In this document: positions 1-64,000 of the stretch, one piece after another | Position numbering within the stretch: the stretch's first letter is position 1 | Layout of the letters: each line of letters starts with the position of its first letter | Origin: a virus | Reading direction: 5' to 3' (one strand) | Length of the DNA: 64,000 nucleotides | IMG/VR virus record: IMGVR_UViG_3300032032_000001 | Location: 84,365 to 148,364 of that record | Notes under the pieces: generated by a model | Told to the model about the DNA's origin: nothing | The model's input: only the letters and a program-made list of their open reading frames with translations | Databases searched by the model: none | Translations under genes and position numbers: made by a program

Positions 1-25
1 AGTAGTAGAGGCCGATATTAACTCT

Positions 26-523
26 GTGACTAAAATCTCAGAACTCTTAAAAACCAAGCTTCAAACAAAGCTTGCTTCCCGCCGTGAGGCTGAAAGCGCT
101 GCAATTGAAGAACGTGGCTCTCAGATCGCAGAAAGCGTTCTAGGGAAGCTTCTTGAGTTAAGAGGCGATGTTGACGAGTTGAAGAACGAGTTCAACGACT
201 CTACCCCGGAAGAGGTAGAGGATGTTATTGCTCGGAGCTTCTACTCAGATAATAATGATAATAATATGGATAGCGAGAACGAATCTGACTCAAATGAGGC
301 AGATGGTGAGGCAGCGATCAAGGCAGCAGCCGCAGATCAAAGTCTTGCTGATGTGCTGAATGCAGCACTTGGTACTGACGAACAAACCGATGAGAGTGTC
401 CAAGAGGACACAAAGACCGCTGGGGTTCGTGGTAGCGATGGGTCAACTAAGACCCGTAAGGCGGCCACTACGCTTCTAAAAGAGAAGTTAATGGCCAAAC
501 AAGGTGAGGAGGCACAATCATGA
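26..523 (+). CDS. Putative head scaffold-related protein (acidic, helical)
   Basis: Acidic helical ORF upstream of the capsid genes; assignment is positional only. Confidence 0.4.
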   Translation: MTKISELLKTKLQTKLASRREAESAAIEERGSQIAESVLGKLLELRGDVDELKNEFNDSTPEEVEDVIARSFYSDNNDNNMDSENESDSNEADGEAAIKAAAADQSLADVLNAALGTDEQTDESVQEDTKTAGVRGSDGSTKTRKAATTLLKEKLMAKQGEEAQS

Positions 524-867
524 GCAAACTAACCAAGGAATCAACCCAAGAGGTGTTGTCCCAAGTACCTGAGGCCCTTAGGGCTTTAGTTGACGAGAAC
601 ACCAAGCTCGCATCTGCTTTGGCAGAATATGAGCGCAGGGATAAAGCTGAGGAAATCGTTTCAATGATGGATGCCCGTGGCTTCTCAGACAAAGCAACTC
701 CTTTTAAGAAGAAGGTGGCAGCCCTGTTAGCTTCTAAGAAGGATTTGTCTGTAGTTAAAGAAGCTCTGGCCCTATCCGCACCTGATTTGTCCTTTGCATC
801 ACTCTCCGACGTGCCGGAACATAGAGATGCAACATCCGCCTTCGAGAACTTTCTTCTCGAAGATTAA
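520..867 (+). CDS. Putative scaffold/head protein
   Basis: Helical 115 aa, ATGA overlap with previous gene, C-terminal FENFLLED; lies before capsid genes. Confidence 0.4.
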   Translation: MSKLTKESTQEVLSQVPEALRALVDENTKLASALAEYERRDKAEEIVSMMDARGFSDKATPFKKKVAALLASKKDLSVVKEALALSAPDLSFASLSDVPEHRDATSAFENFLLED

Positions 868-889
868 ACTGTAACTGGAGGAAAATAAA

Positions 890-1471
890 ATGGCATTACA
901 ACCATTAGAAGCCACCAGACGGCGGAGTGTAAGCCCTACCACGTCAACTCTTCACATGCTTGTCGAAGATATTGACTGTAGTGCTTTAACTGCTGCGCCC
1001 GAAGATGGTCAATTTATTGTCGCGGTCTCTAAGACTGGACAGGACGGGGCTGGGCTAACGCTCAACCACGACAACGCTGGATCTGTTGATTCGTTAGGCG
1101 CTGGTCTGTCCATGGTCTGGGGTTCCGCTCAACGGTCTGATCGACAGGCACGAGGAGACGCTCGCGTCCCCGTTATCCGCAAGGGTGGCGGTCGCTTTCG
1201 TACCAAGTGTTTCTTGCGTGACGACAACGATGGTGATCTTTCAACTAAGTACATCGAGGGTGCGGCGTTAACCGTTGCTCCCCCGGCTACGGCGTTGCAA
1301 GGATCTACTGATCGTTTGATGATCACAACCGTCTCGTCTGCTGCTGGCAACGACAACTGTTGGGTTATTGGTTACTGCATCCGCGTAATCACTGATTCGA
1401 TTGTTTCCGGAACCGGCGAAATCGAGTTTTACCTGTACGACCAACCACGTCTCGTCCAGACGGACGACTAA
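890..1471 (+). CDS. Putative capsid decoration/cement protein
   Basis: Beta-rich 193 aa immediately upstream of the major capsid gene, strong SD GGAGG. Confidence 0.5.
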   Translation: MALQPLEATRRRSVSPTTSTLHMLVEDIDCSALTAAPEDGQFIVAVSKTGQDGAGLTLNHDNAGSVDSLGAGLSMVWGSAQRSDRQARGDARVPVIRKGGGRFRTKCFLRDDNDGDLSTKYIEGAALTVAPPATALQGSTDRLMITTVSSAAGNDNCWVIGYCIRVITDSIVSGTGEIEFYLYDQPRLVQTDD

Positions 1472-1483
1472 AGGAGGATAATC

Positions 1484-2680
1484 ATGTCTAGTGTACCTAG
1501 CGAAGTCCTCAACGAGTTGTTTGTAAGCAAACTCGATTCTGAGGCTGGAAAAGAAAAGATCGCTGCTCTTGGTGGCGATTACATTAAAGATCGTTTGCGT
1601 GAGGAGAGCTTTGCTCGCAAAATTCTTCCCCCGAAGACGGTTTCACGCTCTGACCTTCAGGTCAGTGTTAGTCACGATACCCTGGTTAAGATCGTAGAGG
1701 TCGAACCCCAGAGCCGTGCCATGAGTATGTCTTTCCGAGGTCAGCCCTCGGTTAAGTACTACACTGGTCCGCGCTTTGAGGTGCCCTTCCACACGGTGGG
1801 CTCCGAGCGATACGAGCAGACTGAGCAGGAGTTGATGGCATACACGATGCCTATTACGGAGATCATCCGTCGTAACATCGTGAACGACATCCAAGAGGTT
1901 GAGGACACTGTGTTCTTGAGCCACATGGAGTCGGCATGTCAATCGCTTCAGCAGGATGCACAGGATCTTGTCTTTGGTGCTGATTACGCGGCAAACGTTT
2001 CTTTCACTGCAAAGAACGTTAACGCAAACAGCGTCCCTGAGATTGGTAAGTGTAAGGGTGTTGATGTCCTTCAAAACGCGGACGCTGGCTTAGCCGACGG
2101 TCTCGCAAACGACGAGGACCTTGCGTTCCCCGTCCAGAAGGATGACTTCATTAAGTTGTTCCAACTCTTCACGGGCTCGGGTAACCGAGGTTCGCGTCTG
2201 CGTTGTGATCAATTCCTGATGACTGATACCGATTTTGAAGATCTTAACGCTTGGGTCCATGCGGACATGGGTGAGAAGATTGTCGGTGAGACTACTGTTG
2301 ACGGGTACAAGTACTCTACGGTTATTGGCCGTAAGTTTGTTCGTACCTTGAAGACGGACATTCTCCGCCCCGGCAATATCTACGCCTTTGCTGCCGCTGA
2401 GTACCTTGGTGGCTTCTTGCTTCTCAACAAGACGAAGTTCTACGCTGATAAAGAGCGTAACCGAGTCTCGTTCGAGGCGTGGGAAGATATCGGCATGTAC
2501 ATCGGCAACGTTGCTGGTGTCCGTAAGCTTGAATTGTATGCAGGTTCTGTTGAGACCGTTACTGCGACTCCCAACACGAACACGCGTGCTGCTCGCTTGC
2601 CTGTTGATGAAACCGATCTCGGTAAGAAGAACAACCTCGTCGAGGAAGGCCAGACCTTCCCCGCCGTAACGTCCTTCTAA
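1484..2680 (+). CDS. Major capsid protein (HK97-fold, putative)
   Basis: 398 aa, SD AGGAGG, strongly biased codon usage, followed by a hairpin; segments such as IVNDIQEVED and EAWEDIGMYIGN fit HK97-type capsid proteins; position in head module. Confidence 0.75.
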   Translation: MSSVPSEVLNELFVSKLDSEAGKEKIAALGGDYIKDRLREESFARKILPPKTVSRSDLQVSVSHDTLVKIVEVEPQSRAMSMSFRGQPSVKYYTGPRFEVPFHTVGSERYEQTEQELMAYTMPITEIIRRNIVNDIQEVEDTVFLSHMESACQSLQQDAQDLVFGADYAANVSFTAKNVNANSVPEIGKCKGVDVLQNADAGLADGLANDEDLAFPVQKDDFIKLFQLFTGSGNRGSRLRCDQFLMTDTDFEDLNAWVHADMGEKIVGETTVDGYKYSTVIGRKFVRTLKTDILRPGNIYAFAAAEYLGGFLLLNKTKFYADKERNRVSFEAWEDIGMYIGNVAGVRKLELYAGSVETVTATPNTNTRAARLPVDETDLGKKNNLVEEGQTFPAVTSF

Positions 2681-2691
2681 TTTGCCCTCGT

Positions 2692-2726
2692 GGGGGTGCC
2701 CCTGGCTTCGGCTGGGGGCACCTTCC
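2692..2726 (+). terminator. Hairpin after major capsid gene
   Basis: GGGGGTGCCCCTGGC-TTCG-GCTGGGGGCACCTTCC followed by T-rich sequence. Confidence 0.7.
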
Positions 2727-2752
2727 ACTTACTTTATTTGGAGGTAATAAAG

Positions 2753-3313
2753 ATGCCTTACATCATCAAAGCATTAATTGGCGGTCGAAGAGACCCGCTA
2801 CACAAGCCCAAAAAGGGCGGTAGGCATTTGTCCCCTGCCTCTCGACGCGCATATGGGCGCTTGACAATTGGGAACAGAACTATCAAACGCGGAAAACAGA
2901 TTTCCGTAAGTGACGATGTCTATGATCAATTTAAGACTAAGATTGACGCACTCGCTGAGAGCGGAATCATTGCTCTTACCAAGACAGGTCACACTAAGGA
3001 TGGGTGGAAACAAGAACAGCTCCACGCACCAGCGCCCCCTGCTCACGCCCCTGAGCCACCCGCTCCAGAGGTTAAAGAAGAAGAGCCTACACGGGGTGTA
3101 ATTGAAATCGATATGTCTCCAGCTGACGAGCCAGTAGAGGAGCCCGTTGTTGTGGCTGCCCCTGAGCCGGAGCCAGAAGAGCCGAAGGCCGAAGAGCCCG
3201 CCCCAAATAAGCGTGCATCTAAGAAGGTATTGGCTAAGGAAGACAAAACTGAAGAGGCACCTGCCGAAAAGCCAAAGAGACGTGGTCGAAGAAAAAGCAA
3301 GAAGGATGACTAA
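2753..3313 (+). CDS. Virion-associated protein with Pro/Glu/Lys-rich tail
   Basis: GGAGG SD before ATG 2753; small globular domain plus low-complexity tail. Confidence 0.55.
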   Translation: MPYIIKALIGGRRDPLHKPKKGGRHLSPASRRAYGRLTIGNRTIKRGKQISVSDDVYDQFKTKIDALAESGIIALTKTGHTKDGWKQEQLHAPAPPAHAPEPPAPEVKEEEPTRGVIEIDMSPADEPVEEPVVVAAPEPEPEEPKAEEPAPNKRASKKVLAKEDKTEEAPAEKPKRRGRRKSKKDD

Positions 3314-3571
3314 ATGTATATTCGAAGCGAAAGAAAGGCTTGGAATATCGAAGGAACCTACTTGATTCCTGGAGCCACCATGTCCATCGATCAGGCAACG
3401 TTGAGTAAATATCAGCGTCTGGTCGATAGGGGTGACTTGGTTGTGTTTGAGAGAGACCCAAACGCAAAGAAGGTAGCTGCTAAGCCTACGGTGGAGGTCC
3501 CTCCTGAGAAGGAGCCTAAGCCTAAGGCAAAGAGAAAAAGAAGCACTAAGAAGAAGGTAACTGATGCCTAA
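3314..3571 (+). CDS. Small protein resembling the globular domain of the previous gene
   Basis: WNIEGTYLIPGATMSID...LVDRGDLVV resembles LTIGNRTIKRGKQISVS...LAESGIIAL; Lys-rich tail. Confidence 0.5.
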   Translation: MYIRSERKAWNIEGTYLIPGATMSIDQATLSKYQRLVDRGDLVVFERDPNAKKVAAKPTVEVPPEKEPKPKAKRKRSTKKKVTDA

Positions 3572-4097
3572 TGATCCTCTAAAGCCTAGCGGTGATGCGC
3601 ACGGAATCGATGCGTCTGCGAAAAAGGGATTGCCAGAGAAGCTGGTAAATCTCATCGCACTGATCCGCGCAAAGCTTAGGGATTATCCGGAACTCAATCG
3701 CCTTATTGAAGGTAACGAAACCTCTGATAGAGAGATCGCGTTTGCGATCATGGAAGCAATTGACGACTTCAACACATCTCCCCCACTTATCGGGCAGTTT
3801 GGGTTGGAGAACTTTCCGTCTACCTCCCTTCTTATCAGAGGCTCTATTATCAACGTGCTTGAGTCTGTCGGCTTACTACAGACACGTAACCAAATGAACT
3901 ATTCAGACGGACAAGGCTTACAAGTTGGTGTCTCTGACAAAGCTCCCATGCTCATGAACTGGATTAATCTCTATACGAACCAGTATGAGCAGAAGAAGTT
4001 TCGTCTTAAACAGGCAATCAATCTTGGCGGAGCTTTGAACGGCTCAGCGGTACCTTCCGAGTATGTGCTCGTGAATGGGTACTTTGATGATCTGTAG
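3564..4097 (+). CDS. Head-tail adaptor/neck protein (putative)
   Basis: Helical 177 aa downstream of capsid, AIDDFN and YSDG segments; positional. Confidence 0.55.
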   Translation: MPNDPLKPSGDAHGIDASAKKGLPEKLVNLIALIRAKLRDYPELNRLIEGNETSDREIAFAIMEAIDDFNTSPPLIGQFGLENFPSTSLLIRGSIINVLESVGLLQTRNQMNYSDGQGLQVGVSDKAPMLMNWINLYTNQYEQKKFRLKQAINLGGALNGSAVPSEYVLVNGYFDDL

Positions 4098-4108
4098 GAG
4101 ATACTGAT

Positions 4109-4537
4109 ATGGCACAGATTCCAAATAAGAAGCTTGAGATTCTGAATTTCGGTCAACCAGTTCCGCTCGCGGACAACGGGACCGAAGTTATTAAAATCCC
4201 AGACTCACACCTTTACACGAACTTCTCCCTTACCTTGGGCACGCTTACCAATGTAGCTGTCACAGTTTCGGGCCTTGTTTCTGGATCAACTGAGCCTGGG
4301 GTCGCCGCCCCCGGAGCCAACGTAGGCTCTAAAGAGATTGTGCTCATCGGCGGATCCACAACGAACAACGAAGTTGATGTAAAGCCTCAGAAGAACCAAA
4401 CGTCCACCTGGGCCCTAAGCACTCCTTTTCCGGGAGGTGTAGAGGTCACAGTTGTAAACACTACCGGTGGAAATGTCGTGCTCAATTTAGCAGTGATGAT
4501 GTCTGGGTCTCTGTATAGCTCGGGGAGGAACTCATGA
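4109..4537 (+). CDS. Beta-rich virion protein
   Basis: SD AGGAG, jelly-roll-like composition, in structural block. Confidence 0.45.
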   Translation: MAQIPNKKLEILNFGQPVPLADNGTEVIKIPDSHLYTNFSLTLGTLTNVAVTVSGLVSGSTEPGVAAPGANVGSKEIVLIGGSTTNNEVDVKPQKNQTSTWALSTPFPGGVEVTVVNTTGGNVVLNLAVMMSGSLYSSGRNS

Positions 4538-4896
4538 ACCCATTCGACACTTTGGCCGAGAGTAACACCGACGACAACTACCTTGCGCGTGTTGAGTTCT
4601 TCTTAAGCCTTAAGGAAAAGATCGGAAGTGTTTCGTCCGTCAAATCTATCGCTAAGGATGAGGTTAAGGCCCTTCTTAAATCTAAAGGCGTCGGCAGCGC
4701 CAAGCTCAGAAGCGCACTTTCTGGGAAGATGAACAAGCCTAAAGACATCCCAGGGTTCTCCAAGAAGCTTGGGCCCAAGTCTGATGTAAAAGTCAAAAGC
4801 ACCAAGATCAAGAGCCCCGACAAAGTTAAAGCACCCAAGAGTGAGGCTAAGCAGAAGCTAGTCTCCGCGCTTAAGAGACTAAAGGCGGGGATCTAG
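4534..4896 (+). CDS. Lys-rich protein, possible internal head protein
   Basis: Very basic C-terminal two thirds. Confidence 0.45.
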   Translation: MNPFDTLAESNTDDNYLARVEFFLSLKEKIGSVSSVKSIAKDEVKALLKSKGVGSAKLRSALSGKMNKPKDIPGFSKKLGPKSDVKVKSTKIKSPDKVKAPKSEAKQKLVSALKRLKAGI

Positions 4897-5792
4897 TGAT
4901 CAAAGTCTCGGACATACGGGTACGCAGCTTTAATGTTGATTACCTAGATATCTATTGGGATATCGAGCCCGCGTTCGAAGACTTGAATAACTATGAGTTT
5001 GTTGTAGAGCGCTCCGAGAACGAATTCGGTCCGTACGAGCCGCTTACAGGGCCCATCATTGACAAGTATCACATAAGAGATATTACCCTTCGTGGCCGAT
5101 TTACATATTACACGAAAATATACTATCGTGTCCGTGTTAGTAATCGCGAAACGGGGGAGAGCTTAGTATATCCTGAGACTGGTGGCTCGAAGTTAGCCGC
5201 TAAGCCGGATTTAGCCGCTCTAGAGATGGCAAGACTTAACAACCTAAGACTGAAAGAGTTTTCCGGAAGGAAGCTGTGGATCTTCCCAAAAAGAAAGATG
5301 GGGCAGCGGTGTAGTATCTGCTGGGACCAGACATCTGGGAGAAAGCTTAGGTCACAATGCCCCAACTGTTTCGATACTACATGGGTCGGGGGTTATCATG
5401 CCCCTGTTGAGACCTACGGCTTAATTGCCACACCAAACGAGCAGACTATCCACGCGAACTTCGGAAACGTGGAAAATGAGAACACTTCATTTAATCTGGG
5501 AAACTTCCCTGAGTTGTTTGAGGGCGATCTCGTCGTGGAGGCCGAAAACGTCCGATGGCGTGTGGCCTCCTCCGTGTCTAAAGTAAAGAAATCTCGTTCG
5601 TTGGTACGACAACAGGCTGCTTTGCATAGAATACCTAAAGGGGATATCGAATATAGAATTCCTCTTAACCTCTCCGATGAAGAGATCAGCATTTTGACTG
5701 CTTCCCCGGAAAGGAATTATACAAACCCCCAGACAATGTCTGAGGCTAAATTGTCTAATGTGTTAACCGACGTTTTTGGAAATAGATCTTAG
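4896..5792 (+). CDS. Neck/head-closure protein with FN3-like N-terminus and Zn finger (putative)
   Basis: IYWD...YEFVVERSE...YYRVR FN3-like pattern; CSIC...CPNC...GGY. Confidence 0.55.
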   Translation: MIKVSDIRVRSFNVDYLDIYWDIEPAFEDLNNYEFVVERSENEFGPYEPLTGPIIDKYHIRDITLRGRFTYYTKIYYRVRVSNRETGESLVYPETGGSKLAAKPDLAALEMARLNNLRLKEFSGRKLWIFPKRKMGQRCSICWDQTSGRKLRSQCPNCFDTTWVGGYHAPVETYGLIATPNEQTIHANFGNVENENTSFNLGNFPELFEGDLVVEAENVRWRVASSVSKVKKSRSLVRQQAALHRIPKGDIEYRIPLNLSDEEISILTASPERNYTNPQTMSEAKLSNVLTDVFGNRS

Positions 5793-5793
5793 A

Positions 5794-6414
5794 ATGACTG
5801 CTTTAGCGAACGAAACCACCTTTGTGCTGCCTGACGACCGACTGGTCGTAGCAACACGTGCGTGGATTATCTTCCTACAAGGCTTATTTAAAGGTCGTCC
5901 TGCCGGTTTTCATAAGTGGTCTCCCAATATTGATGAGACTGAGATTATAATTACAGATCAGAACCCCTCTCATATCGAGAGCACGAACAATAGACCGATT
6001 ATTTGTACAGCAAGAGGTCCAGCAACATGGTCAGGAACTTCATTAAGCCAAGCGATGCAGCCAGTGTTTCATTCGCCAGCCAAGGTGATGTCCGACATGA
6101 TGGGGACTTCGATGACACTTAGTGTGGTTGCCAGGGAAGGGTTAGAAGCCCAGAGTCTGGCATACTTGATTTTTAGAATGATACCTATCTTTAAGCCGCA
6201 GATTATGCGATTGGGAAGAATGCACGCGATTGGTAATAATATTACCTTGACCCAGGAAACCCAAATGGGACAAATTGTCCCTGGCTCGTCTACACCTGAA
6301 TGGAAAATGGTCCAGTTAATGATTCCATTTTATATACAGGATGTAATATCGGCAGATGAGAAGGACTTCTACTCAATGGTGCAAGCTGTTAACCTACATA
6401 TGGGTTTGGGATAG
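5794..6414 (+). CDS. Tail terminator/completion protein (putative)
   Basis: Directly upstream of tail sheath; RPIICTARG segment. Confidence 0.5.
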   Translation: MTALANETTFVLPDDRLVVATRAWIIFLQGLFKGRPAGFHKWSPNIDETEIIITDQNPSHIESTNNRPIICTARGPATWSGTSLSQAMQPVFHSPAKVMSDMMGTSMTLSVVAREGLEAQSLAYLIFRMIPIFKPQIMRLGRMHAIGNNITLTQETQMGQIVPGSSTPEWKMVQLMIPFYIQDVISADEKDFYSMVQAVNLHMGLG

Positions 6415-6438
6415 CAAACCGACAGGAGTAATAAAGAA

Positions 6439-9400
6439 ATGGCAACGCTTACTCGTCCAGGCGTCGAAATCGCACAAGAAATTACTGCGGGTGCGCCGAC
6501 AATATTGACCCCAACTTTGGTTCCGTGCCTAGTTGGGCCTTGTTTTCAAATCGTCTCCCCTCTGACCGAGGATGGTGCTTTGAACACCGGGGCTATCGTT
6601 TCGGTAGCCGCCCTTGTTCAGAGTGATCAACCGCTTCCAGCGGCCCTGAGTTTATCAGGTCGTTCGATGCAGATTAAGGTCAACAATGGGCAGGTGCAAA
6701 CCATCAACTTCCCAGTGACTATTAACGGCGAGGCAATCGACCACGCATTAACTGTTAATACGATCAACAAGCAGCTCACGGGCGCTGTTGCGGAAATCGT
6801 TGGTGATAAGCTCAACATCCGGACCAACTCAAAGGGTTCCAGTCAGAGTATTGAGTTAATCAATATTGCTGACCCAAATGTTGAGGCATATTCACTCTTA
6901 GAGATTAACCAACTTGTTGGTGTGGTTGTTACTGGCCAGAGCCAGTACACTAATATCTCTTACACTGTCCCCTACTCCAGTTTTCCGTCTCCGATGGCTT
7001 CCGTGGACGAGGTAGTCATTACAGACGAAAACACTAAGATGTACCGATACTTCGGTGGGACTCTTAGAGAATTCTCTGAGGATAGTGCAATTAATACGAA
7101 CGCTTACGCGTGGAACGTTATGCAGGTTGCTGACCATACGGTCGCCTCCGCACATAGCCCCGCGTTTGGAGACTCTAAGTCTTGGATGTTCGGCAAGGTT
7201 AAGGCTGGGTCTAAGACAGACACCATGCAGCACCTTGGTTCCGATGCCTACCTAGAGTTCCCCCTCTGCCATGATGTGGCCCCTGATGGAGGCTCCCTCG
7301 GAGTAATGACCCAGTGGCCAGACCCCCGTGGAAAGAACAAGATTGTTCTCCACGCTAAGGGTATGAGTGACTACACGAGCAGCGGAATTCTCTCTTCTAT
7401 GGGGACTGCCGCAAGTCTTGGTAATGCTGGTAATAATCTTTCGCTAACCATGTCGCACAACGCTGGTCTTGGTGATGGCGCTACGGTTGTTTATACGCCG
7501 GGTACCGGTCTAGAAGTGACCGTTTCCGACGACACCACTTTCGCCACGTTGGCTGCTGCTATTGCTGCATCGCCATCCTTGGCTGACGCCTCGGGCGAGA
7601 TGTCCGTAACGCTGGAAAGTGATGTGGACGACCCTGCCGTAGCAACTGTGCGTAATTTCACCGCAGGTAACCCTGCTGGAGCACCTTGGAACAACGCCAA
7701 CACGTGTTCCCTTAACCTTTCTTACGGTTCTGACCCTGTTGACTTTAGCATCGACGCTCCAGTCGCTGAGGGTTGTGGCCAAGGTGAGGCTAACAACGAG
7801 AACCTCTCGCAGGCACATGTTTGTGGCGCTGTTCCAATCGGCGGCGGCGACACGGCAACCGACCTAGGCATCGCTGGGGAGACCATTAGTGTCTCTATCG
7901 ACGGTGGCGCAGCTGTCTCCCATACCTTTATTGGTGGGGACCCTGTTATTGGTGGTCTGAACACCGCCCTGACTGGGGTAGGTACTGCGACGCAGGTTGG
8001 TTATGCCTTAAGCAATGATATTGGCGAGACTTTTCAGCCTATCCGAATCACCTCTGTCTCAGACAACGGGCACGACTCTACTATTGAAATCTCCGCAGAT
8101 AACGCACTTGTTATCCAGAGACTGTTTAGTGGTTCGGCCTCCGGTTCTGGCTCAGCCGCCCCGGCTGCTCAGACTGCCGCTCTGAATGAAGATCGTGGCG
8201 GGCTCCTTACCTCTGCTGCGTACAACGCTGTCACTGGGCAGAATGAGTCGGTCAACCAGCGAGCCTTGGTTCCTGGTAGCGTGACGATTCAAATCGACGG
8301 AGCCGTCGCCATTGGCTGTATCGCGGGAATCGGTGACGATACCTGTAACGCCACCGCTGGTAACGCAGCCGCTACTGTTAATATTGAGGTTGACGGCGGA
8401 GCGACCAGTTTTGACGTTAATATGCCCGCTGGCGGATGGCCGGGAGACCCGGGCGCTGCCGCCGCTGCTATGCAGGCGGGAATTGTTGCCGCCGGTGGTG
8501 GCTTAGATTCCCAGATCTGTGCTTCAGAGCACGCGGGAACTGTTGTCATCTCCAGGTTCTCCGGCAATGTTGGCGACTCTATCGCCATCCTCAGTACCGG
8601 TGACGCTGATCTTGCTGCGTACTTTGCGAACACGGATGTGACATCCACTTGCGAAGCAACCTCCATCACTCTTAGGGACTCTGGCGCAAGCCCTGCGTTC
8701 CGAGTTGAATGTACGGCTGCCTCCACTGGATCTCAGATTGGTGTAGCTGGAACTCTTGATGAGTGGGTTATGGGTGGAGCGGAGGCCGACAATACTGGTA
8801 GAGCCGCGACACAGATCAACTACTCCTCGGGTGACATTAACTTCGCTTTTGCTGGTGACGATTTCGCGGGCGCTTACGCCGATGCACATCCGATTACCAT
8901 GAAGCTCGGTGCCGCACCTAGCGCTACGGTTACTTACAACCGATCTTGGGCCAATACGGTTCAAGCGGCTAAGCAGGGGTATACCGGAAAGCTTCATCAC
9001 GGTCAGAGCAACAGAACGATTCTCTCCGACTTTGTTTCACACGATGGCAATGTCCTTGGTCGCGTTTCTGCGATTGAAGACTTCGCTGCTGGGGGTGCTA
9101 CTTTTAGTGGAGCCCAGGTTGTCCTTTCTGAGTTCGCTCTGGACAACAAGCAGCTCTCTAACAAGTGGTACATGACTGCTGACGGCGTAGTTGCCGGATC
9201 TGTTGACAACCCACGTGTTGAGCCTGAGGCAAGCGGAAACGATCTTGAGCAGATCTACACTCTGAAGCACGCTCTTAACCGAGACTCTTCGGGCGTAGCG
9301 ATCTCCGGAGGCGCAGACATCTATGTTGACTACAGCGCTCTCCGAAGAGACGTTACAGGATCTGCTGCGGACCCAGGATTATTAGTCTTTAATAGTATTG

Positions 9401-10791
9401 CTGAAGTAGAGGCAAATATCGGGCCTATTAGTCCTGATAACCCCCTTGCTTTCGGTATGTACTTGGCGTTCCTCAACACCTCAAACATCAACATCGCAGC
9501 ATTCGGTGTCGATGAGGTTACTGCGGATGCGCCACAGGGGACTGTTAAAGCATACGCTGAGGCACTTGACTTCTTACAGATGAAGGAAGTCTACGCTCTT
9601 GCTCCTCTCACGCATGACATGGAAGTGTTCAAGGTGTTCAACCAACACGTGAACGACATGTCGGCACCTACGGGCAAGAAAGAGCGGATGGTGCTTTGCT
9701 GTCCAGAGCTTCCTTCTGAGAAGCCCTCGATCCTAGCCTTCTCCTCAACGGACTTCGAGATTAGTCCAGAGGGTGGCGGAAAGTGGAGACTAACTGACGC
9801 GAATGGTGGAAACATCATGCTGGCTCTAAATGAGTCCACTGTTAAGGATGCTAACGGAAACCCGCTCGACCTGAGCGTTGGCGACTCGTTGCTCCCTGAG
9901 CAGGATGTTTATATCGACCGTGAGGGAGATCCCTACCGATACCTGATCACCGCACTTCCCGCTGCCGATGCCGTAATCATCGAGCCTGCGAATGATGTGT
10001 GGCGTCCAGGCGTCTACGGCCCAGGAACGGGTGGCAACGCTGACGCGTATTACAACAACGCTAATCCTGAGGATTGGGCAGCTACTGGAGAAGGTGCTTC
10101 CATCTTCGTTAGACAGGCAGCTACTGATTTGTCTACCACTGGTGGCAAGCTCGCTACCTGTGAGACTCTCGCGGAGATTGCTGGCGGACCTACCGGGTTC
10201 CAGAACCGAAGACTCGTACTTGTTCTTCCAGACCAAGTTGGTGTTTCGATTGGTGGCCTTGAGTCCGCTGTGAACGGCTACTACTTATGTGGTGCCATCG
10301 CTGCAATGATTGGTCAGCAGAATCCATCACAACCGTTTACCAACCTGCCTATGGTTGGGTTTACGCGCCCGATTGGATCCAATGACTTGTTCAGCGAAAA
10401 CGCTATGTCCACGGCTGCTGCTGGTGGGATTTACTGGGTTATTCAGGACAATCCTGGCGGAGCGCTGGTGTCAAGGCACCAATTAACAACGGACCTCACT
10501 TCTATTAAGACTAGAGAAATGTCTATTCTTAAGGCTGTGGATTACGTTGCTAAATTAATGAGAGGACAGGTTAAGCGATTTATCGGTCGCAATAACATCA
10601 CTAAGCAGCTTCTCGAAGCCATCTCTTTGGGGATGCAGGGATCGCTCGCTAGTGTAACTGGTTCGGTTGTAGCTGAGGCCACTCTTGATTCTTTGACTCA
10701 AGACTCGGACCAGCCGGATACAATTAGAGCGGAAGTGACCTTGGTTCCGTTCTATCCCGCAAACTACATCAAGATCACTATTTACGTGTAA
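6439..10791 (+). CDS. Tail sheath protein with large inserted domains
   Basis: N-terminal LTRPGVEIAQE, C-terminal REMSILKAVDYV...FIGRNNI...VPFYPANYIKITIYV typical of contractile sheaths. Confidence 0.85.
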   Translation: MATLTRPGVEIAQEITAGAPTILTPTLVPCLVGPCFQIVSPLTEDGALNTGAIVSVAALVQSDQPLPAALSLSGRSMQIKVNNGQVQTINFPVTINGEAIDHALTVNTINKQLTGAVAEIVGDKLNIRTNSKGSSQSIELINIADPNVEAYSLLEINQLVGVVVTGQSQYTNISYTVPYSSFPSPMASVDEVVITDENTKMYRYFGGTLREFSEDSAINTNAYAWNVMQVADHTVASAHSPAFGDSKSWMFGKVKAGSKTDTMQHLGSDAYLEFPLCHDVAPDGGSLGVMTQWPDPRGKNKIVLHAKGMSDYTSSGILSSMGTAASLGNAGNNLSLTMSHNAGLGDGATVVYTPGTGLEVTVSDDTTFATLAAAIAASPSLADASGEMSVTLESDVDDPAVATVRNFTAGNPAGAPWNNANTCSLNLSYGSDPVDFSIDAPVAEGCGQGEANNENLSQAHVCGAVPIGGGDTATDLGIAGETISVSIDGGAAVSHTFIGGDPVIGGLNTALTGVGTATQVGYALSNDIGETFQPIRITSVSDNGHDSTIEISADNALVIQRLFSGSASGSGSAAPAAQTAALNEDRGGLLTSAAYNAVTGQNESVNQRALVPGSVTIQIDGAVAIGCIAGIGDDTCNATAGNAAATVNIEVDGGATSFDVNMPAGGWPGDPGAAAAAMQAGIVAAGGGLDSQICASEHAGTVVISRFSGNVGDSIAILSTGDADLAAYFANTDVTSTCEATSITLRDSGASPAFRVECTAASTGSQIGVAGTLDEWVMGGAEADNTGRAATQINYSSGDINFAFAGDDFAGAYADAHPITMKLGAAPSATVTYNRSWANTVQAAKQGYTGKLHHGQSNRTILSDFVSHDGNVLGRVSAIEDFAAGGATFSGAQVVLSEFALDNKQLSNKWYMTADGVVAGSVDNPRVEPEASGNDLEQIYTLKHALNRDSSGVAISGGADIYVDYSALRRDVTGSAADPGLLVFNSIAEVEANIGPISPDNPLAFGMYLAFLNTSNINIAAFGVDEVTADAPQGTVKAYAEALDFLQMKEVYALAPLTHDMEVFKVFNQHVNDMSAPTGKKERMVLCCPELPSEKPSILAFSSTDFEISPEGGGKWRLTDANGGNIMLALNESTVKDANGNPLDLSVGDSLLPEQDVYIDREGDPYRYLITALPAADAVIIEPANDVWRPGVYGPGTGGNADAYYNNANPEDWAATGEGASIFVRQAATDLSTTGGKLATCETLAEIAGGPTGFQNRRLVLVLPDQVGVSIGGLESAVNGYYLCGAIAAMIGQQNPSQPFTNLPMVGFTRPIGSNDLFSENAMSTAAAGGIYWVIQDNPGGALVSRHQLTTDLTSIKTREMSILKAVDYVAKLMRGQVKRFIGRNNITKQLLEAISLGMQGSLASVTGSVVAEATLDSLTQDSDQPDTIRAEVTLVPFYPANYIKITIYV

Positions 10792-10818
10792 TAAAGCCCA
10801 CGTTTAAGGAGAAAGAAA

Positions 10819-11076
10819 ATGGCAAGTAAAGCTTTTGGATCGCAAAAAAGACCCGCTGGTAAAGAGTTTCGTGACGGAACTGTCGGAGAGGCCCTTGACG
10901 AAGTGTACAAGGACGTTGACGCCGGATTCGCTAACCTGGAACAGCCACTCATCGCTGACTCCGCTGAAGTAGGCGGTAACGAGGCAGCAAACGAGGCTAG
11001 CATTATTGCTCACGCAGCAAAGATTAACGAGATCCTCGTTGCCCTTAAGGCGGCTGGAATCGTTGCAGAAGCGTAA
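10819..11076 (+). CDS. Head-fibre-like small protein
   Basis: C-terminal KINEILVALKAAGIV resembles the phage fibre trimerisation motif. Confidence 0.5.
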   Translation: MASKAFGSQKRPAGKEFRDGTVGEALDEVYKDVDAGFANLEQPLIADSAEVGGNEAANEASIIAHAAKINEILVALKAAGIVAEA

Positions 11077-11110
11077 GCTCACCACGGAACCACCTGATAA
11101 GGAGTAATTC

Positions 11111-11875
11111 ATGCCCGGTTTAGAAAATTGGTCACCATATAAGACCCACGTACAGGGTGGTCTGCGAGAAGGTAACTTCCTAAACGGGCAGTTCATCCTC
11201 ATCTGCGCGGGACCACCGTTCTTTAGTCAGCTCGCCCTTGGGTCTGGAGACTCTGATCTGTCGAATACCATCGTGTATCCGATTGGTTTGACCCAGAACA
11301 TCGCGCTGTCTCAGAACAAAGCCATCAGTCGAATCTTTGAGATTGGTTCGGACCGAAGCTACTTCATCTCTGGCCGAAGCGTTGGACAGTTGTCCCTCGG
11401 CAGAGTTGTGTATCACGGACCTTCCCTTCTTCGCTGCTTGTACGCATACTATGACACCACTAATGGTGACGTTGATGAGTACAAGATCCGTCCTTTGATG
11501 GAGACAGCAGGTTTGGGAATCAACCCCTTCTCCACCGAAGGCGCTGATAGTGTTAGTTCGGGACTTCACTCTGTGAAGATTCCCCCAGGTTACGACAACA
11601 TGTTCTTGAACTTGGCGTCGGATCTGTTCAGCCAGCCTCTTGGCATCTTGCTTATCTTCAAAGATAACGAAGAGAACAACATCGCAACGGTCTATCTTGA
11701 CCAGTGTTATGTGCCACAGCACTCTCTTGCTGTTGACGCACAGGGCCTCCTTATTCAGGAGTCTGTGGGTATTCAGTATGAGAAGATGGTTCCAATTAAG
11801 CTCGCGCAGCTTAACTTGATCCAAGGCATTCTGGCAGACGACACCGGCGGATTCACTAGCGAATCACAGGTGTAA
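11111..11875 (+). CDS. Tail tube protein
   Basis: Follows sheath; IGLTQN...RIFEIGSDRSYFISG and IQESVGIQYE are typical of tube proteins. Confidence 0.75.
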   Translation: MPGLENWSPYKTHVQGGLREGNFLNGQFILICAGPPFFSQLALGSGDSDLSNTIVYPIGLTQNIALSQNKAISRIFEIGSDRSYFISGRSVGQLSLGRVVYHGPSLLRCLYAYYDTTNGDVDEYKIRPLMETAGLGINPFSTEGADSVSSGLHSVKIPPGYDNMFLNLASDLFSQPLGILLIFKDNEENNIATVYLDQCYVPQHSLAVDAQGLLIQESVGIQYEKMVPIKLAQLNLIQGILADDTGGFTSESQV

Positions 11876-11876
11876 T

Positions 11877-12185
11877 ATGCCTCCTTGGTCAGAACTTGCC
11901 ACAGTACTCTTCCTTGCTGGCGTAATTACTTACGGCGTAACGGAAATTTTCAAAATTGCTTGCCGTAAGTGGGTGGGTACTGATGTTAACAGTGCGGACC
12001 CCGTGTGGTGGCAAGTTGCGTTCCGAGTTATCCCAATCGCAGTCGGGACCCTTGTAGGTTGGCGCTTCTATATGGAGCAGCCAATTTGGGGTCTATCGGT
12101 AGGCTGCTCAGCCGGAGTTTTAGCGGCACTTATTTATAAGAAAGCCAAAGAGATGATAGGTGCAATAAGGAGCCCCCAAAAATGA
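11877..12185 (+). CDS. Holin-like membrane protein
   Basis: 102 aa, about three hydrophobic segments, basic C-terminus. Confidence 0.55.
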   Translation: MPPWSELATVLFLAGVITYGVTEIFKIACRKWVGTDVNSADPVWWQVAFRVIPIAVGTLVGWRFYMEQPIWGLSVGCSAGVLAALIYKKAKEMIGAIRSPQK

Positions 12186-13237
12186 TTCCTTTAGACAAAG
12201 AAGCCACAAAGCAACATCTCATTAGCTTGCTGACAAAAACTTCTGAGGCTGAACGGGTTAATATGCCCGCCAAGTTAGTACAGACACGAACCCGCGCAAA
12301 GTTTGACGTACCACACGCTAAGTTTATTAAACGTGTGAAACGGGATATGCGTAAGGCTAATCGCGGTGGCGGTGGGGGCGGAATTGTTCGCACCCATAGG
12401 TCTGGTCCTGACAAGCCCAAAAGCACCACATTCGATGTTGCGGGTGGGCAGGCCAAGGCTAAACATGTTGGCGTAGATCACTACCAAGCACCGGCTAAGC
12501 TAATCCAGGCTAGGCCTAAGCCTAAATTTGGGCCTTTGTTTGGTGGTCCTGGGTCCATGGCTCAGAAGAAGCTCGAAGATGGAGCAGCAGCCAAGAGGCG
12601 AAAAGCAAACACAAAGAGCGATCTCCAGAGAAAGCTTTTCGGTGTTGCGTCTCTTAAGCGTGGGTGGGCCCCTGGAGACCAGTCCAACATGACTGGTATG
12701 CAGAAAGACTACTTGGCTAGAAATAAAGGAAACTTGTCTTCATCTTTGGATGAGCAAGGAAACTTTCTTAGGCCCGGAGCTAAAAAGCTTGAAAGCCCTG
12801 TGAAGGCCCTGGCCGCAGCCAAGACCCCTGTGTCTACGCCCAAACCAAAGGCGGAGGCTACTAAGCCAGCCGCTAAGCCCGACCGGTTCGCTGGACGCCC
12901 AAAAACAACTCCTGACGGTAAACCCATCCAATACATCGACATCAAAGAGCCGATGGTTATCAAGGGCAAGGCACCAGCGAGTAAACCAGCGTACGCGCCA
13001 CCTAAATCATTGGTTGGTGCAAACTACGCGTCTCGTAAGAAGTTTATTGAGCATCACGGCGGTAATGCTGCTGACAGGAAGACGTGGAACCCTACGGTTC
13101 GTTCGGCAATGAACAAGTGGTACGGAGACCTTAAGTCTAGAAGAGCTGCCGCAAAGAGCAAGCCACCTGTTCAACACATCACTATGCCCACTATGCATAT
13201 CAAGGGACGGGCTCCTGCCAAGGTTGCCCAGAAATAA
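12182..13237 (+). CDS. Basic low-complexity protein, possible internal head protein
   Basis: K/R/P/A/G-rich; internal repeats PAKLVQTR/PAKLIQAR and PMVIKGKAPA/TMHIKGRAPA. Confidence 0.55.
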   Translation: MIPLDKEATKQHLISLLTKTSEAERVNMPAKLVQTRTRAKFDVPHAKFIKRVKRDMRKANRGGGGGGIVRTHRSGPDKPKSTTFDVAGGQAKAKHVGVDHYQAPAKLIQARPKPKFGPLFGGPGSMAQKKLEDGAAAKRRKANTKSDLQRKLFGVASLKRGWAPGDQSNMTGMQKDYLARNKGNLSSSLDEQGNFLRPGAKKLESPVKALAAAKTPVSTPKPKAEATKPAAKPDRFAGRPKTTPDGKPIQYIDIKEPMVIKGKAPASKPAYAPPKSLVGANYASRKKFIEHHGGNAADRKTWNPTVRSAMNKWYGDLKSRRAAAKSKPPVQHITMPTMHIKGRAPAKVAQK

Positions 13238-13249
13238 AGGACTATACTT

Positions 13250-13828
13250 ATGAACGTCTTTGAAAAATTCGCTGCTAAAAGATTCCTCACAGAGGCTTTG
13301 TTTTATAAGGTAGCGCAACTGCCCCCAGCACAGCAGAATGCCATCCGTGGCCGCGCAGCGAGCGCGTTTGCTGAGATGGACGCTATGCCGAAACCAAAGC
13401 CCCTGCCGCAGAACCCTAAGAAGACCACCACTTCAACGGGTACCATGAAGGTACCACCTATTGGCGGTCCGAAGCCTGGGAATCCACATGCGGCAACTCC
13501 GGCCATAAAGAGCCCTAACCAGCCCATTAAGCGCCCCGTTCCACAGAGCAACCCTAACGTTTTAGACACAGCGGCTAAGGGTCTTAAGAAGATCCCAAGT
13601 GCTATGGAAAGAATGAAGAGACGCCCAGCGAAAACCACTGTTATGCAGGGTTCCACCGGGGCAAATGTGAAGGGCGGATTTGCGTTTGATCGGAAGGCTG
13701 CCCAGGCGGACTACATTAAGAAGCGCGGTACGTACAGCAAGAACCCCAGCATGGATAGAACGATCCACTTCAGCCGAGCACGACGCGCCGCACTGAAGGC
13801 ACACCACGCGAAGCAACAAGGGCAGTAG
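13250..13828 (+). CDS. Basic Pro-rich protein, possible internal head protein
   Basis: N-terminal FEKFAA...LFYKVA, then basic disordered sequence. Confidence 0.55.
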   Translation: MNVFEKFAAKRFLTEALFYKVAQLPPAQQNAIRGRAASAFAEMDAMPKPKPLPQNPKKTTTSTGTMKVPPIGGPKPGNPHAATPAIKSPNQPIKRPVPQSNPNVLDTAAKGLKKIPSAMERMKRRPAKTTVMQGSTGANVKGGFAFDRKAAQADYIKKRGTYSKNPSMDRTIHFSRARRAALKAHHAKQQGQ

Positions 13829-13831
13829 GCT

Positions 13832-14257
13832 TTAGTCGGGAGTGTTTACCGCATAGGTAATTCCGACAGTCGTGCCTGTGGCGACCACAAACCCAACAGC
13901 GAACCAAAAAGCAGGGTGCTCATACCAAGCTGGCTTAGCCACCACGAGCGCTTCTTGGTGAAGCTGGAACAACTTATCGCCCCTCGTCTGCTCTGCCAGC
14001 AGGAGGGATGTGAGGCGCTTCTCACGGCTTTCCCACAGCTCTTTGTGGAAAGACAGCTCCAGCTTTAGCCTGGGAACGTCTATCTTCAGGCACCTCAGTC
14101 CATCAGCCGCAGCGTCCGTGGGCAATAAGACCCCGGAGCATGGCGATGTTACCGCAATTGGCACCGTACATTTGACCGGCGTTGGTTCTTGCGCACTCAC
14201 CTGTAGTGGTAGAAGAACCATAGCGGCACATAGATACGCTGATATGAGTCGTTTCAT
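13832..14257 (-). CDS. Exported coiled-coil protein with C-terminal membrane anchor (spanin-like)
   Basis: Signal peptide ending VSA-QE, coiled coil, C-terminal WYEHPAFWFAVGFVVA. Confidence 0.5.
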   Translation of the reverse strand: MKRLISAYLCAAMVLLPLQVSAQEPTPVKCTVPIAVTSPCSGVLLPTDAAADGLRCLKIDVPRLKLELSFHKELWESREKRLTSLLLAEQTRGDKLFQLHQEALVVAKPAWYEHPAFWFAVGFVVATGTTVGITYAVNTPD

Positions 14258-14652
14258 TCGTCTTCCCCGTTCTTTTTCTTCCTTTTAAGAAGGAACTCGC
14301 TCCATTCGTTTGCAATAGCCACGGGCCCCTTGACCTCAGCGTTCTTTAGCTCATCTTCTTCGTCCTTTAGGACCTTGAGCTTTTCTTCGTGAGCCGCCCG
14401 TATCTTCTTTTCTTCTCTTCTAGACACGTCCCCGATCTCTGCGATCTCATCAGCGTGCTCCTTCTCTACTAGAGACACTTTTTTCTGAACCTTGAGAAGC
14501 TTCTTACTGGTCGCAGCTCGCTGCATAAAATACCAAACAGCCGCAACTAAAAAGAAGCCGCAGACCAACGCCCAGTGTGGAAGCTTCTTGATAGCCGCCC
14601 ACGCCTTAGAGAACGCCCCCTTTGTACTCAACCATATTGATGCCCATTGCAT
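14254..14652 (-). CDS. i-spanin-like protein (N-terminal TM plus coiled coil)
   Basis: WALVCGFFLVAAVWYF followed by charged helix; ATGA overlap with partner. Confidence 0.5.
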   Translation of the reverse strand: MQWASIWLSTKGAFSKAWAAIKKLPHWALVCGFFLVAAVWYFMQRAATSKKLLKVQKKVSLVEKEHADEIAEIGDVSRREEKKIRAAHEEKLKVLKDEEDELKNAEVKGPVAIANEWSEFLLKRKKKNGEDE

Positions 14653-14715
14653 AATTCCTCCTACTGATAGTTAAAAAAACGCGAACCCATGGGGGGAACG
14701 CGCTTTTGTTATATA

Positions 14716-15138
14716 TTAACCTTTTGCTAAGACAAGTAGCTTTCCATCTTCTTCTTTAACCTTTGCAACCAAACCCTGCCTCTTTAAAGCCTTTTGCGCC
14801 TTTAGAGCAGAGTACCACTGGTTTACCGATTTCGAGAAGCTATTGGTTGCTCCGGTCTTAGCCACAAGTCCTCCGACATCGTCTGAGTCATCTACGTGGA
14901 TGCCGTAGGTGCCATCATCGTTCTTCGCGAAGCCGAACCCGGAGTACCCTCCGTGGAACTCTTGCTTCACGAGTATTTCTACTTCGGACTTGTGTGATGT
15001 GTAGTACCCTTGGAGGGTGATGGTCTTTCCCTCTTCAGCCACCACGATCATATCGTCGGGGACCCCTAGCTTTTTCAAGGCAGAAAGGACCGTCTTTTTA
15101 TCCTTCATGCAGGACTTGCATGTTACCAAGTGTGACAT
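14716..15138 (-). CDS. DUF1257 (Ycf35-like) protein
   Basis: MSH start, ALKKLG, FGFAKNDDGTY, QWYS pattern. Confidence 0.75.
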   Translation of the reverse strand: MSHLVTCKSCMKDKKTVLSALKKLGVPDDMIVVAEEGKTITLQGYYTSHKSEVEILVKQEFHGGYSGFGFAKNDDGTYGIHVDDSDDVGGLVAKTGATNSFSKSVNQWYSALKAQKALKRQGLVAKVKEEDGKLLVLAKG

Positions 15139-15140
15139 TG

Positions 15141-15719
15141 TTACTCCTTCAGTGCTCTCATGAGTCCTAAACTGACGCCTCTAGTCGGGAACCCCGCTAT
15201 GGTAGCGGTATCCCCATCTATGTGTACTTCTACATCTGGGATGTCGTCTAGGGACTCTTTTGAGATACGGTTTGTGATGAATACTAGCTCTTGATTTGTC
15301 GAGCCCCTCAAGGGCTCATTACATGCCAGATCCCTTCTGTAAGGACCGGCCACAATTAAGTCGAAAAACCTAGAACCATCAGCATCCCAAAAGGGCTTCT
15401 TTTTCAGATCTTCGTACGTAATACCTGTGAACATAATTACTGACATATCTGGGTGGCAGAGTCGTACCCTTTCGAGTATCGTCATAATAGGGCTCCACTG
15501 CTCTGTTGGCTCCCCACCGCTTATGGTGATTCCGTCAGGATCCCCACTAACGAGGTCTTCGTAGACCTTGTGCCAAGGCGTGACTGTACCCTTCTCCGCG
15601 CTCCAGGTATGCGAATTAAAGCACCCAGGGCATCCTATAGTACACCCCTGGACATGTAGAACATTTCTACGCCCAGGGCCGTTAACGTAACTATTTTTGG
15701 TTACCTTTGAGATCCTCAT
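15141..15719 (-). CDS. NrdG-like radical SAM activating enzyme
   Basis: NGPGRR, QGCTIGCPGCFN (CxxxCxxC), GITISGGEP, RGSTNQ. Confidence 0.85.
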   Translation of the reverse strand: MRISKVTKNSYVNGPGRRNVLHVQGCTIGCPGCFNSHTWSAEKGTVTPWHKVYEDLVSGDPDGITISGGEPTEQWSPIMTILERVRLCHPDMSVIMFTGITYEDLKKKPFWDADGSRFFDLIVAGPYRRDLACNEPLRGSTNQELVFITNRISKESLDDIPDVEVHIDGDTATIAGFPTRGVSLGLMRALKE

Positions 15720-16018
15720 TCGGCACCATCATCTTCATGAACTGCGTCTGGATCAAAGTCATCCCACATCGCCCAGTTTTGTAGAACCGGACCATCAACG
15801 TCCGCGTTGGAACACGCCTCTGTGGAGAATGGGTACACGTCAATAGATAAGCCCTCGCTGTTAATGAGGATTCCTATATCGGCTTCGCTAGTCCCACTGG
15901 GGTCCTTGACACGAATCCATACACGATTATCTGCGTGTTCTTTAACGAGAGTGTATTCAAACACACTGTTCTGCGTTAAGGCAGGAACGTTCGGACATCC
16001 TGACGGGAGGTCCTTCAT
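15716..16018 (-). CDS. Hypothetical protein
   Basis: ATGA overlaps with neighbours. Confidence 0.55.
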   Translation of the reverse strand: MKDLPSGCPNVPALTQNSVFEYTLVKEHADNRVWIRVKDPSGTSEADIGILINSEGLSIDVYPFSTEACSNADVDGPVLQNWAMWDDFDPDAVHEDDGAE

Positions 16019-16197
16019 GTCTTTAGACTTTCGGAGTCAGTTTCATAGAACTCCGGCTTGATTTCTTCTTTTACAACTTCTCCGCCAAGAGCCTTGATAA
16101 CGGCGTCAGTGTACTGCTTACAGCCACCGCCTTTGATCCCGTTTACCTCGGTCTCGACAGACCCATCCTCATGGATGGTTACTCGCACTTCAACCAT
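16015..16197 (-). CDS. DUF2997 protein
   Basis: VTIHEDGSVETEVNGIKGGGC...LG...KPEFY; GGAGG SD before ATG 16197. Confidence 0.8.
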   Translation of the reverse strand: MVEVRVTIHEDGSVETEVNGIKGGGCKQYTDAVIKALGGEVVKEEIKPEFYETDSESLKT

Positions 16198-17041
16198 TGT
16201 AATACCTCCAGTATTTAGTGAAATTTTTCTCAATTTGTTCCGCTGCTTCAATATGCCCAGGACCAAGCGAGACCCCGTCGGGATCCCTCAAATATGACCC
16301 AGCCTGTTCGAGTATATTACTTGATAATAATACCCGCATTAACTCAAACCCACGGGAGAACCCCCGCTGGCTGAACAAGAACCCGCACGATTTACTGTTG
16401 GGTGGGCACACCATCGATCTGAATATATTGAATCTAACTCTTAGGTAGGCGAGAGACCCGTATTCATTTCTGGTCTTCTCGCGCTCGGTCCTTATCCGGA
16501 CAGAGCATAATCTGTTGATTGTTCCCTCAAGCGCTGAAGAAGGCTTAGGGACTAAATCTCGTACAGGAACCCTTAACTGGTTTACGACCAGGATTAAGGC
16601 TCCTCTTTTTAACGCTTCCTCTCTTAGAAAACTAAGGCCGTGGTATGCAGCCTTCCTCTCGGCGAAGGGGACACGTTCATCAACACCTAAGCGCTGATCG
16701 CACAGCGGCTCTGTGGAGGACAGGGAGTCTATAGTTATCACCATGGCCCCCTCATCAAGAAGGGTGTAAGCCGATTCTATAGCAGACTCCATGCTGTTTG
16801 GGATGACGGCTATTAGGTCCTTTGGACCAGCAGCCTGTATATACCCAGAGCTAGGGAAAGCCTCCGTATGGATAAGGGCGGTCGGGAGGCCCCCAACGGA
16901 GGCCTCCCTCATCACACTGAAACACAACGTAGATTTACCACTAGCGTCCTCCCCGATAACTTCACAGATACCGGGTGGTATTCCTCCAAGGAGCGCTTCA
17001 TCTAGTTGATAGATGCCAGTGCGATGCCGCCCATAACTCAA
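16190..17041 (-). CDS. RecA-family ATPase, divergent
   Basis: TGIYQLDEALLGGIPPG, Walker A GEDASGKST, Walker B ITIDSL, VVNQLR. Confidence 0.75.
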   Translation of the reverse strand: MSYGRHRTGIYQLDEALLGGIPPGICEVIGEDASGKSTLCFSVMREASVGGLPTALIHTEAFPSSGYIQAAGPKDLIAVIPNSMESAIESAYTLLDEGAMVITIDSLSSTEPLCDQRLGVDERVPFAERKAAYHGLSFLREEALKRGALILVVNQLRVPVRDLVPKPSSALEGTINRLCSVRIRTEREKTRNEYGSLAYLRVRFNIFRSMVCPPNSKSCGFLFSQRGFSRGFELMRVLLSSNILEQAGSYLRDPDGVSLGPGHIEAAEQIEKNFTKYWRYYNG

Positions 17042-18642
17042 CTGTCGCCCTCTGCTTTTCGCAGTTCGTCCCAGCCGCTACCCTTGACACTTGTCACCTT
17101 AGCGGTGCGCCGTGATCTCTTGGGCTTCTTCTGCTTTGCTTGGGTTTCTTGAACTGTGTTAGCCAAGAGCGCTCTACCGTTTGCCCACTTGCGTAAGGCT
17201 TCGATCTTAGTACCCATTGTTGTTGACAGCGGGACTGTATTGGAAGCTGCGGTGACCATGTCATCACACTCCAGGTCTCTATTTTCAGCGAAAGCCTTGT
17301 ACATACCGTCCACAACAACCTGTTCAATTTCGGCACCCGTGAAGGAGTTGGTCTCCTCCGCCAGACGCTTAACGTCAAACTTGTCTGAGTCTCTACCCAG
17401 TCTGGATATGTGGATCTTGAACACTTCCTCGCGATCAACCTGTGAGGGTAGGTCTACGAAAAACAATTCGTCAAACCGGCCCTTTCGAAGCATCTCTGGC
17501 GGAAGCGCAGATACGTCATTAGCGGTAGCCACTACGAAGACCTGAGATGTCTTCTCAGACATCCAAGACAAGAAACTACCAAACACACGAGCAGATGTTC
17601 CACTGTCGTGTGACCCAGAAGCCGAACCAAAACCCTTTTCGATCTCATCGATCCAAAGGACACATGGTGAAATAGCTTCAGCGGTCTTGATAGCTTTCCT
17701 GAAATTGGCTTCAGACTGTCCAACATACTGGCCAAACAAGGCACCTACATCCATACGGAGTACGGGCATTTGCCAAGCCGAACCAATACACTTTGCAGTT
17801 AGTGATTTCCCTGTACCAGGGATACCAACAATGAGAACGCCTTTGGGGTGCGGGAGACCAAACTCCCTAGCCTCTTCAGAAAAAGCTCGACCACGCTGGT
17901 CCAACCATGTCTTAAGAGTATTCAAACCACCAACATCACCCATCGCCCGATCAACTTCATGGTACTGAAGCACGCCAGACTTGCGGATAATGTGCTTCTT
18001 CTCATCCAAAACAACGCGAGGCTCTATGCCCTCACACTTTGCTAAGGATTTCGAGAAGACGTTCTCTACTTCTGTAAGAGTTAAGCCTATAGCGGCTGAG
18101 CAACCCTCTTTGAGCATGTTATCTTTCTCTTCATCGGTTTTAGAATCCCCAAAGAAGTCTTCAATAATATGCCTGTTCCAGCGCTCTAGTTCAGATTCAT
18201 CAGGTAGATCAAAATCTACAACAGACATAATCTTCTCAAGCCGTGGGGGAACCTTTAGTTCGCTATCAATTATTACCACGGTAATACCGGGGTTCATTGT
18301 ATTGGCTAGATCCCTAAGCTTCCTCTGCACTGGATAACATGGACCCTCGTTGAGCCAGTAGCCGAAGTCCTTAAGAAGGAATACAGCTGACTGCTCATGC
18401 TCCCCGATTTTTTCGAGGATATCTAAAGGTGTCTCAACATCTGGGAAATGCTCGTTCCCACAGTATGCTCCCTCAGTGAAGCTCCACGTCCAAAGTGACG
18501 CGTTTGCTTCAGAGGATACGTTCTTTCTCTCAACGACACTTGCCAGTGCCTGCGCAACCCGATGCTCTTCGTGGCTAACCACATAGACCACCGGGTGCGC
18601 GGCTCTGACAAGAACGTCGAGTTCTTCGACGCTACGGTTCAC
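17038..18642 (-). CDS. Ycf46-type AAA+ ATPase
   Basis: N-terminal SHEEHR with degenerate domain, DVGGL, GIPGTGKS, LWIDEIEK, ATAN, LRKGRFD. Confidence 0.9.
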   Translation of the reverse strand: MNRSVEELDVLVRAAHPVVYVVSHEEHRVAQALASVVERKNVSSEANASLWTWSFTEGAYCGNEHFPDVETPLDILEKIGEHEQSAVFLLKDFGYWLNEGPCYPVQRKLRDLANTMNPGITVVIIDSELKVPPRLEKIMSVVDFDLPDESELERWNRHIIEDFFGDSKTDEEKDNMLKEGCSAAIGLTLTEVENVFSKSLAKCEGIEPRVVLDEKKHIIRKSGVLQYHEVDRAMGDVGGLNTLKTWLDQRGRAFSEEAREFGLPHPKGVLIVGIPGTGKSLTAKCIGSAWQMPVLRMDVGALFGQYVGQSEANFRKAIKTAEAISPCVLWIDEIEKGFGSASGSHDSGTSARVFGSFLSWMSEKTSQVFVVATANDVSALPPEMLRKGRFDELFFVDLPSQVDREEVFKIHISRLGRDSDKFDVKRLAEETNSFTGAEIEQVVVDGMYKAFAENRDLECDDMVTAASNTVPLSTTMGTKIEALRKWANGRALLANTVQETQAKQKKPKRSRRTAKVTSVKGSGWDELRKAEGDS

Positions 18643-19571
18643 TATTCACCCATCCGAATGCGGCGTTTCCGCTTGACGGTTGGCTTCTTAGTTTCCTTTG
18701 AGACCTCAACCGCATCGGTTGCGTCAATAATATGCAGAAGGTCCTCTGTCTCAATTTCACAGAAGTACCAACGCACAACTCGGTCAACCGCTTCGCGGTA
18801 CTCCTTGTCGAGGTCAGCATTATCCTTTGCAAGGAACGTTCTAAGCTCTTCCATCTCCTTCTTGGAGCGGTAGGTCTTAGCTCGCTTACGCTGCTTCTCC
18901 TTGGGGACCTCATCAGCACCCTGGCCAAGCATGACCTCTAGGGCCTCATCCTGTCCCTTCTCGTTGGGATTACCGTCCTCGCGGACGATCTTCGACAACT
19001 GCTTCGCCTGGGTCATTGTGATTCGACCGTGACGAAGCGCCTCAAAGGATACAGTGCTCAAGCCTTTGTAGGTTGCGCAAAGAACGCTAACCTGTGGCTG
19101 TGAGATATTCAGCATACTGGCTACAGACTGTTGATTCCCAACGCGGTCATTAAGTCGATAAATCGACTCACAACGATCCGCGAAGTTCAGCGACTTCCTC
19201 TGTAGGTTTTCTGCAATGTTTAAGGCCAAGGCATCCTCAAGAGATCCTTCATGGACACCGCATTGGATGGTATCAAAGAAACCATCACCATCGTTTCCAC
19301 GAGAGTCTCTCTCCTCAAGGATTGCTTGAACCCTACGATAACCAGCGATCAGAAGAACTCTCTCATTGCCCTTGTCATCCTGAAGGATGTGGACAATAGG
19401 GGGGTTCATCAATCCATCGGAAATGATGGAAGATCGTAGGTCTCTGGTATCGCCCACATCAGAACGGCTGTTCTTGAATCCGAGCGTATTTCTCTCAATG
19501 TCTTCAATTTTGAATGACTTTTGCGCAAGTTGCATTAGTTTCCTCCTATCTGCGTTGATAAGCGCACACAC
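18642..19571 (-). CDS. ParB/Spo0J-like protein with HTH
   Basis: GLMNPPIV, IAGYRR, ENLQRKSL ParB-box motifs; HTH QQSVASMLNISQPQVS. Confidence 0.8.
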   Translation of the reverse strand: MCALINADRRKLMQLAQKSFKIEDIERNTLGFKNSRSDVGDTRDLRSSIISDGLMNPPIVHILQDDKGNERVLLIAGYRRVQAILEERDSRGNDGDGFFDTIQCGVHEGSLEDALALNIAENLQRKSLNFADRCESIYRLNDRVGNQQSVASMLNISQPQVSVLCATYKGLSTVSFEALRHGRITMTQAKQLSKIVREDGNPNEKGQDEALEVMLGQGADEVPKEKQRKRAKTYRSKKEMEELRTFLAKDNADLDKEYREAVDRVVRWYFCEIETEDLLHIIDATDAVEVSKETKKPTVKRKRRIRMGE

Positions 19572-19645
19572 GTTACGAAAGTTTCCGGGCTGTAGTAGTC
19601 GGGATAAACCAGCCCATACTTATATCCACGTTTATTATTAATAAA

Positions 19646-19759
19646 TGACAATGTATACTCTGTCGGTGACAATTTAAAAGCTGTCATCAATTCTCCAGTT
19701 AAAACCAGCACTTATAGTAGTTCTGGTGTTTTTCGGGAGTGACAAGATTATTATTGTCA
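19646..19759. promoter_or_regulatory. Three TGACAA-N8-YTGTCR palindromes (left cluster)
   Basis: Sites at 19646-19665, 19667-19686 and 19740-19759. Confidence 0.8.
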
Positions 19760-19766
19760 CCCTTAC

Positions 19767-20843
19767 CTATGTTTTCTTCCTCGGGGAAATGTTTCTTTTC
19801 CTCCGCTGATTAACACTCTCCTTAGCGACTGCGCCGCTAGAACCTGTATATAACTTTAGGGCAGCAGGATCTCCCTCCACTCTTACAGAGTCTGGGGTTA
19901 AGATTATCCTTATCCCCGTTAGGTTGATCACTAAATCCTCCCCGTACCCTGAGCATTTTGTCAAGGCTGGGAACCACTGCCTAAGTTGTCCAATTTCATA
20001 TTGCAGGGTGCCTACGTGTGCAGGCTTAGTTGTTGGTGACTCTTGTTTAGAGTCTACCCTGAATCTATGTATCGCCTCTCTTTCAAAGCGTGTGTAGTTT
20101 ATACCTGTCAGTCTGGATACAGTCTGACTCACTCTCTCTGCTTCAGAGTTAGCTCTTACTGAGTCAGTCTTTCTACCGACTTCTTTTTCCAGAGCTAACG
20201 TCAGTCTCACAAGATCAGCACTTCTTCTCTTAATGTCCTCTGCTTGTTCTCTGAACCATGCAAATTCCTTAAGAGCATCATCTAGCTTATCCTGAGTATC
20301 TAACTTGTAGTCAGTAGTTCCACTACATCTTTCTTCTCTCATATCGTGTATTTTACGAATTAATTCTTCCGATTCCAATACAAGTGTTTCCTGATCAGAA
20401 AGTAACTTTCCTAAGTCTACTTCGTCTTTTTCAACAGTACCACCTAACATCTCTACTCTAGAATTAAATATAGAGAAGTCAGTTTTACTGAGAGAAAAGT
20501 TCTGTAGGCAAGATCTAGGTTTTGCTACCAGTACTTGAGGGATACTTCTACCTATATAGGGTCTTTGACTTCTGTAAGAAGCTAACCCTAAAACAAGTGT
20601 AGCTGTTTCAGCATCCATTACTCTGTAAGGCATGGATACTTGGACATGGTCGTTCTCAGTTAATTTCCAGAGATACACATGTCCCTTCTCTATAGGGGTA
20701 AGGTCATCATCGTAAAAAGCTATCTCTTCAGGATCAGCTGGGTCACAGAATAAGTTCTGCGAGTACTCAGAGGTACGTTTTGTGATGAGACCTTTGATTA
20801 GTATAGGTGGGTTTGCCCTATCGTTCACAAACCGTAATTCCAT
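19767..20843 (-). CDS. Hypothetical coiled-coil protein
   Basis: 358-aa ORF with AAGGAG SD and its own promoter-like motif; atypical composition. Confidence 0.7.
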   Translation of the reverse strand: MELRFVNDRANPPILIKGLITKRTSEYSQNLFCDPADPEEIAFYDDDLTPIEKGHVYLWKLTENDHVQVSMPYRVMDAETATLVLGLASYRSQRPYIGRSIPQVLVAKPRSCLQNFSLSKTDFSIFNSRVEMLGGTVEKDEVDLGKLLSDQETLVLESEELIRKIHDMREERCSGTTDYKLDTQDKLDDALKEFAWFREQAEDIKRRSADLVRLTLALEKEVGRKTDSVRANSEAERVSQTVSRLTGINYTRFEREAIHRFRVDSKQESPTTKPAHVGTLQYEIGQLRQWFPALTKCSGYGEDLVINLTGIRIILTPDSVRVEGDPAALKLYTGSSGAVAKESVNQRRKRNISPRKKT

Positions 20844-20880
20844 ATTGTCTCCTTATGCAGTTCAAAGATCTAAGAGGGGG

Positions 20881-20994
20881 TGACAAGTTAATGGTTGTCA
20901 GACCCCTTATACCACAAATCGTTCCTAAGTAGGCGTAGATACTACGTTTCTTGTGGCAAGTTAAAGGTTGTCAGTGACAGGTTTCCACTTGTCA
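20881..20994. promoter_or_regulatory. Three TGRCAR-N8-TTGTCA palindromes (right cluster)
   Basis: Sites at 20881-20900, 20954-20973 and 20975-20994. Confidence 0.8.
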
Positions 20995-21089
20995 CCTCAT
21001 TAGTAAAGAATAAAAAGTTGCCCGTCAGTAGAGGAGGCAGCCACCCCTTTGGATGACTGCCCCCTCTACTTTGGACGGGAGGCTGTTGA

Positions 21090-21833
21090 CTACTTCTGAG
21101 CGGCTGCCTGTCGTCCCTTACGCGCCTTACGAACACGCTTGAACTTCAGTCCAGCAGACTTCATCAGGTGGACGTGAGCCTCGGTTAGAGCCGAAGTCAA
21201 AGCGATCTCATCGCTCTCACCATCCCATTCACCCTCAGTCGCCTTAGCGTACGTGGGCTGCACGTACCTTGAGATCGCCTTAGGCACATCCACTTCGAAC
21301 CTCAGACCGCGAGATGCAGCCAAGTTGACAACGAACGCCTTGACGCCAAGAAGGGCGTACAGGTTCCGATCCTCAGGGGTGATATCCCCCTCAGACACGG
21401 ACAGTCCGGTGTCACGCTCAAGCGTGGACTTCAACTCCTGCCAGCGGTCTAGCCCCTGAAGGATGATTGCGCCGGAGATTGCCTTGCTAACGAAGTTCTT
21501 TCGACCTTCGAACAGCTGCTCTCTCGTAGGCTTCACAGTGCCCTTACCCCAACCACCTTGAACGATAAAGTTCAAAGCAGCAGTTCCCGTAAAGAAACCG
21601 TTGGTCTCCAGGGTTAGTGCAAACTTGCAACGCTTTCCTCCAGAAGACACAGGGGTGCCAACATAGAGGATAGAACCATCCTCACGGGTCTGCTTCATCA
21701 GATCCGTAGAGGTTGTGGCCCCAGACGGTGCCTCGTGCTCGACAGTGATAACGTCGGGCGCTCGTTGTGGGTCAACCAGACCGCACATAGGGAGTCCTGT
21801 GGACCAGGACTTTTTCTTGTCAAAACCGCTCAT
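21090..21833 (-). CDS. Hypothetical protein with basic C-terminus
   Basis: AAGGAGG SD before ATG 21833; followed by hairpin at about 21027-21070. Confidence 0.7.
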   Translation of the reverse strand: MSGFDKKKSWSTGLPMCGLVDPQRAPDVITVEHEAPSGATTSTDLMKQTREDGSILYVGTPVSSGGKRCKFALTLETNGFFTGTAALNFIVQGGWGKGTVKPTREQLFEGRKNFVSKAISGAIILQGLDRWQELKSTLERDTGLSVSEGDITPEDRNLYALLGVKAFVVNLAASRGLRFEVDVPKAISRYVQPTYAKATEGEWDGESDEIALTSALTEAHVHLMKSAGLKFKRVRKARKGRQAAAQK

Positions 21834-21875
21834 AATAGCCTCCTTCACATATGTGATTGTTTTTTTTACGGTTGC

Positions 21876-22553
21876 CTAATTGGCTACAGTTGTGATGACT
21901 TGATTCATAAAGATATTAGCGAAATCAATTTCCGCAGAATCAAAACGAATCTCCTCACCGATAATACTCTTTGCAAGCAAGGAGCAGATGATCGAAGATA
22001 AGCCGTACGCACAGAAGACCGTCGCCTTCTCAGTACAGGGGAGCGCTACCGCTTCATCATCGGAGAACAAGCTTGCCTCGTACTTTTCGATAGACTTACG
22101 GTTAGACTTGTCTACAAAGAAGACTTGCCCAAACCGTGCGGCCATCCGGCCATCGATAAAGTATCTGGAAGATGTACTCATGAGGAAAGATTCAAATATG
22201 GCCTTTCGAGAAGCCATATTATCCACAGCAGAAACTACGTACACTTCGTCAAACTTGTGTCCGTCCTCTACCCTTTTGTCCTCAGCAATGATTTCAGCAC
22301 CAGTGCCTTCTGTAAGACGCTTAGCTATTGCTTCACATTTCTTATACCCGATTTCAGGTATGAAATAGCCTTGATTGGCTAGGTTATGCATCTCCACCGT
22401 GTCATCATCGAAGACCCGAATTTTGCGCACACCCATCTTAGTCATAGCCTCCGCAGTATGGGAGCCAATAGCCCCCACACCCACAACAGCTACCGTAGTA
22501 TTATTAATGAGTTCGTCAGGAATGATTCCACTCTGCCTTGTTGTATCAATCAT
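21876..22553 (-). CDS. E1-like (ThiF family) Ubl-activating enzyme
   Basis: VGVGAIGS, DDDTVEMHNLANQ, AVDNMASR, IDGRM, candidate catalytic Cys in LPCTEKAT. Confidence 0.9.
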   Translation of the reverse strand: MIDTTRQSGIIPDELINNTTVAVVGVGAIGSHTAEAMTKMGVRKIRVFDDDTVEMHNLANQGYFIPEIGYKKCEAIAKRLTEGTGAEIIAEDKRVEDGHKFDEVYVVSAVDNMASRKAIFESFLMSTSSRYFIDGRMAARFGQVFFVDKSNRKSIEKYEASLFSDDEAVALPCTEKATVFCAYGLSSIICSLLAKSIIGEEIRFDSAEIDFANIFMNQVITTVAN

Positions 22554-23547
22554 CTAATTCCTCCTTTTTCTCATCCTCATCCTCTTGCGCCATATAGGCC
22601 TCATAATCAGAACCATCGTCGTCTTTAGTTGGGGTAACCAACTCTTCGACATCTACACCGTGCACAAGCTCAAGCTCCTGCAAGAGTTCTTCTTTTGAGA
22701 TCTCTTGCGCGTAGAACTTGGTGTAAAGCTCCATGGCATCATTGGCTCCGATATCATTTCCATCGTAAGCCTTCTGTAGCTCAGGAAGCTCAAAGGGGAA
22801 GTCGAGGGCCTCAATAACCTCCTCAACCTTTCCAGCAGCATCATATGCACCATGGACTCCTCCCATAGCCCAATCCGTATCGTCGTCCATTGCCCAGGAT
22901 GTGTCGTAAACCTGACCACCAGTACCGATGCGGGTATACCCACTACCGGTGTACCAACTCTTTGTTTTTGCGGCGGGAGCCTTAGTCACACTGATACGCT
23001 CGGCGCGGAAGGTTGCCTTCTCTACATACTTCTCAATAATGTCTTCCGCCCAGCCATCTGGGAGGATGTCAATTTGATCAACAGCATATGAGCACTTCTC
23101 AAACGAGTACCGAATAGGTGACATCATGTCGATTCTCAGATTGAGATCACCCTTCTTATTGGTGATCACAGAGATACACACCGAATCAAAATCAAACTTC
23201 TCAATTTGACTCTCATCAGTACCGCTGTGTCCCGTGTCCATGTTTACGTGACTATGCCACCAAACAACAATCTGCTCAGACTTGATCCCCTTCTCCCGTA
23301 GGTCGAAAGTTAGATCCACAAGAGCTTCGTCATCTAGAACAGTGGATGTCCCAGAGCACAACTGCTTAACAGGGAAGAACTCTGTTACGTAGAAGTCTTC
23401 ACCGACTCCCGCGTCATCCTTTTCTTCTTCGGTGGCGATGATTCCCATCGCACTTATTTCAATGTCACATTTATTTGTTAGTCTAAACATTTGCTGGTAG
23501 GCCTTCTGGGAAAACCTAACCGTCGGCTTGCTGAGTACTTTCATCAA
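22546..23547 (-). CDS. JAB/JAMM metallo-isopeptidase with acidic tail
   Basis: Upstream Glu (DIEISA) plus HSH-x7-S-x2-D (WWHSHVNMDTGHSGTD). Confidence 0.9.
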   Translation of the reverse strand: MMKVLSKPTVRFSQKAYQQMFRLTNKCDIEISAMGIIATEEEKDDAGVGEDFYVTEFFPVKQLCSGTSTVLDDEALVDLTFDLREKGIKSEQIVVWWHSHVNMDTGHSGTDESQIEKFDFDSVCISVITNKKGDLNLRIDMMSPIRYSFEKCSYAVDQIDILPDGWAEDIIEKYVEKATFRAERISVTKAPAAKTKSWYTGSGYTRIGTGGQVYDTSWAMDDDTDWAMGGVHGAYDAAGKVEEVIEALDFPFELPELQKAYDGNDIGANDAMELYTKFYAQEISKEELLQELELVHGVDVEELVTPTKDDDGSDYEAYMAQEDEDEKKEELDD

Positions 23548-24610
23548 TAACTCCTAGTTTCTGTATTTGGGTAACTGCCGCTTTAGCGACATCAATAAAT
23601 TCTACAAATTCACCCAAAACACAGGACCCCTTAGAGAGTCCCGGGTGGGAGTTTCGATGCCAGCGCATACATTCAGATGCACTCATTCCACAGTCCTCAA
23701 CAGGACCAGTACTTTCACAGCCACACTTGTCTATCCAAAGACCCTTCCCACATGCACAGAGCTTGTGGTCCCAGCGATTCGCTATGCCAAACTTATGTAG
23801 TCGCGCATACGGATCGACGTGGTTGTATGTGATTAAATATTCTGTGGTTGTTACTATTACGTTAGCGATGTCTTTGTTCTTCATGTGCTGAAGAAGCATC
23901 CTCTGAACGTTCCCCAAGCAGGGACTACCATCTGTTTGGATATGCGGATGGGAGTACGATGAGAAGCTGATATTGTTACCCGCTTGTCGGAACGAGGCTG
24001 TAACGCCCTGAAAACCATTCGCTTGGTAAGTGTAACGGATCTCTACCTTGAACTTACCAAAGACCTGATCAAGGAAGCCTCCGAAGCCATCCTTCAGCTT
24101 AATTGTGTTTGTTGTCCACGATAGAATTGAGACCCCGCTTATGGGATCCTCAACATAGTTTACCGGGACGCGCTTATCTATAAACGAGTCAACTGACTTA
24201 AGCATGAACGCTCTATTAGAGAGCGAGGACTCATCGTATAGATCATCAAAATTCGACAGAAACGAATTCTTAGAATGAATCTCCGCAGACAGGTTACGCT
24301 GCTCATCAGCTAACTGGCTAACACGGGACGACTTATCCAGGTACTTACGCCTTGCAATCTCACTTCTTGACTTGGCCGCCATGTAATCAGAGTACTTCTG
24401 GATCTCACGGCTTTTCTGTTTTTCATATATTCTTTGCCGAGCGGCAGCCTTTGCTTCAACAGCTTCTTGACTCTTCACTACTTGTGCGAGCCTCTTACCA
24501 AGACGCTCACTGTCTTCACGTGCGGATGAAGCGGCAGACTCTACAATACTGTCTAGATCTTTTATTAATGTCTCATCTTCGGCACACAGCCGAATAGAAA
24601 ATGCGTTCAT
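23516..24610 (-). CDS. E2-like conjugating enzyme with N-terminal coiled coil and C-terminal Cys/His cluster
   Basis: HPHIQTDGSPCLGN parallels the E2 HPN...G.ICL active site; YNHVDPY. Confidence 0.75.
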   Translation of the reverse strand: MNAFSIRLCAEDETLIKDLDSIVESAASSAREDSERLGKRLAQVVKSQEAVEAKAAARQRIYEKQKSREIQKYSDYMAAKSRSEIARRKYLDKSSRVSQLADEQRNLSAEIHSKNSFLSNFDDLYDESSLSNRAFMLKSVDSFIDKRVPVNYVEDPISGVSILSWTTNTIKLKDGFGGFLDQVFGKFKVEIRYTYQANGFQGVTASFRQAGNNISFSSYSHPHIQTDGSPCLGNVQRMLLQHMKNKDIANVIVTTTEYLITYNHVDPYARLHKFGIANRWDHKLCACGKGLWIDKCGCESTGPVEDCGMSASECMRWHRNSHPGLSKGSCVLGEFVEFIDVAKAAVTQIQKLGVIDESTQQADG

Positions 24611-24630
24611 TCCACACCTCCATGGGTTCC

Positions 24631-24663
24631 AAAAAAAAGGGGGAGGACAAAAGCCCTCCCCCC
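24631..24663 (-). terminator. Intrinsic terminator between Ubl and E2 genes
   Basis: Minus strand GGGGGAGGGC-TTTT-GTCCTCCCCC followed by T8. Confidence 0.8.
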
Positions 24664-24683
24664 AGAATTATTAACAAGTAATA

Positions 24684-25136
24684 CTAGATTCCACCGGCAA
24701 CCTTTTGTGCGATGAAAATCTCGTGCTCACCCGGACCAACTGCTTGGGACAGGTCAGTAATCTCTACGGTCTGCCCAGGGCCAACACGACGTTTAAAAGT
24801 AACGTCATCAGTTGACCAGCTCAGGGAGTGCATAAGGTCGGCAACAGAAGTGTGCGCCGGAACCTCTACACACCGATCACTCTTACCGCTGCGGATTAAC
24901 GAAACAACACAGAATTCTGCGTCGCCCTTAGCCTCGGAGGACATGCTAGACGCCGCTTCCTTAGCTTCGGCCTCCTCTAACGCCGATGTCTTAGTGGCTA
25001 CCATTTTCTGCAAAGCGGAAAGCTTATCCATAGCGGGTTGACTAAAGTTCTCAGCAAGCTCTTTGTATTGAGCGTCACGCTGTGTGGTGGTTTCTTCTAG
25101 GTCCGTTTTCAGACGGGCCAGATTATCATTTGCCAT
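24684..25136 (-). CDS. Ubiquitin-like protein (coiled coil plus beta-grasp, C-terminal GG-I)
   Basis: VEVPAHTSVADL beta-grasp pattern; ends IFIAQKVAGGI; adjacent to E2/JAB/E1. Confidence 0.8.
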   Translation of the reverse strand: MANDNLARLKTDLEETTTQRDAQYKELAENFSQPAMDKLSALQKMVATKTSALEEAEAKEAASSMSSEAKGDAEFCVVSLIRSGKSDRCVEVPAHTSVADLMHSLSWSTDDVTFKRRVGPGQTVEITDLSQAVGPGEHEIFIAQKVAGGI

Positions 25137-25488
25137 TAGGCGTCTCCTTTTCCCACAGGAACTGTGGAAATGTTTTTGTTATTTCTTTTGTAATAGATTC
25201 CGGTGTCTCACCAGACCACATAACCACAGAGGACTCCCCTGCGTTTATCCTAGTAGCCCCGCCCCCTGGTTCTGGGTTTGCGGACTCGGACCTGTTGGTA
25301 GTTGTTGCCGAAGCTGTATATCCAAGCCTATCCAACAGCTCTCCCTCAACTTTAGGCTCAGGCCCAAAGTAAAGAGTCACAGTCCAATTCTTGAATTCTG
25401 TAGTTTTGACAGTTCTCTGTTTTCCAAGCGCCGCCGCTATATTATGGGGCGTTGGATGATCGGGGATATTCTCGTCCGATTTCATCAA
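25126..25488 (-). CDS. Hypothetical protein
   Basis: GGAG SD, overlaps the Ubl start. Confidence 0.55.
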   Translation of the reverse strand: MMKSDENIPDHPTPHNIAAALGKQRTVKTTEFKNWTVTLYFGPEPKVEGELLDRLGYTASATTTNRSESANPEPGGGATRINAGESSVVMWSGETPESITKEITKTFPQFLWEKETPNGK

Positions 25489-25538
25489 TTCTCCACTAAT
25501 TCCCGACTACTGAGAAAGTGTGGATCTCCCAAGGTGTG

Positions 25539-26198
25539 TCAGATTGGGAGGGGTTTTCGTTTATGCTCCCTCTTGAGGAACCTAATCGCACGCAGAACGG
25601 CTCGTTGATACCTAGCCGGTCTACTACATTTACGGACGCACTTGTCGAAGAACTCTTTGTCCTCGATAGCCCCGCATCTATTTTTTTCGATACACTGGTT
25701 CATCCGGACCTTCCAGCCCTGACCTCCGTTGTAACAAGCGTAGGCGTTCCTACCTCTACACTGCTTGTAGTTATTTCTGAATAAGAGCAGTATACGAATA
25801 CCAGCCTTCACATTGACCGGTATATGTAACATTTCCTTTTCACAATTAACTACACCAAACTCTCTCTTGAGTCTCTTGCGGTGTATGCGACAGTTGACCT
25901 GTATAACCCCATAATCTCCCGTATGGCTTACAGCCCTAGGGGTGAGATTGGATTCAACAATACCTATGGCGAGGATCTCAAACGGATCAACCCCATCAGG
26001 GATGTGCTTTACGATTTCTTTCACAACCAGACGCTGCCTATCAGACAGCTTCTTCGGAGGCTTTCTACCAGACCCACTATAGTTCTGGGCGTACGCCAGA
26101 CTACAGGTGATCATAAGAAAAAAAGTAATTAAAGAAACAACCAGACGTAGTTTAGATCTCATTTCAAAAATCTCCGCGCTAATAATTATACTCCACAC
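25539..26198 (-). CDS. SLT-family lytic transglycosylase with signal peptide (start probably ATG 26162)
   Basis: VESNL, GDYGVIQVN, ACYNGG motifs; hydrophobic N-terminus. Confidence 0.8.
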   Translation of the reverse strand: MWSIIISAEIFEMRSKLRLVVSLITFFLMITCSLAYAQNYSGSGRKPPKKLSDRQRLVVKEIVKHIPDGVDPFEILAIGIVESNLTPRAVSHTGDYGVIQVNCRIHRKRLKREFGVVNCEKEMLHIPVNVKAGIRILLLFRNNYKQCRGRNAYACYNGGQGWKVRMNQCIEKNRCGAIEDKEFFDKCVRKCSRPARYQRAVLRAIRFLKREHKRKPLPI

Positions 26199-26575
26199 AA
26201 GCAGGGGGGCGACATATTACACGCCACCACCCCTACTTGTACAGAGATCTCACCTTGCTTCAGCAAAAGGCGAACCCTAGCCACTCCTTGAGGGACCCCT
26301 CGGGGTAATCGAAGAAGTATGGATTGAGAGTTCGGGGGATTCTTGTCTAACCGATGTCGCTTGTCCTTCTACGAAGAAACAAGGTATTACCAGAAGACTG
26401 GAAAATCCCTCCCGCTCAGCCCTGTCTTTCCAGGCAGTCATCCTAAGATAGTTTCGCAGACCTAAGTCTGTTTCCCTGCGTCCTAAGAAACGCCTTAGAC
26501 AACTCTCCAATATAACGAATCTGCTCACGGTGCACTCGCGTCAGCCCAGGTCATATAGTCTAATTGCCTAACAAA
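26198..26575 (-). ncRNA. Candidate structured ncRNA
   Basis: Promoter motif upstream, several perfect hairpins, long terminal hairpin, no convincing ORF. Confidence 0.45.
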
Positions 26576-26578
26576 ACT

Positions 26579-26606
26579 ATTATACCCAACTATTATTACA
26601 GTTTGC
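26579..26606 (-). promoter_or_regulatory. Promoter GCAA-N16-GGTATAAT
   Basis: Match to the recurrent intergenic motif. Confidence 0.7.
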
Positions 26607-26627
26607 ATGTAGATATTAGCGCGTAAT

Positions 26628-26924
26628 TTATTTCATTTTATCTGTTTCAAAAACAGAGTCTATTACTTGATGAAGGAGGACACCGAAAACTTGTATGCTT
26701 TGGTGCTCCATATCGGCCTCACCGAAGAAGTTTAGAGCTTCCATCACCTCGTGCCAAAATGTCTCCCAGTACAGGGACCCACTCAGGGAATCATCAATAG
26801 TTATAGTTAGTTCTGTGGGATCAAACATGCCGTAAGCTTCGGCGTGCTCCATTAGATTTTTACGTCTAACAACTTTGAGAGTGTGCCCTCCCACACGTAT
26901 CTTCTTAGGTAACTTGTTTTTCAC
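26628..26924 (-). CDS. Small zincin-like protein
   Basis: YGMFD...ITID...ETFWHEVMEAL (HExxE variant of HExxH). Confidence 0.6.
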   Translation of the reverse strand: MKNKLPKKIRVGGHTLKVVRRKNLMEHAEAYGMFDPTELTITIDDSLSGSLYWETFWHEVMEALNFFGEADMEHQSIQVFGVLLHQVIDSVFETDKMK

Positions 26925-27096
26925 AGGGACCCTCCACGAGTTATATTAACGGTGAGGGTCCTGACTAATTACCAGAGAAGTGCGAGCCTATTGATATTCG
27001 AACATCCCCCTTAGCGATACTAAGATGAATGGCCGTTGCCAAACAGAGAGCAGCTAGAGCGAGCAACCACTTAATTTTCCGCACAGAACACCAAAC

Positions 27097-27390
27097 CTAA
27101 CCTAGTTCGCGCAAACCGTTCTGCGTTTTTGCATACGCGTTGGCGAACTCTATTAGCTTAACGGCTTCGGCGTCCGCGTAGTAGCTCTTGTCCAAAGTGC
27201 ACAAATGCTTGTGTAAAACGCGGGCTGCCTCAAAGAGTTCAATACTTTTAGGATCATACGACCTAGGCATTAACCCTACATCTAAGAGATTATGGAAAAA
27301 CCCCTGTAATACCTCAGCTTTATAATCGTCTAATTCTGACAAATGTGCGTATTTTTCGAAGTCGCGGTTTATAGAATCTTTAGTACTCAT
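27097..27390 (-). CDS. Hypothetical protein
   Basis: TAATG overlap with upstream gene. Confidence 0.55.
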   Translation of the reverse strand: MSTKDSINRDFEKYAHLSELDDYKAEVLQGFFHNLLDVGLMPRSYDPKSIELFEAARVLHKHLCTLDKSYYADAEAVKLIEFANAYAKTQNGLRELG

Positions 27391-28106
27391 TAGGATAACT
27401 CTCCTTCGTTCACACGTATCATGTGCTCAACCTCGTCTGCACAGAATTCAAATAGTGGATTTCCGTTCTGGTCCTTTGCATCCGCTTCGTCCGACAACTC
27501 AGCCAGAACGTTTCCGTCCAGAACCTTCTTGTAACCAGCGAACCACATGCCAAGCTCTGAGTACTCACAGAGCATCGTCAGCTTAGGCCAATCCAGGGAC
27601 ACCGTATCCATCCACTCAAGTGGCGGACCCCACGCCGTATCAAACGATACGTACAAGCCCTCGTCCCCTTGTTTGTATGTGATGCTTAGGCCCCCGTCTT
27701 TCGTAGGAACATCCCATTTCGTGCCCCAATTTGCGATAGCCCAGCCGTACCAGCTTTTGAACCCGTATGCCTCCAAGTTGTACTTGTAGAGGTCAGCGTC
27801 CTTTTTCGTGAACCTAGGTTTGTCTTGCGCCTCGAAGAGCGCGATTAATTTTTCACGAACTTCTGGATCATCCTTAGCAATTCCACTCTCCTTAATATCT
27901 ACCCAACCAAACGCATAGTCGGGTATTTCGCCATAATAAAGATTGTACGAGAACTCATCTGTTCCCTTCGAAGCTTCTTTAAGCGACTCCGGCATCGGAA
28001 ATAGTGCTGACAAGAGCCCTTCCGAGTTTTCTATCTTAGAAACAAAAAGGGCCAACTCTTCAGCTGGCCCCTTTACAGTTAATTCGTTGCTACACCAATT
28101 TGGCAT
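27390..28106 (-). CDS. DUF1281/YubB ferredoxin-like protein
   Basis: MPNWCSN, WYGWAIANWGTKWD, FDTAWGPP; GGAGG SD. Confidence 0.75.
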   Translation of the reverse strand: MPNWCSNELTVKGPAEELALFVSKIENSEGLLSALFPMPESLKEASKGTDEFSYNLYYGEIPDYAFGWVDIKESGIAKDDPEVREKLIALFEAQDKPRFTKKDADLYKYNLEAYGFKSWYGWAIANWGTKWDVPTKDGGLSITYKQGDEGLYVSFDTAWGPPLEWMDTVSLDWPKLTMLCEYSELGMWFAGYKKVLDGNVLAELSDEADAKDQNGNPLFEFCADEVEHMIRVNEGELS

Positions 28107-28131
28107 AATTCCTCCATGTTTGTTTTTTTGA

Positions 28132-29526
28132 TTATCTATCCTCTCCGTCCCACACAGCCATGTGTAGTCCGTACACGTCAATAGAGCCTAGGTGGCTCGG
28201 TGGTCCCGACCGCCTTCTTCTCTGCTCTTTTTTCTCTACCCTGGCTCCACGAATCTCTTCAAGAAGAGACCGAGCCTGGGCCACAGACATAATGAATGTG
28301 CTTACGTTTTCATGGGTATTTCGAACTTCATCGAGCATACACTCGATCTCTACGTCACTCAGGTAGTTCACAAAACTTAACACTCCACAGAACCTTTTGC
28401 TCACCCTCGTCCAGGGTGAATACACGGACTCCGTTGTTATCAACAGACACCGAAAGTTCTCTGTTGTTGTTAGCTGATCTATTAGGAAGGATGTCTACAC
28501 GTCTACTGTCGTGGGCTTCCCCACTCTCTCCAAGATACACGGTAAGGTTCTTTTCGAGTTCGGCAGTCATTTGTGATCTCCAATCAATTATGTAGGTCAA
28601 CAGCTACGAGCCATTGCTGGCTTGGCTTTTCCTCACACCTTGTGTCAATGCCGGTTCGCCAACAGCAATGCTCTTGGCCATCAAGCAATGGCGTATCGAA
28701 AGTGTATCTCCCCATAGCGAGATCACACAAGTTCTTCATGTAATAAGCAGCCATGGATTCATCACCAAGTGACTGGATGTCCCTCGGAACCCGCTCCCAC
28801 TCCATAAGTCTACTGAACGCCATACCGAAGTTTTTATTACTTTCAGTTACGCGCTTCGCGTATTCTTCCTTATCCTGGACAGGGAACCCTAGCGGCCCGG
28901 TGTCATCTACGTCTTCGGCATGGATAGCGTTACCCATAACCTTGTCCCTACAGTCTTTGTACGAAGCGTCCATGCGCTCGTACGCTTGCTCTATGGTTTT
29001 GTTCCATAGCTCTGGGTCATCTTCGTACTTGAGGACATTCTTACCACCGAGGATTCCATCCCAGCGTCCCCCAATGGCGTACCAATCCCAGCACTGCCCA
29101 TCACCGTATGGCTCAAGGGCACCCTCTGCGGCCATGATGGCCTCTTCTTCTGTTTCCGCCTCTACGGCGATAAAGTGTACGGTATGCATAAGCAACCTCC
29201 TTATTAGGTTTCTAGTCGTCATTTTCTTCTGTTAATTCTTTTGGCTCTATGCCGTTATTCACAATAACATCGACTTCGTTCTGTGTCTCGATCCATAGTC
29301 GAGCGCCGCAGCTTAGGGGCTTGTGTGGGCGATATATAACCCTCGCAGCCTCCTCCCCGTCTTGCCCGTAGATCACAGCTTCATGGCCGTAGTCGTTGCT
29401 TTTGTATGTTTTCACCGTTATCACGGGCTCAGCACCACAACCGTCAGATTTTATGTTTCTGCGGATAGCGTGCTGGTTAACATGTATAACTGTTTTCATA
29501 TAGACTCCCCCTAACCAAAGTGGCAC
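28132..29526 (-). CDS. Run of small hypothetical phage genes (28132-28443, 28355-28600, 28584-29222, 29212-29526)
   Basis: Co-oriented overlapping ORFs; WDWYAIGGRW and IHVNQHAIRRN...CGAR are motifs common in phage proteins. Confidence 0.55.
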
Positions 29527-29597
29527 CCCCTGGAGGATTCGAACCTCCGACCCTCGGCTTAGAAGGCCGATGCTCTATCCAGCTGAGCTAAGGGGGC
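29521..29597 (-). tRNA. tRNA-Arg(UCU)
   Basis: Cloverleaf GCCCCCT...TCGGC-CTTCTAA-GCCGA...TTCGAAT...GCCA. Confidence 0.95.
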
Positions 29598-29611
29598 TTT
29601 AGGGGTGGACA

Positions 29612-30085
29612 CTATGATGAAATCTTGGCCCTTGTCTCCGGCGAGGAGAGGTCCAAGAAGGATATTTCACCACTTAGGATCTTGGGTGTCCAGTTACCGT
29701 TTAGCTTTTCACTGAAGAAGCTAAGCGACATCTTCTTCCCACCCTTTTCCAGGATAGAGAACGCTCTAAGTAGCGCACTATCATTCGAGATAATCATTAC
29801 CTTTTCGTGATCAGACAGCGCTGCCCACACACCTAACTCCACCGAGAAGTTGGGCTTTGTGTTGAAATCATAAATATGCAACGTTACCCCAAGACCCTCA
29901 AGCCTCTTCAGAAATTTGGTTTGAGATTGGTTTTTAGGATCCGCGATAGAGAACGCGTGTATCTCTACAGCATCCTCACTATCGGATTGGGACCGAAGCC
30001 ATTCGATGAGGCTTTCGTAATTAACGGTGATATTGATTTCACGTATTGCGAAATACAATGAGCTAAGATCTACACATACCAGCAT
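29612..30085 (-). CDS. NYN/PIN-like domain protein (degenerate)
   Basis: VCVDLSSLYF, VNYESL, FLKRLEGLGV, IISNDS. Confidence 0.55.
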   Translation of the reverse strand: MLVCVDLSSLYFAIREINITVNYESLIEWLRSQSDSEDAVEIHAFSIADPKNQSQTKFLKRLEGLGVTLHIYDFNTKPNFSVELGVWAALSDHEKVMIISNDSALLRAFSILEKGGKKMSLSFFSEKLNGNWTPKILSGEISFLDLSSPETRAKISS

Positions 30086-30095
30086 GGGCTGCTCC

Positions 30096-30344
30096 TTACA
30101 CCGCCCACGGAAGATTTTCTTTTGAGATCTCTACAGCGTATGTGCTTTCATCAGAAAACACCGCCCCAACCTCATCAACCGTCATAGGCGTTTTAATAGT
30201 CGAATTATCGAAGTGGATAACCGAGCCCCTCCTACAGGACTCCACCCACAGAATATTATTAATGTTAACCAAAGCTTCTGCGTCAGAAGAAGCCCCAATT
30301 TTTTCCAGCGGATCGTTTTTGCAAAGAGGAATCTTCTTAAGCAT
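30096..30344 (-). CDS. Hypothetical protein
   Basis: Co-oriented ORF overlapping upstream gene. Confidence 0.5.
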   Translation of the reverse strand: MLKKIPLCKNDPLEKIGASSDAEALVNINNILWVESCRRGSVIHFDNSTIKTPMTVDEVGAVFSDESTYAVEISKENLPWAV

Positions 30345-30987
30345 CTGTCTTCACCCTCCCCACCATCCAATCAGCAACCGCCTTGGCTGCTGCGCTGTAT
30401 TGGAACCCACGCCCCATCTTTTGATCGTATTCAACCCCAAGGTCGTTCGCAAGCGCACATATTACTTCAAGACCGTACACCGCGTCCATGGACTCTACAA
30501 TTTTACCGTTACGAAAGATGGCCCCCTTAGGGCTCCAACAGGAAACCTCTCGGATATCCTTGCACATCAACTGAGACACGATTTCCTCGGCCCAGCCTAT
30601 TTCATCAATATCACCGGCACGCATCCCACCAGACTCGTTGATGAGTCCTTTGACGCTCTCCGCGATCACTTCGACGGCTTCGTAATTAAGGGTTCTTTGG
30701 CTCACATGGGTCTGGGTAAACCCAGAAACAATGTCTTCTGGCAGCCCTGCTTCAATGTAAGCGTCTGGTTCGAATAGTGTGTGGCCATCGCCAATCGCCA
30801 CTACCTTCTCAATTGTTTCGTTGGACAGCTTTTCTGCCCATCCTTTTGAAAGTGTCATATGACTCTCCTTTTTCTGTTTTATTTCTTCGTAATAAATTCC
30901 CACTGGGGATTCCCAGCAGTATGGACAATTTGGGGTGTCTCTTAAAAAAGCGTGCCCACAACTAAAGCACCTTATCACTTGGTTCAT
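30337..30987 (-). CDS. Hypothetical protein with N-terminal Zn ribbon; probable internal start near 30859
   Basis: CFSC...CPYC; AAGGAG SD before internal ATG (MTLSKG). Confidence 0.55.
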   Translation of the reverse strand: MNQVIRCFSCGHAFLRDTPNCPYCWESPVGIYYEEIKQKKESHMTLSKGWAEKLSNETIEKVVAIGDGHTLFEPDAYIEAGLPEDIVSGFTQTHVSQRTLNYEAVEVIAESVKGLINESGGMRAGDIDEIGWAEEIVSQLMCKDIREVSCWSPKGAIFRNGKIVESMDAVYGLEVICALANDLGVEYDQKMGRGFQYSAAAKAVADWMVGRVKTDA

Positions 30988-31108
30988 TTTTAGCCACTAC
31001 ATGCCTTGAACATTCTGGGCAACTACGTATAGGTACGCCACGTTTTAGCTTAGTCCTATAGAGCGCCCCGCATCCGGGACATTTAATCGAGACTACTTTT
31101 TTAGCCAT
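30962..31108 (-). CDS. 48-aa Zn-ribbon microprotein (not in ORF track)
   Basis: Hand translation MAKKVVSIKCPGCGALYRTKLKRGVPIRSCPECSRHVVAKNEPSDKVL. Confidence 0.55.
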   Translation of the reverse strand: MAKKVVSIKCPGCGALYRTKLKRGVPIRSCPECSRHVVAKNEPSDKVL

Positions 31109-31448
31109 AAGGCTTCATTTCCCTCCACTCTTTTTTGTAATAAAATGAGGCATCTGTTTAGCTAATCGCGCATCCTCGCCACAAAGCTACCATCGGCGGG
31201 CGGTGCTCCCCCATGCCTCCCTGCGGGTTTGAGAGAGCCTACAATATTGCTCCGGGCCGAAGTCGGTGTTCGGCGGGAGCAGACCCAGTGGTGGCGCATG
31301 GGAAAAATCGCGCCCACTTCCGACACAGGGTTTTTGCTGGCTGGCTCTCATCTTCTCTCCACGGAGATAAGTTAATAATACTTTATTACAAGCCTGTGTA
31401 AAATACCCTGTTTTACTACTTCTATCAAAGACCCTAGGTATAAAAATA

Positions 31449-31524
31449 TGGTGGGCCGCCTGGGACTTGAACCCAGAACCTGCGGATTAAAAGTCCGATG
31501 CTCTACCTGTTGAGCTAACGGCCC
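31449..31524 (-). tRNA. tRNA-Lys(UUU)
   Basis: Cloverleaf with CGGA-CTTTTAA-TCCG, encoded CCA. Confidence 0.95.
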
Positions 31525-31537
31525 TGTACAAGTTAGG

Positions 31538-31623
31538 TGGTGGGGCTGGAGGGACTCGAACCCTCAATCCCATAGGGCGTCAGATTTTAAGTCTGATGCG
31601 TATACCAATTCCGCCACAGCCCC
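31538..31623 (-). tRNA. tRNA-Leu(UAA)
   Basis: TCAGA-CTTAAAA-TCTGA, long variable arm, encoded CCA. Confidence 0.95.
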
Positions 31624-31633
31624 TAGCGATACA

Positions 31634-32002
31634 CTAATTCATGTACCCTTTGTCGGGTTTTGGCATGTTCGCTAACATTTGCTCAGCAAGCTCGTCTTTA
31701 GTCATTGGGCGTCGCTCTTCTGCGAGCCCACTATCAATAATTATGTCCTTGAGCATCTCAAGCTTTTTGTGATGTTCCTCAAGAGTTTCGCACATGGACC
31801 CCATCAGGTTTGCGATGGATGGGAACTTCTCCTGAAAAGCAGCCGCCTCCCTCATATGGGAAGTCAGCCCCTCAAGCATGGGAACGACACTGCTTAAATC
31901 GTCGTCATCCTCACCGCTTTCGGACTTCTCTTTAATGAAGCTAGTGAACTGCTCCATAATTTCAATAAGGTTAATCTCTTCTACTTCGCCCTTTTTACTC
32001 AT
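31634..32002 (-). CDS. Hypothetical acidic helical protein
   Basis: GGAGG SD. Confidence 0.6.
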   Translation of the reverse strand: MSKKGEVEEINLIEIMEQFTSFIKEKSESGEDDDDLSSVVPMLEGLTSHMREAAAFQEKFPSIANLMGSMCETLEEHHKKLEMLKDIIIDSGLAEERRPMTKDELAEQMLANMPKPDKGYMN

Positions 32003-32033
32003 AAGACCTCCAGATGTGATGAGTGTTTTGTTG

Positions 32034-32130
32034 TGGTACGCCCGGTGGGACTCGAACCCACGACCTTGCGCTTATCAGGCGCTAATACGAGGTATAAGCT
32101 CGCTGCTCTAACCAACTGAGCTACGGGCGC
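32034..32130 (-). tRNA. Atypical 97-nt tRNA-Ile with two anticodon-like arms (UAU and GAU)
   Basis: Canonical acceptor, D and T arms, A73 plus CCA; GCGAG-CTTATAC-CTCGT then GCGC-CTGATAA-GCGC. Confidence 0.85.
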
Positions 32131-32139
32131 GTAGTTCAC

Positions 32140-32241
32140 CTACAGGCTCCGTATAAGATGGATAGCTACAGCCAAAATGCCGCTGAATAGGATGATGGGT
32201 ATCCGAGAGCGGAAGTGCTCTCTCCAATCAAACTGTTTCAT
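32140..32241 (-). CDS. 33-aa membrane peptide (not in ORF track)
   Basis: GGAGG SD, MKQFDWREHFRSRIPIILFSGILAVAIHLIRSL, downstream of promoter motif. Confidence 0.5.
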   Translation of the reverse strand: MKQFDWREHFRSRIPIILFSGILAVAIHLIRSL

Positions 32242-32283
32242 ATTCCTCCGGATATCTAAGACACTAAATTGTGACTCAATCTG

Positions 32284-32311
32284 CTTATACCTCATAAGGT
32301 CAACCTCTTGC
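32284..32311 (-). promoter_or_regulatory. Promoter GCAA-N16-GGTATAAG upstream of tRNA cluster
   Basis: Exact motif match. Confidence 0.75.
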
Positions 32312-32313
32312 GG

Positions 32314-32694
32314 TCAGTCTTCATCGTCGGTTACGACTGGTAGCTTTTTCGCACATAGGTTTGCGTACTCTTTATACAGGTGTTTTTTCGCGTCCTCTGA
32401 CCGAGCGCCTTCAAATATAAGCTCAAGCGCCATGGAGGACAACATGTGGGAGTAGCACCCACAGTTCTCAGAGCATGGGAAGTTATCTTTCTCCAAGCTC
32501 TCTTTACAATCCTCGTTGAATTTTCCACGATAACGGGTTGCCATATTTATGCTGGAGATGGCAACGATTAGATCTTGGACGCAATCCTCGTTCACAGAGA
32601 GCGTCTCTATTTCCTCCTCCACCACCTTTCGGGTCGGGAAGGGTATTATTTTGGCAGTAGTGCCCTTGGGCTGTTTTTCGTCTTCTGACATCAC
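32314..32694 (-). CDS. Hypothetical protein with Cys/His cluster
   Basis: C...CSENCGCYSH. Confidence 0.55.
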   Translation of the reverse strand: MMSEDEKQPKGTTAKIIPFPTRKVVEEEIETLSVNEDCVQDLIVAISSINMATRYRGKFNEDCKESLEKDNFPCSENCGCYSHMLSSMALELIFEGARSEDAKKHLYKEYANLCAKKLPVVTDDED

Positions 32695-32903
32695 TTCATC
32701 CCTTTAGGGTTATCGACCGGAGTCACTCTCCGGAGACTGCCACATTTTAACCCCGTTACGGGGTCGGGTAACAGAGGCCAGATTACTGTCTAATAATGGG
32801 GTCCCATAGATATATTTCATAACACGCACTCTCGATTATTAACGAGTATACACCGGTGTTTGTGGACATCTGTATATCAACAACGAAACCTGTAGAGTCC
32901 CCA

Positions 32904-32931
32904 GTAATTTCAAACCCTTTGTTGGTATAAG
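32904..32931 (+). promoter_or_regulatory. Promoter GTAA-N16-GGTATAAG
   Basis: Variant of recurrent motif before a + strand gene. Confidence 0.6.
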
Positions 32932-32980
32932 CCAGATGAAGGCAAATAACTGTCTTCACCACAACCAAGTAGGAGCAACT

Positions 32981-33505
32981 ATGATTGTTGATTTTGAGGT
33001 GGTTAAAACCACAACGTTCGGTAGATTTTTAGCAGCATCGTTCCAAGACGCGCTGCGCCAGCTAATGGAGGGCCCCGAGCCTGGGGATCCATCCTCCCTG
33101 GATATGAGTGCGCTTGATATTGGCGTAACCCTCAACGGTCGGGATCTCGACATCCGTAGGGTGTTTAGCTCATTTGGGTCCGGGAGCAGCACTCCGGAGC
33201 AGCAGAGCAATGAAACCCGCCCCCCTATGCCCTCTGAGATTGTTGTCTCACGTGAATGGCTACGCAACTTAGCGGATAATGTTCAGACCGCCTACGACGA
33301 AACGCACTCCGTGGACAGCTATGTGTACGATCAATTCTATGACGGCGCTTCCGCAGCAGCGTCTGTTGTAACCGCTGATGTAGAAGAGGCTGCCCGAGAG
33401 GCGGCGTCTGACCACAGTCCCGGAGACTCGGCCAATTATGAGGTACGAGAATCATTGGGTCAAGCGCGGGCAGACATAGACAGTATGCTGGAGGGTGTTG
33501 GGTAA
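32981..33505 (+). CDS. Hypothetical protein
   Basis: AGGAG SD before ATG 32981. Confidence 0.6.
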   Translation: MIVDFEVVKTTTFGRFLAASFQDALRQLMEGPEPGDPSSLDMSALDIGVTLNGRDLDIRRVFSSFGSGSSTPEQQSNETRPPMPSEIVVSREWLRNLADNVQTAYDETHSVDSYVYDQFYDGASAAASVVTADVEEAAREAASDHSPGDSANYEVRESLGQARADIDSMLEGVG

Positions 33506-33541
33506 AAAATTGTGGGGGGCTTTACACCCCCCACTTTTTTT
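33505..33541. terminator. Bidirectional terminator
   Basis: A-run, GTGGGGG...CCCCCAC hairpin, T-run between convergent genes. Confidence 0.75.
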
Positions 33542-33543
33542 AA

Positions 33544-35523
33544 CTAAATGACACAGGTGTCCCCATCACAAAACTTTTCGGTAACCTCATGCCTTGAATT
33601 GCTGAAGTCAATGTCGGTTGTTTGTGATGTCATAGTTTCATATTGATCTTTTGTGATCTCAATATACGGAGCCTGGACGTACCCATGGTCACCATCCATC
33701 AAAGGAAGAAGAGACACAGACTTTAGCCTAGTCTCATAAATCTCTAGACATGTCTTAATGTCCTGAGACTCATCTTTCTTAAACGTCACAGTGATGCTTA
33801 CCTGATTGTCGGCCCAATGCTTCTGAAGGTCCCCCGCGTTCGCGAACTGCTCCCAGATGGTTACATCAGACTTACCCTTTTGGTAGTGCTCTTCTTTAAC
33901 CGGGAAGCTGATACATGATGTGTCCGACGCGTAAGCGTCTTTCTCAACAAGGTACCCAGCCTTCGCCGCAGCGTCTACAAGCGGCGACGTGTTCGCCACC
34001 CGAATATTTCTTATGTAATACTCGCTGTGTGGGTAGTGAATTCCCGGACTTGCGCCACACAGAAGACTAACCGTACCACTAGGCTTAACGCTCGTGACCT
34101 TGATTGATCTGGGGATACATAACCACTCGCTATACATCCTATCCAGATCTCGTATAAATCCATACCCGGAGTCGCACCACTTAAGGAACTCTCTCCGACC
34201 ATGCTTGTTCATCGCTTGGACGATGCCACTCATAGAACACCCGATTCTCCGATTCCGCATCATTACAGCGTTTGTTCTAGGATCGTGTGTGGGAAGCAGC
34301 GTAACCGTTTTGGCGTACAGGTACGCAAACTTGAGGGTTCTCTGGTAGTCTTCAAGATCCTCATGGTGCGCGGGAAAGGTTTCAACAAGACAACAAAGCT
34401 CGAAGGACTCAAGCGTCTGTTCCGAGCAAGGGTTGCTACCCATAGCTCTAACATCGTAGTTGTTCTTGTTTCCGTCCATTCTTCGGTAGTGCTGCATGTT
34501 ATCCAACCAGATAACCCCAGGCTCCCCGTTCACAGCAATCGACTCGGCAATCGACTCGTAGTCCATCCCGATATGCCCGAACACGGAGTTGTTTGAGGCC
34601 CACCGGCGGTCACGAAGAGCTTCCTCGTCCTGCTTCAGGGTCACAAACTCTTGGTCAGTCGCTTCCCCAAACATGATCTCAGCAGTTCTACGGATACCAC
34701 CACTTACGACGCACTTACCTACAAAGTTGAAAATATCAACAATGACCGAGCTTGTAATCTTATAAGACTCCCCATTCCTAGGCATCAGGAGTGCGGACAG
34801 GTTATCTACCAGATCCACCAACGGCTGCGGGCCAGAGGCCACACCGCCGAACCCGTTGATCTTAGCCCCACGGGGCCTGACCTTAGAGTAGTCGATATTC
34901 TTTGGGTAGTAGCCTTTTCCAACGAAGCTATAAAGAATCACTTTAGCAAGCTCAACCCAACCCTCCCTTGAATCATCCACAACGTAGGGCTCGTCGGAAA
35001 ACCGAGGCACCTGTATTCTAACCTTACCAGCGCCCTTACAGTCACCACCGACACCCACTCCCAGCATGGACATGTCCATAAGGAATGTGAACGGCGCAGC
35101 AAAGTCTACGTCAATTTCTTCCGTGCTAACGAAAGCACAGTTATTTAGTGCGGCTGACCCCTTGGTCATCACCATATCTGTTCCCATGACCCACAGGCCC
35201 CTTCCGGGCGGGAGCCACTTAAATCCCCACATGCGCTCAAACATCTCCTGGGCGCTCTTCTGAGCCTTGGGCTCATTCCATGGAAGCCGCAAAGACCTAC
35301 AGTGTAATTTCTGGACGTTATACACGCCCTCGACTACTCTCTTACATGTTTGCCAGAACTCTTCAGTGCCCCCTTCTTCAAGAGGCCTTGCATATGTACG
35401 TTTGAATGTGAAATAACCCAGAGGGCCCCATTTGGGCTGCTCCCCCATGTAGTCCTCAATAAAAGATGAACTGAGGGTGAAAATTCTCACCTTCCTCTCA
35501 TCAGGCTGCTGATTAAATACCAT
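33544..35523 (-). CDS. nrdJ: Class II (adenosylcobalamin-dependent) ribonucleotide reductase
   Basis: RTYAR, LPPGRGLW, LNNCAF, NPCSEQ...LCCL, TSVKPSGTVS, C-terminal FCDGDTC. Confidence 0.92.
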   Translation of the reverse strand: MVFNQQPDERKVRIFTLSSSFIEDYMGEQPKWGPLGYFTFKRTYARPLEEGGTEEFWQTCKRVVEGVYNVQKLHCRSLRLPWNEPKAQKSAQEMFERMWGFKWLPPGRGLWVMGTDMVMTKGSAALNNCAFVSTEEIDVDFAAPFTFLMDMSMLGVGVGGDCKGAGKVRIQVPRFSDEPYVVDDSREGWVELAKVILYSFVGKGYYPKNIDYSKVRPRGAKINGFGGVASGPQPLVDLVDNLSALLMPRNGESYKITSSVIVDIFNFVGKCVVSGGIRRTAEIMFGEATDQEFVTLKQDEEALRDRRWASNNSVFGHIGMDYESIAESIAVNGEPGVIWLDNMQHYRRMDGNKNNYDVRAMGSNPCSEQTLESFELCCLVETFPAHHEDLEDYQRTLKFAYLYAKTVTLLPTHDPRTNAVMMRNRRIGCSMSGIVQAMNKHGRREFLKWCDSGYGFIRDLDRMYSEWLCIPRSIKVTSVKPSGTVSLLCGASPGIHYPHSEYYIRNIRVANTSPLVDAAAKAGYLVEKDAYASDTSCISFPVKEEHYQKGKSDVTIWEQFANAGDLQKHWADNQVSITVTFKKDESQDIKTCLEIYETRLKSVSLLPLMDGDHGYVQAPYIEITKDQYETMTSQTTDIDFSNSRHEVTEKFCDGDTCVI

Positions 35524-35602
35524 TTAGCTCCTCCTTATATTTCTCGGTAGTTTCGGTATATTGTATTAGAAATGTATCTATATTGATGTAGTTATTGTGT
35601 GC

Positions 35603-35630
35603 GCAGTATCCCCCGCCTTGTTGGTATAAG
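35603..35630 (+). promoter_or_regulatory. Promoter GCAG-N16-GGTATAAG
   Basis: Variant of recurrent motif. Confidence 0.65.
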
Positions 35631-35665
35631 CACTTCGGAAACCCCAACCAACAGGAGGATAACAC

Positions 35666-36277
35666 ATGTATCCAAAGGAAAGAATTCTACGCGAGTTTCT
35701 TCGCAATGATTCAGGAGCGCTTAGTAAAAACTATATAGACATTCTTCGCAATTTCTACGGAGAAGACTTAGCAAGGCTAAGTTTTATCCATAGTATTGAG
35801 AGACTTGTCAACACTGGTCAACTCTTTAAACAAGAAGACTGCTTAGCGGAAGGCTACAGGCCTTACGCGGTGCTCAATACTGTGGGGAATAGATCCCTGT
35901 GTGAGAGTATGTTCTACACAACCGGCCCGTACATTGTACACCAACGCTCGCCAATCATTGCTATGATAGCGGGGGCTAACTCGTTGTTCGTAGAATCAGG
36001 GAACGCCAAGAAGGAGAATCTCCCAAGCATGGCCACACCCGTTGCCTATAATGCCGGAAGACTAGGGTCGGCACTGGACCTGTTTCTAAGTGCGGCTCCC
36101 TCTGAAGAGGAGCGCAGCGCCCTGCAAAACGCTGCGCAGAACATCCACAAGGCATATATTAGTAAGGTCTACGACCGATTATCCGTGCAGGAGTATACTA
36201 ATCTCGATCTACTAATATCCTCTGTTGATGAGGATGCGTTATTTGCGCGTGATAATTGGAGAGCATGGATTAGTTAG
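35666..36277 (+). CDS. Hypothetical protein
   Basis: AGGAGG SD; followed by hairpin at about 36299-36338. Confidence 0.65.
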   Translation: MYPKERILREFLRNDSGALSKNYIDILRNFYGEDLARLSFIHSIERLVNTGQLFKQEDCLAEGYRPYAVLNTVGNRSLCESMFYTTGPYIVHQRSPIIAMIAGANSLFVESGNAKKENLPSMATPVAYNAGRLGSALDLFLSAAPSEEERSALQNAAQNIHKAYISKVYDRLSVQEYTNLDLLISSVDEDALFARDNWRAWIS

Positions 36278-36445
36278 CAGACTACGGATTTTAAAGATGA
36301 GCCTCTCCCCGCCATGAAATACTGGTGGGGGGAGGCATCACTTGGAACGCACCTTTATTAGCTACCACCGGATTATACTGCGCCTACCGGTCGGTCCCTG
36401 CGGATAACCGCAGTTTGTGTGTTCTAGACGCTGGCGGAGGCGCAC

Positions 36446-37936
36446 TTGGAAGAAAATATACCAGAGTCGTGGATATCCCTTGAGAGGGAGTATGGCGACC
36501 GGCTGCTCAGGCAGTTACGGAACAGGGAGTGGCGTGCTGTACACAAGCGGTACGGTGATCGTTTTGGGATGGACTACGAAGAGTTAGTCGCCTGGGGAAA
36601 ATGGGTTAGGTTCAGTAGAGCGGAAACCGAAGAGATGACGCCCCCTCCTACCCCAGAAGACGCGGGTGAGCCTGAACAAGCATCATATGTCAGCGACAGC
36701 CGATACTGGTTTGACTCTGATCGGGATGTTTATATCACTTTCATACCCGGCGTACCCCAACCCCTAGAAGTCCCAGGCGCTGTCCACAGAGACATGCTCC
36801 GAGCCTACTCAAACTTTGACGGCAAGCCCGCTACAATCAACGAGATATGTAGAGAGTTTAAAATGCCACGCTCGTGGTTTGAGAAGTACAAGCGTATCCA
36901 CGGATGGACAAAAGACCACGAACCATTCACCCCAGATGAGATGATGGAGCGAGACGAGGGCGACCTCCTAAATGAGGCCCTACAGCTCAGGCGGGCGAAC
37001 TTCTATCGCAAGTTCGAACAGGAGAAATGGAAAGAGGTCCAAGTAGAGGCGAAGAAGTGGAGAGAGTTTGAGGACCATGTATTCAGGAAGATCCTGGATG
37101 TCATTGGTGACCGCAAGCCCCCCAAGCCCGCAAAGATAAAAATAAAACCAGCGAGGGCTCCATACGCTGCCATTGTTGGGCTCTCCGATTTCCATTGGGG
37201 CAAGTATTCCGATGATGAGAACTGGGAGTTTTACGACCGAAAGATTGCTAGAAAAAGACTGTTCTCCTGCACAGAGGATGTTCTATCCAGACTGATCCAA
37301 TTTGGGACACCAGAAAAGTTCATCGTCCCTATAGGCAGTGATTTTCTTAACATCGATAACGACCTAAAGAACACAACAAGGGGGACACCCCAAGACTCCG
37401 ATGGGAACTTTTATGACATCATCGAGACTGCATGTGTTTTAATGGAGGAGTGGATTGAGACTCTAAGGCAAATAGCGCCTGTGCAACTCGTACTAATGAG
37501 TGGCAACCACGACCGAGCCATGGGGTATGTCTTGCTTCTGTACCTGAGCGCCTTCTACAAAAACGCCGCTGACGTGACAGTGGTCAAAGACAAACAACCC
37601 AGACAATACGTTGCCTACGGAAAGAACCTGATCGGTCTTGTCCACGGCGATGGTGTATCAAAAACCAAAGATTTAGCCGGTCATATGGCCAGGGAAGCAG
37701 CAAAAGATTGGGCGAAATGTCCATACCGTACAATCTATACGGGTCATTTGCATTATGAAAAAACGGAGACCGATGTAGCATATGGAGTAACGCGCCGCCA
37801 ACTTCCTTCCCTGTCAGGCCCCGACAGGTGGCACGCACGATCTGGCTATGTTGGGGCCCCTAAGAGCCTCCCCTTGTATTTACACGATAAAGAGCGTGGC
37901 CTAGTTGCTGTTATCCATGGCCCACCAACTGAGTAA
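36446..37936 (+). CDS. Calcineurin-like metallophosphoesterase with N-terminal extension
   Basis: SDFH, GSD, GNHD, HGD, GHLH motifs. Confidence 0.85.
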   Translation: MEENIPESWISLEREYGDRLLRQLRNREWRAVHKRYGDRFGMDYEELVAWGKWVRFSRAETEEMTPPPTPEDAGEPEQASYVSDSRYWFDSDRDVYITFIPGVPQPLEVPGAVHRDMLRAYSNFDGKPATINEICREFKMPRSWFEKYKRIHGWTKDHEPFTPDEMMERDEGDLLNEALQLRRANFYRKFEQEKWKEVQVEAKKWREFEDHVFRKILDVIGDRKPPKPAKIKIKPARAPYAAIVGLSDFHWGKYSDDENWEFYDRKIARKRLFSCTEDVLSRLIQFGTPEKFIVPIGSDFLNIDNDLKNTTRGTPQDSDGNFYDIIETACVLMEEWIETLRQIAPVQLVLMSGNHDRAMGYVLLLYLSAFYKNAADVTVVKDKQPRQYVAYGKNLIGLVHGDGVSKTKDLAGHMAREAAKDWAKCPYRTIYTGHLHYEKTETDVAYGVTRRQLPSLSGPDRWHARSGYVGAPKSLPLYLHDKERGLVAVIHGPPTE

Positions 37937-37972
37937 AAAAAAGAGAGCGGGGGGACTATACCCCCCCGCTCC
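37935..37972. terminator. Terminator between convergent genes
   Basis: A-run then GAGCGGGGG...CCCCCGCTC. Confidence 0.7.
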
Positions 37973-37975
37973 TAT

Positions 37976-39232
37976 TTATCGTTTATCACAATTCTCAAAC
38001 CTGATAGGGCCGTCATAGATTTCCCCAAGGTCTTTGATTACCTTGGAACGCACCATGTTGTAGTACTCCCTCAATTGGTCATCAGTAGCCCCGGGTAACT
38101 CTCTCAGCATTAGCTGCCGAGAAACCGTACCCTCTGGGCCATCTAGGTGGGGGAAACTTATTGCTAAGGCCTTTTCCAGGATGGCATCTCTAGGCAGAGG
38201 TGCGGGACACATATCACCAGTTCCGAAATTGTATGGGTTGATCACTTCGATACCACCCCTGTCTGGGATAACTTCTTCTTCCCACGCTTTTTCGCGCTCA
38301 AGCTCGTTCCGATAGAACCCAATCTGGCCCTTTATATGTCCAACGTCTTTGCCTTCCTTGGCAGCCTCATCGAGCAATTTCTCAAGCTCGTTTAGGGCAA
38401 CAGCAGAATCGCGGTAGGGATCATCATCCCTGGACCCGAACCTGAAAAGCTTTGAACAATCGATATCCGAGTACCCCATGAACCACCTAGATAGCTCGCG
38501 GTACTTGATGGCACAGATCTTCCAATTCATTGTTGAGATCATTGGGTCCAAGGCCGTCACTGTCATGGTTGGGTTGGACTTCGGATCATAGATAGAAACC
38601 CTGGTGATTGCTCGTGCTGGGATATCTGACATAACAGCAACGTTGCCCAAGCCCGATAGAGACTCATCCCAAAGGTGGGAAAACCTGTGAGGGTTGTCGC
38701 GAAAGAACGAGGTTCTCTCAACCATGCCCCCTTCCCACGGAAACCCCTTGAAAAGGTCCGATACCCCCAACTCTTTGGCCTGCTCCTCAGTCATGCCCCT
38801 GGACGACTGCTCAAGCCAATCCTCGTCAGGGACCACATCCTTGTTAGCATACCAGGGGGACAACCTTGTCCCCACGCGTGTTGAACCACTGGTCAAGATG
38901 GTGTCCAGATCAACTTCAATAATTCCCCATTTCTCCCCATCACCAGCCGCCTGGGATGCAAAGTACGGGGCATATCCTTGAGTTAAGTACACACGATCAG
39001 ACCCAGAGGGAACAGTGTGATCCCAGTTACCTTCAGACCCAGTAACGTCTCGGCGGAGTATGCCGGACTTCAAGGCCGCACGAGCTACTTTTTCAGAGGT
39101 CCCGTGGTACACCTTGGTCCCCTCATGCCTGCCCTCTGTCTTGCCCTTCATTCTCTCTAGCTGCTCAGCCATTGATTCGCCGTTAACTAATTCTTCAAAT
39201 TTATTCTTTGGCATCACAAACTCCCTGTTCAA
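37976..39232 (-). CDS. ADP-ribosyltransferase-fold protein (putative)
   Basis: YHGTS...ALKSGI...VYLT...APYFA...IIEVD pattern. Confidence 0.6.
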   Translation of the reverse strand: MNREFVMPKNKFEELVNGESMAEQLERMKGKTEGRHEGTKVYHGTSEKVARAALKSGILRRDVTGSEGNWDHTVPSGSDRVYLTQGYAPYFASQAAGDGEKWGIIEVDLDTILTSGSTRVGTRLSPWYANKDVVPDEDWLEQSSRGMTEEQAKELGVSDLFKGFPWEGGMVERTSFFRDNPHRFSHLWDESLSGLGNVAVMSDIPARAITRVSIYDPKSNPTMTVTALDPMISTMNWKICAIKYRELSRWFMGYSDIDCSKLFRFGSRDDDPYRDSAVALNELEKLLDEAAKEGKDVGHIKGQIGFYRNELEREKAWEEEVIPDRGGIEVINPYNFGTGDMCPAPLPRDAILEKALAISFPHLDGPEGTVSRQLMLRELPGATDDQLREYYNMVRSKVIKDLGEIYDGPIRFENCDKR

Positions 39233-39464
39233 TTAGTGAATTGGCCGTTCGACCGTAGTGCCCTTGTAGCTGCCAACACAGACCTGAATTAATAAGCTCC
39301 TGGAAAAAACTGACGACCTCGTCATCACTCATCTCGCCGGACTCATATCTCATGATGCTAGTCACAAGAGCGTTATTTTTTGATGCCCCTCCGTCTCCGG
39401 AGGAACCCTTAGTATTATTAGGTGTGATGTCATTTTCTTCTGACCAGCCTTGTTCTTTTGTCAT
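39201..39464 (-). CDS. Small conserved phage protein
   Basis: AGGAG SD; YESGE...FQELINSGLCWQLQGHYGRTA. Confidence 0.65.
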   Translation of the reverse strand: MTKEQGWSEENDITPNNTKGSSGDGGASKNNALVTSIMRYESGEMSDDEVVSFFQELINSGLCWQLQGHYGRTANSLIEQGVCDAKE

Positions 39465-39712
39465 TAACTTCTCCTTTGGAGGGTTGAAGTGGGCGATCTC
39501 CTGCGAGATCAGCCAGCAAGTTCGAAGGTACGAGGGTATGTCGTATCGAACGGTTGATATTTTTAAGATAAACGGGGCCATGTGCGCCGAAGAGGCGCTG
39601 TCAGGTCCTGAGTGGAAAAAATTACTAAAAGACGCTGGCGGCCTAGATGACTTTTGGGACATCACCGCCGAGCATCTTTTAATGATAGCGAGCGCTTCTT
39701 CTATGAAGCCCG

Positions 39713-40051
39713 CTAGCGCTTAAGGATGTCTTCAACCTCGCCACGAGAATTCACGGCTGTCAGTTTAAAGACCGTCAACTCATCCGGGATAGGCTTATCC
39801 ATTTGAAGGTTGAAATAGATCCTAGGGTTGTGCTGGAACATGAGGGACCCACGTTGACCAGTAGACTTCTCCGTCACCGATATGAACGGAGCAAGGAAGC
39901 CCTCTATAACGAAGTCCTCCTGCAACTCTATCGTGTCCCACACTTTTCCGAACTCGCGTTCGAGTTCCTCCCTGCTTCTTTTAGTTTCATTTATTTCTTT
40001 AACAAGCTCACGTCGCTTGTCTTCTAACAGTTCATCGTCAGTCATCTTCAT
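39713..40051 (-). CDS. Hypothetical phage protein
   Basis: GAGGAGG SD; GFLAPF...GSLMFQHNPRIYF. Confidence 0.65.
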   Translation of the reverse strand: MKMTDDELLEDKRRELVKEINETKRSREELEREFGKVWDTIELQEDFVIEGFLAPFISVTEKSTGQRGSLMFQHNPRIYFNLQMDKPIPDELTVFKLTAVNSRGEVEDILKR

Positions 40052-40204
40052 CCTCCTCGAAGTTTACGTTGAAATATATAAATACAACGCCGGATGCGAT
40101 AACCATCGCGGCGAGAACTAAGTCTTCCATATAAAGTCCCCTGAGGAGAGCGCGTGACCCTCATTCAAAGCCTGCTCTCCCCAGGAAACTCTATGGGATA
40201 TTTT

Positions 40205-41731
40205 TTAGATAGCAACCGCTTTATCTACGGAGTCAATAGCTAGGTACTCAATGAGATCCCTAAGCTCTTCCACCGTGTACGGCTTACCTTTTGTTCCACG
40301 GCTGTGGATGTATTTATGGCATTCGTAACAGACTGGCACCAGATCCTTAACTGGATCCACTACGTGCTCCACGCCGTTGCGGGAATGGATGGGGTTGACG
40401 TGATGAACCTGTAGGTATCTTTCGACCAAGCTTCCCAATTTATGGTGCTCCCCCGGAGCATAGTCACAGACCTGACAAACAAACCCGTAATGGTCTAAGC
40501 AGGCTGCTCTCGCCTTTGGGTCTCGTTCGTAACTGGTCAACTTGACTTCCTTAGCCTTACCCTCTTTGAAGATGTAGTTAGCTAAGAGCCTGTGCTTCTC
40601 TTCACATGCCATCGTGAAACCGTACTCATGTGCACCCTCGTACGCAGGCTCTGCGTCCGGATTACAAAGGGTAGGTTTCACCCAGCGTGTGATCAAAGAC
40701 CTAATAGGCTTATCGTCGTAAACAGAGCTTTGCCAGTTCTCGTAAGGGATTACTTCGCCGACTAAGTCGTGACCGGATGGGTACTTCTTAGGACCAGTCC
40801 AGAATCGGTGTTCGTGCCCACGACGCCACCGCCGTTTCTTCTCCCACGTAAATCCCTCTACTTCTGTGATTTCTGACTCTTCACGCTCACCAACATACGT
40901 AACACTTCTTGGGCTAACCCTATTAAGCATGGTTTTGTAGATACGGGCTTTCTTACTGTTGGGCTTTTTACAGCGCCTGAGCTTGCCCTTCCACTTCCTA
41001 CGCTCATTGATACCAGTAATATCCTCTCGAACACTGGGGTCCTCGGTTTGCAGATACATAAGCATCGAAGCAAACACTCGGTAAATAGACATGAAGGTTT
41101 TACCGTTCTCTATGTTTCTCGCATCAGAAAGCTCCGCTCCAGGAGAGGAAGCATTTCTGGCAGGCTCGGAACACACAAAGTTAACGTAGTCACCAACACA
41201 CTCAAAATCCCTGAAGCAAGTCACCAGATTCATCTTAAGGAAGAACTTTGACCCAAACTCCCCATCCCTTCCCTCTGCGTGAAGAAATAGGATGAGATTG
41301 TCTACATCTTTATCGGATTTATTATCCCTTAATACGTAGAACCCTGAGATTGGGTAGTAGCACTCGTCGTATAAACTCCACAGGCTCCAACCGCATTTTC
41401 TCAGGTTAACGTAGAAGCATGGGAACGGGAGCTTCTCAAGCTCCTCCATCCCAACCTTGCTTATGTCGGTAGCCTCTAGCTTTTCCTGCATAATCTTGGG
41501 GAGGCAGAAAACCTGCTGACCCCACTTGTTGTAGTCGAGCATACAATGGATCTCATTCTTAAAGACCTCATCGTATGGACCACTCATAAATTCGGACGCT
41601 AACCAGTCGGCGACGCTGCCATTACCCATACCGGCTTTGCCGATGTGCGTGGCAACCATCAGACCCTTTGCGGTGTCTGGGTTTATATCTATTAACCAAT
41701 CATAGTGTGGTGTCGGGTATGTGGGATCCAT
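40205..41731 (-). CDS. Protein with C-terminal McrA-like HNH nuclease domain
   Basis: YERDPKAR..CL.HYG..CQVC...VHHVNP...DLVPVCYECH..IH. Confidence 0.75.
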   Translation of the reverse strand: MDPTYPTPHYDWLIDINPDTAKGLMVATHIGKAGMGNGSVADWLASEFMSGPYDEVFKNEIHCMLDYNKWGQQVFCLPKIMQEKLEATDISKVGMEELEKLPFPCFYVNLRKCGWSLWSLYDECYYPISGFYVLRDNKSDKDVDNLILFLHAEGRDGEFGSKFFLKMNLVTCFRDFECVGDYVNFVCSEPARNASSPGAELSDARNIENGKTFMSIYRVFASMLMYLQTEDPSVREDITGINERRKWKGKLRRCKKPNSKKARIYKTMLNRVSPRSVTYVGEREESEITEVEGFTWEKKRRWRRGHEHRFWTGPKKYPSGHDLVGEVIPYENWQSSVYDDKPIRSLITRWVKPTLCNPDAEPAYEGAHEYGFTMACEEKHRLLANYIFKEGKAKEVKLTSYERDPKARAACLDHYGFVCQVCDYAPGEHHKLGSLVERYLQVHHVNPIHSRNGVEHVVDPVKDLVPVCYECHKYIHSRGTKGKPYTVEELRDLIEYLAIDSVDKAVAI

Positions 41732-44700
41732 TACTCAGAAGCCCACCCAAAAAACAGGTACATACGAGTCCCCTTTTTATTCTTTTGCTTGTGTTCGTAT
41801 CCTCTAGATGTGTCCGTCAAATCTAGGCACCCTGCGGGCCCCCATTTGTTATCAATCCTCGGATCACCATTGTCCACCAACTGATTGGCGAACTCGTATG
41901 CGTCTTTTCCCGCAGGTACATTTATAACTTCAAACTCGTTCTTCTCCGCAATTGTGCCCGTGTAGCCGTCCTGACCGTAGTCATAGTTGGCTTGCTCGAC
42001 AGCGCTCGAAAAAGCGCTCTCCGGGTCCTTCCCAAAAGCTTCAGTGAAGAAACACTGTGCTCCCATAGAAAACCTCCATTATTTTGTTTTTCTGAATCGT
42101 AATATATTTCTTACTGCTCTCCCCCAGCGCTTAATTCCACGCCAGAGGGCCTTGAGTTTATCTCCCCACCACAGAACTGTTTGCGCTAGTTCTTTGGCGG
42201 ACTGTTTGTCGTGTATCACTGGCATCACGCGGCCTCCCTTCGTTTCCTGTGTCTTGATCTGGCGTTCTTGTTTGAACATCCTCGGGAGCAATACTTTGAT
42301 CGCTCCCTAGACATATTCTCACACTCAGACCAGCTACAAGAAGTTGTAACTTTGGGGTGGGCAGGTGTCGCCTTGTTTGTTTTCTTTACGATAACCCGTG
42401 CTTCTTTAGCCTCCTGACGAGGCCGGTCACCCATTGAGGGCCGGGTTGAACAATTCGTATACCAGCATTGCTCGGCAGACGCGGGTATCCTTGCGCTGGG
42501 ACAATGTCTTGCGCATACCCATGTATCAAATGTTAGCCATCTAGAGTCTTGGTTTCGTCGCATGGGGTCCAATCCTTAAGCGGTACAATCTCTCTCTGTA
42601 TCAAGGAGAAGTCCCTAATACAGTCCATGAATCTCTTCTCTATACCTATAAAACTACGGACGTTCTGAAGCTGCGCCTCGCACACGTTACCGCTCACGTC
42701 TACAGAGACCGTATAGCAGTAGTCATTGTCGGTAACAGCTTCGTACACAGCGTTATCCCATCCAACAATGACCATCGCTGGGTACTCATCTCCGGAACCT
42801 TGTAGGGCCCGAAACCGAACACCAGCTGCCGCCGCCGCATGTAGATCATCGTTGTGCCCATAGTTTGCTTCGTAGAACGTGTAATCCAGCACACCCTTTG
42901 GAAGGTTACAGGATTGATTAATCTCATCAGGCTCCAGAAGGTTGCCGTCAGAAATTTTATCTATATCATCAGGGTGGATAGTTACCTGTAACCAGCAGCG
43001 ATCACCCATCAGAGTAAACCCCGGGATCTTCAACCCCGGCAGCAATCATCATCATAGGCGAAGCGTACGGACAGGCCGGACAACCAAGATAGGTTCCCCG
43101 CCCCTTTCCACCTTTCAGTGACTCCTGATCTAACTCAAGAGAAACCTCCATAATCTGCTTACAGCCACAGTTCGGGCAGCCGTTAACCAAAACCGGTTTC
43201 ACAGTGCATGGCTTTGCTACCGGTATGCTTGTTGGGCGTCCATTTGGAAGCCCGTAATCCCTATTAAAATCTTTCATTATCTTTTCCTCCTTCTCTTCGA
43301 ATAGTTCGGAAAAGAGCTTTCGCCCCTCCTCTGTTAATTTGACGTATCTTTTTCTCGTAGCAGGCCAACCGATAGCGTGGCCGGTCTCTACTAGGTTACG
43401 AACTGCCCTACACATGGTCGCAGCACTCATGCCGAGAGATTTGAGCAGGTCCTTCTGCCTAGCGCCCGCATAGTCTGGCAAACGGTATAATGCCTTCCCT
43501 ACCCGGATGGCGTTACCAGTTAGTTCTACCGGTACAATCAGCTTATGGCCGCCAATTTCTTGGCCCCCGTGGTAGTTCTTGAGGATCACTACCAGATCCC
43601 TTTGTATAGGCACAGTGGCCCCCCAAATTAGAATTGTTTCATATCATCTCTTTCTAGCCATCAAGCCCGACTACGGTGTACCCCTTGCCCTCTATGAATT
43701 CGAGCGCCTCAGCCTCGATTGCATCGGCAGTGGGCCCGTCGTAGTTGGGGTCCTCAGCGTCTGGATGGTTATCCACCCAGCCAAGGTCTTCAGCAAAGAC
43801 TAGCGTCTCCCCAAAGCCCTCGTAGTTATATATTTTATCTGTCATACACTCATCCTCTCGTTCGTTACTTCTGACTGATACCAGCGGAGTTCCGCCCGGT
43901 TTATCCATCGGCTCTTGCATTCCAAACAAGAGCATCGTTCATATGCCTCTGTCATAGGAGGCTCTTCGTCATTGCCTAGCCCTTCGCTTTCGATATTATC
44001 GCTAGCGCAGACCGGGCACCTTTTTGGTATTACGGTGTCTTCAAACATCTTCCACCTCATAGGTATCGCAAAGACCGAAGGCTTCTGTGCAACCCTCTCG
44101 TTCTATGTCATCAAGCCTCGCCCTAGCTCTTGCAAGCAGGGCAGACATGTTTTCTTTATTGAAGATGGCTTCTCCGTCAGCTTCGGTTTCAATGCTGAAG
44201 GCCATGTCCATCATATGGTTATATTTAGCTGCCATCTTTGGCCTCCTTTTTCCAATGTCCGAAGGCGTCTTCTACCAACTCTTTGGATGGGACTCCCTCG
44301 TCGTCATCATGCCAAGGAGTGCCTTCGTTTAAACAAAAGCCCTCCTCATCGAACAGATCATAGAAACGATCCCTATCCTCGCCAGGATCATCTCCTTGCC
44401 AGCACAGGTACACGTCCACCTTACGACCATATATCTCGTACTCCGCAACACGCTCGCTATGAAGCTTAGCCATTAGTATTCACACGACGTGCTCATCGGG
44501 TCACCAAGCCCATTCAAAGTCTCAGATACCCATCTGTTTAGATCGTAGTGCTCAATTTCTTTAGGTGTGACCACCGCTGCCGTGCCCACCACATACCTGT
44601 ACTTCTCAGCACCAACCTCCATAAACGTGATGGACCACCCATCAGCGATATGGGGTTGTATTTCCGAGAAGATATCTAAGTCGAAATCCTCACCAAGTTC

Positions 44701-46285
44701 CTCATCGTACTTACAGTGAGGGATGCTTCCGCAGTCACTGTTCGGCCCAAAAAGAAATCCATAGAGAGTTCCGTGCTCTTCGGTTTCGTGCGTAATGACC
44801 TCTGCCTCAGAGATCGTCTCAGCCCACCGCAGAAACCCGACATCGTCTTTAACCTTTGTGTAGCTCGTTCGAGCTGTTGCATAATAATTAGCCATGCCTA
44901 ACCTCCTTTGTATGCGTTGGAAACTTTCCTAAGCTGTTCCCAATCAATAGCGTCACAGATTTCGTTATCACTAAGCTCGTGCCCTTCTTCTGTGGCAGCA
45001 TCCAGAACCATACCCACAGCCTCGACAGCATCAGAGCTGTCGAGACTATGGAGTAGTCCAATGTGGTAGGCCTCAGCCTGCCCCTTAGAGCCGTCTTGTG
45101 GGAAACTCTGGATCTCCCGAGCCTTTGAAAGCAGCCTAGTGAATAGGTCTATAGCCTTAGCCCTCATTGTTTCTTTTGTCTCGCCCCAGTGGGCGTAGTC
45201 GTACTCAACCATTAGTAATCCTCCGGCAGAAGGATCGTAGTCACGCTCCTATCCCGCTCTGTGATGATCCAGAATTTAATCCCGTCATCCGTGTGGTACA
45301 CCGACAGAAGGCGCTCTCCCGCCTTCAAAGCGTCATCATTACTCTTCTTGTCTTCATCACAGCAATCACCCCAGTCACAACGGGCATGACGCACAAGACT
45401 CTTCTGAGCCTCTTTAATGCTGGCCTCTTTACCCAGCGTGTTTTCAAAGTTAGCGGTGGCAACCACCTGTCCAAGTTCAAACATAATCTATCTCCTTGTT
45501 AGTTGTTTTTAGTACCAAGCGTGCATTCCATGCCCAGCCTTGCCCCAAAACTCACACCAAGATCCCGCTTCTTCAACGATTTTGATCTGATCTTCTATGG
45601 AATCTTTGCAAGGGTCCTCAGGTTTCGCATCTAATAGTTCTCCGTTCCTTGTCGCAATTTCTTTAAAGACTCTTGCAGCTTCCTTTAGCCTTTCTCCATA
45701 GGCGGTGAGTGCTTCTGGCTCGTGGTTTTCGTAAGCCTCATTTCTGAGATCGTCATCCAACCACTCGATATAATTTAAACATTTGCCCCGAAAGGATTCA
45801 GGACCAACCGCTATCCCGGTAATTGTTCCAAGCCCGCCCTTTTCCGTGGCCAGACTCGCAACACGTTGACCAACGCAGTGCGTCAAGTAGTCCTCTTCGG
45901 TAGGAAACCTTCTAAAGAACTTAGCCCGATCTTCACGGGTTGGTAGCTCTTTTATTTCCCTGTAATACTCTCTAACGAAATCATCAGCCACCTTGTCCTG
46001 TCCCACCAAGGGGGCACCCAATGTTTCCAAGGGGGACACCACGCAGGCAGACCTAACAAACTCCCACTCCTTTATTTTGGAGCTTAGTTCGATGGCCACT
46101 TCTTTATCGGTAAACTCCTCGGCCAGATCGTTTGGATAATGCATAGGATTTTCCCGGTCACCCAGGAACTCTTTCCAAGCATCATCGTACTCTTTCCGAA
46201 GCCTTGTTATATGAGCCTCTGCGAACAGAAGGTTCTCTTTTTTATCTGGAATATTCTTATCTTTAACACACCAATCCAAACCCAT
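41731..46285 (-). CDS. Cluster of about 12 small early-type genes, including winged-HTH/Zn-ribbon protein 43002-43613 and plasmid-related protein 45212-45484
   Basis: Tightly overlapping co-oriented ORFs; LGMSAATMCRAVRNL HTH; RHARCDWGD...WIITE.DRSVTTILLPEDY. Confidence 0.65.
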
Positions 46286-46342
46286 GATATTAACTCCTTT
46301 GCTATGGTTTGAGGCCAGACAGCCTCATTGGTTTCCAGTATA

Positions 46343-46370
46343 CTTATACTGAAATACCGATTATGTTTGC
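46343..46370 (-). promoter_or_regulatory. Promoter GCAA-N16-AGTATAAG heading the small-gene cluster
   Basis: Near-exact motif at the strand switch. Confidence 0.65.
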
Positions 46371-46433
46371 TGTAATGACACCAATGATGTATACATCGTT
46401 TCGGCTATCAAGACTTGGCCCATTAGGTGAGCT

Positions 46434-46979
46434 ATGGGAAAAAGAAGTGAAACAGAGTTGTCTACTTGGTCTGGGGGGAAGTTTGACTTCACCAACCCGG
46501 ACCCGAAGGATATTCATATCAGCGACATAGCCCACGCATTATCGTTACAGTGCCGCTTCAATGGGCACATAAACGAGTTCTACTCTGTGGCCGAGCACTC
46601 CGTTCTGGTGGCAGATATACTATTCGAGAGGCACGCCGATCCAAAGCTGGCCATGACTGGGTTACTCCACGATGCGGCGGAAGCATACATAGGAGATATC
46701 GTATCCCCACTAAAGCATCTTCTCCCTGGTTTCTTAAAGTACGAAGCCTCTGTGGAGAAATGTATATCCATTAAGTTTGGTATACCGTACCCTTTGCCCA
46801 CGGAAGTTAAAGAAGCAGACAAGGACGCACTTAAGCTGGAGTTCACGCTGTTGGCCCCGTTCACGCAGAAGGAGCCATACACACCAAGAAAGCCTGTAGA
46901 CGCTGAGGCCCGATTCCTGAAAAGGTATTATGAGTTAGGGAAGATTAACCTTGGAGACTGTGATGATCAAAGCATCTGA
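46434..46979 (+). CDS. HD-domain phosphohydrolase (YfbR/YfdR-like)
   Basis: IAHALS...CRFNGH, YSVAEHS, LLHDAAEAYIGD. Confidence 0.85.
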   Translation: MGKRSETELSTWSGGKFDFTNPDPKDIHISDIAHALSLQCRFNGHINEFYSVAEHSVLVADILFERHADPKLAMTGLLHDAAEAYIGDIVSPLKHLLPGFLKYEASVEKCISIKFGIPYPLPTEVKEADKDALKLEFTLLAPFTQKEPYTPRKPVDAEARFLKRYYELGKINLGDCDDQSI

Positions 46980-47217
46980 GCAGCGTGTGCTGTGGGAATT
47001 TATCGGGAAGAAGTCTGCGAAGTCACGTGACAGAGAGAATGGGGTCGGCCCGTTTGAGATAACGAGTGAGGACACAGAGATACCAAGACACTTAGATTGC
47101 CCAAACTATGACCAGTGTTTGGGTTTTGCCGCCGATAGAAGATGGTCTTCTTTCGGATGTAAGGGATGCAGAAAGACTAACCACGGAAGATTTGTTGAGG
47201 AGGGTAGAGCACTATGA
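46951..47217 (+). CDS. Small Cys-rich protein
   Basis: CPNYDQCL...CKGC. Confidence 0.55.
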   Translation: METVMIKASEQRVLWEFIGKKSAKSRDRENGVGPFEITSEDTEIPRHLDCPNYDQCLGFAADRRWSSFGCKGCRKTNHGRFVEEGRAL

Positions 47218-48080
47218 GTTCCCCGGAAGAATACAACGCTAGATCAATGGAAAAATTTGGATGGGATCGGGAGTGCTTAGACCTCCCCCCCGAAGCTACG
47301 ATGGCTGATGTCACACAAGCGGCTATCGAGTTCCAGAAGGAGCACGGATTAGACCCTGACGGTCTAGTCGGGCCCATGACATGGAGGCGCATCCAGGCCT
47401 CAAACGAACTACGCCTACACGAGAAGTACCCGGACGCTAAGGGCTTTGTTCTCGTTGGGGGCAAACCAATTCCTGTGGATTTCCCAGCAAAGATGTGCTC
47501 TCCCTCTTCGGCATATTCTTTGATTGGTCTGGGAGGCCACTCAACACGTTCCCCTGATAAACAGCCGACACAGGTTGTTTGGCATTGGGACGTGGCGGTA
47601 AGTGCTGCCTCCTGCCACAGGATCCTAAAGAGACGGAAGCTATCTACACATGGCGCTATCGACAATGACGGCACCTTTATTCAGTTTTTAGACTTCGCTC
47701 TTCACGTTGGTTGGCACGCTGGTACTCGGCTGGTCAACAAGCGTTCTATAGGCATTGACTTATCCAATGCCGTGTATACAAAGTTTAATCTTTATTACAA
47801 GCGTGGGTGGGGCCCTCGTCCCGTGATTAAAGCTACGGTACATGGACGGGAGCACACCCTGCTTGGTTATTATGACGCACAGCTGAGGACTGCTGGAAGG
47901 GTGGCCGCATTGATAAATGATCTATTTGACATCCCCCTAGTATCCCCGGATACCACCACCATCATAGAAGATCCAGAAGACTACGCTGGGCATATCGCAC
48001 ATTATCACATAACAAAGCGAAAATGGGATGTCGCAGGATTTCCATTTAAGGACGTTTTGGAGGGAAAGTACAATGAGTAA
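47214..48080 (+). CDS. N-acetylmuramoyl-L-alanine amidase with peptidoglycan-binding domain (endolysin)
   Basis: FQKEHGLDPDGLVGPMTW; VVWHWD, STH, WHAG...N.RSIGID, HYH...KWD. Confidence 0.8.
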   Translation: MSSPEEYNARSMEKFGWDRECLDLPPEATMADVTQAAIEFQKEHGLDPDGLVGPMTWRRIQASNELRLHEKYPDAKGFVLVGGKPIPVDFPAKMCSPSSAYSLIGLGGHSTRSPDKQPTQVVWHWDVAVSAASCHRILKRRKLSTHGAIDNDGTFIQFLDFALHVGWHAGTRLVNKRSIGIDLSNAVYTKFNLYYKRGWGPRPVIKATVHGREHTLLGYYDAQLRTAGRVAALINDLFDIPLVSPDTTTIIEDPEDYAGHIAHYHITKRKWDVAGFPFKDVLEGKYNE

Positions 48081-48798
48081 GAAGAGTAAGCCGGATTTAA
48101 GTAAACTAAAGTCCAGGATTCAAAACCCCGACGAGGTGGAGGAGAGAGAGCCCCCCAAGCCAGATCTAGACGGCCCCAGTATCAAGCCTGAGACGATTCG
48201 GCAGATGAAGGACTATGCTCGGGACGTAGAGAAGCTTCGCAAGGAAGAGCACGAGGAGGAGCAAGAGCCCGAGAAGATCGAGCTTGAGGAAGTCCCGGAG
48301 GGCACGAGCCCAGCGGCTTTCGATGACCATACTTATTACCGCCAAACGCCCTCGGACAACCCTAAGGTTCGAAAAGCAATCGAAGATAAGTGCTCTGAGA
48401 TGGATTTCGCGGACCTGATTATTACAGGGCGGGTAACCCAGGTAGTGCCAGTTATCCCAAACAAGCTTGAGGTCGAGTACCAGTCATTGTTGGCGAGTGA
48501 GACTTTCTGGATTGAACGTGAAGCCGAGAACCAAGGAACAAGCGACTGGGCCCTCAGAAGTTGGATGGGGTACGCCCGTCTGGCCATGGCAATTGTTTCC
48601 ATTAACGGTAAGGACTTTCCCGGTAAAAATCTAACCACAAAGGATGAGATTGACCGCGACAGCTTCGAGAGGAAATTTAAGTCAGTAATGAATATGGGCG
48701 AGAAGCCCATTGAGTACCTTCTGGTAAATCTGGGCTGGTTTAACGACAGGGTTGATCGTCTCTCAGAGAGCGACTTCGATGAACTAAAAAATGGATAG
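48073..48798 (+). CDS. Putative tail assembly chaperone (gpG-like)
   Basis: Ends ELKNG at slippery A-AAA-AAT. Confidence 0.55.
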   Translation: MSKKSKPDLSKLKSRIQNPDEVEEREPPKPDLDGPSIKPETIRQMKDYARDVEKLRKEEHEEEQEPEKIELEEVPEGTSPAAFDDHTYYRQTPSDNPKVRKAIEDKCSEMDFADLIITGRVTQVVPVIPNKLEVEYQSLLASETFWIEREAENQGTSDWALRSWMGYARLAMAIVSINGKDFPGKNLTTKDEIDRDSFERKFKSVMNMGEKPIEYLLVNLGWFNDRVDRLSESDFDELKNG

Positions 48799-49124
48799 AG
48801 TCTCCTCTTGGCTGGGCAAGGGCCAACTTGTTTTACGACTTGTTGGAAGCTCCACCCGACCCAGGAAGCCTTCAGGAGGCTCTTTGCATACTCGTTTTCC
48901 GGTATCGGCAGGAGCAAAAATTTTATGGATTATTGGTTAATGCGCAAACAGAGCACAAGGATAGGGCAGAAAGTTTTGAGAAATACAAAGCCTCACTGTT
49001 TCCGTACGTGTTCAAGTCTGCACGGGACACCAGAGACGCCACCAAAGAAGCCCTCGAACGTGCGTTCAGGCTCGGCCCAATTGTAATTAGGCCACTTAAA
49101 AAGGGAGAAAATGCAAATGATTGA
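48783..49124 (+). CDS. -1 frame extension (gpGT-like) of the previous gene
   Basis: Frame opens at 48783 just before the slippery site and has no good start of its own. Confidence 0.55.
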   Translation, partial: TKKWIESPLGWARANLFYDLLEAPPDPGSLQEALCILVFRYRQEQKFYGLLVNAQTEHKDRAESFEKYKASLFPYVFKSARDTRDATKEALERAFRLGPIVIRPLKKGENAND

Positions 49125-49488
49125 GGTAAATAAGGGGGTTTTGGTTATCGGGCTCTCGAACACTATCTTGTTTGGCGGAGATACCACCACTGAGCTTTTA
49201 ATGCTCGATGTGGCCAGCGGGGAAGACTTTTCGCTGCCGCTATCAGAGGAGCAGGTTGAGTACCTGCTTACCCAAATAAGCCTTGAAGGTCTTCTAGACA
49301 TAGAAGAGCAGCCGCCAACTGCCGCGAAAGCGGAAGCCGAGTCGGATGTAGTGGTCTCTCCCACAATTGACAACGTGGAACAGGCTCGTTCAAAGCTTGA
49401 TGACCTTCTGAACAACAACTCGGGAGCGGATGATGCCCAATACGGTATCGATGCGCGTTCTTCCGCTGAAAAAACACCGCAACTTTAA
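49111..49488 (+). CDS. Hypothetical acidic protein
   Basis: GGGAG SD. Confidence 0.55.
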   Translation: MQMIEVNKGVLVIGLSNTILFGGDTTTELLMLDVASGEDFSLPLSEEQVEYLLTQISLEGLLDIEEQPPTAAKAEAESDVVVSPTIDNVEQARSKLDDLLNNNSGADDAQYGIDARSSAEKTPQL

Positions 49489-49876
49489 CGAGTATTGGGT
49501 ATGTGCATCATGTGGACGACCGCGAAGAAAGAACACCCCAAAAAAGAAGCCCTGCCACCAGTGCAGGTCGTTGCTTCCTCCGAGAGTTCGGATAACACAT
49601 ACTCGCGGAGAAGGGGACAAGGCGCACGAGGACTCCAAGGTGTCCAAGGCGCTTATGACTGCGGCATCTTTTGCGAGAAATCGGCTAAAGATGGGGACCA
49701 ACACGTTCCCGTTAAGCCACCCATCGAGAGATTTTTTAGACCAAGCACAACAATTCGAGAAAAATACGCGGAGAAGAAAGTGGTTTTGCCAAGTATTCCT
49801 CCCATCCGGGACGTACGCGGGGGACCTAGATCGAGAAATATGCCTCTCCACGGTAATTCAGGAGGTTATAAGATAC

Positions 49877-50041
49877 ATGAGCGGTAAAAAAATGATGCAG
49901 ATCCGCATTTCAGCGGACTTACACAAGTGGCTAAAGCTACATGCTGCCAAGAATGACACTACGATGACTCAGATTATCATTGATTATTTGGAACGTCTTC
50001 GACAGAGATCTGAGAAGCAGGTCAAGGTGGACCAGATATGA
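49877..50041 (+). CDS. Ribbon-helix-helix DNA-binding protein
   Basis: GGAGG SD; MQIRISADLHKWLKLHAAKNDTTMTQII; in frame with the upstream Cys-rich part of ORF 49430-50041. Confidence 0.65.
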   Translation: MSGKKMMQIRISADLHKWLKLHAAKNDTTMTQIIIDYLERLRQRSEKQVKVDQI

Positions 50042-52334
50042 CAAGTGAGAACGTCAAATCCCCGGATCAGGCGTCGTTGACACTGGCTGTCGATGAGATT
50101 GACCTTCCGGGAACGGTTGAGGGAATCTTAGGGGTACTCAAAAGGGTTCTGAGCAAGCCTTACATCCAATCCATACAACTGAAGTCTGAGCAGCCCATCA
50201 GGGTTGAGTGGTATAAAGACCTGTCTGACTCGTTGGGGATTGGTGACCCAGAAGAGGACCCTGATTCGGTCCTATCTAGAGTTGATTTGGAGGAGTTTAG
50301 CTCACCAAAGAGCCCTAAAGAGGTGGTGGTGGAGTCTATGCTGAAGCTGAACAACGCGGGGCTCCAGGCAACGCACTTGTTTGTTGGCTCGGTGGATTAC
50401 TTCAAGAACTGGTTAGAGCTTCCCGCCGTGGTTTCACTGCCAAAGTATGGTGACACTGACTACTACAACTTTATAGGGGTCCGCGTTGCCGAGGTCCCAT
50501 CACTAGAAGAAGACGTTGTTGTCGTAATGGGTGGCGTGGCCGCTGGCGTAGCAACCAATGAGATAATTAAAGCACTAAAAGTGGTCACATAGACCAAGGA
50601 GAAGAAAATGGCTAAGAAGAAAACACTCGAAAAGATTCAACTTGAGATGAAAGACACACTTGAGTCAATTGGCTGCATGGAAGTTGTTTCCGCGTCCAGC
50701 CGCAATGGGGACGTGCGGTTTCTATGCCGTGTCAACAACGAAGAGGTGTGGCTCAGAGTGCTTTCCGAGTACTTAGCCGCCGACACAGACTGGTATTCTT
50801 TTGTTGGGAAGAAATACTTCCTTAACAATGGCCGCCTCGTCTTTGGCTGGGTAATCATTCTTGAGTCTGAAGAGGTGGACAAGGCTGTGCAGGGTGCTCG
50901 AAAAATCATCCTTAAAGCTGCCGACACTGTCCAAAACAGGAGAGACGAGGCAGTAGAGGTGGGGAGCGGTGAGATCGAGGTCCCATTACCTTCCGGCGCT
51001 GGCTTCCAGAAGCGGCTACAGAACCGAGTAACCAACGTAAGATAAGAGGACTCAGATGGGAATATTAGACCCTAATACAATAACGGCTGACTACATAGTC
51101 CAGGTTAGTACAGTTTTTCGACCTAAGACTATGAATAGGCTCGGGTCTATTAACCTGTGGGCCAAGGGCGGATGGTTCGGGCAGGCTGATGAGCTTATGA
51201 AATTCTGTGCAGCGAATGGTTGCATGGGGTTTCTCTCGGACGACTTCTCCCTGTCTGAGGCTGAAGCAGCCAGGATTGGTGACGACCCCTCAACGGTTGA
51301 GGTGGGCGACTGGCCCGCTGACCTACGACACAAGTACTTCAACTGGTTTGACCAACCGACCATGTGTCCTGTATGTGGGAACATATGTGTTCGTGAGCAG
51401 CTTCCCGATAGTTATGGATTTAATATGCCCACCATGAAGATTGCGGAGAGAATGTCCCAGTTCTACCACGCTCTTGGTGGCGCAGCCGACGTGTACATGG
51501 TCAGAACCAAAGAGAATAAGCTATTCCACAAAGCGCGAGAAGGCCTATACTCAGCCAACCATAACTTTTCTAAATACAAGAAGACCCTAGAGTCCGCTCG
51601 TGACCGGGATTGTGTGTATTACCCGCTGCGTAGTATTATCAAAGATACAACCGGCGGGGGAGACTTGGTAATCAGGTTTAAGGCGCTACTGGAGGCATAA
51701 GTGTCAAGGCACCTAAAAGACGTACTCGAAGAGATTGTTAACAAGCAGCATAAAATAGCTGTATTTGAGGACCTAATAGCGTATTTAGAGGATTACCTAC
51801 CATCAGATGTCTGCTTGACACCTGATGAGAAGTTAAGTGTAGAAGGTCCGTGTCTGGAGCCAGATGTCTCCTACGCGGTTATTGAGAATGTTATAGAGTT
51901 CTTGTCTAAAATGATGGAAGAGGAATCCAAGACTTTAGACAAGCTAAACAATATGGAGATGAAGCCCAATGAGCCAGCAAAACGTAAACCCCGAACAACC
52001 AAACCAAAGTCAAAGCCTGCCCCCAGGAAGCCAAGAGCAACAAAACCAAAGTGAGGCTATTGAGGTGCCGGAAATCGAAGAGATTTTCGGAAGACTCATG
52101 GTAGCAGAGCAGGTCGTCAGCGAACTCCTTAAGGGGTTTAGTATGGCAGGCCAAGCCGTGAACAGGCTTGAGAGTTTTACTTTTGTTCTTGTGAACATTA
52201 TCCTCAAGAAAGAGCTTGCGACAATCGAAGAGATTCGCGTTATGCAAGAAAATCTTATGGGATTTGAGGACTTGAATGAGTTCTGGGGAGTTGCTCCCGC
52301 ACCTGAAGAGCCTGCTGAAGAACAGGCGGAGTAA
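50038..52334 (+). CDS. Operon of hypothetical proteins (50038-50592, 50608-51045, 51056-51700, 51701-52054, 51969-52334)
   Basis: Co-oriented with SDs; 51056-51700 has C...C and CPVC Zn ligands. Confidence 0.6.
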
Positions 52335-52432
52335 TATACAAACACACTTCGTCATATAGATATTTACGGATATAATTCTTGTAGATCTTGCGAGGTATAT
52401 TCGAAGTGTGTTTATTAATAAGGGAGCCATAG

Positions 52433-52783
52433 ATGGACTCGACAACGGCAATTAGTACTTTAGTTGGAGCCATCGGCGCGTTAGCCCCTGCCCTTCTCCT
52501 GATCTCCTCACACTACAAGAAGCTTCGTGACGAGGTGATCATGGCGAAAGCCGAGTTCACTACAGGAGTCACTATGCTGAAGCAGGAGTTCCACTCCGGC
52601 TTCCAGCTTGTTAATCAAAAGATTGCATCCTTAGAGAGGCAGATCTCGGACCAACAAAAGCATTTGACGAAGATCCACGACGACCATGTACGGCTGGCTG
52701 AAAGAATGGCTGTCGTTGAGACCAGATTGGGAACTATTGAGGGCGATGTTGTCTCGATAGAGAACAAAATGGCGAACGGGTAA
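52433..52783 (+). CDS. N-terminal TM plus coiled-coil protein
   Basis: Hydrophobic residues about 7-26 then heptad repeats. Confidence 0.6.
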   Translation: MDSTTAISTLVGAIGALAPALLLISSHYKKLRDEVIMAKAEFTTGVTMLKQEFHSGFQLVNQKIASLERQISDQQKHLTKIHDDHVRLAERMAVVETRLGTIEGDVVSIENKMANG

Positions 52784-52842
52784 AACACCGGCTCTTCTTC
52801 ATACCACATGGTTGCTGCTATTACTTGTAATAGGGGTGACTG

Positions 52843-53079
52843 ATGGCTTACTCAAACTATTCCGGAAGATACGGCGGAGACCCTATTGTTCACCCTTGTG
52901 TAGGTGAATACGTGGAGGTCAAGCCTGGGAAACTTTTCGCAGGCTCCCGCCTGAAAGTTTTAGATGTGCGTGGTTACTTGTACTCCATCGGATACAGAAT
53001 CTACGTCGCTGCGCCTGATGGGATAGAGACGTGGTACTGGCCGTGGGATGTCATAGTCAGTGACCCGGAAACTTTATAG
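52843..53079 (+). CDS. Small SH3/KOW-like protein
   Basis: VGEYVEVK...LKVLDV pattern. Confidence 0.45.
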   Translation: MAYSNYSGRYGGDPIVHPCVGEYVEVKPGKLFAGSRLKVLDVRGYLYSIGYRIYVAAPDGIETWYWPWDVIVSDPETL

Positions 53080-53140
53080 CACCCTTCATGGTAATAAAAA
53101 TGTGGAGGTTAAGGAAGGGGGACTTTCGTCCCCCTCCCAC

Positions 53141-53464
53141 TCACCACCCCACGTATTCGTCCTCTGGACGGTTACGTTCTTTCTCCCACTCGTCTTCGAG
53201 GAGTTGCTCCTCGGCCTCAAAGTCTTTCTTGGTCTGCTCTTCCCAGTACTCTTCGAATCCCTCCCCGGAGAACTGGAGGTGTACAAGAATTGCACCAAAC
53301 CCCATACCGAGCAGACCCCCCTCAAACCAGGGGCGCTGGATAACGAAAGACATCGCTACCCCAAAGATACCGACCCCAACCACTACAGTTGAGATAGCAA
53401 AGAACGTTGACCAGAAACGGTATGACTTATACCGCGATTCGACCTCTTCATTGTCGTAGTACAT
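53141..53464 (-). CDS. Two-TM membrane protein with acidic tail
   Basis: AAGGAGG SD; promoter GCAA-N17-GATATAAG at 53520-53548. Confidence 0.65.
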   Translation of the reverse strand: MYYDNEEVESRYKSYRFWSTFFAISTVVVGVGIFGVAMSFVIQRPWFEGGLLGMGFGAILVHLQFSGEGFEEYWEEQTKKDFEAEEQLLEDEWEKERNRPEDEYVGW

Positions 53465-53547
53465 AGTTGCCTCCTTCTGGCAGTGTTATCTGTCTGAGGG
53501 CATCCTTTCCCTCAAGTATCTTATATCTAAATTAGGGTGCTGTCTTG

Positions 53548-54063
53548 CTAATGTACAGTAGGGTTGAGGAGCCACATAGCATTACGCAGGAAGAAATCCT
53601 CATTTGACTCATCCCCTGTAGGCCTAACATGCTCCAAAGAGTCGATTACCCGATCATCCTTCGCGGATAATATGGCCTTTAACTCGTGAGGATTCTTGCA
53701 AGCACGTCTTCTACAGAACAGCGTCACACGCGGCACAGGGTCTTGTCCCGGTATAGCTTCATCTATCTCATCCTCCTCAGGGTCGTCAAACTCTTCGTAA
53801 GACGAGACGAGTCTACGAAGCTCCTCGAAGGTGGGAGGGTCAATATCCATCCCATAAAAAAGAAGACGGTCTCCGTGGGACATAGATAGGTACATGGTGT
53901 CAGAGCCGGGTTCCGCCCCTTCCATCTTTATGTATTCTGCGGAGAACTTTTTCCCGGTGATCCCCATCCCCAGAGGTGCCACAGTCTCAAGAGTGTAGTC
54001 GTGTATGTCTCTAAGGATTAGTTCTCTCGGATCACCAAACATGTGGGCCTCCATGTAATTCAT
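53548..54063 (-). CDS. Hypothetical protein
   Basis: ORF with GGAGG SD at second Met. Confidence 0.55.
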   Translation of the reverse strand: MNYMEAHMFGDPRELILRDIHDYTLETVAPLGMGITGKKFSAEYIKMEGAEPGSDTMYLSMSHGDRLLFYGMDIDPPTFEELRRLVSSYEEFDDPEEDEIDEAIPGQDPVPRVTLFCRRRACKNPHELKAILSAKDDRVIDSLEHVRPTGDESNEDFFLRNAMWLLNPTVH

Positions 54064-54123
54064 GTTAGGCCCTTATTATATGGTAATAAAAGGGGGCACA
54101 TGGTACCCCCTTTTGAAGAATCG

Positions 54124-54408
54124 CTACTGCTTAGCTTCTTCTCCATCTTCTACTTTTTTACGACTCTCGGCCTCCTCTTTGGCCACGAAAGCCACGGTCT
54201 CATCTGGACCATATTTCTCAAGAAGGTAGCTCAGGTAGTCAGCGTTTCCGCCGATCCCAAGCTTGGTTTTACGCAGTGCGTTACTCTCTTCAGTTGCCAT
54301 AGCAAGTCTCCCAATGTTGGTTGATAAAGCTTCCACAGTTCTAATAATATGTGGAAGCGTTGAACTCATAAAGTTTTGTGCGGTAGCCGCGTTTGCCCAC
54401 CATCCCAT
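54124..54408 (-). CDS. Hypothetical protein
   Basis: AGGAGG SD; terminator at about 54087-54114. Confidence 0.6.
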   Translation of the reverse strand: MGWWANAATAQNFMSSTLPHIIRTVEALSTNIGRLAMATEESNALRKTKLGIGGNADYLSYLLEKYGPDETVAFVAKEEAESRKKVEDGEEAKQ

Positions 54409-54449
54409 GTATCTCCTCCTTCACGGTAATATTCTAGGTTAACAAAAGC

Positions 54450-54478
54450 CTTATACCATCAACCAGAACTGCCTTTGC
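54450..54478 (-). promoter_or_regulatory. Promoter GCAA-N17-GGTATAAG
   Basis: Exact motif match. Confidence 0.75.
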
Positions 54479-54550
54479 AAAGAGCATCCTTCCTCATACT
54501 TATTAGTAAACGCTAGTATTAGTAATACCTCGAAGCTTGAGGCAGGAGAG

Positions 54551-54910
54551 ATGAAATGCGAATCTAACACTGCCGTGATTTTGATTCACGTGCTTAATTT
54601 CTTCGACGGCCTTCTAACGCTTTACGCTGTTAGTTTAGGGGTACTGGAAGTCAATCCACTGATGCGTTGGGCCTTAGGGCTCGGCCCACTTTGGTTTTTA
54701 TTCGTTAAGGTCGGGGTGGTTTCCACCGGGCTTTATTTTTTGGACAAACAGCTTGAGGGATCTAAGCGCAAGATATTTTTATTACTACTAGCAGCATACG
54801 CCCTCGTAATAGCGTGGCATGTATTCGGTGTGCTCCTTCTCTATAACTTGCTCCCACCATCGACATCTCAGGCTGTCGGTATCCTAATGGGGAAGGGTTA
54901 TGAATTTTAG
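54551..54910 (+). CDS. DUF5658-like membrane protein
   Basis: LNFFDGLLT...G..EVNPLM...FLFVK. Confidence 0.65.
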   Translation: MKCESNTAVILIHVLNFFDGLLTLYAVSLGVLEVNPLMRWALGLGPLWFLFVKVGVVSTGLYFLDKQLEGSKRKIFLLLLAAYALVIAWHVFGVLLLYNLLPPSTSQAVGILMGKGYEF

Positions 54911-57032
54911 TCATGCTCACCGTCTTTTTCTTTTTGTTATTCCTTTCTGGGTTATGTCTTGTAATGCCCCTCATGGAGAGGCAACCGACGCAAGTGGTTC
55001 GCCGAGACTCCTACTCGACGCGGAAGAGGTCCCAATTATTGGTGACGACGCAGGAAGTGACTCCGACGAGGAATCCTGCCTACCCCATTGCGGAGAAGAG
55101 TATGAGTACCAGCAGCGATGCTGGAAAATCGAGATGTTCTTCTGCACACCTGATGGAGACTTACCCGGGGGAGATCCATCTATCCACATGCAAGCCATCA
55201 TTATCGATAAGTGCGACGCGGAGGGGAATCCGTGCGTACCAGAGTATCCAAACGACCCCGACTGCCCGTGGCAAATCATCGACATGGGAGAGTGCGAAGG
55301 GTGGCTCGAATGTGACCCCACCAACCCAGACGAACAGCTCCAAGAGGACGTACCCTGCCAAGACGTGGACGAACAGGGAAATGAGTACTACGGAACCCAG
55401 GACATCGTCTGTGAGAAGGGTCAGCTTATCGCAGGACCATGTGAACCCTGTAGTGAGGAGATCTGTGACGCTATTGACAACGACTGCGACGGAATCGTGG
55501 ACGAGGGACTATATCCTTGCTCAAGTGAATGCGGAGAGGGAGAGGCTGTTTGCATCGAAGGGGAACTATTCTTCTGTACCGCACCAGAGCCCGAAGAAGA
55601 GATATGTGACTACGAAGACAACGATTGCGACGGCCTTGTGGATGAGGGTCAGCGCAATGCTTGCGATGAGTGCGGTGGTGTCCCTGCTGATATATGCAAT
55701 GGGCTAGACGATGACTGTGATGGAGAGATAGACGAGGACCTCATACAAGCGTGTGAGACCCTTTGCGAAGCGGGGTTCCAAAGTTGCGTAGGTGGGCAAT
55801 GGGGACCCTGCTCCGCACAAGCCCCACTAGACGAACAGTGCAACGGGTTCGACGATGATTGCAACGGCCTAGTTGATGATGGGCTAATGTGTGAGTGTAG
55901 TCCCGAGGACATAGGAACACTGGTCCCGTGCATGGAGGACCCTCTGGTTTGCGGTCAGGGGTTTAAGACATGTGAATGCTTGGATCCCATGTGCTTTCAG
56001 ACAGCGATGACACCGTGCAAGGCGGCCTGTTACTACATACCGCAGCAGCAGGGGATCTGTGATGAAGTCTTAGGACTTATCCTGCCAGAGACGTGTAATA
56101 ACTGGGACGATAACTGTAACCAACTGACTGACGAAGATCTTGTTACAGGGTGCTACTCCGGACCACCCGGCACCGCGAACGTTGGTATCTGCCTCCCTGG
56201 GGAGGTTACCTGTGTAGCTGGCCAGTGGGGGAGCTACCTAGATCCAGACACGCCAGCAGACTTCATACCAGACCTTTGTTACGGAGAAGTCCTTCCCCTT
56301 CCAGAAGATATATGCAACGGCGCTGATGATAATTGCGACGGCATTATTGAAGAGGAGATGGAGCCAACCGACATCGTTTTCATTATCGATGGGTCAGGCT
56401 CAATGTCTGACAGTATTGACGCCGTCATTAACTCTTTGACGCAGTTTGCCGCCAACTACTCTGACGCTGAAGTCATTCAGTGGGGCCTCGTTGTCGGACC
56501 AATGGATGACGAGCAACTGGTCGCGGTTCAGAACCTCGCCCCATTCATGCAATTTATGCAAGCACTAATAAACCTGCCACCGGACGTTGGGAGTTCTGGT
56601 GGTAACGAGATGCTCTACGATGCGCTCTACTTAGTGCTCCATAACCTAATCGACGCAAATGATCTACCACATAGCATTGCAGACCTTGCGTGGAACCCTG
56701 GGGTCGGTGGGTCTGTTCCGCCCGCCCCACAATTTTCCTTTAACTGGCGTGATGATGCTCATCACGTAGTTGTGGTTTTCACAGATGAGCCTGGGCAAAG
56801 CTATGTAACGCCCGAGGTTACACAACAAAACATATTAGATGTCTTGCTGCTTATTGACGATGTCAATGTGTATGCCTTCACGACACCGATGACTATGGAA
56901 AACGCGGCCCTTTCAGAGAATGGGTGGCTACCCGTCTGCGTAAACGGCGGCTGGTACGAGCTATCGAGCGGTATTGAGGACATGTACACAGATCTTACGG
57001 AGGTAATTGATGAGACAGTGTGTGGTGACTAG
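54900..57032 (+). CDS. Lipoprotein with myxobacterial-type Cys/Asp repeats and C-terminal vWA domain
   Basis: Lipobox-like VMSC; six (E/D)xC(D/N)xxD(N/D)(D/N)C(D/N)xxxDE-type repeats; MIDAS DGSGSM, VFTDE. Confidence 0.8.
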   Translation: MNFSHAHRLFLFVIPFWVMSCNAPHGEATDASGSPRLLLDAEEVPIIGDDAGSDSDEESCLPHCGEEYEYQQRCWKIEMFFCTPDGDLPGGDPSIHMQAIIIDKCDAEGNPCVPEYPNDPDCPWQIIDMGECEGWLECDPTNPDEQLQEDVPCQDVDEQGNEYYGTQDIVCEKGQLIAGPCEPCSEEICDAIDNDCDGIVDEGLYPCSSECGEGEAVCIEGELFFCTAPEPEEEICDYEDNDCDGLVDEGQRNACDECGGVPADICNGLDDDCDGEIDEDLIQACETLCEAGFQSCVGGQWGPCSAQAPLDEQCNGFDDDCNGLVDDGLMCECSPEDIGTLVPCMEDPLVCGQGFKTCECLDPMCFQTAMTPCKAACYYIPQQQGICDEVLGLILPETCNNWDDNCNQLTDEDLVTGCYSGPPGTANVGICLPGEVTCVAGQWGSYLDPDTPADFIPDLCYGEVLPLPEDICNGADDNCDGIIEEEMEPTDIVFIIDGSGSMSDSIDAVINSLTQFAANYSDAEVIQWGLVVGPMDDEQLVAVQNLAPFMQFMQALINLPPDVGSSGGNEMLYDALYLVLHNLIDANDLPHSIADLAWNPGVGGSVPPAPQFSFNWRDDAHHVVVVFTDEPGQSYVTPEVTQQNILDVLLLIDDVNVYAFTTPMTMENAALSENGWLPVCVNGGWYELSSGIEDMYTDLTEVIDETVCGD

Positions 57033-57034
57033 AG

Positions 57035-57602
57035 ATGGATGCAAAAATTTATGGCGCAGGAGAGAACCCTAAGGTGTTCGGAAGGGGCACGAGAGTTCGT
57101 TTGCGTAGAGATCTACGAGTGAGCAAACCCATGCCAAACGGAGTCATGGAGGAATCAGTGATACGCAAGGGAGAGAAGGGGACCATAGAATCTGTTTTCC
57201 CCTACCGCGTAATACAGATGGATGATGGGTCCGAACTCAAGCTGCATAGAAGCATAAAACTTGTGGACGAGCTAGAGATCGTGGTCGAGAGAGGAAAGCT
57301 TAGACTTGTCTGAGTGTCATATTAGGACGGTTAAATTGAACGGGGACGTATTATACGAAGTTGGGACTAGGCTTAGATTTCGCAAGCCAATAGATATACT
57401 TGTGCTTAAAGGCGATGAACAAGAGACCCATACAATAGAGCCCGGAATTGAGTGTGAGATCGTATCAGTCGGCGAGGAACCAGCTGTAGAAATAACAAGC
57501 GATGCAGTCCTTGGAGTTTTACGCCTCTGGTTATCTCCAGATGTTGATTGGCCAGACTATTTCGATGTAATACAATACAGACACCTTATTGTTGTGAAGT
57601 GA
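57035..57602 (+). CDS. Two tandem small SH3-like paralogs (57035-57313, 57306-57602)
   Basis: GTRVRLRRDL..IRKGEKGTIESV versus GTRLRFRKPI..IEPGIECEIVSV. Confidence 0.55.
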
Positions 57603-57609
57603 GCCCCTA

Positions 57610-57927
57610 ATGTACCGACCCCTACCCCCATCTGTAACAATCTCAAATTCGGACATACACGGCCTAGGGCTGTTTGCCGCTACAATCATACCCGGGGATG
57701 TGGAGATAGGTATCTCGCATATAAGGGATTCTCGTTTTGAACACGGGTGGATAAGAACCCCATTAGGGGCGTTCTACAATCACTCTGAGGATCCTAACTG
57801 CAAGAAGACGGTTAGCTTTTGTGGTCGCTTTTTATACCTGATAGCGCTTAGGGAGATATCGGCGGGCGAAGAGATCACCGTTAAGTACACGCTATACGAG
57901 CTTAGTGCGCCGCAAGCCACCCCATAA
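57610..57927 (+). CDS. SET-domain protein
   Basis: SDIHGLGLFA, YNHSEDPNC, GEEITVKY. Confidence 0.85.
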   Translation: MYRPLPPSVTISNSDIHGLGLFAATIIPGDVEIGISHIRDSRFEHGWIRTPLGAFYNHSEDPNCKKTVSFCGRFLYLIALREISAGEEITVKYTLYELSAPQATP

Positions 57928-58108
57928 CAAAACCTCCTACGAGCGCCATAATAACCACCCCTACCCATATGGCCACATTCGACTGTGACTGTTGTGGCGG
58001 CGGGTTGTTTATGATTATCGGCTGGTTACTTCGGGGGATAGCGGTTGGATTCTCGTGACCACACTTCTCACACTCGGTTGTATATACGTTGTGACTCAAC
58101 CAGCACAC
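57902..58108 (-). CDS. Zn-ribbon plus TM microprotein
   Basis: C..H...CEKC and C-terminal hydrophobic helix. Confidence 0.45.
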   Translation of the reverse strand: MCWLSHNVYTTECEKCGHENPTAIPRSNQPIIINNPPPQQSQSNVAIWVGVVIMALVGGFVMGWLAAH

Positions 58109-58150
58109 CCATACCTAAAAAGGAGGGCGCAAGCGCCCCCCCGAAACAGC

Positions 58151-58309
58151 CTAAGCTATTTCAACTAAATCCACCCAGCGGATAATGTCCCCGCCATCCC
58201 TCGCGTCATAGTATTTGATCTTAACGCTGTGGCCAGAGATCTCAATAACCTTAGCGTATTGTCCACCAGGGCCGATTGAATGAACCAGAACTTGATCGCC
58301 AATTTTCAT
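58151..58309 (-). CDS. 52-aa SH3/KOW-like protein (not in ORF track)
   Basis: Hand translation MKIGDQVLVHSIGPGGQYAKVIEISGHSVKIKYYD...; TGATG overlap with upstream gene. Confidence 0.55.
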   Translation of the reverse strand: MKIGDQVLVHSIGPGGQYAKVIEISGHSVKIKYYDARDGGDIIRWVDLVEIA

Positions 58310-59085
58310 CATCTTTTCTCCATTGTGGGTTTAAGCCAAATATCCTTACCAAGGATTTCCTTTTGAAGGTCTTGGTGCACCATTGATCCGAATAGAACCT
58401 GAGATGTTATTACTGAATCATACTTGAGCATCTTGTGCAGTTCTTCGCGAACCCTTTCTCGGCTCACATTCTCCAGAAGGTCGGTAATCTTAAACCCAGC
58501 GTAACTAGGCTCTTGAACCACACCGTCCTGAACAAGTCTGTTCCGATAAAGCATTTTGGACAAATCTTCGCTGAGCGTTAGACCTTTGGTCACAAAGAAC
58601 CTAAGAGCCCGTAGAATTCGAAGTGAGTCTTCCTCGATCCGTTCAGCAGAGTTACCTACACACCGTATGACTCCTTTCTCAATGTCCTTGCGTCCACCGA
58701 ATGGATCAATGACCTCAGCGTAATACCCAACCAAACTCGCCCACCCATCTAGATTCACTGAACGAGCAATAGCATTCATTGTGAAGTCACGACGAGCCAA
58801 GTCATCTTCCAGTGTCCCTGGCTCAACACTGTCAGGATGGCGTCCATCGCTATATGCCCCATCCTTTCGGGCCAGGACAACATCCATGACCTCGTTGTTA
58901 ACAAGGCCGCGAATGGTGAAGAAGTTCGGCGTTACGAGGAACACCTTGTCCATCACATCATTGCTCCACCGAAGAAGCTCTCCCCACCCACCGTCGCATA
59001 CAGCGACATAGTCTCGATCTTTGTTTTCAAGTCCGAGGATCTCATCGCGGATAGATCCGCCCACCTCGTATAGTTGCACTGCCAT
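58309..59085 (-). CDS. tRNA nucleotidyltransferase (CCA-adding/poly(A) polymerase family)
   Basis: VGGSIRD, DRD, DLARRDFTMNA, DPFGG, EDSLRILRALRF, SRERVREE. Confidence 0.9.
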   Translation of the reverse strand: MAVQLYEVGGSIRDEILGLENKDRDYVAVCDGGWGELLRWSNDVMDKVFLVTPNFFTIRGLVNNEVMDVVLARKDGAYSDGRHPDSVEPGTLEDDLARRDFTMNAIARSVNLDGWASLVGYYAEVIDPFGGRKDIEKGVIRCVGNSAERIEEDSLRILRALRFFVTKGLTLSEDLSKMLYRNRLVQDGVVQEPSYAGFKITDLLENVSRERVREELHKMLKYDSVITSQVLFGSMVHQDLQKEILGKDIWLKPTMEKR

Positions 59086-59096
59086 ACGGCACTTCC

Positions 59097-59408
59097 TTAG
59101 AAATTGAATGCAAACTTCTCAACCGCCTGAACCTCATCCTGGTCGGTCAATCCGCAGCACATGTTTACATGCGAGTGCCACCAAATGGACAAACCGCTCT
59201 CTTTCTCCCGTTCAATGTGCTCAATAGTCTGGTCTACGTCAGCCCCAGCGTAGTGGTACCCACCGACCGCCCACCAACCACCACCACGGTAATAGATCTT
59301 TGCACCACTACGGTGCATGTTTTCATTCCCATTGAGGATCAGATTATTGCCGCCGAGAACATTTCTCATAACGCTGAAACGCGCTTGGACCTTTACCTGA
59401 GTCTTCAT
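59097..59408 (-). CDS. Degenerate mini JAB-like protein
   Basis: WWHSHVNM identical to the JAB at 22546-23547; AGGAG SD. Confidence 0.65.
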   Translation of the reverse strand: MKTQVKVQARFSVMRNVLGGNNLILNGNENMHRSGAKIYYRGGGWWAVGGYHYAGADVDQTIEHIEREKESGLSIWWHSHVNMCCGLTDQDEVQAVEKFAFNF

Positions 59409-59455
59409 AGTCTCCTCCTTGTTGCGTGTTAATTAGATGGTCTTCCATCATAATT

Positions 59456-59484
59456 CTTATACCCAACACGCACATCGGTATTGC
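59456..59484 (-). promoter_or_regulatory. Promoter GCAA-N17-GGTATAAG
   Basis: Exact motif match. Confidence 0.75.
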
Positions 59485-59762
59485 GAGTATTACAGACTAA
59501 TAAATAAGTACAGATTGTATATCATAGTACGTCGTCACACACCAAATATCAGGTTAGACTAAAAGTGCGAATTTATGCTCTAATAGACCTACGACCCCTC
59601 TGTCAGTACGCGCTATCATTCGTATTGGCGGATTTATTTTTTGGTGTTTTTTATTACCGATTTCACACGTAATATTAGTAGTAGGCGATCACTAGGTCTA
59701 GCGATGGGCGCTATATCGAGTGTGAAACCGGTGACTTAACATACCATTGAAGGAGGTAAACT

Positions 59763-61661
59763 ATGTCACACAAAGTAAAAATAGAGTCTGCACAGATTCA
59801 TGAAGCGGTCGAGAAGGACCTCGGACTTGATATTGGGCAGGCAGAACTTAGGAAGGGGCTAAAGGCCGCAGCAGATGAACTGTCGCGAGCCGAAAAGAAC
59901 CTTAAAGACATTGCTGCTAAGGCCCGTACGGACTTTGAAGCGGCAGATAAGCGTATTGAGGATGAGTCCAAGCAACGCGACTCGGCTCTTGGAGATAGGG
60001 TCGATGGTCTATCTAAGGATATCACCGCGAGGCTTTCCAAGCTTCAGATGTCTTTTATTAGTCCAATTTCGGGTATCTACACTACTCAGGCTGCTGCGGA
60101 TTCCGCAACCGAACCTGGGGAGATGGCTGCTGTTTCAGGCAGCCCTGTTGAGGGTGACCCGTTTGCCAGCTTCGCAGGATCCATTCTGGTTCGTGTCGAG
60201 GGCAGCGGAGACGCTGTAGGTAGTTGGAGTGTAGCCACTGATACCAATGGGGAGTCTCTCGCTAGAGAAGGCACTGTCGCTCTAAACAGAGATACTGATG
60301 ACTTGTGTATGTGGACGGACTTCTCCGGTGCGATGGCCCCTATGGGATCGTTCCTAGAGGATTCATTATGCAGCGCCGAGGAAGCACGCAGCAACTTCAA
60401 AAACCTAAGAGGTAAGATTGAAGATGAGGCTGAATCTCGAATCAACACTGACGAAAAGCTTTCCATTCGTATCTCCGAAGCCATTGAGGCTCTCGAAGCG
60501 TATTCTGATGCAGCGGATGCTGCTCAGTCAGTAGAGCTTAGTTCTGAGTACACGTCCCTTTTCGAAGAGGCGAAACATGCACTGGCTGCGCACACCAAGC
60601 AACAGGCTGCGCTCAACGCTGCTATGCAGAGCGGTATTTCCAAAAATACTAGTGCGGTTCAGGACGTTGATAGAAATCTGCGTGCGGCTGAGAAGTATCT
60701 TCAACAGAAGATCGCTGAGACCGAGGTTCGTGCACAGCAGCAGAATGATCTTTTAGAGACGAGAGTCACTGAAAGCGTTAATTCTGCTGACGCTCTCTTA
60801 GGAAAGCGTATCGATGAGTTATCCCGAGCTACTGCGAAGGTTGACGCACGTCATGATGCGGAGATTGCTGAGGAAGGTGCGACTCGTGCGAATGAGGACA
60901 AGCGTATTGAAGCGCAATTGGCCAGCGCGGCCAAAAGCTTAGAGACGCTTATCGTTACCACAAACAGTGAGCAGGATGTGGCCACGGAAGCGCTTGCTGC
61001 GCAACTTCGTGCTGAATCCAATGCTGCTGATGCGGCGCATGACAAGAAGCTTGATCAAAACAAGAATGCCATCGAGGATGAGCAGTATAAAAGGGAGTTC
61101 GAAGACAAGAATATCAGAAGTGATATTAAATACCATGAGTATGAGAATCAGAGAATGTTTCAAATGCTCATGGCTATGGCTGAGGAGCGTTTTGCGGACC
61201 TGGAGACTAAGCTGTTTAGTTGGTCTACTGTTCCGGGAGACGATGACTTCTCGGTTGATTTCTATGAGACCGGTAACGTTGGGAACTTCGTTGTTGGATC
61301 TTTGACGAAAGATATCTACGTCAATCTTCCTGAGGAGGGGCGAGTCCATGACAAGCCTGATCCATATGCGTACACCCCAGAGTTGGTCCATGGTGATGAT
61401 GGAGAATACTCGGTAAAGGGTGGGCTTAAGTCTGATATGACTCAGGCTTTCTCGAAGGTTGCGATTGAGGATTGGGAACCAACCATGGTCAGATGTGATC
61501 TTGAGGGTGAAACCGTCAAGGTTAAGATCAGTGAAACCAATGGTTTCCAGGTCACCGTCAGGGCCAAGTGCATGATCGACGGGAAGCAGGGATATGTATT
61601 ACCTGTATCCGGCGGCTCGGTTGAGTTCGTGTACACGGCTGGTGAGTGGAAGATCCGTTAA
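59763..61661 (+). CDS. Long coiled-coil protein, possible virion fibre
   Basis: AAGGAGG SD, repeated E..R...D..L heptads, beta-rich C-terminal domain. Confidence 0.6.
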   Translation: MSHKVKIESAQIHEAVEKDLGLDIGQAELRKGLKAAADELSRAEKNLKDIAAKARTDFEAADKRIEDESKQRDSALGDRVDGLSKDITARLSKLQMSFISPISGIYTTQAAADSATEPGEMAAVSGSPVEGDPFASFAGSILVRVEGSGDAVGSWSVATDTNGESLAREGTVALNRDTDDLCMWTDFSGAMAPMGSFLEDSLCSAEEARSNFKNLRGKIEDEAESRINTDEKLSIRISEAIEALEAYSDAADAAQSVELSSEYTSLFEEAKHALAAHTKQQAALNAAMQSGISKNTSAVQDVDRNLRAAEKYLQQKIAETEVRAQQQNDLLETRVTESVNSADALLGKRIDELSRATAKVDARHDAEIAEEGATRANEDKRIEAQLASAAKSLETLIVTTNSEQDVATEALAAQLRAESNAADAAHDKKLDQNKNAIEDEQYKREFEDKNIRSDIKYHEYENQRMFQMLMAMAEERFADLETKLFSWSTVPGDDDFSVDFYETGNVGNFVVGSLTKDIYVNLPEEGRVHDKPDPYAYTPELVHGDDGEYSVKGGLKSDMTQAFSKVAIEDWEPTMVRCDLEGETVKVKISETNGFQVTVRAKCMIDGKQGYVLPVSGGSVEFVYTAGEWKIR

Positions 61662-61686
61662 TCTCTAACTAAAGGTTTTTACCTTA

Positions 61687-61717
61687 ACGGGGTGGCTTCG
61701 GCTGCCCCGTTTTTTTA
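61687..61717 (+). terminator. Intrinsic terminator
   Basis: ACGGGGTGGC-TTCG-GCTGCCCCGT followed by T-run. Confidence 0.85.
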
Positions 61718-61958
61718 TGTACTACGTAAAAAAAGGCCAGGGGGATTTCTCCCCCCGACCTCCGGTAGAATAAACGGCGTTCTTTATAAGCAGCATTACC
61801 CGCTCACCGCTCAGTCCGTCCTACCTACCTGCTGCTTTCACATGCAGAACATCAAAACCGTGAAAACATACAAAGAACACATGAGAAAGAAAGCGCCGCC
61901 GAGTTCTTGCCAGAACGTCTTCGGATCCTCCTTGTAGAGTTCAATGAGTTCTTTCATT

Positions 61959-62459
61959 TTAATCGCTCCCATTTTCCAGAGATGAAGGACGGAGGTAAGC
62001 TCCTGCCAAATCATCTTGTCCATCAGCGACCAGTGCGTGCTCTTTCCAGAACGCAACACAGTCCGCGTACTCTTTAGTTTCACGTGCGTCCCAAGGCTCG
62101 CGAGGGCTGGATGATCCTGCACGAGTACCGTACATAGTGAAGCAGGCCCCTCCGCGTAAGCCGATAACAACGAGGTTGCGGGCTTCTCGATTAGGCCTAC
62201 GCACCAATCGGGATGGGCCTCGCCGGTTACCGCGTTGCTCGTAGAACACATCGTCCTCATTAACCGGCTCGTCGCCAGCGGAAGGACCATAAAGCCCACA
62301 GGGGACAGAACCGAGATTCTCGGGGAGGGTCACGACTTCGAGAATGAAAGACTCGGGTGCGCGATCAAGAAGAGGGGGAAAGTTTTGGATGTACGCGGTC
62401 TGTTCTTCAGATAGACCGTGATCATCATGAGCAACGTGGGTGAATACAGTGTTCGACAT
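61959..62459 (-). CDS. Hypothetical phage protein
   Basis: AGGAGG SD; LYGPSAGDEPV...R.GPSR...FWKEHAL. Confidence 0.65.
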   Translation of the reverse strand: MSNTVFTHVAHDDHGLSEEQTAYIQNFPPLLDRAPESFILEVVTLPENLGSVPCGLYGPSAGDEPVNEDDVFYEQRGNRRGPSRLVRRPNREARNLVVIGLRGGACFTMYGTRAGSSSPREPWDARETKEYADCVAFWKEHALVADGQDDLAGAYLRPSSLENGSD

Positions 62460-62514
62460 AATGGCCTCCTATAGCCGGGTTGTGATTAGTAAGGAAGATT
62501 TCCCTTACATAATA

Positions 62515-62543
62515 CTTATACCCAAGCAATGGGCCAGTTTTGC
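62515..62543 (-). promoter_or_regulatory. Promoter GCAA-N17-GGTATAAG
   Basis: Exact motif match. Confidence 0.75.
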
Positions 62544-62806
62544 TACCGCTTCTTGTCTTCCCACATCTCCAGAAGAGTACGACACAGATGGGTTATGATA
62601 GCGTTCTGGTCTGAGTTCATTATGTTAAAGCTTCGAGTGCTGGCCTTGCTGAGCCACTCCTCAACTGTTTTCTTATCTAGTTTCTTTTTAGGAACAGGCC
62701 CTGACATCAGCATATCCTTGTTAAAGGCATACACTATTATTACAGCGTAATAGGGGGCAGTCGAATACCACGTAAAAAAAGGGGGACGTAGCGCCCCCCT
62801 TTTTAA

Positions 62807-63331
62807 CTAATACTTACTCTTAACAATGTTTCGACGACGAACATAGAAGGTCGGACTCACGGGTACGGGCTTGGTGCTGATGATGCAGTAGCCATAACCT
62901 AAGTCACAAATCTTCCCTTCGACACCCATCAAGGCCTGCGTCTTCTGCGCGGTGCTGTGGGTGACCACTCCGACAGAGTCCTTCTTAGGCGTCGCTACAC
63001 CTCCAGGGCCTCCGTACCAAAAGTCGGCTGAGATTTTCGCCCAACCATCGTTTTCCAGAGAGCGCCACATATCCATGGCCCTGTCCATACTTCGCGTAGT
63101 TTTCCTTGAGGGGGCAATGCTCCCGCCCTGCGTAAGGATTAAGACAGTCCTGTTTGCCTGGATCACGAAAAGGTACACGAAAGGCTGACCCTTAGATTTG
63201 TCAGCGTCGTCACTCATAAGGTTTCTACAGACTTGCTCGCCAATTCTTGACGGGTCTACAATTAGTTGAGCCTTGTCAACCATAGTTAAATTGAACGTTG
63301 TTGGTTTTGGTCTAGGCTCAATAATTTCCAT
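62807..63331 (-). CDS. Hypothetical protein
   Basis: GAGG SD before MEIIEP; terminator at about 62774-62804. Confidence 0.55.
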   Translation of the reverse strand: MEIIEPRPKPTTFNLTMVDKAQLIVDPSRIGEQVCRNLMSDDADKSKGQPFVYLFVIQANRTVLILTQGGSIAPSRKTTRSMDRAMDMWRSLENDGWAKISADFWYGGPGGVATPKKDSVGVVTHSTAQKTQALMGVEGKICDLGYGYCIISTKPVPVSPTFYVRRRNIVKSKY

Positions 63332-63491
63332 CAGCCTCGCCTCCTTTGTGTTTTTGTTTTCTACTTCTACCTTTAAGGAGGTCGTGCGTTCGCGTGTGAT
63401 GCTTGCCAGCATAGCTGCCAGTTCTCAAGGCCAACCCTAGGCTGGCCAAATTACGCTTCGTTACCTCCTTCTTTTTCCTCATTTTCCTCAT
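63318..63491 (-). CDS. Small basic peptide, ArfA-reminiscent
   Basis: RNLA...AGKH...RKQKHK. Confidence 0.45.
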   Translation of the reverse strand: MRKMRKKKEVTKRNLASLGLALRTGSYAGKHHTRTHDLLKGRSRKQKHKGGEADGNY

Positions 63492-63654
63492 CACGCCATC
63501 CTCCATCGCAGTGCAGCCTTATTTCACAATAAGTGCACGCCTTACACCAGTCACCCGGCTTTGTTGTTATGATGTATTTAACTTCGTCAGTTGTTCCGCA
63601 TCCGGAACAGGACAGATTCTTATTCTCCCAATCAGCAATGTAATCCAAGAACAT
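63451..63654 (-). CDS. Small Zn-finger protein
   Basis: CSGC...CTYC. Confidence 0.5.
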   Translation of the reverse strand: MFLDYIADWENKNLSCSGCGTTDEVKYIITTKPGDWCKACTYCEIRLHCDGGWRDEENEEKEGGNEA

Positions 63655-63701
63655 ATTAGTAGACCTTCCTCACAGTAATACTCCTCCGATACTATATAAG
63701 C

Positions 63702-64000
63702 ATGAAGAAGTCTTTTGTATTAACTCTCATCTTGGCATCACTGACAGCAGGTTGTTGCAGCTTGAGCGGATGCAATAGCACTAAAGGCACCAAGGTCGCG
63801 GAACCGCTCATATGCCAATGGACAATTATTACCATGCAGCATGGTGTGTCCGTAGTGCCTGATGGTAATCCTGCGAAAAAGAGTGTAGAAGAGTTACTAG
63901 AGTCCGGAGTTGGATTTCAACGTAAAGTGGACCGGGAGATTAACTGTAGACCATACGGGGACCCCCCAGGAGGCGTAATTACTACACCGCCGGGAGCACC
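63702..64000 (+). CDS. Lipoprotein, truncated by window end (not in ORF track)
   Basis: MKKSFVLTLILASLTAGC lipobox; frame open to 64000. Confidence 0.55.
   Translation, partial: MKKSFVLTLILASLTAGCCSLSGCNSTKGTKVAEPLICQWTIITMQHGVSVVPDGNPAKKSVEELLESGVGFQRKVDREINCRPYGDPPGGVITTPPGA

Follow-up and report, generated by a model that had tools for sequence, protein, structure and literature searches.

The window analysed here, the whole stretch of 64,000 nucleotides, carries on its minus strand at 32034-32130 a genuine isoleucine tRNA with two anticodon-type arms (Table 1). ARAGORN calls a 97-nt tRNA-Ile(tat) at this place, and the gene matches the full Rfam tRNA model (RF00005, positions 1-71) with 63.6 bits against a gathering score of 29. 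The elements that make a tRNA of that model are present, namely a 7-bp acceptor stem, a D arm with GG, a 7-nt anticodon loop and a T arm with UUCGA. In the Rfam alignment 20-21 nt are inserted between the anticodon arm and the variable loop; a preliminary description of the window gives the gene as 21 nt longer than a standard tRNA. That description had also parsed the minus strand into two tandem arms, arm 1 following the D arm and arm 2 preceding AGGUC, each with a 7-nt loop and an isoleucine anticodon. The sequence reads exactly as parsed, with ARAGORN and Rfam in agreement: arm 1 abuts A26, arm 2 stands before an intact AGGUC, and the two loops are CUUAUAC and CUGAUAA.

Table 1. Coordinates in the window of the two-armed tRNA gene, its parts and the neighbouring tRNA genes
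Feature	Position	Strand	Remarks
tRNA-Ile(UAU), whole 97-nt gene	32034..32130	-	encoded CCA at 32036-32034, discriminator A at 32037; ARAGORN and Rfam RF00005
Acceptor stem, 5' strand	32124..32130	-	pairs with 32038-32044; G1.U72 wobble; Ile2-type signature G3-C70, C4-G69, C5-G68
D arm, GCUC / 9-nt loop with GG / GAGC	32105..32121	-	followed by A26 at 32104; UA between acceptor stem and D arm
Arm 1, GCGAG-CUUAUAC-CUCGU, 5-bp stem, 7-nt loop	32087..32103	-	anticodon UAU at 32096-32094; likely decoding arm
Inter-arm linker AUUA, 4 nt	32083..32086	-	from the sequence
Arm 2, GCGC-CUGAUAA-GCGC, 4-bp stem, 7-nt loop	32068..32082	-	GAU at 32076-32074; mimic of the tRNA-Ile(GAU) anticodon arm
Spacer A and intact 5-nt variable loop AGGUC (positions 44-48)	32062..32067	-	from the sequence
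T arm, GUGGG / UUCGAGU / CCCAC	32045..32061	-	from the sequence and the Rfam tRNA model
tRNA-Leu(UAA)	31538..31623	-	next tRNA downstream of Ile(UAU); ARAGORN
tRNA-Lys(UUU)	31449..31524	-	ARAGORN
tRNA-Arg(UCU)	29521..29597	-	ARAGORN

The usual tertiary-contact nucleotides are all in place, including the AGGUC on the 3' side of arm 2, and the five-arm cloverleaf has a free energy of -36.1 kcal/mol compared with -36.2 for the minimum free energy fold. A26 runs directly into arm 1, and arm 2 leads into A44, an arrangement to be considered again below.

The genome from which the window derives is a single 148-kb phage contig with a GC content of 50% and only four tRNAs. The three besides Ile(UAU) read A-ending codons, as had been claimed, and a tRNA scan of the 148-kb contig found no tRNA-Ile(GAU). 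AUA accounts for 21% of the isoleucine codons of the phage, or 11.4 per 1000 codons, and three AUA sites in the phage ribonucleotide reductase (RNR) align to isoleucine in 77% of homologue residues, in a test that is small and partly circular. INPHARED contains no phage closely related to this one; matches to its RNR and AAA-ATPase scatter over various hosts, and the ORFs neighbouring the tRNA are largely orphans. The RNR, a class II (B12-dependent) enzyme encoded at 33544-35523 (-) of the window, has hundreds of close marine metagenomic relatives, in whose neighbourhoods AcrVA2-like, DUF7417 and ThiF genes occur. Homologues of 75-84% identity lie on contigs of 150-180 kb, some of them in Tara Oceans assemblies.

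Such RNR relatives allow the tRNA cluster to be followed through the lineage. Two contigs (L447 and L448) with an RNR 78% identical to that of the window have a syntenic cluster of Ile(UAU, 96 nt), Leu UAA, Lys UUU and Arg UCU. In L447 arm 2 and the AUUA linker are unchanged, while compensatory changes have converted C2-G71 of the acceptor stem to G2-C71 and a G-C pair of arm 1 to A-U. Two other contigs (L449 and L443) instead carry a CAU tRNA with A3-U70, C4-G69 and C5-G68. An acceptor signature of the A3-U70 or G3-C70 type, together with C4-G69 and C5-G68, corresponds to the published discriminators of tRNA-Ile2 (PMC1635315). A further contig (L451) has an Ile2-like CAU tRNA plus a standard 76-nt UAU tRNA, which agrees with the five-arm body in its acceptor and T arms and has A38 in its loop. 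Judged from these sequences, the role of AUA reader in this marine phage lineage is filled by a five-arm UAU tRNA, by tRNA-Ile2(CAU) or by a standard 76-nt UAU tRNA. Because of this series and the Ile2 signature, the five-arm tRNA itself fills that role, with an Ile2-type body to which an Ile1-type anticodon arm is appended. A standard UAU tRNA with the same body exists in a sister phage, and the extra arm is therefore not strictly required. The tRNA-Ile2(CAU) genes of sister phages also suggest that the host of the window phage possesses TilS.

The design extends well beyond this lineage. BLAST recovers 93-nt tRNA-Ile(UAU) genes in Vibrio phages V6Aob and henriette 12B8, and pattern scans added further homologues from IMG/VR, from metagenomes and from a GTDB set with one genome for each species. 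In all, 39 distinct full-length five-arm sequences were assembled from phage contigs, cultured Vibrio phages, metagenomes and bacterial chromosomes, and aligned with the window tRNA as a gap-free first row (alignment A1). The patterns fixed GAGCA, GGTC and TTCGA, so that divergent members and exceptions are under-sampled. The window tRNA fits the resulting family, which combines a UAU arm 1, a linker of 0-4 nt, an arm 2 of 3-4 bp with an NNGAUNN loop, and AGGUC; its close relatives are L253 and L447, both with an identical AUUA linker. The family falls into two types. Type I has a 7-nt D loop and a 3-bp arm 2 with a C(A/C)GAUAA loop. Type II, that of the window, has a D loop of 8-9 nt and a 4-bp arm 2 with mostly a CUGAUAA loop. 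The shortest members have their two 17-nt arms in exact tandem.

Covariation of both anticodon-type stems among homologues had been proposed as a check on the two-armed structure, and alignment A1 provides it. Paired cells amount to 96%, and every helix except the D stem, which is invariant in 39/39, displays double compensatory changes. All seven pairs of the acceptor stem covary; arm 1 has double changes at three stem pairs, and arm 2 at all four, its stems including GCGC/GCGC, GUGC/GCAC, GUGU/ACAC, GAGG/CCUC, CAA/UUG, ACC/GGU and others. The observed covariation scores were reached by none of 500 shuffles, and slid controls also stayed far below them. RNAalifold predicts the same five helices unaided, the arm-2 hairpin among them. 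The homologues keep both loops rather than one. Chance and an assembly chimera are excluded, since dozens of independent assemblies and cultured isolates share the design with compensatory changes in both arms. Two conserved elements coincide with what the search patterns required: UAU, found in 39/39 (with U33 of arm 1 in 38/39), and the invariant GGUC of the variable loop. A G1.U72 wobble closes the acceptor stem in 21/39 members (alignment columns 1 and 93), including those of the window, Actinomyces and Alphaproteobacteria, and may be relevant to the handling of the 3' end by isoleucyl-tRNA synthetase (IleRS). Phage-like contigs with type II five-arm tRNAs also contain tmRNA genes (L253:8632-9004 and L008:13746-14052).

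The loop of arm 2 occurs as CUGAUAA, CAGAUAA, CCGAUAA, CUGAUAU, UAGAUAG, CUGAUUA and UUGAUAA, and over the 39 distinct sequences only G34, A35 and U36 are invariant, whereas positions 32, 33, 37 and 38 vary. Arm 2 is not generally a decoding loop, most members having A or C at position 33. The restriction of invariance to GAU speaks for mimicry of the GAU anticodon, as opposed to an AUA pseudo-codon that pairs with arm 1. A kissing interaction of AUA(A) in arm 2 with UAU in arm 1 was considered and rejected, as A37 and A38 of arm 2 vary and G34 does not. The two arms are also tied to each other. When the scans required UAU and left the extra arm free, the matching bacterial-type long UAU tRNAs all showed GAU; when a GAUA loop was required and arm 1 left free, UAU appeared in all 33 bacterial genes and in all viral ones. 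Most phage tRNA(UAU) genes sampled (107/116) are of standard length.

Several unusual genes surfaced beside the five-arm family. Two IMG/VR contigs (L045 and L137) encode 87-nt tRNA(UAU) with other long variable regions that have no clear 7-nt GAU loop. IMG/VR contig 3300010885_031220 (L166), with a match at 2884-2941 (-), carries a 94-nt tRNA-like gene of different topology, in which CUUAU and AGAUA lie in one multiloop flanking a 6-bp hairpin and closed by a single 5-bp stem. An 85-nt phage tRNA-Ile(GAU) at L216:11551-11635 (-) has an extra hairpin, GCC-UUU-GGC, in its variable region, and the same contig holds a five-arm Ile(UAU) with the arm-2 loop CUGAUUA. Finally, nine loci (L295, L297, L305, L306, L315, L326, L329, L340 and L345) from Acidimicrobiales, Patescibacteria, Planctomycetota and Rubrobacteraceae consist of the 3' half of tRNA-Ile(GAU), from the anticodon arm through AGGUC and the T arm to the 3' strand of the acceptor stem. 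ARAGORN makes no call at these loci, nor is an ordinary 5' half present up to 26 nt upstream; their 5' parts may be rearranged or interrupted.

AUA is the single sense codon that bacteria are normally unable to read without an essential modification enzyme, TilS. The preliminary description had proposed that the tRNA could decode AUA without TilS. Twenty of the bacterial matches are chromosomal five-arm genes, of which 19 stand in records labelled Actinomyces (among them A. oris, A. naeslundii, A. viscosus, A. johnsonii and A. timonensis) and the remaining one in a metagenome-assembled genome labelled Tannerella. The Actinomyces gene is nearly identical to that of the window; the twenty genes share arm 1 with the window and have an arm 2 of GUGC-CUGAUAA-GCAC. 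The order Ile(UAU)-then-Leu(UAA) is common to the window phage and the Actinomyces chromosomes; tRNA-Leu(UAA) was nevertheless rejected as a sign of its joint transfer with Ile(UAU) from Actinomyces, as the sequences are not close. Searches of plasmids returned ordinary Arg and Ile(GAU) tRNAs and no copy of the five-arm tRNA.

The TilS model TIGR02432 has no match in three named Actinomyces genomes with the five-arm gene, while all of 14 control genomes match, 10 of them above the cut-off. In a sample of 151 genomes of the same GTDB family, 143 have a TilS match and seven have the five-arm gene, six of these by the strict pattern and one by covariance model R1. All seven are without a real TilS, one having just a 3e-5 match, and the strict pattern finds the gene in none of the 142 genomes of that GTDB family with a TilS match. 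Two TilS proteins of TilS-positive members, compared with four five-arm genomes, gave nothing significant (best E 0.002, over 54 residues). A single clade, and with it a single evolutionary event, probably lies behind the anti-correlation, and the counts are for this reason not independent. The complete 3.22-Mb genome G083 illustrates the situation: among its 51 tRNAs are one Ile(GAU), one five-arm Ile(UAU) and two CAU genes only, for initiator and elongator Met, so that tRNA-Ile2(CAU) is absent and the five-arm tRNA is the only candidate reader of AUA, a codon that is rare but used (0.87 per 1000). The Ile2-like CAU tRNA of the GTDB family has a full-length match in most of the other genomes listed and only weak matches (E about 1e-9) in the seven five-arm genomes, although matches are also weak in a few others.

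Actinomyces genomes that have the five-arm tRNA and neither TilS nor tRNA-Ile2(CAU) support the view that the tRNA does without this enzyme. The association is not general, as seven Alphaproteobacteria with type I five-arm genes do have TilS; in one of them the gene sits among ordinary housekeeping genes of the chromosome. Two genomes with neither a TilS match nor the five-arm gene (G099 and G132) were rejected as clean counter-examples. G132, from the GTDB family of A. oris, contains a 60-residue C-terminal remnant of TilS (G132:C1:377567-377749) that is 93% identical to the TilS of a neighbour, and retains an Ile2-like tRNA(CAU) (L410:1501-1575), which points to recent loss of TilS or to an assembly fault; G099 has an 80% match to the same Ile2-like CAU tRNA.

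What arm 2 contributes is suggested by the manner in which isoleucine tRNAs are charged. The IleRS of E. coli prefers LAU over UAU by 360-fold in kcat/Km (PMC3575796), and IleRS2 reads G34 by way of a dedicated ARD3 pocket, in which the R964A change abolishes charging (PMC13752280). An anticodon with U34 would be a poor substrate. In the mechanism proposed, arm 1 would decode AUA through its UAU, with no need of lysidine and hence of TilS. The body is that of the minor isoleucine tRNA (Ile2), whereas arm 2 would have been kept as a copy of the stem-loop with which the major tRNA-Ile(GAU) shows its anticodon. By presenting G34, A35 and U36 to IleRS, arm 2 would enable the tRNA to be charged with isoleucine despite its U34 anticodon. 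The invariant GAU of arm 2 is exactly the anticodon that IleRS reads, and this supports recognition by the synthetase. A functional phage tRNA-Ile in which arm 1 reads AUA and arm 2 serves IleRS as a GAU identity handle, without lysidine, is the likeliest of the readings considered, with the scales about level.

Geometry is where this mechanism is weakest. The anticodon pocket of IleRS lies beyond the reach of an arm of 3-4 bp that emerges at 43/44, short of a swap of the arms or a flexible junction. The stacking position under the D stem could be taken by either arm, by arm 2 in contact with the synthetase and by arm 1 on the ribosome; the symmetric junction, A26 running into arm 1 and arm 2 into A44, would permit such an exchange. 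That decoding and identity are divided in this way between the arms, the ribosome reading UAU and IleRS reading GAU, probably by arm swap, is offered tentatively, as somewhat short of an even prospect. The synthetase of Actinomyces is of type 2, and in IleRS2 of the five-arm Actinomyces the G34 pocket still has its R, K and L, with one change of Q to M. Remodelling of IleRS was on this account rejected. Retention of the pocket is in itself uninformative, because the Actinomyces IleRS must still charge tRNA-Ile(GAU). An IleRS2 also occurs in TilS-less Bifidobacterium, for whose tRNA the available part of the report (PMC3575796) mentions no extra arm.

Selection on arm 2 is clear, and the data do not by themselves point to its partner. 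The arm could be kept for a partner other than IleRS, whether the t6A37 machinery, an Ile T-box leader or the ribosome, on which it might tune the distinction of AUA from AUG, or it could simply stabilise the fold. The standard-length UAU tRNA of the sister phage implies that charging may not need arm 2, and C38 of arm 1, present in 37/39 five-arm members and in 15/97 standard UAU tRNAs, hints at specialisation for decoding fidelity. Yet a loop that holds G34, A35 and U36 invariant while A37 and A38 vary suits a reader of anticodons better than a t6A enzyme or a structural role, which makes such a function unlikely, if by no means fanciful. Both anticodons might also work on the ribosome, arm 1 for AUA and arm 2 for AUC and AUU. 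The window subtype, with its perfect CU-GAU-AA loop and U33, in a phage that has no separate tRNA-Ile(GAU), would lend itself to this; however, arm 2 in most members has A33 or C33 on a stem of only 3 bp, and a normal tRNA-Ile(GAU) accompanies the gene in many phage arrays and in Actinomyces genomes, so that double decoding is quite improbable.

The preliminary description had further suggested a decoy for anticodon nucleases, and enrichment of the design in phages, which carry tRNAs generally, would accord with arm 2 as a decoy or shield against such a nuclease of the host or another defence. This idea fared poorly. The tRNA is an ordinary chromosomal gene in Alphaproteobacteria, with housekeeping genes around it, and in Actinomyces, where one clade has no other candidate for reading AUA; a nuclease with specificity for tRNA-Ile(GAU) was not found, and the neighbouring window ORFs that were scanned include no tRNA-repair genes. 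A decoy is very unlikely. Hardly better placed is intron-like removal of the extra hairpin after transcription to leave a tRNA of 76-77 nt. ARAGORN and Infernal do score the hairpin as an insertion, but it is located at 43/44 instead of 37/38, has no bulge-helix-bulge and falls far short of the length of a group I intron; real intron-bearing UAU tRNAs in giant-virus contigs look different, and an excised segment would have no need of an invariant GAU. Excision is accordingly given little credence. The exactly tandem 17-nt arms of the shortest members might recall a neutral relic of tandem duplication of the anticodon arm, or else a pseudogene or assembly artefact. Covariation contradicts this, through the compensatory changes of the arm-2 stem beside an invariant GAU, as do the presence of the gene in phages, in Actinomycetota and in Alphaproteobacteria and its place, in complete genomes, as sole candidate for reading AUA; a relic is scarcely believable.

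Should IleRS indeed recognise the tRNA by arm 2, tRNA identity would gain a new principle, that of a spare anticodon for recognition. It would be the first natural instance of a tRNA with the triplet that reads the codon on one arm and the triplet that is read by the synthetase on another, and would account for the ability of Actinomyces to live without TilS. A single gene would provide modification-free reading of AUA to phages and to the TilS-less Actinomyces clade, and the AUA reader of a phage would work with or without modification by the host. The arrangement would also offer a template for orthogonal tRNAs, of which the anticodon could be changed while charging is kept.

Full-text searches of the literature, including the most recent IleRS and TilS papers, found no description of the five-arm design, and comparison with known tRNAs sets it apart in several respects. 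Introns in the tRNA-Ile(UAU) genes of eukaryotes and giant viruses are inserted after position 37 and spliced out. Giant-virus genes of this sort surfaced in the same pattern scans and share with the window gene the UAU anticodon and the added length, but the insertion in the window tRNA is a separate plain hairpin at 43/44 and belongs to bacteria and phages. Membership among intron-bearing tRNAs was rejected on the position and shape of the insertion. The class II tRNAs (Leu, Ser and Tyr) likewise have an extra helix between the anticodon and T arms. Their variable arm ends 1-2 nt before the T stem and has a loop of 3-5 nt, and ribosomes tolerate such arms. In contrast, the window tRNA keeps the full AGGUC on the 3' side of the arm, has a 7-nt loop of anticodon type and an Ile2-like body, as can be seen by comparison with tRNA-Leu of the same window. 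The nev-tRNA-Ile(UAU) of nematodes and allo-tRNA(UAU) combine a long arm with a UAU anticodon, on bodies of Leu or Ser type that are charged with Leu or Ser (PMC3333845, PMC4300185, PMC5389517, PMC7609411). Allo-tRNAs have an acceptor/T geometry of 8/4 or 9/3, unlike the 7/5 of the window tRNA with its Ile2-like body and GAU in the extra loop. Assignment to class II, allo-tRNA or nev-tRNA was rejected on geometry and body.

The nearest counterparts are the tRNAs that read AUA. With tRNA-Ile2(CAU), the partner of TilS, the window tRNA has in common the task of reading AUA, the signature G3-C70, C4-G69 and C5-G68, A26 and, in sister phages, the same place in the cluster; it differs in having UAU for CAU, no need of lysidine and an extra arm. 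A TilS-independent tRNA-Ile2(UAU) has been described from Mycoplasma mobile, and also from Bifidobacterium and Neorickettsia (Taniguchi et al. 2013, PMC3575796). The M. mobile tRNA resembles the five-arm tRNA in using a UAU of the unmodified type for AUA in a tRNA-Ile body, in a genome that lacks TilS as the Actinomyces genomes do. The joint absence of tilS and tRNA-Ile2(CAU) that goes with the M. mobile type holds for the Actinomyces homologues but not for the seven Alphaproteobacteria, in which TilS is present. The M. mobile system pairs a four-arm tRNA of about 76 nt with an adapted IleRS (Arg865, a change of the Trp-to-Arg type for U34), whereas Actinomyces IleRS2 keeps R, K and L in its G34 pocket and the window tRNA, at 97 nt, adds a GAU arm of its own.
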